From: Eledone cirrhosa
Taxonomy: Eukaryota
Length of the DNA: 64,000 bases
NCBI GenBank assembly: GCA_964016885.1
Contig: OZ024740.1
Span: forward strand, 89,342,001 to 89,406,000
Reading direction: 5' to 3'
Shown here: positions 1-64,000 of the stretch, piece by piece
Layout: each line of letters opens with the position of its first letter
Numbering within the stretch: the first letter of the stretch is position 1
The notes under the pieces: generated by a model
What the model was told of the DNA's origin: nothing
The model's input: only the letters and a program-made list of their open reading frames with translations
The model's database searches: none
Made by a program: the position numbers and the translations under genes

Positions 1-528
1 ACTATTCAGACATTGAATATTTACGTTCTGTGTTTTTTGTTTTGTTTTGTTGCTACACATAACTTACTTAAATCCTTGACATATTGATATCAATACATTC
101 GGAGATATGTATGTCTATAATAGTTTTGGAATCATTACATTTATTCTTTACATATTTACCCGTGTCGTCAACTGTTGCTGCCTATAGCATTTATGTGATA
201 ACTATGTTATTATTATATTGGTTATAATGTGTGAGCTTTTAAATATTTATTTTTATATATCCTACCACAAATAAATATGAGAAAATATACCCTTCTTTGT
301 AACATGATATAGATTATTTTGTATAGTAAAGCGATAAGAGTTAATGTATTTAAAGAATTCAAACTAATAAAGAACATTGATCGTTTGTAGTGTACAACAT
401 ATATATATATTGGGGGACGAGAGTGTAGCATGTTTGTATATTAATATGTGTTGTATAAAATACTATACATCTCGTCTCCTCTTAGCATTTCGTACGATAT
501 TGTCTTAACATTATTTTTGCTAACATAT

Positions 529-720
529 GGCGGTGAATTGGCAGTATCGGTAGAGGGTCGGACGCCATTCTTTCTAGCATAGTTACGTCCCTTTACAATC
601 TGAGTTCAAATCCCGCCGAGGTTAACTTTCCCTTTCATCCTTACGGGGTCGATAAAATAAAAAAGTACCAGTAATGTACTGGTTAGTTGCTGACCTTGTG
701 CCTAAAGATGAAACAATTAT
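529..720 (+). mobile_element. tRNA-derived SINE, full length, with target-site duplication
   Basis: A-box-like ggcggtgaattggcag, B-box gagttcaaatcc, central ctttcatccttacggggtcgataaaataa block and tail ccttgtgcctaaagatgaaacaattatt. TSD ttatttttgctaacata (511-527) / ttattttcgctaacata (717-733). Many copies in the window. Confidence 0.9.
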
Positions 721-2410
721 TTTCGCTAACATAAATATTAGGATGGACACAAATTTATGGATTCCCCTTGCATTATCTTGGTGATTAAAATTACTGTTGA
801 TGACATTTTTTGTATTACTATATACTAGTGAGAACTTTGATCTTCACCGTTGTGCATATGGTGCATATATCCTAATGCCATGCTCCGTCTCATTATTTGT
901 GAATATTTTTTCCAAAACTTTAGTTCCAACAATTTTACTTTTAAGAAAGATTTGTAGTGGCGCTATTTTAATTTCTGTATTTGCAATCCTCCAACTTTTC
1001 CGCTTCACTTTTCCTCTTCACTTTTCAATCTCCCTCTGTCTAGCATCTCATTATATTTTAAAGTTAAATTCTTTAAAATATACAGGCAATTGTTAAAATT
1101 TGTAAATTCAATATGGTTTTATTTATCGCGTTCTTTCTTTTCCGTCTGCCTTTCAATCTCTCTCTTCCTTTGAAGTATATCTTACGAAAATAGATATACA
1201 TGTCAATTTTATTAAACAAAATCGTTTACTAGTCTTTAAATACTTTCTGTGTGTATGTATGTATATATGAGTGTATATACATATGCGCATTCATACATTT
1301 ATTAAAATAATTTATACGAAACACTCGACATATTAAATCGATGAAATTAAGAAATGTCACAATGTTTAAGAAAAACATTCAAATATATTCAAATCCAAGG
1401 AGCCTAATATCATATTAGATTATCACTTCGGTGGTCTATGTTATCGCCTATTAAGATATAAGTTGATGAAAACGGTGTATGTGACGTACAGTTTGAACAA
1501 CCTTCAGATTTGTGAATGTGGCCATCTTTCGGATTCCATTTTTATTTTAGATGATGAAGAAATTTCTCAGAGAAAGTAATTTCTTCTTTACTATGATTGT
1601 AGATATATGCAACACGGCTTAGGTGTCAGCAGATCGTTGCAAAGAAAGCATGTTCTGGGGGATATATAACTCAATGTCTATCAAGACGCAATGTTGTGTT
1701 GAAATATAATGCTATCCAGTCATACTGATCATGCCATTCTACAAATATGACGTGATTTCTAACGGAATATTTTTCAGAAATGTTTGTAAAACGTTAGTGA
1801 CACGAAAAACCTTGTAGATTCTTCAGTTATAAAGTAATACTAAAATCAATAGAAAATACATTCCTTATACATGGTTTATGTATAAGTACATGCAAATGAT
1901 TACCAGTTTGCAGGTAAATGAAATTTAAATATATCAAGATTCTGCATTAAATTCGACAGTAAGATCCTCATCATAAAACACACATATGTTTAAATCATGC
2001 TAATAGATTTAAGAAACTTTGAACTTCGCAAAATCATTTTGTTATGATCATACATTTACCTATATCTGGCTATAATATGACAGCTTTTAAAAATCTTGTT
2101 TGCACTGGTTTAAAGCTGTCAATAATGTAATTGCTACTATTTACTATCCTGCAACAATTATAATTGAATTAGAGAGTCATTGTGAATATAATGCTCATAC
2201 TTACTTTGTTTTATTATGTTTAAAGATGAAATGTGATGAGTTGAAATAGTATACACTTCTCTAAACAGTACAAAACATATAGGAGTTTTGATACCCCGAA
2301 CAACTTAGTTGCGATATATCCATAACTTGCCAAGTGTAATTCTATACAAAAGTCATAGCAATATACTGTCATGTGCTTAAAAACATATTGCAATCAAATC
2401 AATATTTCGT

Positions 2411-2484
<74 letters not shown>

Positions 2485-3984
2485 CTCCGCCCCCCTCTCT
2501 TTCTCTCTCTCTCTTCAGATAAAAAGCGATTTTTATTTAAATATAGATTCATATCCTAATTTTCTGTTAACTTAATGAAACGTGTTATTTTTCAGAAACT
2601 TTGTTTAGAACCCCACGTTCATTGATACTCTAATATGACACTATTCGTATTTAGTTATGTCTCTCTCTAAATAAAAAGAAATTAGGACAGTTTCCATTCT
2701 TATAATGATTGATTAATATATGTTAGTGTTTTTTACACAACCTCCCAAACGAATTGGTAACATTTTCTAGCTCAATGTGAAGCCTATGATAATATATCCG
2801 CATCTCAAATAAAAAACTCTTTATAGACATTTCGGTATCTGTTGTTTCTCTATAAACTATTGAGCTATATCGTATATTGTGTATTTAGACAACAAAGATA
2901 GAATTAATATATCTATGTATTTTTGTCACTATAATTTTGGATTCGTTCTGTCTATATATGTATGCAAATTATGTTTACCAATATGTTAGCGATATATCCT
3001 GTGGCTTCCATGAAATGTTCCGCACCAATGTGCATTTGTTAAACAACGCGTTTTTTTAAATTTTAAATAAATCAGAAATGTATTTATCTCTGAAGATGAA
3101 ATATTATTAATCATTTCTAAATGCGATAATAACGTCGTAGCTAATTTATTATTTAAGTCAAATATATTACTTAAAATGCCATTACAAACCCCAATAACAC
3201 ATTTGTTTCCTGCTGAAAAGATGTCAATTTATGATCTAATTTTCATATTCTGCTTTAGATATACGTACACCTATTTTACTTTTGTTTTGAATTATTTCTA
3301 TCCCTCTTTCAAACATAACGTATCTTATAATTGTAAGAAAATGACTTAACTCTCGAAATTATAAATGGCTGTTGGGAAGCCAGTTACGTAAAGAGAAATA
3401 TTAGACCTCAGCACCAATAAAATGTGTAATGCAAAAATATTGGAACATTTCATTCGTCTATGTTCTGGTTCGTAAATGCAAGTCAACGAAGGAAATACGT
3501 GTTATTAGCTGGGGTCTTTAAGAGGAATTATGAATTCAAATTCTAGATGGATAATTCCTAACTAACAACGTTACATGTAAAATTCTAAAGTATTATGCTT
3601 AAATTTCACCGAATTAAACATAGCATACCAGTTATTAATTGTATCCAAGTAGGGACTTTTCAGATATGAATAATGTAACAGATACTAGATTTAATTTTAT
3701 TTGTATAAAATTATTTTAATTGGCTGAAGGACGAACAATGTTTAAAAGCAAAACTGTAGCTGTGCTTAACTGAAATGATAATTTACCCATTATGTATACA
3801 CATGACCAAGGTTCAGTTAGAACATTTGATAAATCTTCCCCCCGCATGCATGACTTGCTAGGAATAGGAAACATATATTGAAACATCAAAATATCTGTTA
3901 ATACATAATTTTCTGCGGTGGTGTATTCTCACCAGGCAGAAACGAATCCTGGCTTTATGTGTTGGGCACTGATTAAGAATATAA

Positions 3985-4168
3985 ATCTTTCTACTTTTAC
4001 AACAAGGCCAGCAATTACCCAGTACATTACTGGTAATTTATTTTGTCGACCCCGTAAGGATGAAGGAAAAGTTAACCTCGACGGGATTTGGACTCAGACC
4101 GTAAATGGACGTAAATATGCTGGAAAGCATGGAATCCGACCATCCAGCGATACTGCCAATTCACCGCC
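3985..4168 (-). mobile_element. tRNA-derived SINE, same family, inserted at the tail of an adjacent copy
   Basis: Reverse complement of the 529-720 family. Flanked by tgattaagaatataa at 3970-3984 and 4174-4188. Confidence 0.9.
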
Positions 4169-4186
4169 CTTAATGATTAAGAATAT

Positions 4187-4363
4187 AATTATTTCTACTT
4201 TAGGCACAAGGCCAGCAATTACCCAGTGCATTACTGGTACTTTATTTTATCGACCCGTAAGGATGAAAGGCAAAGTCAACTCTGCGGGATCTGAACGCAG
4301 ATCGTAAAGGGACGTAACTATGCTGGAAAGCATGGCGCCCGACCCTCCACCGATACTGCCAAT
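4187..4363 (-). mobile_element. tRNA-derived SINE, same family
   Basis: Second tandem copy: tail ttctactttaggcacaagg, head ...cgatactgccaat. Confidence 0.9.
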
Positions 4364-6404
4364 GATCCCTAACTGTTTCTAGCTCTAACAACGAATTGCC
4401 GTCGGTGTACATTTACTGTGGAGCGCATTAAAACAATTCATAAAACGGGCTTTGACACAATGAACAACATATTTACGTGGATTGATCCAACAGCCTATAC
4501 AATCATCAGATCAACACCATAACCACTAAGCAACACCCTTTCTAATTGAAATTGTACATAAGCATACAATAACTTAATGATTACTATATATATTCCTTTG
4601 GTGAGAGATCTCTTCGATCAAAGCAAAATTAATAAGAGAGGAAAAACAGAACACAATATGAAAAACATTATGCCGTGCTCAATATTTTAATCACGCATTT
4701 AAAAGTATTTCATTAATTTCGTATAATCTATCTAATTATCAATTCTATTGTTTGAAATAATTACCACACCAGCATTATCTTTCACAGGAGGATTCTAAAT
4801 ATATAATAGGTTATCCGAGTTCCCTAGTTTTGCAATAACGTAGCTTTTTTCATCAGAATGAATAATAAATTTAAAAACGATCGTGATGAAAAAACGTGTT
4901 TCACAATGGAATGCTTTCTTGTATAAAACAGAAGATAATGTTCATGTTAACGGAGTAACACGAGAAGAGGTAAGATATTCAAGTAACATAATTAAATATA
5001 TAAATAACAGTTGTTGAATATTTCAAAATATTATTTGTGTAGCCATCGTATAGAATGTTTTAAATAATTCTATTTGTCTTTCTCTGTTTTAGCTTTAAGA
5101 ATTATATTTACAACAAATAATTATTAGAATCGCAGACGTCAGTACTTACAAAAAGACAAGCATGATGATCGAACAGTTTTATTGAAATATCGACTGAGGT
5201 GGCCTAATGTGAGTAGTATTTCTTACTCCCAGGGCAGCACCAATGGAACATCATTATTATTAGAGGCGTCGAAGCTGTGAACAACCTTTCTTTGGATTTA
5301 AATAGTGTATCTAGAAATATGTTATTGAACGTCTCTTTTGATAAAATAGATGTGGTTTGAAGAAATCTAGACGCTATTTCGAGCAACTCATATGAGTATA
5401 TCATCAAAAGGAGTTCAATAGTGTATGAATATCCAGTGGATGTAATAATTGGCTACGGGAATGATATTCTAAATTGTTAAATAACTATTGTTTATACATT
5501 TAATTCTGTTAATGTGATGTCATATTTCTTCATGCGTAAATATATTAAATTGAAATATATATTCTATTTTCAACAAGAGAACAATGTTACAATTTAATTA
5601 AAGAGGTACATCAACATAAAAGCTTTTCCAAAACATGCGCTAATTATTCCGGTTATTCTTAAAACTATTGAATTATGCATATGCATAAAGAGAAAAACTT
5701 CATATCGTTATATATATTCATTCATGTCCAACAGTAAATGTATTCAAAATAGAAACATATATATATTTAATTAAAAGGTGTTTGGTTAACCGAGCTTCTA
5801 TACATGTATTCCTTTCACTATTTCCATAACCAGACAAAAATAAATACCTAAAAACGTACATAATGTCGCACGCAAACGCATGTAAACATGCTCATTTTAC
5901 TTTCTTTTTCTATCGAATCCGAATGTAACCATTGAATCACCTTATTTGTGGTGGTCTATGTACAGTTTCGATCCTTGGGGAAGGGGCTAAATAAATATTC
6001 GGTTGGTGATTGTAACAGCGTTCAAACACATTTGCCAGCGTCGTTGATAAGGCTGAGATCATTTAAACTCCATAAATTCAATTCCTTCAAGTGTGACATC
6101 CAACACAAGCTGCAGATTGTGTTGTATATCTTCCACGATCAAATGATTGATGTTAGTTCACTTTGAAATATTTTCAAGTCTCTACAAACCAGGCGTTCCA
6201 TATGGTATTGATATTGATATGGATCACATGGATGATATATAAGTCAGATTAGTGCTGTGTACGTTTGCATACTATAAAGTTATTAGTATGTGTTGATTTA
6301 ATGCCATCGGGTTTTCATTCAACGGCTGATTATTTTGAAGGTAAATACATCACTCCAATTTAAGAATAGTTCATAACCATTCATATTACATCTTTTCAAA
6401 TAAT

Positions 6405-6584
6405 GGTTTATACTTTTGGCACAAGGCCGGCAACTATCCCAGTGCATTGCTACTACTTTATTTTATCAACTCCGTATGGATGAAAGGCAAAGTTAACCAC
6501 GGCGTGATTTGAACTCATACCGTAAAGGGCCGTAACTCTATGCTGCAAAGCATGGCGTCCCACCTTCTACCGATACTACCAATC
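6405..6584 (-). mobile_element. tRNA-derived SINE with 23-bp TSD
   Basis: Family match. Perfect direct repeat catattacatcttttcaaataat at 6382-6404 and 6585-6607. Confidence 0.9.
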
Positions 6585-6623
6585 CATATTACATCTTTTC
6601 AAATAATATGAAATAAAATCAGC

Positions 6624-6792
6624 AAGGTAAACAGAAATAACAACACAATAGGTACTGTATATGGAAGGTATATATTAGGTTAACGCTTGATATTGCAGGA
6701 AGAGGTTCTTAACATTTCGGGAGATTAATCCTTCATCAGAAGAAAGAATGAGAAATAAGATAGATTGAGGGGACGGCCGGGATGTAATTGGA
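6624..6792 (-). mobile_element. Solo PLE pseudo-LTR/tail fragment (second copy at 53308-53472)
   Basis: About 165 bp dispersed repeat shared with 53308-53472. Carries a hammerhead motif and abuts (TA)n. Confidence 0.65.
6706..6744 (-). ncRNA. Minimal type I hammerhead ribozyme motif
   Basis: Minus strand UUCUU-CUGAUGA-aggauuaaucuccc-GAAA-UG-UU-AAGAA. Helix I UUCUU/AAGAA. Helix III is vestigial; the sister copy reads GAAACGUU, which is palindromic. Confidence 0.55.
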
Positions 6793-7419
6793 TATATATA
6801 TATATATATTCTGTTTTCTTCGGTTCAAACATGGTCTTAATAATTGTGAGGTCGTGTTCCATTACAAATATAGCTGATTCCACTGAAATATAGCTCTTTC
6901 CTACATAGTTGAGATTTGAGACTTGGTTCTGAATATTTTCTTGAGAGGGTTAAAAAAATACCACCCGAATTGTTTCAGCCGTTCCAGTTCTTGAGGTATT
7001 GCACACGACACTTTCTTCAATCATACCTACCCTCTGAAACGGTAAGATGAGTCACTCCTAAATCTAACAGAAACGTGTGTATGTGAGATGTCTTAATGCA
7101 ATGTATTTTTTTTTTTTTAGTTTCCAACATTCTTGCCTCGTAATAGTTTAAAATAAATAATTTTCGTATCTTATGCTTTTTTTTTACCTTAATACATTAT
7201 TCTGCTTGGAAGCATTATACTTTTATATTCAATTGACGACAAGCGTGATTGCCTATCATAAATGTTATAACAGAATATACATTATATAAAAACGTATATA
7301 CATACGTTCATACATACATACATTAACAACTCATGCATACTATATACATATGGCACTAGCCGAAACTGATTGATCCGACGGTCGAGATATCTCTCTATCT
7401 CTCTGTTCCTCTCTCACCA

Positions 7420-7456
<37 letters not shown>

Positions 7457-7470
7457 TATATATATATATA

Positions 7471-7543
<73 letters not shown>

Positions 7544-8069
7544 GCATGTATGTATGTATGTAAGCATGCATATATGTATGTATGTATGCATGTATGTATG
7601 AATGTATATATATATATATATATGTATGTATGTTCGTCTGCATGTATATGTTGATTAGCTGCGGAGGGAGAAATCCTAACGCCAATTTGAGGGTCAGCCT
7701 CCTCAACATAATACGAAACGTATAAAATCGAGGTTGACCAAGGTCATATTCCCTATTCTCATAAAATCCTCCACGATCTGAAACTAAGTGCATCCATTAA
7801 TATCAATTTGCTTTTAGTTTTCTATATTAATGAAGGCTTTATCTAATCCCTGATAAACGTGACCATTGACCCGATTATCAGATTCTATAGTTGCAACTTA
7901 GGCAATTAGTAACCTATCACAGCAGTTCAAGCATATCTTTTATAATTCCGTTAGCAGCTCACTGATACCAACCGGTGATTTAGCCAGTTTAGGATTTTCT
8001 ATTCAAGATATGTTTGGCATTTCCACGACCTAGTTACTGCTCCTAGCACAATATATACAATGTGTTATT

Positions 8070-8880
8070 ATGGAAGTCTTTGTGCTGGAAGAAGTAGTTC
8101 ATAGTAAAGTGACAATTACTAGAACAATACATTCGGATATAGATCATGATCAGCGTTTCTTCCGATCACTTCCTTCCCTGTCAGGTAGGGAATACCAATA
8201 TGCACCGAAATCTTCAATTAAATATGACTTAGTCATATCTATATCTGATGCGACAGTGATTTCATCAAGGAAACATCCGTATTAGGACTCTTTCTTTCGC
8301 TTATAAACTTGCATAACACATAATTCTTTTTTCGTCTTCAGCTTCAAGACGTAAGTCTTCCCATGGATGCAGTTCATAAAATATTATGTTGGGAGCTTGT
8401 ACATATCTTCACTCCAACTGTGCTCTCATTTCTGTTGCCAAACTTAAATAGTGGATTCTCCGTCCCCCATCCAAATCTGCAGTACGAGAGCCACGGGTCT
8501 TTTTGAGAAAGACCCAACCATATCTAACCGGAAGCATCTGAGCTCCTTTGCTATATCCTGGTCCTTTCCAGCACGCATTGTTAAGTTACACTTGCCAATT
8601 ATGGTTTCAGGTTACCCAGCCTTTGTTTGTGCATTCCACGCCTGCCCAGACAGATCGCAGTACATCGCCAGTACGTAATTGCATATTGGACGGAGACTAC
8701 CATTTCTATTTGGAATAAGACACCTATGGCTAAATCCTATTTCGTGCTAGCATACTGCAGTATTCTGGTGTTATTTCACACCAATAACCAATGTGATAAT
8801 TTCTCAGACAAGATAAAAAACCAGGCGTTTTTAGAGCCAACTTTTACTCCTCTAGTCGTAGCTACAACTCAATGAGAGTT
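8070..8880 (-). mobile_element. Old degenerate non-LTR (RTE-like) fragment
   Basis: More GC-rich patch. Minus-strand frames give broken C-terminal RT-like stretches with W-rich motifs and many stops. Confidence 0.3.
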
Positions 8881-9198
8881 TTCTTGGGAGTTTACAGTGT
8901 TACACATTGGTAGATTTCTCCTCGTAACTTAGATGTATTGGTCTGATGTTGTTGTCACTCCACAAGCAAAACGTATATTCTACAAATAACCATCGTATCT
9001 GTTGGCCGTATCGCTCTCCGCCACATGCGACCCGATTGTGTTGAAAATTCAAATTTTCCTGAAAGATAATTAAAGATATATATATTTCAATGCAAACAAA
9101 GTGAATTTCACACTGTTCATAATGCATATATACATATATATTGACCCCCCCCCACATACACACACGCGCGCGCGCACACACACACACACACACACAAA

Positions 9199-9246
<48 letters not shown>

Positions 9247-9875
9247 GTGATACGTTCATAAATGCTTGAACATAAATCGATTACAATATTATGACCTTTG
9301 GTCTCACGAGATTTAGAAATGCTGGAGCCATGAAGATATATTCCCTTACTAAAAAATCCGTCGCATTTATATATGGAAGAAATATTATTTATATATTTGA
9401 CATTTACTTTGTAGCAGTTATGATCGATACATTATTTTTAATATTACCATTTCTGATGATTTTCTATTCGAGATAAATTAAAACTATATTAGGGATATGA
9501 TGCTTTTAAATGGAAGGAATCAGGAATGGAAACAGAAAAGAAGAGCATGATGATGTATGAATAGCTAAAAGAAATAATCGTAATTTAATTGCACATGAAT
9601 CAGATATATAAGTTTAGATATTTGGGCAAGTATGTAAATATCCTCGACAAAGTATTATATGCTAAATTTGATGACTATGGTACATAAGAATTCAGTTGTT
9701 TATTGAATGAAATGCAATAGCTTGCGTACTTGTTATATCTTTTTTTTTTATTCATAACATTTCATACATGATATCACATAGAGCAGCGTATTATTCCATA
9801 TCCGTATGTTGTTTTAAGATTTAACGTATGATCAAACGCATTGTATATATTATTATTTCATACTATCATCGAGGG

Positions 9876-12800
9876 CAGGGGTTCTCAACCTTCCTTTTGC
9901 CGTGGACCACCAAAATAACTAATTTTTTCCTGTGGACCACCAAAATAACTAATTTTTTCCTGTGGACCACCTAAACTTTTAGATCTTTTGTAATAGACTG
10001 CTACTTATAAGCATCAGTAGATATTTTTTTCAATGAATTAGAAAATGCTATTATCATGTTGCAGTGCCTAAAAATCTACGCAAATAAACATCTGAAGTCG
10101 TACTTATGCGAAGAATAAGAACAGCGCTTTAAGTCAAATGCATGGATCAAAAAGGAATTTACTATTGCACCAAGCAACGCATAACTTATTCGTTATTAAT
10201 TTGAATTTTTTCGATTACATATCTCAGCGACAAATATGAAGCATTGATGTTGAGAATAAGTTTCTACTTCTAATTGGTAGGATCGATTTGATTGGTCAAT
10301 ACCAATTTCACTTTGCAATGAAAGTTCCTTTTTTGTCCCCCTAAGGGACATGTTTTAAGCACCAAGACGACAGAGAATAAACAAATGAGAGCACCAATAA
10401 GAAAACCAATTTGAAAATGTCTATTTTTTCAATAAAGCTTTTTTTGATAGAATCGAGTAGAAAAAGGTTACTGAGTCCTGGAAAACACTCCCTATCATTC
10501 AGATGAAATGGAAAGCTGTACAGTTTAAATGTGCTAATGTGTAGGCTATGTTAAAAAAATGCGAAGATTTAAGTTGGGATCAGTACAAAAGGTCGTGTAA
10601 ACGTTTGAGGGAATACAACAAGTTGAATTGAATTACACATGTCAACGACAACACATTTACGCCAAGTCATCAGACAACACGTCAAAAAAAATGTCAATGA
10701 GACCCTTGTGCTTGTTTTTCATCCTTAAGTTTAGAAATCCTCTGCTCTATGTGGCTCAAGCGAAGTATCAAATCGGCATTGTTGTCGAGGATCAAACGCC
10801 TCGGCTGGTTTGTGTATGTGTGGAAGACAATGGAAAATCCCTATTCAGCCAAGTAAGATGTAGGGAGATTTATTGTGAAAGGCTCGACTTGTTCAAACAG
10901 CTTTAACCAAGCCTCGACACAGTTAGTTTCAGTTAGTTTCAGAAAATTTAGGCAGATTATCATCTACCGTCGCCTCACAGAGCTCCATCTGAAGACATTC
11001 TGGTTGAACAAGTATGTCGTTCATAGACATTGTGTGAAGAGAATCCACACAAATTGGGATATTTAAAGCCAAAAGATCTTCACTATGATTATTGAAGTTT
11101 TCGTGAAGGAAAGATAGATGCTCGATTATAGATTTGTGTAAGTCATTATCTACCACAACAGTTTTTAAGTTCTCGAACTTCGAAAAGTTATGATCTTCAA
11201 TTCGAATTTTCCATAGAACGAGCTTATTCATGAAAGCCCTTATCACGTGTTTGGCACATACAACTTTGATGTTCTGCTTTTGCAAAGAAAGGTTGAGATC
11301 ATTTAGTTTTTGAAAGATATCATGTAAGTACAAAATTGCGGGTTTTTTCTCAGAAAGTGATGCTGTCATAATTGGATCAGTCTGTTGAAGAAATTCTATG
11401 ACTTTATCGAAGAGTGCAACAAAACGTCCAAGGCAGCTCCCCATTGAGAGCCAGCGTATATCTGTCGAATACAACAGACGGTTGAACGTTTCATCTTTAC
11501 AAGCTTCTTGGAAAAGCGTGTCCCGAAGACCAGATCTTTTGATCTTGTTGACTGCGGAAACAACTGTGTTAAGGATTTCAGAAAAGTTATAACTTCCGAT
11601 TTATTTTGCAATTACATTTTCTCGATGGAGTAAGCAATGAGTTGTGAAGATGTGATTAAATTCTCTCCATCTTGCAACAAAACCTTGGGATTTTCCAACC
11701 ATAGAGGCTGCTCCATCAGTGCATATCGATATGATGTTTTGGGGATCAATGTCATTTTTAGTGAGACACTCCATGACTGCATTGTAGATAATCTCTCCAG
11801 TGCTTTTCAGTACAGTTGTCATAAAAAGTAGGTTTTTACAAACCGTGGTTCCTTTTACATAGCGAGCAAAAGCAAGCACAACACATTGGTTGTCAAAAGT
11901 GCTGTCATCCACCGTAACGAAAATCTGCAGTGTCGCAATTCTTCTACAACTGTAGATTTGACATCATTAGCCATTTCAGAAATGCGGGAAGATACCATGC
12001 TGTTAGAAAGTGGAAGAGTTGCTAAAACTGAGGCAGCGTTCGTCACATTAGCAGCTTTATATCCTTCAAGTATTGAGGGCCAAATCAGGTCTTCGCCAAT
12101 CGTATGTGGGCGATCCTGTTTTGCTATCATGAGCGAAATGTCGTAGGATACTTGAAGACCAGAACAGTTGTTAGTATTGGATAGGAAAGTTTTAAGTGAT
12201 GCAGATGACGCTAACCATATAAATTGGGATGGACTTGGTTTTTTAATGATACAATAATTTCGAAGGTTTCATTCAGTCGTTAGTTAATATTTTTGAGCAG
12301 ATGATACACTGTGGTAATGAAACATCTTCTGCGCTGGATAAAAAACCATATGTGATATAATCTGAGTTATATCGTCTACAAAATCGTTTTTCCGATTCGG
12401 TGAACGAAGAATTTAGAGAACGTTTTTCCATATCACTGACAACAAAATTTCTACAGACTACAATTAAACTAACACTTGCGTAAACATGTACGTACCTGTA
12501 GAGATAATATGTTATATTGGGTAGCCGTAAGAACTGCTGTTTCGCTAGTAATTCTCAATTCAAAAGTCAGGTAGAAAACACGATCGTGTCAACCAGCCGA
12601 GAACAGGCGATCTGTTGTGTGTTTTTATGCGCGCTAACATCTGTACGCGTCTGTATTTGTCTGGTACGCGTCCGTGTATGATTGGATAGCTAATCGTCCA
12701 ATAGGAAAGGCGTGTCTCAAGTGCACTCACAGGTGCGAAGTGTGATGAGGCATGTTTCGTTTGTGTGACGTTTGCGTGTACGGAAGAATTAAAATTGTTC

Positions 12801-12887
12801 AGGTGGTCCACAGAAACGTTTCTGTGGACCACCTGAATATTCCTGTGGACCGCTAGTGGTCCACATGGACCATGTTGAGAACCCCTG
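9876..12887 (-). mobile_element. hAT DNA transposon, Buster/Charlie group, both ends intact
   Basis: TIR caggggttctcaac / gttgagaacccctg. 8-bp TSD atcgaggg (9868-9875) / atctaggg (12888-12895, nnnTAnnn). Arrays of subterminal gtggaccac at both ends. Confidence 0.95.
10680..12431 (-). pseudogene. Degenerate hAT transposase (ZBED8/SCAND3/FAM200-like domain layout)
   Basis: ATG at 12431 (MEKRS...YGF...PQCIIC, BED finger). Fragments KQDRPHTIGEDLI, ICTDGAASMVGK, HCLLHRE, RWLSMG and YLHDIFQKLNDLNLSLQ are split by frameshifts and stops. Confidence 0.9.
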
Positions 12888-13419
12888 ATCTAGGGCTACA
12901 TTTCCCAAAGCCGGTACATTGTGGTTTTAAAAAGAAAATTCCCTAGTAATCCATTGTCACGTCCGCCACCTTAATATATATTTACGGATTTTATTAATGT
13001 AATAATAAAACTGAAGGTGAATAAATATGAATTTTCTGTTATTCTAAAATCAGAAGAAACTTGAAGATTGTAGTGGATCACACGTTCACTTGTATTTCAA
13101 ACCTTTCTGAATTTGTACATTAAAATCTTCAAATAATGGCTCCATAAATATCTAAATTCGATAAGGTAGTAATGAATAAGTATATGAATCAGCTTCACAA
13201 CTAATGAAACAAATAATCATACACAGGCATACACAAACCAGCATAAAAACGTATAGTATTTCATAAAAGTATTAAATACAAATAAGAAATATACATGATA
13301 CAGCAATAGAAAATTGGTATTATATTAGAGTGATTGAAATATATATTTACAATTCGTATGTAAATTTCAAACAAAGAAAACAACGTTTTCTAATTTACAT
13401 ACATTGTCAACAATTTTGG

Positions 13420-13740
13420 TTGTATCGATCCCAGTATTTGATGGTGCTATATTTCATTGATCAAAGAAGGAAGAAAAGCAAAGTTCCTCTCGGCTCGATC
13501 TGAAATGAAAATGTTAAGAATCAAAACAAATATCGCAAAATATTTTCCGGAATTCCACGGTCCTGTCAGCCCCCAATTAATTGATTTTATTTTTGGCACA
13601 ATGCCAGCTTGATCCCAATGCTACGATACCGCTGAGAAAAAAAGCAAAGCTAACCACTGCGCGATTTGAACTCAAAATAAACAAACAAAAAAAAAAAGCG
13701 ATGTAACTATATGTCACAAACCATGTTGTCCAATGCCAGT
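13420..13740 (-). mobile_element. Two degenerate SINE fragments
   Basis: Residual matches (aaagcaaagttcctctcggc, ttggcacaatgccagc, gatttgaactca) to the SINE consensus seen elsewhere in the window. Confidence 0.55.
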
Positions 13741-14842
13741 CCAGCTCCCTGACTCAGGAAATAATAATTTTTCCTTTTACATTTTTATTTCTTCTACGAT
13801 TTTTTCAGCACATTTAGGAACACGTGTTCCGATGCTTACGAAGTATAATTTCGGCTTTATGTCTTAATATGAGTTAACTATGCATTTATATGTGATGATT
13901 TAAAATGAAATTGTTATGACTAGACATACACGCATGTAACTCGATATTAAAGAAACATATTTATTCATTAACATTCAAATCATAAAATATAGTTTCTTAT
14001 TCTTTCATTTTTTCGACTCCCGGTATACAAAATTCAATTTTTCAGAGCTTACTTGGATTGCTTGTGTTATGATTGGTTTCGGAGACTTATTTTAGGTTTG
14101 TTTATTAGCTTTTAAGAAAATAAAGTGAAACATTTATTCATTAGCCCGGTATCAATCAAGTGTATTTTACTTTTTAATTCATTATATAATTTATTGAAAA
14201 GTTTTATATCAGACATATTTTCCTGGCATTTTAGATTAATAATGCTTCAAAACGTAAAAAGAAAGGTTTCTATTGGCATTCGTTCAACGTGATGATAATT
14301 GCAGCAAATTCATTAAAATGTTACTAATATATTTTCAAATGATTAAATTCTCAGTGTGAGAACTAAATGTACCCAGGAGTTGAATACTTTCGGCAGTTGT
14401 ATGGATGCACTCACAAGATGGTGTGAACATAATTCTCAATACGTTCGACTCAAGGGTATATGGCTACCATAAATTTGATTATTTCGAAATAATAAAAAAA
14501 TTCTACGTTAAATTAAATTTCTATTTTTTGCTAAAACTGGACTATCAATTAAACATCAAATATAAGTAACATGTTTATAATAAACTCTTGATTTTAGATA
14601 CAATGATTTATAAATAGCATTTGGAGAGTGTTTTTAAAAACACCATTATTTATATAGATTTTAGAAAATCAATATAGGTATCAAGTTATAGACAAAATAT
14701 TTTTTTAGTATAAGTGAAATATTTTCGATTGTAATCACCCTTTGGATATGTAGCAACACAATAAAGTTATTGATTTAATTTAATTTTAGATTTAATTAAT
14801 ATTTCAGGTCTCCAAATCCATGAATGTATGAGACACAATGTA

Positions 14843-14883
<41 letters not shown>

Positions 14884-14908
14884 TGTAATAAACAACATAA
14901 GGCAATTA

Positions 14909-14969
14909 TTTCATTTACCAGTGGTTTCTTAAAAGCAAAGACATTTTGCTTTCAATCATCAGAATGAAA
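14909..14969 (-). ncRNA. Type I hammerhead ribozyme, intact core
   Basis: UUUCAUU-CUGAUGA-UUGAAAGCAAA(auguc)UUUGCUUUUAA-GAAA-CC(acu)GG-UA-AAUGAAA. 7-bp helix I, long helix II, GUA cleavage triplet. Confidence 0.85.
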
Positions 14970-15056
14970 AAATTCCTGGTGTATATATTGACGTTGGATT
15001 TTAAAAACCGAACGGTGGTTTTTAAAATCCAACGTCAATAAATACACCAGGATTCT

Positions 15057-15117
15057 TTTCATTCTGATGATTGAAAGCCACATTATTTTGCTTTTAAGAA
15101 AGCACTTGTAAATGAAA
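15057..15117 (+). ncRNA. Type I hammerhead motif, mirror copy with helix III disrupted
   Basis: UUUCAUU-CUGAUGA-UUGAAAGC...GCUUUUAA-GAAA-gcacuug-UA-AAUGAAA. Confidence 0.7.
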
Positions 15118-15214
15118 TAATTGCCTTATGTTGTTTATTACATAACTATTAAGCTCTGTTACCTACATAGAGCACTCTTTTTTCCTGGACTTTTCCGACG
15201 GAATTACTTCATTT

Positions 15215-15284
<70 letters not shown>

Positions 15285-15595
15285 GTGAGTGCGAGTGCGA
15301 GTGCTAGTGAGGAATTTGTAGTTCGCTTTAAGTGACAATGCAAGATGGAAGGTAGGTTGTGTAATGAATTGGTTGCCTTATATTTATTCCAAAATATGCC
15401 TTAGTGTGAAAGCTGTTATTTCATTTACCTGCCCATGAGCCAACTAGAACCTTGCTCCCTCAAAACATGCTATTCACGTGCCTCCTTCACCAGGTAAATA
15501 GATGACATTATTTTTCCCGCGTCCATTCCTGAAGAGTGCGACAAGTTATACAAGTTTTTTTGCAAAAGTGGACAAGAACATACGGTTCAGCGTAG

Positions 15596-17278
15596 AGGAC
15601 ACTGGCGACTCTGGATATTTCTACTTTCAAATCTTCTAATAATAAGTTCATCTTCTCAGATAAAACTAAAAACCTATATGAAGTTAATAATAATTTACAC
15701 GACCAACTATTAATAGATAATATCACCTCTAAATACCAAATAGCTAATATAAATACGTACCATAATATAAATAAGGAAGCTAAAGAATTAGCTGTTTCTT
15801 TAAAAATAGATAATAGGACAGAAAAACTTGCTAAACGTCCTGCGTATATCACCCTTAAAGATCATAAACCCGACTTTATTAATCGCCCTAGTTGTAGATT
15901 AATCAACCCTGCTAAGACTGATATTGGTCTTGCCAGCAAAAAAATTTTAAATAAATTAAATACACACATTAGAAGTAAGTCTAAATTACTCCAATGGATA
16001 AATAGCTCTTCCGTAGTACATTGGTTTAATAATATTAAAAACAAAATCAGTTCTAGATTCACCCAATTTGACATAGTAGATTTCTACGCATCTATTACTC
16101 AGACCCTTTTAGTGAAAGCTTTAAATTTCGCTAGAGGGTTCGCTAATATCTCCGATATTGAAGAGGATGTCATCTTGCATGCTAGGAACACTCTACTTTT
16201 TAATGATAATGACACTTGGGTAAAAATATCTAACCCAGAGAACCCATTCGATGTCTCAATGGGCTCTTATGACAGTGCCGAGGTTTGCGATCTTGTCGGC
16301 CTATTCCTCTTACATACACTTAAAGAAAAATTTCCTAACTATATTTTTGGGCTTTATCGCGATGATGGTCTAATACTTTCCCATACCACCATAGGCCATA
16401 ACTTAGATAGATTAAGGAAAGACTTAATAAAAACCTTCGCTAGTTTTAATCTTAAAATTACTATTGACACTAACCTTTCCAACGTAGATTTCCTAGATAT
16501 AAACCTAGATTTGCCTACTGCTTCTTATAAACCATACCATAAACCTAATGAACACTTAAAATATATAAATAAAGGATCTTGCCATCCACCTATAGTTTTT
16601 AAAAACCGTATCCCTAATATTAGCCGTAGGATCTCCACCCTCTCTTCCTCAGAAGCTATTTTTAATAAAGCCCTCCAAAATAGCGGCTTTAGCGAACCGA
16701 TTAAATACATACCTAACTACACTAACTCTATTAAACATAAAAATAGGAAAAGAAAAATAATCTGGTTCACACCCCCCTACTCTCTAGCAGTTAAAACTAA
16801 TGTAGGCAAAAAATTCCTAGAACTCCTAGATAAACATTTCCCTAGAACGCATAGATACTATAAGATCTTTAACAGAAACTGTGTTAAAATTAGCTATTCC
16901 TGCGGTCCCCCTATTAAGTCCGATATCCTCAACAAAATATCACCTAGAGAAAATCAAACTTGCTCCTGTAGAATCAAAAGTGAATGCCCATTACAAGGTA
17001 AATGCAACACCAAAGCCATTATATATGCGGCTAAAGTGACAACCATCAGGAACAACCATCCGGCCACCAGTGAACGATATGTGGGTATGACGCAAGACAG
17101 ATTCAAAACGCGTTATTACTCACATGTCGCATCATTTCGACATCCAGAAAAAAGATTTACAACAGCTCTGGCTAGCAGAATTTGGGATTTGAAAGACCAA
17201 GGCATCCAATATAAACTAGATTGGTCAATTTTGAACCAATCTAAAAAATATGCTAGAGGAACAAGAAAATGTAGATAA
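15596..17278 (+). CDS. 5'-truncated PLE polyprotein, Hydra-clade-like RT plus GIY-YIG endonuclease (3' end cut off)
   Basis: Frame is open from 15596, upstream of the listed start. Motifs SDKTKNLY, YITLKDHK, CRLINPAK, QFDIVDFY, MGSYDSAEVCDLVG, GLYRDDGL, WFTPPYS, CxCx5C linker (CSCRIKSEC) and IY...YVG...FKTRY. Ends at GTRKCR*. Confidence 0.85.
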   Translation, partial: RTLATLDISTFKSSNNKFIFSDKTKNLYEVNNNLHDQLLIDNITSKYQIANINTYHNINKEAKELAVSLKIDNRTEKLAKRPAYITLKDHKPDFINRPSCRLINPAKTDIGLASKKILNKLNTHIRSKSKLLQWINSSSVVHWFNNIKNKISSRFTQFDIVDFYASITQTLLVKALNFARGFANISDIEEDVILHARNTLLFNDNDTWVKISNPENPFDVSMGSYDSAEVCDLVGLFLLHTLKEKFPNYIFGLYRDDGLILSHTTIGHNLDRLRKDLIKTFASFNLKITIDTNLSNVDFLDINLDLPTASYKPYHKPNEHLKYINKGSCHPPIVFKNRIPNISRRISTLSSSEAIFNKALQNSGFSEPIKYIPNYTNSIKHKNRKRKIIWFTPPYSLAVKTNVGKKFLELLDKHFPRTHRYYKIFNRNCVKISYSCGPPIKSDILNKISPRENQTCSCRIKSECPLQGKCNTKAIIYAAKVTTIRNNHPATSERYVGMTQDRFKTRYYSHVASFRHPEKRFTTALASRIWDLKDQGIQYKLDWSILNQSKKYARGTRKCR

Positions 17279-19220
17279 GATCAGGCCCATCGTATCAAGC
17301 GTGGAGGGACCACTCTACAAAATTTCATGGCTCCTAGCCAGAATACTCAAACCCATCTTAGACACCTTGCCGGGACACGTTAACAGCTCCGAGGATGTGT
17401 TGAAGCGCCTGCATCAAATGGATCCCGATACCCGAAGGAATAACAGATATGCCTTCAGCCTTGATGTAGTCGCTCTCTACACCTCGGTCCCGGCACTCCC
17501 GGCCGTCAATATACTGATGGAACGCGTCCAATCCACCAACCTACACTGCTTCGGGCTCACCACCACTGACATCCACCAACTCCTATCCATCGTCGTCGAC
17601 AACACCTACTTCGGATTCCTTGACCAAATATACCAACAAACTTCGGGATTGCCCATGGGATCAAGCCTATCAGGTGTGCTAGCGATCTCTTACATGGAAA
17701 ACCTCGAACGCAAGGCACTTAACGCCTGCCACCCCAACGCCGTAGCCTTTTTCTCGAGGTACGTGGACGATATCCTCATCCTCACATCTTCCCAAGACAT
17801 GGCGAACAGAATCTATGAGACGTTCAACAACACGGACGAGAACATTGACTTCAGTGTTGAACACCCCAACGAAGACGGGTCACTTGCCTTCCACGACTTC
17901 CGAATCAACATCACGGAACAAGGAGGGATCCACTGCAACATCTACCGAAAGGCAGCCTGCAGGGACCTGTTCGTCCACTACAAGTCCGCCCTGCCTAACA
18001 GTGCCAAAAGAGGATACATCACGCACGAGATCGCGCGAATCAAAAACTGATGCAGCGATCCCGCGAGTGGTGTCCCTCATACCAAGCGATTCCTCGAGGT
18101 GCTGGAGACGAACGGGTACCCTACCTCGGCACAGACAGTATAGGAGACACCAGACGCAAGAGACAGAGAAGCACCCAAGGCAAGTGCTTCCTTAAAATGC
18201 CACACCTGGGCGAGAAAACCACCAACGCTATCCGCAAGGCTATACGGAGGGAGGGCCTCGACATCCACCTGGCCCACTCGGGCCCCTCCCTGCGAAGATG
18301 CCTCTCCAGGAAACCCGAAAAATCTACTGACGCATGCTCCCTCAGAGACTGCCCGATGCGCCATGCGAACTGTTGCCTACGCACATACGTCGTGTATGAG
18401 ATAGAATGTGACAGGTGCAACCAATACTACATAGGTAGCACAATTCGACCGTTGCACATCCGGATCAAGGAACACACTAAAACCAGGGCCTCGTCTTTCC
18501 GGAAACACATAGACAAAGACGGAAGGCCCATTGTCACAATTCTAGCGACTGAAAGAAACGTCGGCACGTTACGTATCAAGGAAGCGCATTTTATCAAACG
18601 ACTGCAACCGCAAATAAACAACCGATCAGAGAGAAGCGAAATAAGATGGCTGGTTTAAGTTAACAAGCGATGCAACAACACACAACACACGCACACACAT
18701 ACACACGCAAACGAGACAACTACACACACACACAGTAACATTTAACAAACAGGCAGAGAATGGACTGACAGCTAGCGCCATCCCACTCCCTCATTCGGCC
18801 GCTGACCTCTGTACGACCGACACCATTTCACGCGCACGCGCGCTCTGCCGAATACCTCAGATATTCAAAACAACAAACAGCGAAGGACGCATTCCGCACT
18901 TATCCGACAGACAACCTTTTCCCCCACCCCGGGAGAAAATAACCCCAGTTATATATATAGGGACTATTAAATCTCTTCCAATTAACTCTCTCTTGTGTTG
19001 TTATTTTTATTTCATCCTTTATACTCTTCCCTTCATTCTACACATCTCACACATCTTATACACACCACGCATCTCAGCGTACACCCACTTACATCTCTCT
19101 CTCCACCACCGGACCTTGTTACCCGGAGATTTACCCATTTGCATTGTCGAGGCTTCCAAACGACTTAAAGATATTTACTTATTGTTCCACAATCCTTCAA
19201 GCAAACTTCAATACTCTCAT
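17274..19220 (+). mobile_element. 5'-truncated PLE of another clade (Nematis/Penelope-like): RT, GIY-YIG and 3' UTR
   Basis: IRPIVSS..GP..ISWLL, SLDVVALY, QTSGLPMGS, RYVDD. Endonuclease VVYEIECDRCNQYYIGST..LHIRIKEH. TGA at 18048-18050 and a frameshift near 18140. Much higher GC than the upstream part. Ends in (TA)n. Confidence 0.85.
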
Positions 19221-19508
19221 ATATATATATATATATATATAACAAATATGAGAAGAAAGAAGAATACTGCGCGGTTTGCACATGGGTTACATAAGATAAA
19301 GTAGTCCTTCGTCAGTGATTTTCCAACCATCATTGCTATTTCATCGCAATAAAAATCAGATACCTCAGGTTGGTGCGAGCAATAATCTAAAACAGTTATT
19401 GGTACCAGTAATCGCGTAAAGCGAGGGGGATAAGTGAACAACATAGAAGGAAATAAACAAGCAACATGGTAGTCCTGGTCAGCATAAGCAGGGTGGATTT
19501 CATGAGCG

Positions 19509-19555
<47 letters not shown>

Positions 19556-19558
<3 letters not shown>

Positions 19559-19749
19559 TTGGTAAACGGAATAGAAAATGCTGAGAAATTGTTCACAGTT
19601 GAAAATGGTTTAATTAGGAATAAAATAGTATTAGTGATTGTATGGGTTAGTATTCAGTTGTGGTTTTAAGTTTTTAAGTTTTTACCGGTTGCGCATTTCT
19701 AAATGCTTTTCAAAAATAATTTTGAGATAGAGTGTCCGTGCTGTTTGCA
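19556..19749 (-). mobile_element. Solo pseudo-LTR fragment of the Neptune element at 26221-31220
   Basis: Near-identical to 26221-~26413. Flanked by (TA)n. Confidence 0.85.
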
Positions 19750-19879
19750 CATATATATATATACCTAGCAACTCAGCTCTTTTCGTGAATTCGCGTCCCC
19801 GCCCTATTGATTTTCCGAATAGTATTCATGGTACCTCTACGTTCTCTCTGGGCTTATGTTTACGATTATCTTGTAATGA

Positions 19880-20090
19880 TTTCCTATTTAGGCACAATGT
19901 GAACAATTTTTGGGGGAAGTGAAAGTCAATTAAATCGAACCCATTTTGTTTGTGGTACTTTATTTTATCGAACCAGTAAAGATGAAGCCCACAGATATAC
20001 TCAACAGAGTAGGTAACAAAAGTTTACGTAATTGTATGTCGCAAAGCATGTTCTCCGTGTTTCTGCCGATTCTGCAAATCCACCGGCCTA
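19880..20090 (-). mobile_element. Degenerate SINE (related subfamily)
   Basis: ttcctatttaggcacaa, ggtactttattttatcga...gatgaag and gattctgcaaatccaccg remnants. Confidence 0.55.
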
Positions 20091-20269
20091 AATGTCCTTA
20101 TAAATACAAAACATTTCCTGCATATTTGCTTCAGGAATAACATCGATATCTTTTTTTATACGAGTATTACTATATCGCAGCGTTCTATATCACAAGAAAA
20201 TTGTTTCCTTTAATAATTAGAAGGAGATTTGAGACTCACAATGTGAGTGGAAGAATATATACATAGAAA

Positions 20270-20800
20270 TGTATGATAGTCTAGATATCTCTTCCACATG
20301 TTCGGGTGGTTTGTTCAGTCCAGCAGTTATATCTGAGTAGAAGGCGTCTTTGATTACCACAAGTGGCTGAACATATACATTGAAATCAAGCTGTATTGCA
20401 TGCGGACTAGAAGTATCATTTTCCTGAATTCAGTCGTTGTTACTGCACATTTGTATCCATATAGGAAATAGGCGCCATCCCAAATAAATGTTCTTACATC
20501 CAGACGACTGATATCGCAATGTCCATTCTTTCATAATTTATGTTGGTAGGTTTCACGCAATCGTTAATTTGGTGGCATGCGTAATTCAACGCGGTGTCAT
20601 GATATTAAAATCATAGGCTTCTCAGAAACTGAACATGCAACGTATCTATCATTCGTTTTCATAATATAAAGAGCATTACATTATTCAATGGGCTGTTCCA
20701 CCTTTTGTATAATATACCATGATATTAGAGAAATTCTTTCGAAAAATTAATGCTTAAGCGCCGTCATAAAGACGCTCCCTCAAAATGTGTTAACAAACTC
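20270..20800 (-). mobile_element. Possible old Mutator/MULE transposase relic
   Basis: Minus-strand remnants resembling DGTF (YDGA) and the C-terminal HPNxW (NHPNMW) motif, at plausible spacing. Heavily degraded. Confidence 0.25.
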
Positions 20801-22159
20801 CTCATATTAACAAATAGAATGACATATCAATGTGGGATATTGTACTAAATGCATGTATTAACTCCTTGTGTAGTAATTATAGTAGGATATGGTGCAGAAT
20901 CACACGATGCAGGCATGAAGTTAAGACCGAATAAATCCATATTTACTCTCGAAAACGTAGTCAGAAGTCAGATAGGAAGTTCATATGCACAGTGTTCTCA
21001 CATATTCCAGGACTACTGCCACGTTTATGACGGTTTCAACATCCATTAATCTTATGATTATATCGATGTGAGAAAAGAATAATGAATATTGCATTTAGTA
21101 ACATAATCATTAAACTTTGAATATAAAAAAAAATTTCTGAGTCCTATTTTATTTTTCCTCATAAAATCAATATATAAAATATATATACCAATATCTCTAC
21201 GAATAATCCTATCCAGGAATGGCTTTCTGATTAAGAATTATGTTCATATCTGTAATGAAGGTCATACAATCGTTCTGGAATTGATACAACTTTCCGTGGT
21301 ATTGCTCAAGAATTCTTGTTACTGATACTTTGCTATGACCAAGTCTGTGTGAGGAGAATATGTTTGAGAGATACGTTGTGGTTGACTGCTGTATGTGTAA
21401 ATATATTTAATTATAGTTACTAATATGAGTAGCCGGATACCGATAAATACAGATTGTAATAGATTCCCAGAGATAAGAAAAACAATACTATGGTCGATAT
21501 GATTTTTTAAAAGTTTTGTACGATAGAAGTATAATACAACGGAACTATAAATTTACCGTTCAATAATGAGTTAATAAAAGCTTCTTGCTCTTAAAAGAGT
21601 TTACAGTTATACGCAAGAAAATATATGATTAATATTTATATCAGGACAATATTAATTCCTTACAGAAAATATGTAAGTTCAAGTAATATAATTGAAGCCT
21701 TTGCAATAAAAAAAATAAAAAGAACAGGGATTTTGTTACGAGAAGGCTTGCAGAAATAGTAAGTATCAAAATGGCGTCCAATACCTGAGCGCAATGTACA
21801 ACATATAGCAGATAATACAAATTATTTGGGAAAAGGGGTGAGAGTAAATATTGATTAATTATATGTTTGTACAAAGGCATAAATATAGGTAAATGTAGGC
21901 AGTATTCCGTACTAAATGAAGGAATTAAATATATATTATGACAATGAACATAATCTAAATAACGGATATAGATATATGACTAGCGGTAGATCATTGAATT
22001 AATGTACGATTTTCTCACAAGTAACGCAGTGCACATGTATTCAATCTGATTTGTTTGAAGTGAAATTGCAATGCCGACAATATGTGTCGTATATATTTTG
22101 AGCATCTGCTGTTTGTAACGTATGATACACTACTATGTTATATTGATTTATGAAAAGTT

Positions 22160-22211
<52 letters not shown>

Positions 22212-22587
22212 GTGAAGACTAAAATCAGAAGATTCCGTTAGGGGTTAAAGCAGCGATTCTTTACATATACTTTAATTAGTTCTTATAATGTTAAATGTGT
22301 ATAATATGTATAAAATGAATCATTGACTTGATTTTCTCATTTTTTTCCTCTCTTAACGTTTCCTCACCATTCATGTTTGTTTACCTGTCACTTTTTCTCC
22401 ACCCAATTCTTTTTATCCCAATAACTTATTTTAGTTATTGTTCGCGCTAGCCTGAGGTATCTGGTCTTTAATGCGAGGAAATACCTATGATGACTAGTAG
22501 ATCACTGATGATGGATAATCCTATTTCTAATTCTTCCTTTTAATTTGTATATCACATGTACAACAACACAGCACGCCCTTTTTCATT

Positions 22588-22675
<88 letters not shown>

Positions 22676-22680
<5 letters not shown>

Positions 22681-22926
22681 TTATACTTGGGGAGGGTCAT
22701 ATTTGCGTAATATTGCCAGAATTAATAACAGAACACACTCACTGTTTGGTTGGTTTTCGCTTCTCGCTGTCTTTTATATCTGCGATCTAACTTACTCGGT
22801 CCTCAATGTTGCCATTGACTGACCGGCGGTCAAATATAATACAGATACAATATAGACACAAACACATATATATATATATAATTTACAAAAATCTTTCGTT
22901 GCACATCTGCAACATCGTCAGTGGTA
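22676..22926 (+). repeat. Unclassified ~250-bp dispersed repeat (inverted copy at ~51140-51400)
   Basis: High identity between the two copies. Both are embedded in (TA)n. Confidence 0.85.
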
Positions 22927-24469
22927 TATATATATATATATATATATTGGAAAATGTGTAGAGTTAGGTATATTTGAAAAACGGAAAGGAATGACTTCAC
23001 TATATATATACATATATTTGCATATAATTAGTGTATATGAGCCCGTGCATGTGCATGTGTAAATGTATGGGTATGTAAGAACTAGAATATGTATATGGGC
23101 TGTATGTATGTTTATAGGAATAGAAGTAAATATGGGAGCTACCATCATCCCCTCAACTCCCCTTCCAAACCAATAATAATAACCTACATTTCCATCAACA
23201 AATATTCCAAAAGTAACCTTATTTTTCTCTTTACTGCCATCCACTTTTGTCAACACACATGTATCTTACACATCATAAGCCCAAACCACCACCACCACAC
23301 ACCCAAATTCAACTTTAATATATAATATTGTTGAGGTTTTTATTTATTAATTTAAGGTAGTTTATTCAGCTATGAATAAAGAATTTGAAAGGCATCTCAC
23401 CATTATATTTCATTAAAAAAATGTAGTCTATGGAAATTGAAATAGTATGTGGGCATTTTCACAATCTCTATCCAAAACACTCCTTAAATACCCCATACTT
23501 CCTAACTCCACTATCAATCAATTATCTTGCTTTTACCATTCACTATTTTCTTTTGATCTCCTGTGTATATACATATGCCTTACTACCTTTAAAAAGGTAA
23601 ATGTGATTATCTGTCTACAGACTAATTCATTACTTTCTGCTACTCCACCTGCTGGCGACAGTCTATATGCAACTGGCCTGCACACAATTAGGTAATGCTA
23701 TTAAGCATTACATAATTGGCTAAGAGCAGCTTCATCTGCGAGAAATTATCCTCTTCGGAACAGGTCAGAACGCATCTTCTGTTTTGGTTTAAAGTCGTCA
23801 TTATAGTAGCAATCTCCACTTTTAATGGACCGTGAAGATGATGTAGCAAGCGCTGGCTATTTCAAAGAACACTTCGGCACGCTCTTTTAAAATTGAAAAA
23901 AATGGCAGAATAAACAACGAAGCACACAACCATGGCTTTTATATAGGAAATAAATACAAAACTTGCCAAAGTAATTCGTAAAAATCGAACTATAATAAAC
24001 AGTAACATTTTCAATTTACAATTTGGATGGTGGGTTACTCTGTTTAAATATTTATAGTAAAATTGAGATCATGTGTGTATGTGTGTTTGGGAGTGTTTGC
24101 ATGTGTGTGTGTGTAGTGGAGTGTATGTGGGCGTGTGTAGAATACATATGTTTTCTTTGATATTTAATTTAATTCTTCTTTGACTTACAATGCCATCTCT
24201 TTTTTCTTTGAATCAATAAAGAGCTAAGTACTTACAAATATGAAGAATGTTTTTGTATAAACCGGTGTATGTATATATAATCATATTGTGAATGAACTCA
24301 TTTCTTTAATACATAGATTATACGTGTACTTGTGCATACGACGTTTTGATTTGTGTTGATATTTGTATAACATATGAACACATGTTATTGTGCGTATCTA
24401 TATATTCCAGATACCTAAAACAGAAAACATTTATAATGGTTTGCAATACTTTAGGTACGACTAAATGTT

Positions 24470-25000
24470 TATAGTCCGACCCCAAGCGCTGTAATTTGCG
24501 CATAAGCTTGACATATATCTCGTTTTCTCAACTGTAAACGCTACATTGATTTTTACTCGGCAGTCTGGAGCTATGACAGTCTATATCCTTTTTCTTCTAC
24601 AATAAATAACTATATCCGTTCTGTTGTATTTGAAGTAGATCACTGATTTTATTGAAGTGTTCCGTCAGTGTTCCTTAACTTTTATTGTGGTTATATAATC
24701 AGATACTGGTATTCGTTTTCAATCAGTTTCAGCTCAATCATTTAGGCGGATATCATTGCAAATAATTTTCGAAGTGATATTTCTATTCAGTGAGTACATA
24801 AATGATATGACTCATATCTCACACACTGTTATGTTACAACTGGAACTTATTGGTTCATGGAGTTAGTTTGGGGCTTAAATATCACTGTTGCATGATGGAA
24901 AGAAATATACATATAACATTGAAATTTACTTCATATCACTGCCTGAATCATTCTCTTTATAATATATACTGACAATGGTGATATTGATGTCGTGATTACC
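24470..25000 (-). mobile_element. Possible old PLE GIY-YIG relic
   Basis: Minus strand SHIIYVLT (compare NVIYVLTC at 29.7 kb) and terminal E..KLMRKLQRLG. Many stops. Confidence 0.25.
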
Positions 25001-25164
25001 ATCGCTGGTTAGTATATTCCTAATAATATATGACGATGGCTTTGACTTTCATGCGTTTCAAAGTTTGAGTGGAAATGTATATATTTGTCACTCTTGAGGA
25101 GGTCAATCGGTCTACGGCTCATGGATGGCTTCTAGACATTCTATCCCAGCAGTATTACAAGAGG

Positions 25165-25285
25165 GCACTTGAAATAAAGGTGAGAGTGAAAAGGTAAATG
25201 CTGTATCCTGTACAATTGTTAATGTGAATGCAGCAAGGATGTTCCGGGTGAAGGGACCTACGTTGAGCAAGCGCCTGTAATCAAT
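25165..25285 (+). mobile_element. Fragment of the Tx1-like LINE ORF2 3' end
   Basis: Aligns by eye with 58220-58342 (..gtgaagggacctacgttgagcaagcgcctgtaa vs ..gtaaaagggcctactctgagtatgcgcctgtag). Confidence 0.5.
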
Positions 25286-25672
25286 GGTCTTTGCGATTAG
25301 GTTGTTTTCGGATCTGTTGGAATACAATTCTTCCCATACCTGTTGCACAATTTATTGTGTAATACTGTTGATATTTACTTATTCTTAGCTGCTACCTATT
25401 TTCCTTTTTATAGATCAGATTAAACGGAATAACACCAAACATATTAGGTGACACAGAGAAGAAGAAATAATTCTTGACTTGGACACAATATTGGGAGATG
25501 AAAGACCTCTGAAAAAATAACCAGTAACTAATAATAATAAAGATAAAGCGATAGCGAAATAGAACGTGCGTCGTTCTTTGCAGAATTAGGAAATTCACCA
25601 TCACGAAATTTAACAAAATCTGTCTCGAAACATGATTTTATGTCAATAATCTTACAAAATAAATACATTAAC

Positions 25673-26188
<516 letters not shown>

Positions 26189-26618
26189 AAAAAAAAAATG
26201 TATATATATATATATATATGTATTGGTAAACGGAATAGAAAATGCTGACAAATTGTTCACAGTTGAAAAATGGTTTAATTAGGAATAAAAGAGTATTAGT
26301 GATTGTATGGGTTAGTATTCAGTTGTGGTTTTAAGTTTTTAAGTTTTTACCGGTTGCGCATTTCTAAATGCTTTTCAAAAATAATTTTGAGATAGAGTGT
26401 CCGTGCTGTTTGCTCTGATCTGATTAGTTTTGGGAATTCTACCTGTTTTTATGTTAAAAAAATGGCTCCAGCGTTATTTTTGTGTTGCAAAAATGCTTGT
26501 GGTCAAAACAAATGTGAATGTAAAAAGTTGATTTTGCGCCAAGACTGTTTTTATGTTAAAATGTTAGAAAAGTGGCTCCAGCAAAAATTATGGTCAAAAC
26601 AATTTTGATTGGTCGGTA

Positions 26619-27727
26619 CCAACCCAGGAAAAACCAACGAAGAACCATGTGAGATTGATTCACACAAAATGAAAATTCGAACAATTCCAAAATGGAACAA
26701 ATCCCTCAGAGACAGAAAGTTCTCATTCTGGAAGATGATACAAAATCACAACAAAGCAGAGATATATGAAAAATGGCTTAACTCAACCCCTCTAACTCTC
26801 CCCCGTAAACTACAAATAAAGTCCATTCCAAATGAACCCGAACCTCAAAGACACCTTAGGGAAAGAATGGCATTGGAAAAGATGAAGACAGAAATTGAAC
26901 TTCTTAAACTGAGGGCCCAGACAAATGAGGAAAAAATCAAAACCATCGATGAAGCGATCCTCCTGGAAATCAACAACAAAACTGAAGGCCCCAAGGTAGA
27001 GAAGATCTCCAAATTATGGAAAGGGGACTGCAACAGAGAAGAACTGAAATCCCTTCAACGCTGGGAAAAAAGTGCCGCTTGGTTCCTACACTATGAATCG
27101 ACTTTTCAAACGGATTACACCTCCAATAACCCGTTCATAAAAATAGGAAAACCCATAACTGAACCGCACAACAACTTCTCAAACCCTCAAGCCTCAAACA
27201 AACGAAGAAGGAAGCACCACACCGAAGATGAACTTCCCAACCTCGCTACCATAAGAAGGAACAAAAACCCAAGAAATCATCTCCCCCAGAATGACATTTA
27301 CAACTTTCCCCCTTCAAGGAGACACCATACCAAATCACTCAACTACTACGCGGATGCCTCATCGTCAAACATAGGGAAAAGATACCACCGCCATGATAGA
27401 TGCAACAACTTCCCCGCCTCAAGGGGACAGCAAGGTAATTACCATTTTCTCAACTCTCACTTCCACAATACACAACAAACCCACACCACACGATACAACC
27501 AACAACGTAGGCCACTTATAACACCACAATACAACATGGCACATAAAAACACACACCCATACTCGCAGTACAGGAACACCCCATTCAATCTACAACCACC
27601 AACCCGAACCACATTTTACAACAACAAGGAATATAACAAACACAGGAGACCACTTAACATCAGCAGACAACCCCTCTACCCCAACCATTTTTTAGACACA
27701 GCACACAGATACAGGCAAACAAAATAA
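26619..27727 (+). CDS. PLE ORF1 (5'-truncated): helical/coiled-coil-like N-half plus basic N/H/R/P-rich disordered tail
   Basis: About 370 uninterrupted codons starting at the inversion junction. Heptad-like ERMALEKMKTEIELLKLRAQTNEEKIKTIDE. Overlaps ORF2 at 27658-27727. Confidence 0.75.
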
Positions 27728-30012
27728 CACAAGACAGGGAGAAGAAACCGATAGTAATAAAAATTATCAATCTTACTAGTGCAGAACCAACACCCAACCT
27801 TATCAACTTACTCTCCAAAGGTCTTAAATTCACACCGACCCCACTACGTCCTAACTACTATGAAATGAAGGAAGACATCACAGACTTCTGTAGAAAGTTA
27901 CGACTTAGTGAACAACTATTCGACCAGTACAATGAGGATGAATCATTAGCCAGAAATAGAAGCAATTACACCCCTTCAAAAGGTAGAAACAAAATCCTGG
28001 ACGAATTCTGTGAACACATCACAAACTTCCCTTACCAACACTTGCACAGACAAAAACACAAGCCAAACCTCAACAAGAAAGAATGGGGAGAATTAAATAG
28101 ATTAAAAACCGACAGAACCATTACAATTAAAGAGGCTGATAAAGGGAGTACAGTAGTCCTAATGGAGACAGAATTCTATATCAACTTAGCGCTCTCCACT
28201 TTGGAAAACGAAACATACTACGAAAAGGCTGAACACTACAATCAACAGAAAATTATGAGAAACCTAAAAACTCTAATCAACCAATACAAAGAAGGACTCA
28301 CTAACAAGGAATTCAGCTTCATCACAGACTTCACAAGTAAATCCAGCCTTTTCTACGGTATCCCTAAAGTACATAAAAGCGAATCAATCAGTAAGGCATG
28401 CAAGGAAGCCACAGACATAGTCATCAATGTCCCCTCACCCAATGATCTCAAATTAAGACCTATAATAGCAGGCCCCGCTTGCGAAACGCACCGTCTTAGC
28501 AACTTCATTGATACCCTTCTCAAACCCTTCCTCAAGCACATCAAAAGCTATATAAGGGACGACCTAGATATGCTCAATCACCTCCCTAATATGCCACTTT
28601 CTGAACAAACCCTACTAGTGACGTTCGATGTAGTCAACCTATACTCCAACATCCCCCACAACCTAGGAATAGAAGCTATCCAATTCTGGCTGGATAACTT
28701 CCACAATGAACTCCCACAACGCATCACAAAAGAATTCGTGATAGAGGGACTCAAATTTATCTTGGAGAACAATTACTTCGTTTTCAATAACAAACCCTAC
28801 AGGCAGAAATCTGGGACCGCTATGGGAACGAAAACAGCCCCTACGTATGCCAACCTAGTCATGGGATACCTGGAAATCACCCTCTACACTAAAGTCCTAA
28901 ACAAATTTGGAAACACCCTCCACTTACACATTGAAAGGAACTGGAAGCGATATCTTGATGATTGCTTCATCCTTTGGCACGAAAACATCGAAAAACTTAA
29001 AGAATTTCACACCCTTATAAATGGGCTCAACACAAATATTAACTTCACGATGGAATACAGCCATCAACAACTCCCCTTCCTCGACATCCTCATTAAGATC
29101 CATAACAAAAAAATAGAAACAGACATATACTACAAGCCCACAGACTCCAAGCAATACCTCCCCTTCAACTCTTGCCACCCTAGACACGTTAAAATTAATA
29201 TTCCCTACAACTTAGCCTAGAGAATCTGTACTATAGTCTCCAATAAAAACATCTGCTACTTACGGCTACAAGAACTAAAGGACACACTCATAGGCAGGGA
29301 CTACCCTGCATCACTAATTGACAATGGAATCCAACGTGCCCTAAAACTCAGTACCCAGGACCTTAGACACCCTAAAGTAAATCAACCAAAACTAAAAGCT
29401 CTTCCATACATCTCCACACACAACCCCCTCAACAACGAGGCTTTTGACACCATCCTCCAGAACATCCCTGTATTGAAAAAGGACCATAGAATGAACCAAA
29501 TTATACGAACACACGATATCATAAAGAGCAAAAGACAATCCAAGTCAATGAAAAACATCTTAACACATGCCAAAGTACTGCCAACCACAACAACGAAACC
29601 CACAGTAAAAAAATGCGATAGACCCAACTGTGGCGTTTGCATCAACCTAATAGAGGGTTCGGAATTCTATTTCAAAGATGGACAACGTTTTATAGTAAAA
29701 CACAATTTCACATGTGCATCGGAAAATGTAATATATGTATTAACTTGTTCAGGTTGTCGAGAACAATACATAGGCCAGACCAATGGCAGCCTCCGCCAAC
29801 GCATGACTGTCCATAGATCCCAAATTAAAATACGGGAATACAGGAAAATGCCACTGAGTGAACACATTGATACCTGTGCCGCCCAAAATCATCCCAACTT
29901 CAGAATCTTTCCCCTCTACAAATTTAATGATAATGCCACCCACACCCAGCGCATCAGCAAGGAATCTTACTTCATTAACAAATACGGACCCCGTCTAAAC
30001 ACTTCTCCCTAA
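27658..30012 (+). CDS. PLE ORF2: RT plus C-terminal GIY-YIG endonuclease (Neptune-type), one in-frame TAG
   Basis: Frame open from 27658: KIINLT..LLSKGLKFTPTP, ADKGS, FYGIPKVHK, RPII, FDVVNLY, GTAMGT, RYLDD. TAG at 29218-29220, then the same frame continues to CDRPNCGVC, NVIYVLTCSGC..YIGQT..RQRMTVH..H. Confidence 0.92.
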
Positions 30013-30518
30013 GACGAACCCACAACATACACACGTCAACATACATACCTACATCAGCACACATCTCTACCCACATATAAACACAATGACACACGTAAAC
30101 ACACATGCTCTATGGTGCAATACAAAAAAATATATGTGCATATATATGTATGTATATATGTATATATATATATATATATATATGTAGTGAAAATATATAT
30201 ATGTGTGTGTGTGTGTGTATATATATATAGTGAATATCATTTCACACCTTTTATTGTTAAGATTGTTGATGTTCTATTAAGAGAACCGATTTTACTGAAA
30301 AAATCGAATAATGTACACCATTTTACCAGGGGGGAAAAATACTGGTCCACCCACACACGCACACACACACACACACACACATATATACACAAACGCATAC
30401 ACACGCGTACATCAACATACAAAGAGACTTATACACACACACACACACGCACTTCTCCGTATAAGACAAAAGCTGAAAAATATCTTTTGACCTTCGAATG
30501 ACTCTGCTGTGTGTATGT

Positions 30519-30552
<34 letters not shown>

Positions 30553-30634
30553 ATCTTAATAGCCATTTGACACACATCGCTGGTGGCTATTGTCGCAGCA
30601 TCAAACACCTTACTACTACTACTACACACACACA

Positions 30635-30701
<67 letters not shown>

Positions 30702-30726
30702 TTGTTATGAAAGAGTCATTTCTCAA

Positions 30727-30961
30727 TCTTGGCGCAAAACCAATTTTTTATCCACATGACCTCTACCGACCAATCAAAATTGTTTTGACCATAATTTTTG
30801 CTGGAGCCACTTTTCTAACATTTTAACATAAAAACAGTCTTGGCGCAAAATCAACTTTTTACATTCACATGACCTCTACCGACCAATCAAAATTGTTTTG
30901 ACCACAAGCATTTTTGCAACACAAAAATAACGCTGGAGCCATTTTTTTAACATAAAAACAG
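30727..30961 (+). repeat. ~110-125-bp tandem duplication in the pLTR with CCAAT boxes
   Basis: Two units beginning tcttggcgcaaaa (30727, 30838), each containing gaccaatca. Confidence 0.75.
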
Positions 30962-31222
30962 GTAGAATTCCCAAAACTAATCAGATCAGAGCAAACAGCA
31001 CGGACACTCTATCTCAAAATTATTTTTGAAAAGCATTTAGAAATGCGCAACCGGTAAAAACTTAAAAACTTAAAACCACAACTGAATACTAACCCATACA
31101 ATCACTAATACTCTTTTATTCCTAATTAAACCATTTTTCAACTGTGAACAATTTGTCAGCATTTTCTATTCCGTTTACCAATATATAATAACTTGTGTGT
31201 TACACCTCTATTCTTTTAACTA

Positions 31223-32641
31223 TATATATGTATATATATATGGTGTCACTTCCAACCATCCAAATCAACCACAGGAGGTCAAATCCTATGTGGGTATGGA
31301 GGAGGGCCGATTTAAGAAACGCTTCCTGAACCACCAGTCGACCTTTAGGTACCAGGACAGACGTTCATCCACGAAACTCACGAAACACATATGTCCCTTA
31401 AAGTCTCAAGTATAGACTACTCCATTGAATGGAAAGCCATCACTAAGTCCAAGTCATACTCAAGGGCCAATCCGTCGTGTGGACTATGAATTGAAGAACG
31501 TATAAATATTCTAAAGGGATTACGCAATAGCGATTGCCTAAACTCAAGAATTGATTTCTTTATACGTTGTCCACACGTCTGGCAACGCCTCTTACATAAC
31601 TACAAAGCTTCGGATTGAATTACAACAACATCCTATTTTTCTTATCAACTAGAAACTTTCGAACTTTCGCAGTTATCTCCCTTACAATTCTGGCACGCAA
31701 TTTAGTATTGCCTGAGTGAAGTGACCGTTTCGGCGCATGCACATTCGTACGGTTGTCCTTCCTGTTCCGTATAACCACGTCCATTACGAGCTTAGGATCC
31801 GCTAAGGTGAAACAATTGTTCTGGGTATGGTGAACTAACTGTTGTGTAACCACTTCTATATATCGGCTGTGCGAATGATTTTAGGCATCGTCTCTATGTG
31901 TTGGTACTTTAACGATAGTTATAGCTCTGGTTCATCCAAACTATTGAGCCCTCTGCCACACATGTCGAAGATTGTTTATCCTTATTTCGTGGGCCGAGAT
32001 TCTGATTCCCGATTATTTACTTGTATTAATTTCCAGGCTTTAGCTAACGACCAGTTATTTTTATTGATTTTTTAGCTGATCTTATTGACTGATGAATAGT
32101 TCTTGTTTATTTTAACACGTCTGTTGAGAACTCTTATTCGATATGTGATTTTTTGTATTCTTACAAAATTTACACTTACTGAATTCTTTCACCAAATATA
32201 GGGGTTCCTTCCCTTGCTGGACTACACGTGCGTTCAGTAATGGGTCCTCCTGTATTTTTGAACGAAACATCCGCTGAGAAAGCAGTCTCCTCGTTCATCT
32301 CTTTAATAGAAGTCAGATATATTTTTTTATGTGGGCTGACAGTAATTGATTAAGGAACTGCAGAAACCCAAAAAGCTAGAATTTAACATCCTTCTAGCGG
32401 GTCCTGGGGAGTTTTTACATTCATTTAATTTATTGATTTATTAATTTATTATTTGAGTGACCCGAATTTTCCTGGTCGTTCTTTTCGGCTGTGCGAATGA
32501 TTTTAGGCATCGTCTCTATGTGTTGGTACTTTAACGATAGTTATAGCTCTGGTTCATCCAAACTATTGGGCCCTCTGCAACACATGTCGAAGATTGTTTA
32601 TCGTTTTTTCGTGGGCCGAGATTCTGATTCTCGATTATTTA

Positions 32642-32644
<3 letters not shown>
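31223..32644 (+). mobile_element. Hydra-like PLE 3' fragment (GIY-YIG plus UTR) with a ~160-bp direct repeat
   Basis: YVGMEEGRFKKRFLNHQSTF, then CGL..E..LNSR..CPH to ~31618. Direct repeat 31863-32022 / 32485-32644. Confidence 0.8.
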
Positions 32645-32702
<58 letters not shown>

Positions 32703-32716
32703 CAGAATTAGCCGTC

Positions 32717-32743
32717 GAAACGGCTTGAGCTCAGCCGTCGAGG
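32717..32743 (+). ncRNA. 3' half of a hammerhead (GAAA, palindromic helix III, GUC)
   Basis: GAAA-CGGCU(U)GAGCUCAGCCG-UC-GAGG. The CUGAnGA half is absent because the fragment is truncated at (TA)n. Confidence 0.45.
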
Positions 32744-32858
32744 TCCTACTTGTTCCTATTGCCCACTCTACTACCCTAAGTATTGAGTACTTTGGTGCGT
32801 TATGGTCCAACTGGTTCCTTACCACATTTCCTTCGTTATGTATATATATATTTTCGTC

Positions 32859-32942
<84 letters not shown>

Positions 32943-33064
32943 GGGTGAGTTTTATTGTAGTACAATAAAGCAATGCAGATATCGGATAAGAAGCACTCTA
33001 CAGTTTGTAGGACTGGAGTATACATAATATATAAGATCAAAAGATGGGTAAAATAGTTCCATGT

Positions 33065-33133
33065 ATTTTATTATGCGCATTTCAAAAACAAATATCATCA
33101 TGCAATAATATTTGTGTTTTCATCAGATAAAAT
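33065..33133 (-). ncRNA. Type I hammerhead ribozyme, intact core
   Basis: AUUUUAU-CUGAUGA-long helix II-GAAA-UGCGCA (palindromic)-UA-AUAAAAU. Confidence 0.85.
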
Positions 33134-33258
33134 AGGAAGACATGATATGAAGGTTAAAAAACACTTGTGAATAGTGCAGGTTTAAATCAACATATTATAT
33201 GTTGATTTAAAACTGCACTATTCACAAGTGTTTTTTAACCTTCATATCATGTCTTCCT

Positions 33259-33327
33259 ATTTTATCTGATGAAAACACAAATATTATTGCATGATGATAT
33301 TTTTTTTTGAAACGCGCATAATAAAAT
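33259..33327 (+). ncRNA. Type I hammerhead ribozyme, mirror copy
   Basis: AUUUUAU-CUGAUGA-...-GAAA-CGCGCA-UA-AUAAAAU. One substitution in helix III. Confidence 0.78.
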
Positions 33328-33358
33328 ATATGGACCTCTTTTAACCATATGTTGATCT

Positions 33359-33411
<53 letters not shown>

Positions 33412-33497
33412 GTAATAATAATAAATTTGAAGACTAAAATCCAAAGAGGGCTCGATAAGGATAAATATATATAAAATATATAAGAACCGTAGAGCAA

Positions 33498-33612
33498 ATA
33501 TTTATTAAAATAACAGATTAAAGATTAAAGAATCGCTGCTTTCAGAAGATCCTGTTAAGGGTGAAAGCAGCGATTCTTTGCTTAAACTTTAATCTGTTAT
33601 TTTAATAAATAT
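33498..33612. repeat. Short fold-back, ~47-bp arms, in a repeat also seen at ~22210-22275
   Basis: atatttattaaaataacagattaaag..aagaatcgctgctttca and its reverse complement. gaagactaaaatc and cagaagat..aaagcagcgattcttt are shared with 22210-22262. Confidence 0.7.
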
Positions 33613-33698
33613 ATATATATATAAATGAAAGTATAGACATTATTGTGAGCGTGAAGCCAACAGTATTTCATAATATATAATATATATATATATATATA

Positions 33699-34757
33699 CT
33701 AGCATTAAAGCCCGGCGTTGCTCGGAGTCAGTAAGTTACCAATGTTAGGTTGTATCACCCATTTTATGGCAGCACTTTTTTGTCTACCAAGCACTGAGTG
33801 AATGAATTGCAGACCTGGACCGCCGAAGCAGGAGCTGGGTCAACAGTGACAATTCTAGTTTCGCCTATGGATATTATCTCTGTGCAAAGAAGTGTTGAAA
33901 TTTATTGTTTCACATCACTTGCGCAACACGCGCATAGACGATGCCAGTCGAACAACAGAGCTGCGATGGATTTTTTCTTCATGGTTGTCTAATGTATGTT
34001 TTCTAAATTTAAGATAGTAGGGAGGGGTCTGATATGGGGGAGAGTTACCCGCAGTTTCTAGCAGGTTTAGTGACCTCATAGAGGATATGTTTTCTAAATT
34101 TAAGACAGTAGGGATGGTGTGATATGGGGGAGAGGTAGCTGCTATTTCTAGCAGGTTTAGTGATCTCATAGAGGATATTACTGTGTATAGTAAATGAACT
34201 GATACTTCTTTCTTCCACGTTCGTTGATAGATGTTTTAAAAAAGATTTATCACTATTTTTTTTTTGTTGTTGAATAAATTTATCTGTTGCTTTTGAATAA
34301 TTCTTGTTTCGTATGAAATGTAATACGTTCTCTTTCTCATTGAAGTAAATAAATGTTTGACCGTTCCACATTCAGAAACAAACTTTTATCTCTCTCCCTC
34401 TCACTGTCTCTCTCTCTCTCGCTCTCTCTCTTAAAGTTTGTAAGTTTAATCGTATATCAGAGAAAGTTGCGGCATGTATGTAGTTTTATCGAATTTTAAG
34501 GGGAGTAGAGAGAGGTATTCTGATTATATTAGAGCGGTAAAGCGTCATGTATTTAGTTTTATGGATTATTTCCGTAATTGTGGGTGAATTTGAATGAAAT
34601 AAATAGTCGTTGTCCTGAGTTAGACCATTTACAACATTACTACATACTTTGAGTCGAATCGATTTGAAATTGTGCAAATGTATAAACGTTGAACATGCAC
34701 GCACACACACATACACACACACAACAACAACAACAATATGCCTTTTATAGATAAGGA
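33699..34757 (-). mobile_element. Non-autonomous Helitron
   Basis: Minus strand starts TC (a|tccttatctataaaagg) and ends with hairpin ccgagc-aac-gccgg, then CTAG|t. A/T insertion site with no TSD. Internal microsatellites and an ~90-bp tandem duplication (~33997-34177). Confidence 0.8.
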
Positions 34758-34858
34758 TATATATATATATATGAAAAATATATCGATTTTTTACAAAAAT
34801 ATTACAATTGGAAATATAGCTGGAAGAGTTAAAATAGCTATGTGTGTGTGAGAGAGGG

Positions 34859-34977
<119 letters not shown>

Positions 34978-35363
34978 GAGAGTATGTGTGTGTGTGTACA
35001 TATATATACGCTTTTTCTCTTTTACTCCTTCCAGCTGGCTGCGTAAAACCATGCTGGGAGGGCAGCATTAGGGTTAATGTGATAAAAAAATGTCACCGAT
35101 ATACCTTGACATCGCCGTGAAAAGATAATCATCAAATCAGAGAAGCATTTCAAAACAGAGTTCGCGTGGTGTACAGATATCCATTCTGGGTTATACAATC
35201 TAGATGAACTAATATTAGAATATTTCGCTGGTATCCTCTCCCAGACTGCAGTTAGGGAGACAATACAAGGAAGATTTCCTAATATTAAATCATCTACCTC
35301 GTATTCTCCCCAATGGATGTTTTTGACATTAATTACACTTTGTTAAATATGTATATATATATA

Positions 35364-35567
35364 TAGGTGATGATAATACATCGTAACTATACTTCGATAT
35401 CCATCTATGTAAGGTTAATTACAAAATATCAGATAAATAGAATATTTAATTACATGCATATCACCAGCTGTTATCTGATATTTTGTAACTAAACTTACAT
35501 AGATCGATATCGAAGTATAGTTACGATGTATTATCATCACCTAGAAACGATCGTAAAGCCGTAAAGT
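35364..35567. repeat. Fold-back element, ~71-bp arms plus short tail, in (TA)n
   Basis: taggtgatgataatac...atcagataa (35364-35436) versus ttatctgat...gtattatcatcaccta (35471-35543). Tail gaaacgatcgtaaagccgtaaag. Confidence 0.8.
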
Positions 35568-35587
35568 ATATATATATATATATATAT

Positions 35588-35628
<41 letters not shown>

Positions 35629-35629
<1 letters not shown>

Positions 35630-36525
35630 GAGGCGTGTCAGAAACATTCCAGGACTGATGTCACAAAAGATTTATTTCAAACCCGAACTTCACACCAAGA
35701 GTTTTCTCCTTCAAAGTAATCTCTATGGAGTATGTAACTGTAATCTTAGCTCTATGCAGCGATCAAACTTTTTTCTTCATAATTGTATATACATGTCCTC
35801 TGTTTCAGGTCGTCAAGCAATGAGTACAGAACAACGAACGGTTTGGGAAAACTCCGCCAGAGTCACTGGGATTGTTGCAGCAAGTGTATGGAGTTGAGAC
35901 GATGTCAAGCTCACGTGCTTTTTAGTGGTGCAAGAGTTTTAAAGAAGGACGCGAGGACGTGGACGATGACCCTAAGAGCGGAAGTCCCTAAACAGCCAGG
36001 ACTAAGGTCAACGTTGAGCGTGTCAGGCAGTTGGTGCGTAGCGATCGTCGGCTGACTGTTCGACTGATGTCAAACGGGCTAGGCATGAATCGGGACAGCG
36101 TCTGGAAGATTTTCACTGAAGATTTGGACATGCGGAAAGTCTGCGCGAAGATGGTGCCAAAACGGCTGAACGATGACCAGAAGGGTCGACGCATGCAAGT
36201 GTGCCAGGACATCCTCGAGCGTCTTGAAACCGAACCAGACTTGCTAGGGACAGTCATCACCGGTGATGAGTCATGGATGCTCAAGAGGGTCATCAAGGGG
36301 ACCCGTTTTGAAGACGTGGACGACATGAAAAAGGCTGTGACGACGGAATTGCGGAGGATCCCGGAAGAATCCTTCCAGGAGTGCATGCAAGCGTGGCAGA
36401 AAGGGGTGGAAAAGTGCATTAGACTCCAAGGGGATTACTTTGAAGGAGAACACTCTTAGTGTCAAGTTTGGGTTTGAAATAAATCTTTTGTAACATCAGT
36501 CCTGGAACTTTTCTGACACCCCTCG
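35629..36525 (+). mobile_element. mariner element (irritans/Hsmar2-like termini), internally deleted
   Basis: ~55-bp TIRs (cgaggcgtgtcagaaacattccaggactgatg.. / ..catcagtcctggaacttttctgacacccctcg) with TA flanks. Transposase remnants DDPKSG, DRRLTVR, RKVCAKMVPK and ITGDESW fused directly to LKRVIKGTRF, so the catalytic middle is missing. Confidence 0.93.
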
Positions 36526-37824
36526 TATACATTGAATAAAATAATATTTTGACATTTTCAGACATTACATTATATTTATTTTATTGTTTTTGTTTCACCA
36601 TTCATCAAACTTACAGAGAGGACAACCATCCCTTACTTATCAAAAACATTATGAATAGCATTTATTTTCTGCCCGAAGTCATTTTATAATGTCACGAAGA
36701 TTTCACTCACAATATATATACTATCGAAAGACATGCCATGTTGTCCTCTAAGGGAAGTGGCAATTTATAGCTATTTCTCATTTATTACAATGTGTTAATT
36801 TATAAACGTTAAATAGTATTTCTTTGATATAATTCTCTATTTCATATCCTTGAAATATTCTAATGGAATTAATTCATTTCTTGTTAAGCCCTTCAATAAA
36901 GAAGCCATGTAATTGTAAAGTAGTATATCATACTCAATGCATTATGATGCAACTGTCAATAAATTCCATATATATAGTATTTAATGCTGAAGCGAATATA
37001 AAATTTGAACAAAGCTGATATGGATTATAATAAGCCGTCATGATATTCAAACCATGGACAGTGCTTAGTATTTCATAGACATATTGGTTACGACCGAAAG
37101 TTATTATACCCTAGTACAGAAAAGATTGACAATATATAATTTATATGTTTACTTAAAGATATAATATAACTGAAATTCAAAGCTGTTACGCAGAAGAACA
37201 CCAACTGTGTTACGAAAATTGATGGAAATAATATATATTCATATTATTTAGGCACCGAAACTGCATCGAAAGACAATGTAATTATCTGTAAGAACAAAAT
37301 ATTTTAAACATTGGTTAACGTCTGATTTACAAAGGTTTATATAAAATACTTTAATAGAAATTATTATTTTCATTTTCTGAAATATGTATACATTTTGTAT
37401 GACAAATGCAAAGTTTAATTTCCAAATCATACAATATACAACAGGCCAAGTTAGTTATTTCGTCATTAGGAAACTTTTTTTCTTGTAGAACGCATAGTAT
37501 ATGTGAATCCTACATGAATAGAATTTGTCAGATTCTTTTAAATTTAGTTATGGAAAATATTGATCATGTAGTGCTCAGTCATAATACAGAGTATCAACAC
37601 GAAATATATGTTTATATATATATCTGAATATCAATGTCAGTTCGGAGAGCATATAGGTGCTCCAGATAGTGTCACTAATTTTCCGAATTGATAGATCAAA
37701 GCTATAATACTATCTAATTTTGTTTAAAATAACTAAGGAAATAATCGCTGGTCAGATTTTACGGATCGGTTGGAGAAAAAGTTTTTGAAATGTATTTCAC
37801 CCTATGCTCTAAATTCCTTCCCAG

Positions 37825-37958
37825 GAAGAAGAAGAAGAAGAAGAAGAAGAAGAAGAAGAAGAAGAAGAAGAAGAAGAAGAAGAAGAAGAAGAAGAAGAAG
37901 AAGAAGAAGAAGAAGAAGAAGAAGAAGAAGAAGAAGAAGAAGAAGAAGAAGAAGAAGA
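37825..37958. repeat. (GAA)n microsatellite, about 44 units
   Basis: Uninterrupted gaa array. Confidence 0.98.
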
Positions 37959-40934
37959 GTAGTACACAAATGCATGTTGTCATATGCTTTAAAGACCTCG
38001 ATCTATTTCCTACGAAAGTGATATTTTATACATACAAGCTATTTCGTCGCACTTTTTGGAAACCCTAATATGAATGGTCCCTGAAATAATGTCATGTGGA
38101 GTTCTTTCCATCTTTTCTCCATTCCCCCTTTTGAGTAATTTATTAAAATATACTAAATAACCATTTCGATAAGGAACCTTCTCAACGTTTGATCGTCTTT
38201 GATTATATATATCTTAACATTACGTTATCTTCTGAAATGTTACAGTTACGTTCAATGATATTAACACCATCAGTCTAAATATGAACAGCTAGTAGGAAAT
38301 ATTGATTTCATCAGGATAAACGATATAGTCTTCTTCGGAGGGTATTCAACATATATTTTACATCCCACGATTAATTTCAACTGGGAATGGAGCAAAGAAA
38401 TCCAGGTTTCCACCAGAGTATAATGTCAAATTGAATTTGGGTAAATGCATTCAGAACATTGGAATATTGATATTACTTTGAAAGTCAGTAATTATTGATT
38501 TATCTCATATAAGCAAAGCAAAATTGCCGAAAGGATGTAATCGATATATTGACACGAGCAATGGGTACGTATATTACAGTGTTTTCCTTCAGTAATCTCA
38601 AAGATAATGTTGTCTCCGGAAATATTTGATTACTGATAGCAAAGGGATGCATTTAACGGATGCAGATATTGTTATTCGGACGACACACTACCACCTCCAC
38701 GACGTGCTATAACAACTCCGAATAATGCCTCTAAACTCTTATAGATTCTCACACATAAATTCTCTATGTGATAAGGATTTTCATCCACATGATTTCCGCA
38801 AAACTAGGCTGAAACGCATTTGTATATGATCTGTAAACCATGGCATGATACATTGCAAGAGTAAGAAATGCATACCATCACTATATAATTTGTCTTTCCA
38901 TAATACAAATGACGATATGAGACAAATGTGTTTAATGTTGTTTTGGAATTATTCATTGATAGTTATAGAAATATCATGACTTGTAAATTAAATATGTTGG
39001 TATCTATGGATGTGGAAAGAAAAGGAAAAAAGAGAAAAATGTGGGAGATACAATCATTATTTGTCAAAACATGAATATAATTATCTTTAATTGGACTAGT
39101 AACATAGACCACTGAACATTCTGCAGTATTTACAAACTGTGTGATGTCCAGGTGGAGAGATCCATCCTATTGCCCAATTGTTGTATTGATACATGATGAA
39201 TTGTAAGCCTATCAACTGGACATTACCCAGTATTTATGATGCTGGATTCACTATTGTAACGTCATCGTAAAACTTCTTAATCTGGGAGCATTAGTATGTC
39301 CTTCAGTTAGATACTTCATTTATCCTTTCTCCATATCACTCGGCAGAAAATATTTACCAGTGACACTTGTCTGCAGCCCTACAACAGACTTGAGTTCATT
39401 CTAGAGAGGATTTTCAACTGTCCCACGCTTAACGTCAAATCAAACTGGGATATGTTCCATGGAACAACAAAAGTAAAAGTAAATGACACTTATCTCGCTT
39501 CGACAATGGTTACCATTATTGGAATCCACTCCATTGAAACTATTCTGACATGAATTATATTTGATTCACGGAGAAGTTAAATGTTGTGTGGCACATATTT
39601 CGCCTCTTTACCTAAAATCTATAATAATTGCAGCATTATTTCTCAAATGGTGCTACTGCTAACTCGGAGAAATATATTGCAAATATTTATTTGTTGACTT
39701 CATCATTGTGATTTTAGTTCCTTGACAATCGATCGATTGTGGTCACTTTTCTGCTGTGTTCACCTTAGCTGATAGTAATATATGGGTAGTGAGCCTATTG
39801 TTTAATATTTCGGTTTTAAATAGATATATATTATGTATTTCAAACGTATTTGTATTCATGGCAGAAATCAAATAACTAGAAAATTGTTCTAAGGAATATA
39901 AGAGATGAAACCTGAAATATAATCTCTCTTGTCTAACATGGGTTTAATAAGCCATATTTGCCATCTACCAAACTAAAGTAGGAGAAAAAAAATTACTAAA
40001 GGATATCAAACATATACCTTAATCAATATACATACATGGATTACAGTTCAGCGAGCAATGCGCATAAATCTCGTGCTTAATACACAGAAATATTAGAATG
40101 CCTGATAGGTGAACAGTTCTCTGAAGACATTTGCATGAATATAGTAAAAATGCATAAGTCCTGAACAAATAACTTTAGTTGAGGAAATATATTGGAATGA
40201 AGAATCTTCAGACTCTTCCCAGAGAATCTACCTAAGTAATCTCTTCCTTTCCTGTCGTTCCCTATCCAAGTCCACAAAACGCTATCCGATACATCCTTAT
40301 ATTCAGAAGCATGGGCACGTATACTCTGAAAAAAGAGAACCAATTCCCCACATGGCTCACAACTCTGAAAGCCATCTACGTTGAGCTACGTAGCACTGGT
40401 ATTATTTTCTTTTCTGCAGGTGTTACATATAGTTGTCTTCGCCATTTTAACAACTGTGGGTTTTCTGTTGGTATCAAGACATTTACCAGACATTTTATCT
40501 TTTGCTACTGCTGTAGAATCTCCGTCAATGGCGGCATCCAGCTATATTAAAACTTTGAAAATAAACAGCCGTAAAACTTCCGCAAGTGAGCAATCTCTAA
40601 ATCACTATGCCCTGATTTAAAGGCAATTATTTCAGCGTGCATTTTCATATGACTTGCAAGCTTAACGTTTTTCATAATTTATATGAAACAAAATGACAAA
40701 ATGATAATAAGAATTAGTTAGGAAAAGTTAGGACTAATAAAGAGCGTGTTCGCAAAGAAATGAACAGCGCGGTATATATAACCGTATATAATTCATAGGA
40801 TTGAGGGGCGTCAAATACTGAAGTTCTGTAACAAAATATAGACCATATAATGAAAAGGATACAATGCAGACAGAATAGTAGGCATTATCCAACGAAGCCG
40901 TATATATGTATGTATGTATGCATTCATGTATGTA

Positions 40935-40975
<41 letters not shown>

Positions 40976-43476
40976 AGCAAAAAAGCGTTGGTAAAATCCA
41001 ATACATCAGTATGCGGATAGGGAGCACTCAACGAAGATATAAATTCCGGAGTTATAATAGTGACGAAACATAAGTCAATTGTATGAACTTATAATCCCTT
41101 ATTTACCTCGATATATATTTCGATGATAGCCATTGTATCACAAAAGTAGGGTGTTATATATATCACAACCTACTTTTGTCTAGTCTAAACAATCATTTTT
41201 CTTTTTTACAAACACCCACTTTCCTTTTCTTTAAAAATAACACCCACCTCATTTTATCTCTGCCATATACTTGGGCCTCTTTTGTGTGTACATACATATA
41301 TATACGCATCTGTATGGATGTGTATGTGTAGATGTGTGTGTGTGTCTGTGGGGGTGGGGGTGAGTGTATGTACAAGTCAACCAACATAAGTCTTTTTATA
41401 TGTAAACATCCAAATAAGTTAAGATAATGTGCATTATGATAATGTGCATTGAAATTGAATTACCCGTTAGATTGATTGTACCATCTAAATCGACCATGGA
41501 ATACTCAGCAAGAATATTTTGGATAGAATCATACCACAACTTAAGGAAATATTTTATTTAAAATTATGGAATTGGACTAATGAAGTCATTGACTGGTTTA
41601 AGGCCATTAAATATAAACATAACAATAAATTCATTCAATTGGATATTGCTAATTATTACTCATCTATCACTCCTAATCTACTTAATAAAGCCCTTACATA
41701 TGCATTTAAATATACAGATTTAACTAGCAATGAAATGCACATTATCTTAACTGCACGTAAAACATTAATTAAATTTAAAACCACCTTTGGACTAGAGCAG
41801 GTAGGAATAACAATTTCGATATCACTATGGGATCATCGGACTCGGCGCAATTAACGGATCTTGTAGGGATTTTTATTAACAATACTTTTCATAGGAAAAT
41901 ACCGGAGATAACCGGTGGTTTATATCGTGACGATATGCTATTACTTATTGAAAATAATAATAAATGTGAAATAAATAGGAAAAGAAAATAAATTATACAA
42001 TTTTTTAATAGCGTTAATCTTAAAGTAGAAGTAGGGAATAATAATAATTATAAAATAGTTAATTTTTTAGATGTAACTTAAACCTTAATACTGGTCTTTA
42101 TTATCCATTTCATAAAATAAATGAGAATTTAAACTATTTTACCTTTAATATAATGAAGCGTTAGGTAGAGCAGGCTATAATAATGAAATTAAATACATTG
42201 ACAATAAGGATGTGTCAATTTACCATAACTATAAATATAATTATATTAAGAAACATTGTACTAACGCGAAAATCAAAAGAAAAAATAGAACTAGAAATAT
42301 ATTATGGTTCCCTCCCCCTTTCTCATTAAGTATTACAACTCCCATAGCTAAATTATTCTTTAGAGCTCTAGATAAGTGCTTTCCTAAGACTCACAGGTAT
42401 TACTCAATCTTTAATAGACATACTATTAAACTCTCATATTCCTCCACTATGAATTTAGCACAGAATATTAATAGAATTAATAATAGAAACTTAAAATCTA
42501 ACCAGATTAGCATTAATAACCCTAGCAATATCCAATATAATGCTACGGCTCCCAATAATATAAACTCAGATAAATGTAATTGTAGAAATAAATCTAACTG
42601 TCCTCTAAATAATAATTGTTTAGTTAAAAATATAGTATACAATTGTAATGTCAAAACAAATGAAAACTGCTTTAACTATGTCGGATCTACTTCCACAGAC
42701 TTCAAATCTCTCTTTAATAACCATGAATGTTCCCTACGAATATTGGTAAACAATCTTCAACTTCTCTATCTAACTTATTATGGATACTTGAAATCCAAGA
42801 ATATTAACTATTCTTTACTTTGGAAATTATTTCCAAATATCCTTCATACACGGCTCTATCCAAAAATTGCTCCCTTTGCATTGAAGAAATATTCTTTATA
42901 ATAAAAAGTAAGAACTCTATTAATTTACGGAATAATTTATTTAGTTCATGTAAACATCGTTTAAACTCAACTTTTAAATATATATATAAAATGTAATATA
43001 TGATTTATCTCCTTTACATAATGTTTTCTATATCTGTATATGATTCATATATATTTATTTACTTTCTATTACCTCTACGTTTATTTGACTGGTTGAAATT
43101 TCTTTAAGAAACATTTTTCTTGAAAAACTTACAGAAGGTTTTAGGAAAAATATTTTGAAAATATAGGAAAACGATTATTTTCATACCTTCCAATATATTT
43201 ATATCTTCAAATATTTTAATATTTTAATATTTTTATATCTTCAAACGTTTTTAATATATATATCCAATTGTTTATATACATGTGAAAAAACATGTTTTTT
43301 ATGTATAGGTTTTTATATATATATGTGGAATAAACTTTGGTTTATGCTTTAAATGTATCCTTAAGATAACATTTTTTAAATTCTTTAACTTTTTTTAACT
43401 TTATAGCAAGTAAATTTATGACTTAGTATAAAGTAACATATGGTTCATGTTTTAATTATATTATTAAGATAAACAT

Positions 43477-43536
43477 AACGTACCAGTAATGCACTGGGTA
43501 ATTGCTGGCCTTGTACCTAAAGTAGAAACAATTATT
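43477..43536 (+). mobile_element. 5'-truncated SINE tail nested in the PLE UTR
   Basis: gtaccagtaatgcactgggtaattgctggccttgtacctaaagtagaaacaattatt. TSD ttattaagataaacat / ttattaaaataaacat. Confidence 0.85.
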
Positions 43537-44364
43537 AAAATAAACATTTTTTAACTTTTTAACCTTATAACATCTAATCCTTGGAGTCATCTGAGATCTT
43601 CAAAAATAACTTCTAACTTCCGTTACACTTCCTTACGGTTTTTATGATATAATTAATGGGTTATTCCTTTGTAAACTCTCGTAAATTTTTCATAAATTTA
43701 GAATTATTTGGATGTTTAAATTTTGACTTACAACTTTTAATAAAATAAACTATACTAGATTTTCTCTAATGTAAAATACAGTATATTTATTTAAATAATT
43801 TATAATCCTTAACATACACATTTAAACTAATTATTAATATTAAATTATTAAATTAAATCTTTTATATTAAGGCAAATTTTAATCTTTAATTTTGATTTCT
43901 AATTTTTAATCTTAATCTAATTTTTCAACCTATCATTATAAGTACCTTTTCAAAACATAATGAACCATGCATTATAAATATTATTCTTCCACGTTAATAT
44001 TATCTCTTCTTTCACCTAGATATACTTACGCTGTGTATATTTATCCTTTGAAATTTATTTTTTCATGCACTCCATCTTCACTATCAATATATATAATCGT
44101 TTTTCTTTCCTCTTCTATCTTTCTCTTTTTTCTTTTTTTCTTTTTTTTTCTTTTTTTTCTCTCTCCCTTACATATCATCTTCTTCCAACAGTTTAATTCA
44201 AATAAACCGTTATCTTTTCAACCTTTGGGACACTCAATTGCATACTCACTCATAACTTTATATTACCCTCAATAAATGTACTATCTCCACTATCCAGGAT
44301 GCTCAAACCGTTAAGGTTGTCTTTTTTTCCGGGTATGTCAGTATTTATTTATAAACCAAATCTG

Positions 44365-44430
44365 TATTTTATCTGATGAAAGCGCACCATAATTTACCTT
44401 GGTTGCCCTTGAAATATGTATAATAAAATA
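44365..44430 (+). ncRNA. Type I hammerhead ribozyme in the PLE 3' end
   Basis: UAUUUUAU-CUGAUGA-AAG..CUU-GAAA-UAUGUA-UA-AUAAAAUA. 8-bp helix I. Confidence 0.85.
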
Positions 44431-45329
44431 AATATGGTTTTATAAATACAGTTTCCATTTATTAATATATTGTGTATTTATTCCACTAACTTGTTGAGTG
44501 CATTATATCAGTTATAAAATGGTTAAGCTTGGTGAATCCCAACAAATTAAATACAACCTCTGCATATATACATATGTGCGTGTGTGTGTGTGCGTGTGTA
44601 TGTGTGATAGTGTATGTGTGTATTACGTAATTCCGAACGAAAAGCAAAGGAAAAAAGAGTGTTCTATGTATAGCACAGAGCTATTTAATCAGAAGGTGAA
44701 CAACACAAAATATAACTACTACATTACCAAAGGTTTCTGGATCACAGTTGGTAATAATATAATATACACCTGTATCGGTCATCAGACAGAGATGTTATCG
44801 ATAACAGATATGAAATGAGATTTAAAATCTATTGAAAATTGGAAGTGTAGCTTGAGAGATAACGGGAAATGTACATAAGGAAAGAAGGCTAAGAAAAATA
44901 ATATATAAAAGAGAAAAATATATAGCAATATTGAAAAAGACATATGTGGACATCCATATACACACACACATACACACATTCAGATAAAAGGAGAACAAAA
45001 ATATATAGATATATATATATATACAAACATACATGGACATACACATATACATATATACAGGGACATACACATATACACACGCATAAATATAGGTACGCGC
45101 ACACACGCACACACACACACACACACACACATATAAAACATATATGGTTGGTTGTATGTATATATGTATTTATGTGTGAGGTTATCTTCGTGTGTTCATT
45201 TGTAATTGTTCATGCTGCAAGCTGCTTATACTTCCAAAGGACACCTACATGCATGTATCTATTTGTAGTGTTGCGTATGTGATTGTAGTTTGGAATAACC
45301 CTACGTGTGTGACGTCTCCGTAACATTTC

Positions 45330-45403
<74 letters not shown>

Positions 45404-45614
45404 TCGCATATGCATGTTTTTGCAGACTAGTGTGTCTATATGCTTGTGTATGTGCCCTCACTTCCAATTTTTAACAGATTTCAAATCTCCTTTCATATCT
45501 TTTAACTATAACATCTCTGTCTGGCGACCGATCCAGACGTAATTTTACATTACTATCGTCTGTGATCTAGAAACTGTTGGTAATGGAGTAGTTATATTTT
45601 GTGTTGTTCACCTT

Positions 45615-45692
<78 letters not shown>

Positions 45693-45847
45693 AGTATGTA
45701 TCTATACGTACATACATATATACATACAGACGTACAGTAGTATGTATATATATACATACATGCAAACATATATATATGCACGTATCGGTTTTACCGAACA
45801 TTTATTATAATGCTCGGTTTGTTTAATGTATAATGCTCGGTATATAT

Positions 45848-45944
<97 letters not shown>

Positions 45945-46134
45945 GTTCATGGAAACGACAAAACAGAGGTACGAAAGTCTTATTAGTTTTACGATTCATA
46001 AGTAAAAGGGGAAAATATGTTCGCCGTGTCACATTTTAGCCTTTCTTCAGAAGTACAAAAATACAGACGAGATCATAAAGAGTAAATACAGTACATAGAA
46101 GGTTTTTCTGTAGTAAGAAAAAAAAAAGGAAATT

Positions 46135-46314
46135 AATTGTTTCTACTTTTGTCACAAAGCCAGCAATTACCCAGTGCATTACTGGTACTTTATTTTGTCG
46201 ACCCCGTAAGAATGAAAGGCAAAGTTCACCTCGGCGGGATTTGAACTCAGAATGGCAAGTAACTCTTTGCTGCAGAGCATGGCATTAGACCCTCTACCGA
46301 TACTGACAATCCAC
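46135..46314 (-). mobile_element. tRNA-derived SINE
   Basis: Family match. ggaaattaat is repeated on both flanks. Confidence 0.9.
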
Positions 46315-46735
46315 AATAATATGATGGAAATTAATGAGAGTAAACAAGACAAACCATTAGGTAGTCTTGGTAAGGAATGTGGAGCCTGAAGTGTAATGTA
46401 TTAGTGTCGATATTATTTGTGCGTGTGTGTGTATGTTTAAACGTATTTTTATAATAAGAGTTTCGATCGATATCCAGTGACTTCGATCTCGTTGTTTATA
46501 ATTTAGTCAACAGACTCATTTAGAGCACATGTATAGGATTCATTTCCAAACAAACGACTAAGCTTCAGAAACATTATAATTATTGTATGGCGAGATTACA
46601 TGAAAACATTATAGTTCTCAGTTTCATCAATTGTAACGGCCAGTATCCTCCTAGTATAGCAAACAAAAATCCGCAGTTATGTACACACGGACGGCGGGGA
46701 AATCACCGACACTATATGTAATGCAAAATCATTAA

Positions 46736-46846
46736 ATAATTGTTTCTACTTTAGGTACAAGGCCAGCAATTACCCAGTGCATTACTGGTACTTTATGTTA
46801 TCGACCCCGTAAGGAAGAAAGGCAAAGTCAACCTCGATGAAATTTA
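46736..46846 (-). mobile_element. 5'-truncated SINE
   Basis: Tail and central block only. Confidence 0.85.
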
Positions 46847-47397
46847 AAATACACAAGAACACAATCGAAATAACCTCATATTAATGCACACTGAAATCTA
46901 AAATATATCTAATTCATATTGTTAATTTGTAAGTTGTATATTGCAGACAGTTTAAAATATAATAGATTTAACAACATACTATTCTAATTCGTGAATCGTA
47001 AACAATTTTATCTGAATAAAATATATAGAACATATGAAATCAATAATCTTTAGATAAATATGTGTATATAGGCTAAAGCAGCTGATAGTACATTACTAAA
47101 ATAGGATACAGAGAAATAAAAATATTGACATTCAACAAAAAAGACAAAATGTAATGCTGTCACCACACAATATCCACAAAGTGTGCACATATACACATTC
47201 AGAATTTACAATTTTATATTTTTCGGTATACCACCTGTGTAAAATAGAACTCAGAAGAAGACATTTGAAAAATGCATGTGTAGGCAAAATTTAGATATAA
47301 AAACTATCTACAGAAATATATTACAATCGCAAACTTCGTTGTAGATTAGTATTCTTTGCATCCTGGTTCTATTTGTTAGTGTCACATAATGTACACA

Positions 47398-47546
<149 letters not shown>

Positions 47547-48448
47547 ATCATTGGTTAGATATTACTTTCGGATTGCTATTTCCCTTGCCTTGGGACGTTT
47601 ATCATATAGAACATTCACACTATTTCCATTATTCCATTAGAAGTCGGCAAACATTGAATTTCCAGTCTAACCAATTTGATATGATGTTTATTTCACCGCA
47701 CTCCAACATTGCATACTTATTCTTTCTGGAGCAAGCTCTGTGCTTGGTTCGATATTTGAAAAGTATCCATTATCTGAAATGACCATCCAAGTAGTCAACA
47801 GCAACAAAGAACAGATTACCATATTACTATCAGTATTCGCACAGATACACTCACCATCTATATGCCATTATAATACACTAGAACGGATATGCGACTAAAC
47901 ACATTACCCTATTTATAAATAAAAAATATACTATATTCCAAGCACAACTTCTTAGGCTGAGAAAGATGCAATTTGACAAATAATATAAGTTTTAGAAATG
48001 ATCGGTACATTGCTTCGCACCATTGATCAATGCCGCCAATGTTATGCCTTGCTAGATGAAATTTCTAATCAAAAGAACGTAAACATTCACATGTGGAATT
48101 CAGATAGCAAGTGATTATAGCATGTCCTCGGAGGCAATACGAATCCGTTAATCGTAAACACGGTCCAACCTTATTCTATAAGTGATATTACCGTGATTCA
48201 TACGATGTCCAAATATATTTATGATTTATCAGTGCTTCTCTACTTCACAGGTTCTCCATGAGTGCTGGGAGATACTGGTGTTCAGGTTGTCAACTTTATC
48301 AAAACATATAGCTTTAATATCTTACAGTTGCTATTCTCTGTAATATGGATTCTATTTAATGATTCTACACACTGCATTGGACAATGGTAATATACAGAAA
48401 AGGTCAGAACAACACAGAATGATTCATGTAACATCCCAATGTTCGTTA

Positions 48449-49160
48449 GCCTACTTCTCTTCAAATTGTAAATAGCTAAGCATATCACAGAATCAAAAAC
48501 AAAAAAAAACATTGATATGGAGTCTGTGTCTATTCACAAGTGTATGGTATGCAAATCGAAGAGGGGAAACATTATAAGTCAAAAATATCAAACTGAATTA
48601 CGATTGATGACCGTAAAGTAGTTAAGTTACAGACGTAATATTATACGAAACTTGCTGAAACCTGTTAAAATCAGAAATGACGGACAATACAATCAATTAA
48701 TTAAGCACACACTAAAAATATTTTAAGAAATATTTCATAAAAGAAATTAGGTTGCTGTAGTTGTAAATTAATGATAAATATGTTTACAAGAGAATAACTT
48801 TGTTTATAACACTAGACATATCATACATAATGTAGACATCATATAAAACTAGTAGATTTACCATGTTAAACACATTAAATTAGATGTAGTTTAAAACTGT
48901 ATTAAAAAGAAGATCAAATGTGAATATCGCATGAGTTCTATATGACGTGATATTTTGACACTATTAATTTGAATGCAAAGTAGTTTGAACTTAAGGACAC
49001 CTGCTAAGATTAAGTCGAAATGTAACTGAATTGTTTTCAACATTCTTACAAACGGAATATGTACAATTCATCAGAATTAATTCATTTCTAAACATACACA
49101 TAGATAGTTCAGAGTGGGATACACATATTCACACACTGACCCCTATATACTACCACCCAT
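48449..49160 (+). repeat. ~700-bp unclassified repeat, with an inverted copy at 51945-52512 and a partial direct copy at ~51427-51635
   Basis: Direct alignment by eye. The inverted copy lacks ~48851-48990, with aact microhomology at the deletion. Confidence 0.88.
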
Positions 49161-49170
49161 ATATATATAT

Positions 49171-51082
49171 AGATAAAGAGAAGAACTTCATGTAATGAAA
49201 CAGAGAAAAATATATATATAACAACTGCTTAGTTAAAAATATAATATACAACTGTAATGTTAAAACGGACGTTAATTCTTTTAACTACGTTGGTTCTACA
49301 TCGACGGAATTTAAACTTCGCTATAACAACCACAAGAATTCTTTCACAGATCCATCCAAAAAATCTTCAACAGCACTATCAGGCGTACTCTGGCAACTTA
49401 GGCATGATAACGTTAGATATTCGACGACTTGGAATATAGTTTCAAGGGGGATTCCTTTTAATTCATCCTCTGAGACATGTGACCTCTGTGCGGAGGAGAT
49501 ATTCTTTATACTAAAATCTAAAAATTCCCTTAATCTACGGACAAATTTATTCAGTTGCTGCAGACATAGATTGAACTCAACGTTTAAATATAAATTTAAA
49601 TTTAAAATGTAGTTATGTTTGATTTGATTTGTAATTATTTATGAAACTAGCCGATAAATCTTTCGATTTCTTCTTTTTATTAAAACTTTCTTTTTATTAA
49701 AACATTCTTCATGAATAATTAAACTACCCTAAAAGCTGATGCTCCAAATATATCGAATTAAATTTTAAACTAGATAAACTTCTATATTAAATATAAGAAC
49801 ATATGTAGACCAAATGGGTATCCTAAACTTTTGGAATGATTTCTGCTAGACAGGATTTGGTAAACAATTTTTGTTTTATCTGTTTCGACTCTGGCAATAT
49901 ATTGTCAATTAACTTTGAAAGGCTGATCTCTGTGTTTTATTTGTATTATTTTTTAATATTTTTTAATATTTTGTAATATTTTTTATTTTTAATATTTTGT
50001 AATATTTTTTATTTTTAATATTAAATGTTTTAGTTTTCTGTTTATTTATTTATTTTCTTGTCTCTGATATTTTTATTTTTATTTTTATTAATATATTGAA
50101 ATCTGTTCTCTATTTCTGCTTGATCGACAATCATGTAGAATAAAGACAAGAATAGTATTGTTAAAATTAACATAGACTCTATATATATGTGTATATATAC
50201 ACACATATATGTATACTTGAATTTTTATAGCACAATGAGAATGTTTTCGTGTGAATTGGGAGTTTGTTTATAATTATGATATAAACATATGAATTTTTAA
50301 AAACTAGACATAAGATCATTACTTTTCACACATTATAGATACATGTCTCATTCATGAATACTGGTATTTACATTATAATGCCTGTTTTATACGAACTAAT
50401 ATTTTCTACGGGATAAAACATAGCGGTTTTAAATTCTGCATCGTTTATGTCTGGTTATGTTTCATTTTCTCTTTTTCATTTTCTCTTTTTTCTCTCTATA
50501 TAACGGCTATTTTCTCTCTTAACTACAGACATCTCTCTTTACATTAATACTAGAGCTAAATAAATAAATAAATAAATAAATAAATGTATCAACCGATACT
50601 CAACTTCCTAGTTTCTCTATCTATCTCTATCTATCTCTTTCTTTTTTCCTCTCTCTCTATATATTTCTCTCTGTTTCTTTACATGAAGTTCTTCTCTTTA
50701 TCTATCTTTCTATATATCTCTATTTAGTCACATGCATTTCTTCTTTTTCTTCGTTTCTCTTTCTTTCTCTCTTTATCTCTTTCTTTTTACAACTGTCCAC
50801 AATATTTTTTACTGCCAAATCAACCTCCCAAATGCAAGGTGATTGAAAGGTATGTCGTATCTATTTATTTATAAGACTGTTTATATTGTATTTTGTCTGA
50901 AGAAGGCATAACATATTGTTAATATGATATCCTTGAAATATATATAACGAAATAAATATGGTTTTATAAATATAGTTTCCATTTATTTAATATCATAAAT
51001 ATACTCCAAATACTTGTTGAGTGCTTTTATATCAGTTATAAATATTTACTCGTTGTTAACCCAACAATTTAAATATAACTTT

Positions 51083-51085
<3 letters not shown>
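49171..51085 (+). mobile_element. Hydra-like PLE 3' fragment (same family as 41420-44562)
   Basis: YNCNVKT..YVGSTSTEFKLRYNNHK..CDLCAEE..CCRH ending at ~49610. 3' end homologous to 44330-44560. Short 5' inversion 49171-49218 matches 50658-50703. Confidence 0.85.
50889..50954 (+). ncRNA. Type I hammerhead ribozyme in the PLE 3' end
   Basis: UAUUUUGU-CUGAAGA-AGG..CCUU-GAAA-UAUAUA (palindromic)-UA-ACGAAAUA. Confidence 0.85.
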
Positions 51086-51127
<42 letters not shown>

Positions 51128-51139
51128 CAATGAATATAA

Positions 51140-51400
51140 CACCACTGACGATGTTGCAGATGTGCAACGAAAGATTTATGTAAATTATGTAAACTATATA
51201 TATGTGTTTGTGTCTATATTGTATCTGTATTATTTTTGACCGCCGGTCAGTCAATGGCAGCATTGAGGACCGAGTAAGTTAGATCGCAGATATATATATA
51301 TAAAAGACAGCGAGAAGCGAAAACCAACCAAACAGTGAGTGTGTTCTGTTATTAATTCTGGCAATATTACGCAAATATGACCCTCCCCAAATATAACAAT
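51140..51400 (-). repeat. Inverted copy of the 22676-22926 repeat
   Basis: Reverse-complement match. Confidence 0.85.
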
Positions 51401-51634
51401 GTATATATATATATATATATATATATGTTTGTGCAGCCTTCCTCTCTTCAAATTGTAAATAGCTAAGCATATCACAAAATAAAAAAAAAAACATTGATAT
51501 GGAGTCTGTGTCTATTCACAAGTGTATGGTATGCAAATCGAAGAGGGGAAACATTGTAAGTCAAAAATATGAAACTGAATTACGATTGAAGACCGTAAAG
51601 TAGTTAAGTTACAGACGTAATATTATACGAAACT

Positions 51635-51670
<36 letters not shown>

Positions 51671-51870
51671 TTACAATAATCAAAGTTCAGTTTAAATCAT
51701 TTTTTTGCTTACAATTGTAAGCAAACAACCGATGTTATTACATTGAGCTATTTATCTTACTGGTAATAAGATAGTAATTAATGACTATCTTTCACTATTT
51801 GGGGTTTGTATTAAAAATATATAACCATAAAAGGTTTTATTACATACATAACCATAAATAGTATCCTTAA

Positions 51871-51944
<74 letters not shown>

Positions 51945-51946
<2 letters not shown>

Positions 51947-52512
51947 GGGTGGTAGCGTATAGGGGTCCGTGTGTGAATATGTGTATCCCACTCTGAACTA
52001 TCTATGTGTATGATTATAAATGAATTAATTCTGATGAATTGTACATATTCCGTTTGTAAGAATGTTGAAAACAATTCAGTTACATTTCGACTTAATCTTA
52101 GCAGGTGTCCTTAAGTTTTATATGATGTCTACATTCTGTGTCTACGTCTAGTGTTATAAACAAAGTTATTCTCTTGTAAACATATTTCTCATTAATTTAC
52201 AACTACAGCAACCTACTTTCTTTTATGAAATATTTCTTAGAATATTTTTAGTGTGTGGTTAATTAATTGATTGTATTGTCCGTCATTTCTGATTTTAACA
52301 TGTTTCAGCAAGTTTCGTATAATATAACGTCTGTAACTTAACTACTTTACGGTCATCAATCGTAATTCAGTTTGATATTTTTGACTTATAATGTTTCCCC
52401 TCTTCGATTTGCATACCATACACTTGTGAATAGACTCAGACTCCATATCAATGTTTTTTTTTGTTTTTGATTCTGTGATATGCTTAGCTATTTACAATTT
52501 GAAGAGGGGAAG
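51945..52512 (-). repeat. Inverted copy of 48449-49160
   Basis: Reverse-complement match with a ~140-bp deletion. Confidence 0.88.
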
Positions 52513-52521
52513 GTTGCACAA

Positions 52522-52583
<62 letters not shown>

Positions 52584-52618
52584 GGGGGGGTATATATATA
52601 AATACATATATATGTATG

Positions 52619-52669
<51 letters not shown>

Positions 52670-53307
52670 ATGTATATATAACGGCCTAATGCCGATGACA
52701 ATGTATCGGCACGCGTAGTGGACGAAATAGCTTACCGCCTCTTCTAGAACTAACATGACATCAAGACCCGGGTAACTGTATAAAATTAATAACTTGTAAG
52801 TCCATTTGTGAACTGTTTTTGTCTATGCATGGATATTCCAATTGTGCTTACTATACCTTCTCCTTCTTCTCCAAACCACACACCCAGTATCTTTATATGG
52901 CGTCCCGTTGGAATGAAGTTATTCTCTTGTGCAAAGTTGATGTGACCATAATTTTGCCGTATTGGAAAGTAATTTAGCCAACTATATTCTCGGGATTAGC
53001 GATTTTTAGATGTAATCATTTCTCAAATTAAAGAAGCACTTGTAAACATTATGTAATAAATGCTATTCTTGTATTTTGAACGATGTATTCGTGCAACCTA
53101 TTTTATACATTTAATTACTCCACGGATTCCCAGTTTTGGTACCTACGGAAAAGCACCCGGGGAGCAACATCAAACGGTAATTTACATGTTGAGTCAACTG
53201 ACCCAGTACTCGATTCACATTACTGAGATTCATCGATTAAAATAAGAAAAACCGATTACTAATATATCTCATATATATATATATGTATATATGTATGTGT
53301 GTATTAA

Positions 53308-53472
53308 AAAGTAAAGAGAAATAACAACACAATCGGTACAGTTAAAGGAAGGGATATATTAGATTAAAGCTTGATATTGCAGGAAGAGGGTCTTAACGTT
53401 TCCGACGTTAGTCCTTTATCAGAAGAAAGAATAAGAAATAAGATACATTGAGGGGACGGGCGGATTGGGATT
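53308..53472 (-). mobile_element. Solo PLE pseudo-LTR fragment, copy of 6624-6792, with mutated hammerhead
   Basis: Minus strand UCUU-CUGAUAA-..-GAAA-CG-UU-AAGA (53391-53425). G8 to A in the core. Confidence 0.65.
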
Positions 53473-53557
53473 GGAAAAACATGTCTTTAGATAAAAATAA
53501 CAGGTCTATTCATGTTGACATCTCTTGCAAAACTGTTGGTGTAGGCGTTTTGTTATA

Positions 53558-53633
<76 letters not shown>

Positions 53634-54564
53634 TGTATGTGTCTGTGTGTGTGTGTGTGTGTGTGTTCGTGTGTGTGTGTCTGTAAAAACAACGATCGGA
53701 GGCCAGGAGGTCTACATAAACGTGTTTATAGATGTGCATGTTTTGTGTGTAGACAAGTCAAAATACATGTACGTATTTCCTGTACACTGCTCAGAGTGTT
53801 AAGTACATTTAAATCATTTTAAAGCAAAGATAAGATTTCAACAGAAGCTATATATATCATCTAATTAACCATAATGAGCACGCAATGAAACGGCATACAG
53901 CCTGTCATTTATAGTACAAATATGCATATTATTAAATCTCATGTTGTATCTAATTAAGATATTGAGAAAGGCGGATGCTATGCAGTCAAAATATATAAAG
54001 ATATATTGGTATGTATACACAATGTATATGAAAAGGAAATTGCACAAATATGTATAGCAATTTGCACGCCCTTTGGCATCACATCTAAATTATAAAAAAG
54101 CTATATAATATGGAATTACTCAATATTTTATAATACAATAGCAAATGATTAAATAAGAACATTGAACGGATAACTTACTGTCGATACAAATTTGACAATA
54201 TTGTCATAAACCACAAACCAAAATAAGCAGGATTCGATCCAATAACCCAACTGATTTTATAAACACTATAATTTCCCAGACTTATAGCATCTAGAAATTG
54301 GCACCAATGGACAATTTAATCATATCTCTTATAACCATAAAAGGACATCACATTAAAAATCTACCATATCTTATCTTGCAAACATTTATCTATCACTAAC
54401 AGCAATAAACCAAATAGAGCCAAATAATTTAAAATGTAAATCCACCCTTAAATACATCAAATGACGTAATATTAACCAATGAAATGCAAGGAACGAACCA
54501 TTAACCAATCTGATGCAAGAGAAGCAGCCGATCTAAAGACACACCCAGGGTAAATACGAATTCT

Positions 54565-54645
54565 ATCGATAAACTATAGTACCACTAATGCACTGAGGTG
54601 ATTGAAGGCCTTGTGTCAAAAGTAGAAATAATTATTATTATTATT
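54565..54645 (+). mobile_element. SINE 3' fragment ending in (ATT)n
   Basis: tcgataaa..gtaccactaatgcactg..ggccttgtgtcaaaagtagaaataattattatt. Confidence 0.75.
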
Positions 54646-57600
54646 GGTCGTTGAAGCGAAAGAACGTACTATCGTGAGCTCGTAAGTTTGTTTTTTCTAC
54701 GGTTTGAAATACGTTTGTTATTAATATTTTTTTTTCAAACGGGTAATAAGACTTTACTCTTTGCCCCCAAGAAGGACTCCCCCATAATATTTGGGCCTTT
54801 TGGCCCAAATATTTAACCTTCGTGTATTTAAAAGTAGGTTTTCATCGAAAAAAAAAATGGCAGAGCGACGCCGCCGCATCTTTGAGTTTGCTGTCTTGCG
54901 ACAGCGAGTCACAAGTTGAGGCTAATAACGTTGCCCCTCCTGCAACAATTTAAAAATGTAACAACACATCAGGCAATATCGCCAACATCAAGGAGAACAC
55001 TAATATAAACAAAAATGACGACAGCAGCAACAGCGACAATACGAAAAATAGTAAAAAAAAACAAACAGCCTTGAACAAGAACGACAGCAGCACCTGCAAC
55101 AATGACATCAAAACCAACAACGACTGCAATAATACCAACAACAGAAAGAACCACAACAAAGGCAACGATATCAACAGCAGTGACAACCACATAAAGAGCA
55201 ACAACAACAATAACAGCAATAGCAGCAGCAACAATATCAACGAAAACAACAACAATGACATCCATACCAGTAACAACGATCCCATCACCAACAACAAGAC
55301 CAGTAGCAACAGTAGCGGCAGCAATAATGGTGCTGCTCAAAAAGGGGCCACTTTTTTTCGCAGGTGTGGCCCGATATATAGAAACAGAGCTAGTCATTGA
55401 AGAGGAGTTGGCAGTCGCAACGGCCGTGTTGACGAGAAAAGACAATAGAGTCACGTTGCTGTCGGGTGTAGGACGGATCCGGTTACCGACTGAGCCCATT
55501 GTGCAGATAGCCCTTTAAGGAGGTAGAAGGCGGGCAGTTTTCATCTGCCTGGTGGCCATGGCGAAAGAGATTGTGTGGTGGACAAGGTTGAAAGGGTAGA
55601 AATGGACACTTTCTTCTCCGGCCAATCCATGATTAACTTTTTCAAGTTTCACTTGAAGAGGAAAATCAAGGTGGAGAGGCAAGTGCTGTCTTTTAGTAAG
55701 TTTGTTAAAAGGTTTGTTAAACTTTTGAACTGTTTGACAGGTATAGACTGGATTATCCAAATTTGGACGTGGGCAAACTGCATCATGTCATCAAGATCAT
55801 ATTTAGATAGGGTATTCTGTAGGGAATCAGATAAGGCTAGTGTAGGTTGTCCCCAATCTAAAGTAGTCTATTACACGGACCACAAATTTGTGATCTGTGA
55901 AGCTGACTTAGATAGACTCCATAGGCAAGGGTCCGGCTACTGGAAGCTGAACGCGACGTTGCCGGCGCGCAAAGATTCCAGAGACCGGATTGGAGAATTA
56001 GTTAAGCGTGCGTTGACGGGTGCGATCGTCAATAACAGGTTGTGGTTTGCCCTCAAAAGAGCTATTGGAGTGGAATCGATAAGGTTTAGCAAATGAGTAG
56101 TGATAGAGGAAAATAGAGTAGAGGGAGAGTTAGTTAGAAAGCTAGAAGAGGCGTTTAGGACAAGCATCGCAACCGACGTGCTTGTGGTGAGATTGGCATT
56201 CGACCAATTCTTCAACGCAAAGCATGAAGGCTGCGCTTTCAAAGCTAGAGCGCGAGCTCTAAGACACGTGGGGACGAAAGCCGTTCAATGGGCCCGGGTT
56301 GTGGAGGCGCGACGTGGCAACAAGTCCACAATTCGGTCTTTGCCTGATCAAAACGGGCGCATGTTGCTCGAACCCGAGCAGACGTGGGCGACTTTTCAAT
56401 ACCAGTTTGCTCAATCGTTCGGGAGCGGTGGCAGGCCGGTCGGAGTATGAACTTCGGAGCATACCTCGACGGAATGCCGCGACTCTCGACAACCGCAGCG
56501 CAGTGCTGCCAAAAGCCGATAACAGCAGCTAAAATACGGGAAGCGATGTCTGAGTGCACGTGGGGTAAATCGCTAGGTTTGGACGGTCTGCCCTACGAGC
56601 TTTATGCGTATATACCAGACTTGTTCGGCGACATCTTGGCAGATGGCTACTGCAACTGGCAGCAGAACGGGTGCATTCCCAATTTTGTGAGCCGGAGAGC
56701 GGAGGCGCTGCTGAGAAAAAACCCGAACAAGAGAGGCGTTATAGACAACTTCAGCCCCATAACTCTGCGAAACGCTGGGTTTAAGATTTTGGCCAAGATA
56801 TTAGCAAAGAGATTGGCGCTCGTCGTCGGTGATCTGGCGGGAGAGGCGGACATGCGCTATTGTGGACAGATAAATCCACGACAACCTCCATCTCATGCGA
56901 TACATCGTAAAGAGGGTGGCCAAGGAACGTGGTATGGGTTCCGCCCTGATTAACTTGGATCAATCTAAAGCATTTGATAGGTTCGACCATCGGTACCTGG
57001 CTGCGGTCCTCGAGGCGGCCGGCTTCGGGTGAGTTTTCAGGGGCTGGATAGCTGCGATGCACAGCGACATCTGCTCGATTGTGAGGGCGAATGGTCACCC
57101 ATGGTTTCAGCATCATGCTCTCGGTCCACCAGGGTTGCCCCTTCTCGTCATTCTTGTACCTACTGGCCCACGATCCGTAACTGCACACATTTGAGACTAT
57201 GATGGGGTCCCACGCGAACTGGGATGTGGGAGATCCGTGTCAGATTACGCCGACAACGTCACCGCGGTGGTGTCGAGCACCAAACACGTAGAGATGCTCG
57301 ACACCACTCTCAAGGAATACGAACCGGTGACAGGAACAACGATAAACCAGGAAAAGTCGGTGTGCTTGCAACTCGGCACCTGGAGAGGCAAGTCCATGCC
57401 GTCCGACAGTGTCATGGGGCGCTGGACGGAAGGACCGGTTAAATTGGTCGGGGTCTGGTTCGATGGAGAAAACCTGGAGCGAGGTGACGAGCAGGGTAGC
57501 CTCTCTCACCCAGAAATGGACCGAGAGGAGGCTGTTTCGGAAATTTCGGGCGGAGGTGGCGAATGCGTACATAGCGTCCGTCATCTGCTACCCCTTGATC

Positions 57601-58620
57601 GTCATACCTTGACCCGTCCAACTCTGACCAAAATGGAGTGCCTTTTCTTCAGCTTTTTGTGGAAGGGACGTGCTCGCATGGTCAGACGATCCATTTGCTA
57701 TCAACATCCGTTGCATGGAGGACTGGGCATGCCGTGGCTGATGATGCGTAAAAATGCGCTGAGGCTGCGACATCTCTGCTGCTTCCGTGACGGTGAACAG
57801 TTGTGGTTGCCGTTTGCCAGACGCGCTTTCCCCTAGCTCGTCTCCTTGACGGAACTGTAGTCCTGGATGAGGAAAAGACCGAGGGATAGCGCTTCGAAGC
57901 TGGAATGTCTCAAGCGCAAACCGCCCTCTACCAGCTGGGCATTAGTATCGGTGGAACATCCACCTAAGCGTTTTATAGAGGGCTAGTGGACGGGAAGAGC
58001 GCCGATGTTCTGGGGGAGACCCTGGGCGTCGAAGACGAACAGCTGTTCTCTCTTTTCAAGAGAACTTTCAGACGGGCCTATGTACAACTTCCATAAAACC
58101 CTGGCCTGGCAGTGCTACCGGGGAGCGTTGCTAGTTCGGGATAAGCTCTACCGAACGGAGGCCGAGCCTGTCTGAGATGCGCGCAAGGCGCCAAACCCTG
58201 ATTAACTTTTTCAAGTCTCACTTGAAGAGGAAAATCATCGTTGAGAGGCAAGTGCTGTCTTCTAGTAACTTTGTTGGAAGGTGAGTGAAAGTGGTGAGTC
58301 TGGTCCGAGTAAAAGGGCCTACTCTGAGTATGCGCCTGTAGACTAAGGACTGGTAAAATAGAGAGATGGCGCTTGGCCTCGTGGTCTGAGTAACCGTGTT
58401 TTTTTTTTGTGTGTTTTTCGCCACGAATGACCCTCGGAGGTTTCCCCCTTTTTGGAGACTTTTTGTTGTTTGAATTTTGCTGATGTCTAACCCGATTTTG
58501 TTATAACTTGTTTACACAACCAAAACCCACTTTGTATCGTCCTGTACTGTTCTGTGCCGTCTCCAATGTTTTTCTTCATGTTAGCCCTTGTGGCCAATAA
58601 AGAAACCATTATTATTATTT
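54646..58620 (+). mobile_element. Tx1/L1-group non-LTR retrotransposon, rearranged and degenerate
   Basis: Asn-rich ORF1 start. APE remnants (YLDRV, TDHK, GYWKLN). RT GLDGLPYE, PITLRN..KILAKILA.RL, LDQSKAFDR, QGCP, YADN, GGLGMP. CxxC near 58170. 3' end aataaagaaaccattattatt. Confidence 0.88.
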
Positions 58621-59009
58621 TTTATTACCCCTTCATCTTTACTACCCTCAGGCATATACTTTCATACATTTTTTCTCTTTGGTTTTATTTCACTCTTAAT
58701 GTCTGTATAACTATATTTATATATTTATTTTGTTTTATTTTATTTTATTTTTTATGATTTCATTTCGCTTTTCATGTTGTTTTCATATTAATGTCTGTAC
58801 ACCTCAGTATAAATGCGTTGTGTGCCAGATCCAAAATCAGTATTTTGAAATTGTGACTGGGATGATCAGAATTTTAAATCGAGTGTCGCAAAACATTGAA
58901 ATAGCGATTTTAAGACGCATCCAACCATATGCTAGCCAACGGAACATATGTTAATACTTGGAATAAAACATACTGTCTAGCTTATCCGTGTTATTATTCA
59001 TTATTTTAT

Positions 59010-59200
59010 GCGGTGGATTGGCAGTATTGAGAGAGGGTCGAACGCCATGCTTTGACGTATAGAGTTACGGCCCTTGCCATTCTGAGTTCAAATCTCGCCG
59101 AGGTTAACTTTGCCTTTCATCCTTACGGGGTCGATAAAATAAAGTACCAGTAATGCACTGGTGATTTGCTGACCTTGTGCTTAACGTAGAAACAATTATT
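59010..59200 (+). mobile_element. tRNA-derived SINE, full length
   Basis: Family match with A/B boxes and tail. Confidence 0.9.
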
Positions 59201-59481
59201 TTATTATTAATACTCAAGGAACAACTTACCTAAGAACTGTCCATCCAAACGCCACAACTAAGTATACATCTTGTTGAGTCAAACAACGCCGTACATTAAA
59301 ATCCTCAAGGGTACAGATTACTCGTAACTTTTACTTGGATTACCTTAAACGATACCTCGTTTACTTCAATACACACACAAATATAAGTATATATATTTTT
59401 ATATATATATATATATATGACTGCTTCTCTGTGTGTGTGTCTGTAGGATGGGGGTTGCACGTGTATCAGTGTGTGTGTGTT

Positions 59482-59527
<46 letters not shown>

Positions 59528-59848
59528 CGTATACATTTTGTATAGATATGCATATACATATGAATATTAAGATAATTAATTGAATCAATGCCTAAATGTG
59601 TCAACGCGTTGTACAGTAGTTCGTCACCGGGAAATATTAGTGATATGAGGTTCCAAAAACCGAGTTTGGAAGAGTACACACCAGTCGGCGAAAATGTGCG
59701 GTTGGGACTACGAAGGAAAATTAGGTAATTTTTGTGTTCTCCACACAACTCTATATAGCTCGGATTAATTGATTGTTCATTTAAATCATTCATCGAACAA
59801 AAATGGCCAAGGATTAACACCACACATATATCTGTTTATACTTATGCG

Positions 59849-59962
<114 letters not shown>

Positions 59963-59971
59963 TACTCACAG

Positions 59972-60027
<56 letters not shown>

Positions 60028-60123
60028 GGAACGGATATGAAGAACCCAAATGCACTCACTTCGTCCGTTCCCATGTCGATTCAATTTGGATTGCCTCGGA
60101 AACATAACCTTATTATGTAACAA

Positions 60124-60195
60124 GCTGTCTGACGATGTCGCGACACTCGTTCACAGAACAGTGTGGCCAGTGTCGTCATTGAAATATATCACAGC
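60124..60195 (+). ncRNA. Minimal type I hammerhead ribozyme with no nearby PLE ORF
   Basis: GCUGU-CUGACGA-..GCGACACU..AGUGUCGU..-GAAA-UAUA-UC-ACAGC. 1-bp helix III with palindromic tetraloop, AUC triplet. Base of helix II is imperfect. Confidence 0.75.
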
Positions 60196-60900
60196 ATTAT
60201 TATCAATGGGAATTAATGCAATGGGAATTAATGCAATACACTAATAAATATATATGGACAATTGTACGTACATATACTTGTCAATAAAGAAAACATTTTT
60301 TCCAACGAAATCTTAATTATGCCTAGATCCTATAATGTTTAGAAGAAAATATATACATTTTGACATACAAAAACATAGAATATACAACATGTTCTCAATA
60401 TCTGTATATTCTTTCGGTGGTGTTTACTTTGCTTTTTTTCTGGGGAGTATGTATACAATATTAATCTAAATTATAATAACGTAAGAAGCGTGGGACTGCG
60501 TACGGTTTATAATGTTGTATCCCCTTAGTAAATAAGTTGGATTACTTTGAATAAATAATGAATGAATATTACATAATTTATCTACTAAATTTCGTGGCTG
60601 TTCATTAAATATAATTTACTTCTTATTTAAAGATTCACTTCTTTAAAATTTTCAAATGTCAACACTTCCGGTTAGCGATCGTTTAAATAAATGTTCATAT
60701 ATTTCTGTCACTAATTTTCTCCGAATGCAGTTTATATATAATATCGTCTTTTTTAAATGTATCATGAATTACGTTACTGATTACAGAAGACAGTCTTCGT
60801 TCAATTTCTGTGTATATTGTCAATTGCGGTTTTATTTGGTGTATCACATCTACATGCATATATACTTGCGTATAATATGAATATACACACCACACATGGC

Positions 60901-60937
60901 AGCAGAAAACCACCCGAAGGGTGGTTTTTCTGCTAGT
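60901..60937 (+). mobile_element. Probable Helitron-type 3' terminus (hairpin plus CTAG|T)
   Basis: agcagaaaaccaccc-gaa-gggtggtttttctgct overlapping ctag (60933-60936) and followed by t. The 5' end was not located. Confidence 0.5.
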
Positions 60938-61547
60938 AGAATCTAATGGACCAAGTATTCAACGCTCTGAAATTGTAAACCGCAAACCGGAATCACTGGA
61001 ATAATTGTATTTTATTACATTAGTTCTCACTTCTATTGTAGTATGTTACTTTGTGTAATTTATTACCACGAATTTGAGGCTCTACTTGACACAAATGCAC
61101 CGCTGTCATACCATTGTAATATAAATATTTATGTAATTATTCTATTCAGCAATGGTAATGAGTTTTATGTAAGAACATTATGCACCTATGCCATCGCTGA
61201 TTCCTCTAGGATTAACTATAACATAATCGGGATAGGAAATTCTATTATCTGATAAAGGAGATGGTGTAAAATGTAGAGATAAATATATTACGCTTGCAAA
61301 AAAGATGGAATGTTTTCAATATATTTTCTATGGTTAAACTGTACAAAATATTGTAGGTTATTCAGTTATATGTCGAATGAAAACGTTTATTAGATGTGAG
61401 CTTATCTCAGTCTGATTGGCGTTAAATGGACTGATAGCATATTAAGTCACAACACGGAACTAATCCACCAGAAATACAATTTCCTGCAGTCTCTGGATAT
61501 CATTTTGAGGAAAATAGACAGGAGAAACATTTAAGAGTATTTCACAA

Positions 61548-61625
61548 GAAAAAAAACGCGCCTCTCGCTCGGAGATTCGAACCCATGTCATTACGATCAG
61601 GAGGCCACTATTTTAAAGACTCGGG
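61548..61625 (-). other. tRNA-like remnant (pseudo-tRNA or SINE head)
   Basis: Minus strand ..tggcctcctgatc..gggttcgaatctcc.. followed by a T-run. B box is present, but the cloverleaf does not close. Confidence 0.3.
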
Positions 61626-61929
61626 TGTTTGCAATAATTACATTGACTTGAACTTTGCTTTACAAAAACATTTTATTCTTATTTCCATATTCATTAAAGA
61701 ATACATTATGCTAACGTTCTGACATAATGATACATTTCATACAATAGGGTTCATATAATAAACACTTCTTTAAGAAACGAATTTTATATAGATACAAGGC
61801 AATCAAATCATAATGCCCATTATCTATAGTTAAATACGACGGCTACCCACACACCACCAATACATTTGTTTCATTCGTTTAACATCATATAGGATGATTT
61901 TGAGTATATATATAGCATTTCTAGCCCTA

Positions 61930-63690
61930 TTTACTGATTTACCAGTTGCAGCCATCCGGCTGGGGCCAAATTGGGGCACCGTCATTGTTGCTACACGTTA
62001 TATCTCCAGCCTGTGTTGGCTGGCCATTGATTAAAGAGGGTGTTCGCTTGTGCCCTTAGGTTACCTTCGTACCGTGCTGTGGGCTCATCTGCGTTCTTGG
62101 AAAGCAGTGTGTCAAGATGTTTCTTGAAAGTATCAACGTTCATGCAGATCTCTCGTATTTCTTGGGAGTTTGTTGACGATGTGAGGCCTTTGAATCCAAG
62201 GCTATGGTAATATCTGCTCCTTATTCTAGATGTGAAAGACGGGACCTTTGGCACCACATAGTGACGTACTGTTCGGTGGTAACGGAACCTTTGGCCACCC
62301 ATAGTCACGTACTGTTCGGTGGTTGGTCCAGCTCTGAATGCCAAAGTTTGGTGCCAGTCGCTCCAAGATTTTCCATATGTATATCACTGCGTATCTCTCC
62401 CATCTTCACACCACAGAATATAGTTTTAGTTCTTTTAGCTTCTCCTATTAGCTCATATCCTTCATCGTGCCAATCCTCTTGGTGTAGCTTCATTGGGTTG
62501 CCTGAAGCTCCGTGGTTAGTTTGATACTATAGGCTGACCACAGTTGGGAGCAGTGGTCCAGTCGGCTTAAGCCAAATATCCTCCTTAGTATCAACATGGT
62601 CTCTCAGTCTCTTGTCCGGAAAGTGCTCAAGATCCAACCAACGAGTCGTCTGCACATTATCACCACCCTTGTGATATATGAGGAAAAAGATGCATCATCG
62701 CTCATGTCTGTTCCCAGGTCTCGTGTCGATTTTGACACGGGGATTTCGATCCCTCCTCGTCTGGTTTACCTGAGTTGTACTATGTTAGCAGGTTCGTATT
62801 GTAGGGACTCAAATTTTCTAGCATTAAACTACATGCTGTTGTCGTCAGCCCATTTGTATATGACATCCAGATCTTGTTGTAAAGTGGCAAAACAGTAGAA
62901 GTCCCAGGAGTGTGCCCAGGAGCACCCAACTTGTTATTGATGTTTCCTTTGAGAGGGCCCCATTGGCATCAACCGTCTCGCTTCTGTCTTTTAAGAAATC
63001 ATGCAGCAATTCAGCTACATTTCTAATGATGCCGAGTCTGTGTGGTTTGTGACATATCATCCTTTGTTAAATATTGTCAAAGGCCTTCGCAAAGTCATGA
63101 TATATCACGTCCACATGTGATCTGTCCAGCAGTTGTTTCAGTACCCACTTACAGTGTTGTAACAGCTGTGTAAGGCAGCTTCCTTCTGGGCGAAACCCAT
63201 GCTGCGTGTTAGGCGGTCATTTTCTTCGAGGAATGTGATCAGTTTCTTTCTGATGATTTGTTCCCTGAATTTGCTGATATCTGACGTCAGGGAGACTGGC
63301 CTGTAGGTGTTGGCCTTAGCTCTTCTTCCTGCTTTATGGAAAGGGCATATCATGCCTTCTTTTAGCTCTCTGGGTAGTTTACCGCTAGAAAAAGAACTTC
63401 TAAATAGGATCTTCAGTGGTTTTCCTAGTGCACATTTATCTCTTTTTAGGAGGTCGTCCATCAGGTCCAGCAGCTGAGTTTTTTTCTAATTTCTTCTATT
63501 GCGGATATCACAACCTCTTCCGTTATGTGTATGATGGCCGCCATTTCTTCGTGGTGTATTGTGGCATCAAATAAATCCTCTGGGTTTGTCATTTTCATGT
63601 GCCTCAATGGGGGTGTAAACATACTTTTCTACTGTTTATTCAGTATTTCACTTATTCCTTGGGGATCCTCGGTAATGAACCATTTTTATG
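61930..63690 (-). mobile_element. 5'-truncated CR1-like LINE (RT remnants)
   Basis: KPLKILFRSS..GKLP..PFHKAG..YRPVSLTS, QHGF, RSCLTQLL, VDVIYHDFAKAFD and C-terminal FKKHLD. Many frameshifts. Internal ~40-bp duplication at 62244-62323. Confidence 0.85.
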
Positions 63691-63741
63691 TGATTTTTAA
63701 ATAATATACGTATGCATCAGTTCCAATAGGATATTAAGTAA

Positions 63742-63816
<75 letters not shown>

Positions 63817-64000
63817 CTGTGTGTGTGTGCGTGTGTGTGTGTGTGTGTGTCTATAACACACACACAAGTATAGACATGTATATGAGGGAGACAAATCATT
63901 ACCAGCTTTGCTCATTGAAGGAATAAAAAAGAATCAATTACACACAGCATAATGAAATTATAATTAGGAATAGTAATCAAGATGAGAAAAATTTACCTGT

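Follow-up and report, generated by a model that had tools for sequence, protein, structure and literature searches.

The window analysed is a stretch of 64,000 nucleotides from Eledone cirrhosa (contig OZ024740.1), and all positions are counted from its first letter. The element found at 26217-31227 was identified from its reverse transcriptase (RT), GIY-YIG domain and pseudo-LTR as a two-ORF, endonuclease-bearing (EN+) Penelope-like retrotransposon (PLE), referred to as family A (Table 1). The features by which EN+ PLEs are recognised are present, namely the GxKF and DKG motifs of the RT, the C-terminal GIY-YIG domain and the pseudo-LTRs (pLTRs) with an inverted 5'-truncated copy. The copy studied is dead: the inverted pLTR truncates its 5' end at about 26619, and the TAG at 29218-29220 is private to this copy and absent from the others. 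In full-length copies the pLTR runs on into the ORF1 ATG, and ORF1, which begins 28 nt past the pLTR, encodes 436 aa; in many copies ORF2 is an open frame of 784 codons. The copies of family A are spread over many contigs at internal positions. In the sequencing-run contigs over the element, depth climbs toward the 3' end, as expected of genomic copies.

Table 1. Features of the family A copy in the window.
Feature	Position	Strand	Remarks
Inverted 5'-truncated pseudo-LTR copy	26217..26618	-	99-100% complementary to 30764-31187; stands in place of the ORF1 start here
ORF1, 5'-truncated in the studied copy	26619..27727	+	Helical domain, then low-complexity N/H/Q/R/T tail with H-F-L and 10 codons at its end
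Slippery heptamer T TTT TTA	27688..27694	+	X XXY YYZ register
ORF1 stop TAA plus +4 C	27725..27728	+	Starts 31 nt (10 sense codons) past the heptamer; candidate terminating-ribosome roadblock
ORF2, RT and GIY-YIG endonuclease	27658..30012	+	-1 frame, no Met ahead of the N-terminal motif; private TAG 29218-29220
PLE N-terminal motif KIINLT...GLKFTPTP	27760..27843	+	Precedes the first in-frame ATG (27865)
RT core	28450..29016	+	Pfam RVT_1, E 1.1e-7
CX4CxxC zinc-finger-like linker, Neptune/Nematis type	29614..29640	+	Definition as in PMC8557442
GIY-YIG endonuclease, C-terminal	29728..29997	+	Pfam PF01541, E 1.7e-6
3' UTR: microsatellites and 3' pseudo-LTR (about 30764-31227), (TA)n end	30013..31227	+	Common to other copies until about 31227

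The open frames of ORF1 (26609-27727) and of the RT (27658-29220) overlap by 70 nt, the RT frame being -1 relative to ORF1. Within the overlap the ORF1 codons CAT TTT TTA GAC place the heptamer T TTT TTA in the X XXY YYZ register, and the RT frame has no Met through the N-terminal motif until its first ATG. The G, K, F, T, P, T and P of that motif are invariant in the alignment. The preliminary description of this DNA had reported the in-register heptamer at 27688-27694, the 70-nt overlap containing it, and a -1 RT frame with no ATG before 27865 and the conserved motif upstream of it, and re-reading the sequence gave the same picture. The bare presence of a heptamer is weak evidence, since shuffling the overlap 100,000 times produced some in-register XXXYYYZ heptamer in 11.9% of cases; the frequency of an in-register U6 in the same shuffles was 0.008%. 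In the 3.1 kb of family A that were examined, the sense strand has no run of at least 6 T other than that of the heptamer.

The junction was compared in the first 100 listed copies of family A: it was identical in 86 of them, carried a same-length substitution in 5, was shorter by 1 nt in 5 and longer by 1 nt in 4, and the -1 offset was kept in 91 of the 100. A contig from an independent run covers 27610-29042 without gaps. The contrary case named in the preliminary description, a family consensus of one continuous ORF with a 1-nt indel in the T run of this copy, is contradicted by the 86 identical junctions, and a single-copy indel is ruled out by the 91 listed copies with the offset together with the gap-free independent contig. 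Nine of 100 copies differ in the length of the T6 run, compared with none of 100 at an A6 control run in ORF1 (Fisher p 0.003); these nine variants are mostly old (9-183 substitutions), scattered across subfamilies, and include about as many gains as losses. The stop at 10 codons past the heptamer was found in 72 of 73 family A junctions, the remaining one being cut by the locus end. Both ORFs are under purifying selection; in ORF1 the shared variants are 9 synonymous to 3 non-synonymous, against 26 to 101 for the private ones.

Conservation of TTTTTTA and of the -1 offset, which had been proposed as a check, extends from the listed copies to families A-E and to 11 elements of other records. 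All five families of the host genome have T TTT TTA in register and a -1 RT frame, with an ORF1 identity of 30-43% among families A-D. The 11 EN+-type elements of other records (L201-L205, L212, L216, L217, L224, L232 and L281) keep T TTT TT(A/G), and the run consists of 6 T in 16/16 of the EN+-type elements. Twelve two-ORF families were placed in an RT tree, among them L370, whose T TAT TTT C is non-canonical; they fall into a single branch (SH-aLRT 100) separate from the single-ORF relatives. In distant PLEs the same register is occupied by different classic heptamers, namely A AAA AAC (L227), U UUA AAC (L228) and G GAU UUU (L266). Across the elements the distance from the heptamer to GLKF is 110-254 nt. 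In twenty further stretches of the host genome a sixth family was not found; they contained just a subfamily that has 81% identity to D and shares its heptamer. Viral and metagenome contigs scanned with ORF1 gave no match, nor did viral contigs scanned with the RT, and the search of 184 genomes related to one carrier genome (G002) added no new genome.

At the protein level the ORF1 homologues form 620 clusters. Of 102 tails, 76 have the dipeptide F-L within their last 60 residues (mean of the shuffles 5.6, maximum 15; L-F control 6). The residue before it is never M, W, Q, K or E (0/76 versus a background of 20.7%, p 2e-8), as would be required if the preceding codon ends in U. The conserved helical domain of ORF1 lies at about 26669-27150, and the AlphaFold model is all helix (pLDDT 86.7). 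No match of ORF1 was found in Pfam or in the Atlas, none of its model in the PDB by Foldseek at E 0.001, and no similarity to the N-terminus of the single-ORF element L209. The ORF1 product would be a helical protein that presumably forms RNPs. The best 150 ORF1 homologues all have 541 aa or fewer, and the best 120 RT homologues measure 451-803 aa. The search for fused long forms is a weak one, as its own program states.

The fixed distance between the heptamer and the ORF1 stop was overlooked in the preliminary description, whose interpretation of the junction is otherwise supported. The stop lies exactly 10 codons past the heptamer in 27/76 homologues (about 3% expected) and less than 10 codons past it in only 2/76 (about 51% expected), and the residues in between are unconserved. 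The same spacing occurs in two other RT lineages, L226 and L227. The other 49 homologues do not have it, and four of the five families of the host genome have their stops at 19, 20, 23 and 31 codons (23 in E, 31 in D). In a quick version of the ORF1 tree the 10-codon state falls in clusters (11 changes versus 23 in shuffles), so that the binomial p-values overstate independence. The stop is followed by a +4 C, a context in which termination is slow, in 7/9 ten-codon families versus 0/10 longer ones (Fisher p 7e-4, or 2e-3 with near kin merged). A +4 A is found despite ten-codon spacing in L226 and the P0033/P0204 pair, and also in L232, which is related to L204 but decayed and did not enter the count as a family of its own; in families B, C and D the Ile-Ile codons of ORF2 dictate a +4 T.

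Two other origins of the stop position were considered and rejected as general rules. The passive appearance of a stop from the K-I-I-N motif is true for families B, C and D and fails for the 10-codon families. A stop-start AUGA at +30, prompted by the W (TGG) that B, C and four of the close homologues have as codon 11, was ruled out in this sense, because the P0033/P0204 pair has TAG there and its Met elsewhere, and most DNA-level families have no AUG. By eye, a periodicity of the stop distances at 20-23 and 30-33 codons can be seen; both the K-I-I-N motif and kinship confound it, and no claim is made of it.

Folding of the RNA after the heptamer of family A gave an MFE of 0 for +1..48 and no stem of at least 4 pairs starting at +3..+11, and longer windows (z -1.66 and -0.46) revealed no stimulatory structure. 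The stem scan of 17 elements placed only L217 and L226 at or below 5% of shuffles, with L224 and L281 at 6%. These results agree with the earlier remark that no obvious stimulatory hairpin lies downstream. A conserved pseudoknot was not found in the elements folded. In L212 and L224 the 10-codon spacing is combined with a hairpin ending just ahead of the stop, while in A and L227 no structure is available to refold. Family E is young and abundant, yet it has neither the 10-codon spacing nor a stem past the heptamer; thus a roadblock is not necessary.

We propose that the RT-endonuclease is made as a fusion with ORF1 by programmed -1 ribosomal frameshifting on U UUU UUA, a reading to which we give a probability of about 0.85. 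Most ribosomes would end at the ORF1 stop and free the helical ORF1 protein, and a minority would slip back one base and produce ORF1-RT-EN in the gag-pol fashion. The preliminary description had suggested this same strategy of abundant ORF1 and a rare fusion, and the clade-wide heptamer and offset argue for it.

More tentatively, and at slightly less than even odds, the frameshifting may be helped by a collision with the ribosome terminating at the ORF1 stop. The ribosome dwelling on a weak UAA-C or UAG-C stop would block the next one, and the block would fall just while UUU-UUA in the trailing ribosome is passing from the P/A into the E/P sites, replacing a pseudoknot. The 10-codon spacing is one 80S ribosome length, adjoining the optimum of engineered E. 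coli reporters, in which a UGA-stalled ribosome stimulates the -1 shift of the trailing ribosome with a peak at 9 codons (PMC6815119). In disomes at stop codons the trailing A site is about 30-33 nt behind and +4 C is enriched (10.1101/710491); little ribosome queuing has been reported at mammalian stop codons (PMC13341110). In the families without the 10-codon spacing, the slipperiness of U6A alone or a local hairpin may suffice. A heptamer placed one 80S length before a weak stop could then be a natural collision-driven frameshift signal, with an RT output that would rise with ribosome load; we regard this as a possibility that falls just short of being probable. As read from the sequences, this candidate arrangement is a recurrent one: three lineages of PLEs have it, and their heptamers differ.

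Within the frameshift model, the stop at 10 codons may not be a roadblock at all; the spacing could be inherited or could aid the refolding of a structure, with U6A slipping alone or with a hairpin. The clustering on the ORF1 tree, the hairpins of L212 and L224, and family E all speak for this, as does the influence of stop position on pseudoknot refolding proposed for SARS-CoV-2 (PMC8168617). It has to contend with a distance that three RT lineages and two types of heptamer share exactly despite unconserved residues and variable linkers, with the lack of anything to refold in A or L227, and with the +4 C enrichment. We consider it a serious contender, if not quite an even one, and this estimate concerns the spacing within the frameshift model and is not to be added to those of the alternatives to frameshifting itself.

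Slippage of the polymerase (in transcription or reverse transcription) on T6 would put an extra U into a minority of RNAs and give a single fused ORF. The length variation in 9/100 copies, compared with none at the A6 control, keeps polymerase slippage alive; however, the variant copies are mostly old and scattered, with gains about equal to losses. Moreover, a slipping polymerase would be indifferent to codon register, whereas 76/102 tails keep it, the run is fixed at 6 T in 16/16 elements, other PLEs use A AAA AAC, U UUA AAC and G GAU UUU, and the stop spacing would have no explanation, so slippage appears very unlikely. The same small probability is given to a separate translation of ORF2, by termination-reinitiation or from a non-AUG start in the vicinity of the ORF1 stop, U6A acting in cis as a signal. 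AUG-independent reinitiation does occur at LINE-1 ORF2, an in-frame AUG lies about 30-40 nt past the heptamer in family C, L224 and the P0012/P0175 pair, and many gene-called RT homologues start with a Met a few residues ahead of KIINLS, but gene callers accept GTG and TTG starts too. No AUG precedes GLKF in families A, B and D or in L202, L204, L212, L216, L217 and L281, and the strict XXY YYZ register and the alternative heptamers would be unaccounted for. Finally, TTTTTTAG could be a 3' splice acceptor linking an upstream exon to ORF2, a caveat already raised in the preliminary description. The codon after F-L starts with G in 56/76 homologues, a branch-point-like CTTAAC lies about 38 nt upstream in family A, and introns are known in PLEs (PMC8557442). 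As a general explanation it fails, since 20/76 homologues lack a G-starting codon there, family E reads T TTT TTA ACG, and 5/16 DNA-level elements (family E, L202, L216, L217 and L281) have no AG; in family A no donor scoring at least 6/9 is in the ORF2-joining phase, and the best one (8/9) keeps the ORF1 frame. We judge splicing to be the most improbable of these explanations.

If the collision model is true, it would be the first natural case, in the literature searched, of a mechanism that until now has been demonstrated in engineered reporters of bacteria only, and would bear on the question whether programmed recoding makes use of ribosome collisions or just tolerates them. The families offer a natural series for this, with 0, 1, 10, 12 and 17-31 codons, with and without +4 C, and with and without a hairpin. 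The clade is a widespread (620 ORF1 clusters) and recently active group of EN+ Penelope elements with a probable gag-pol-like expression and a helical ORF1 that has gone unannotated; the overlapping ORF1-RT layout explains the annotation of such elements as N-terminally truncated RTs.

The CX2-5CxxC linker between RT and EN, also a feature of Nematis and Naiad, is present in 9/9 two-ORF families examined. Since family A and its clade have two overlapping ORFs, in contrast to the single ORF of canonical Neptune, they are classed as a Neptune-type two-ORF clade. The earlier name Neptune fits the linker, with support by motif only, the tree being one of unnamed loci. A hammerhead ribozyme motif in the pLTR is a further mark of canonical Neptune. 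No exact hammerhead core CUGANGA...GAAA was found at 29901-31300 of the family A copy, where a degenerate motif could be missed, and cores are present in the relatives L203, L212 and L281. An Rfam scan covering 6 loci returned no hammerhead, even in the core-bearing L203, and is thus insensitive.

Arkhipova and colleagues reportedly assigned, in 2017, the coiled-coil ORF1 joined by frameshift and pseudoknot to the EN-less Athena elements. Athena/Terminon elements resemble family A in the helical ORF1 upstream of a PLE RT and in the frameshift joint; they are EN-less and telomeric and have a pseudoknot, whereas family A has GIY-YIG and genome-wide internal copies, no pseudoknot was found in it, and the joint of the present clade has a conserved stop spacing in its place. 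Neptune and Nematis, as described in PMC8557442, share with family A the PLE RT with GxKF and DKG, CX2-5CxxC, C-terminal GIY-YIG, pseudo-LTRs including an inverted 5'-truncated copy, and (TA)n flanks. According to the abstract of that paper they are single-ORF, as the preliminary description had also stated for EN+ PLEs, whereas family A has a separate helical ORF1 overlapping the RT at the heptamer. The two-ORF clade revises this single-ORF picture, yet the legend of Fig. 1 in PMC8557442, which shows PLEs with a coiled-coil ORF1 joined by frameshift and pseudoknot, permits an optional frameshifted ORF1, the clade being unnamed in the text, and makes the single-ORF statement less certain. In killifish Neptune two non-overlapping ORFs are described and no frameshift is reported (PMC12602865). 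HIV-1 gag-pol has the identical U UUU UUA, often followed by G, and presumably the same purpose of structural-to-enzyme stoichiometry; it has a stem-loop stimulator (PMC4373837), whereas none was found in family A. Compared with a canonical -1 frameshift signal, family A has the in-register heptamer in the overlap and lacks a stem-loop or pseudoknot 5-9 nt downstream. There is also a likeness to the engineered E. coli collision reporters (PMC6815119), in which a heptamer lies a fixed number of codons before a slow stop with no RNA structure; those reporters are artificial and bacterial, with an optimum of 9 codons, whereas the candidate signal of family A is natural and eukaryotic and has a distance of 10 codons.

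The single Penelope-like element (PLE) of the window, in which both RT and GIY-YIG endonuclease (EN) were matched by Pfam, carries two overlapping frames. The -1 overlap with an in-register T TTT TTA, as claimed in the preliminary description, is real and clade-wide, and the RT frame was indeed found to lack an ATG upstream of its N-terminal motif. In shuffles of the overlap an in-register heptamer of any kind occurred in 11.9% and an in-register U6 in 0.008%. As judged from sequence, programmed -1 frameshifting at the heptamer is a highly probable reading (about 0.85). The window copy is 5' truncated by an inverted pseudo-LTR (pLTR) and carries a private TAG at 29218; in full copies of its family (family A) the 436 aa ORF1 begins shortly after the pLTR.

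Features of the element in the window, and junctions of four further families (B-E) of the same genome
Feature	Position in window	Remark
Penelope-like element	about 26217-31227	one in window
ORF1	26609-27727	open
RT frame	27658-29220, then 29221-30012 past TAG	-1 relative to ORF1
T TTT TTA heptamer	27688-27694	in register
First in-frame ATG of RT frame	27865	3' of KIINLT...GLKFTPTP motif
Family B heptamer		then GAC; 20 codons to ORF1 stop
Family C heptamer		then GGG; 19 codons to ORF1 stop
Family D heptamer		then GGA; 31 codons to ORF1 stop
Family E heptamer		then ACG; 23 codons to ORF1 stop

Just upstream of the element a 99-bp near-perfect palindrome (25871-26077), about 80-89% alike to its pLTR, probably represents the terminus of another, related PLE family, and directly 3' of the element a decayed fragment of GIY-YIG-like wording (31240-31500; YVGMEEGRFKKRFLNHQSTF) is possibly an older PLE which served as its insertion target. 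No hammerhead core was found near the family A 3' end (29901-31300), unlike in three relatives from other hosts (L203, L212, L281). A donor-like CAG/GTAGAA in the pLTR and an AG just 5' of the ORF1 ATG (positions 170-470 of the oriented locus L002; window 30955-30970) could delimit a candidate 5'-UTR intron, as in Drosophila Penelope.

In the 3.0 Gb host genome, a pattern with two fixed flanks and free length between them matched 385 places. Most genomic copies keep the offset: among the 100 listed junctions 86 were identical and 5 had a same-length substitution, while the other nine had lost (5) or gained (4) one base. These nine length variants bear 9-183 substitutions each, and subfamily variants are common to both length classes, thus the fused copies are not a separate lineage. 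In 113 alignments, the variants shared by at least 3 copies were mostly synonymous (synonymous to non-synonymous 9:3 in the ORF1 domain, 49:15 plus one stop in ORF2) and the private ones were not (26:101 and 170:410), which indicates purifying selection on both ORFs in the transposing lineage.

The RT homologues bearing names are molluscan. Families B-E have the same two-ORF layout and retain T TTT TTA in register. A scan seeded with the RT brought up 80 loci in metagenomes and 5 in genome contigs; among the 64 examined for an overlapping upstream frame, 11 EN+-type elements had the heptamer in register as T TTT TTA or T TTT TTG. A further element (L370) has T TAT TTT C at the junction. In the RT tree (37 rows) a branch of SH-aLRT 100 sets apart the 12 two-ORF families included, with single-ORF elements, for instance L207, L209 and L211, next to them. 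Outside this branch, elements with an esterase-like ORF1 (L222, L226, L228; so labelled from a GDSN motif spotted by eye) and EN-less elements (L227, L266) carry T TTT TTA, T TTA AAC, A AAA AAC or G GAT TTT in the same register. In the former three, ORF1 ends in the GDSN domain, the RT frame overlaps at -1, and the ORF1 stop follows a classic heptamer by 1, 10 and 0 codons, respectively. L266 (2945-2968, G GAU UUU C) and L370 (G002:C197, U UAU UUU C) represent a second junction class, xAT TTT C, to which the proteins P0020, P0043 and P0114, ending in D/Y-F-R and not F-L, may also belong.

About 33 nt 3' of the family C heptamer, a C7 run is often longer by 1 to 16 C in single copies (surveyed in L121-L139 and L316-L356), fusing or breaking frames. 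Since the expansions vary in length they look like independent events, which would reflect RT stuttering or an assembly artefact. Animal PLEs were also seen inside bacterial MAGs (L281 in G001; L282-L285 and L370 in G002), and animal PLE proteins stand in public databases as symbiont proteins (P0187, P0188, P0226, P0254, P0266), likely by host contamination.

The ORF1 domain, predicted to be all-helical, gave no known match in Pfam, PDB (by Foldseek) or Atlas; at E 0.001 it has 620 homologue clusters, of which the best 150 are all at most 541 aa. From the 152 proteins in hand, 102 had at least 60 residues after the domain and 50 were dropped as too short. F-L occurred within the last 60 residues of 76 of the 102 tails (shuffle mean 5.6, maximum 15), and L-F in 6. 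The residue preceding F-L was M, W, Q, K or E in none of the 76, against a background of 20.7%, which points to a nucleotide-level constraint. The codon following F-L does not start with G in 20 of the 76.

The AG at the heptamer, earlier considered a possible 3' splice acceptor, does not serve as a general account: it is absent in 5 of the 16 DNA-level EN+-type elements, family E of the same host included, and a good donor in the ORF2-joining phase is lacking in family A. Polymerase slippage on the T6 run agrees with its variation in 9 of the 100 listed copies versus none for an A6 control, a contrast confounded by copy age, but it leaves the register and the alternative heptamers unexplained. 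Separate initiation of ORF2 is opposed by nine elements without an AUG before GLKF of the N-terminal motif.

As for a stimulator of the putative frameshift, no structure was found 3' of the heptamer in family A, in agreement with the preliminary description, and hairpins follow it in some families only (L212, L224, L201). Families B, C and D have a common RTGGC motif 26-60 nt after the heptamer, with possible pairing to GCY at +8 to +12; this weak stem does not stand out from shuffles. What is conserved in place of structure is how far the ORF1 stop lies from the heptamer. In 27 of the 76 homologues the interval is exactly 10 sense codons and in just 2 it is shorter, while a random-stop model expects about 3% and 51%, respectively. 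Residues across this stretch are unconserved, and the heptamer-to-GLKF distance varies between 110 and 254 nt in 10-codon families. The 10-codon state clusters on the ORF1 tree, where it needs 11 changes (at least 7 of them forced by starred branches) against 23 after shuffling, and also occurs in L226 and, with A AAA AAC, in L227.

A terminating ribosome at the ORF1 stop might thereby act as a roadblock, to which we give somewhat less than an even chance. Stalling of a ribosome at UGA in E. coli reporters stimulates -1 shifting by the one behind it, most strongly with 9 codons in between (PMC6815119); by analogy, 10 codons would fit the larger 80S. For disomes at stop codons, the 5' ends lie 46 nt upstream and queues form at intervals of 30-33 nt, with an enrichment of C directly 3' of the stop (+4) (10.1101/710491). 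This base, examined after the roadblock idea had formed and the enrichment was known, is C in the 10-codon families A, L202, L204, L212, L217, L224 and L227, A in L226 and, by inference, in the P0033/P0204 pair, and C in none of the 10 longer-distance families (B, C, D, E, L201, L203, L205, L216, L281, L370; Fisher p 7e-4, rising to 2e-3 on merging near kin; the decayed L204 relative L232, with A, was not counted separately). L222 and L228, with their much earlier stops, have +4 C too. That the 10-codon stop is no roadblock is favoured by the little queuing at mammalian stops (PMC13341110), by the explanation of a nearby stop via pseudoknot refolding (PMC8168617), and by the host itself, where four of the five families lack the 10-codon spacing and family E lacks a stem as well.

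Arkhipova and colleagues are said to have described a frameshift in Athena in 2017. In the literature searched, neither programmed frameshifting of EN+ PLEs nor a natural signal set by its distance to a stop codon was found described; term searches in PMC3846280, PMC4700185, PMC5009743, PMC7544508, PMC13712778, PMC13282606 and PMC10294476 likewise gave nothing on the subject. The earlier statement that EN+ PLEs are single-ORF stands insofar as they are so called in PMC8557442, but the Fig. 1 legend there permits an ORF1 split off by a frameshift with a pseudoknot, for which the text names no clade. Esterases are mentioned in Neptune-like PLEs (PMC5408684). A killifish Neptune is reported to have two ORFs without a frameshift (PMC12602865), whereas in the clade of the window element the two ORFs overlap at -1. 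In PMC6431247, PLEs with two ORFs are presented as EN-less.
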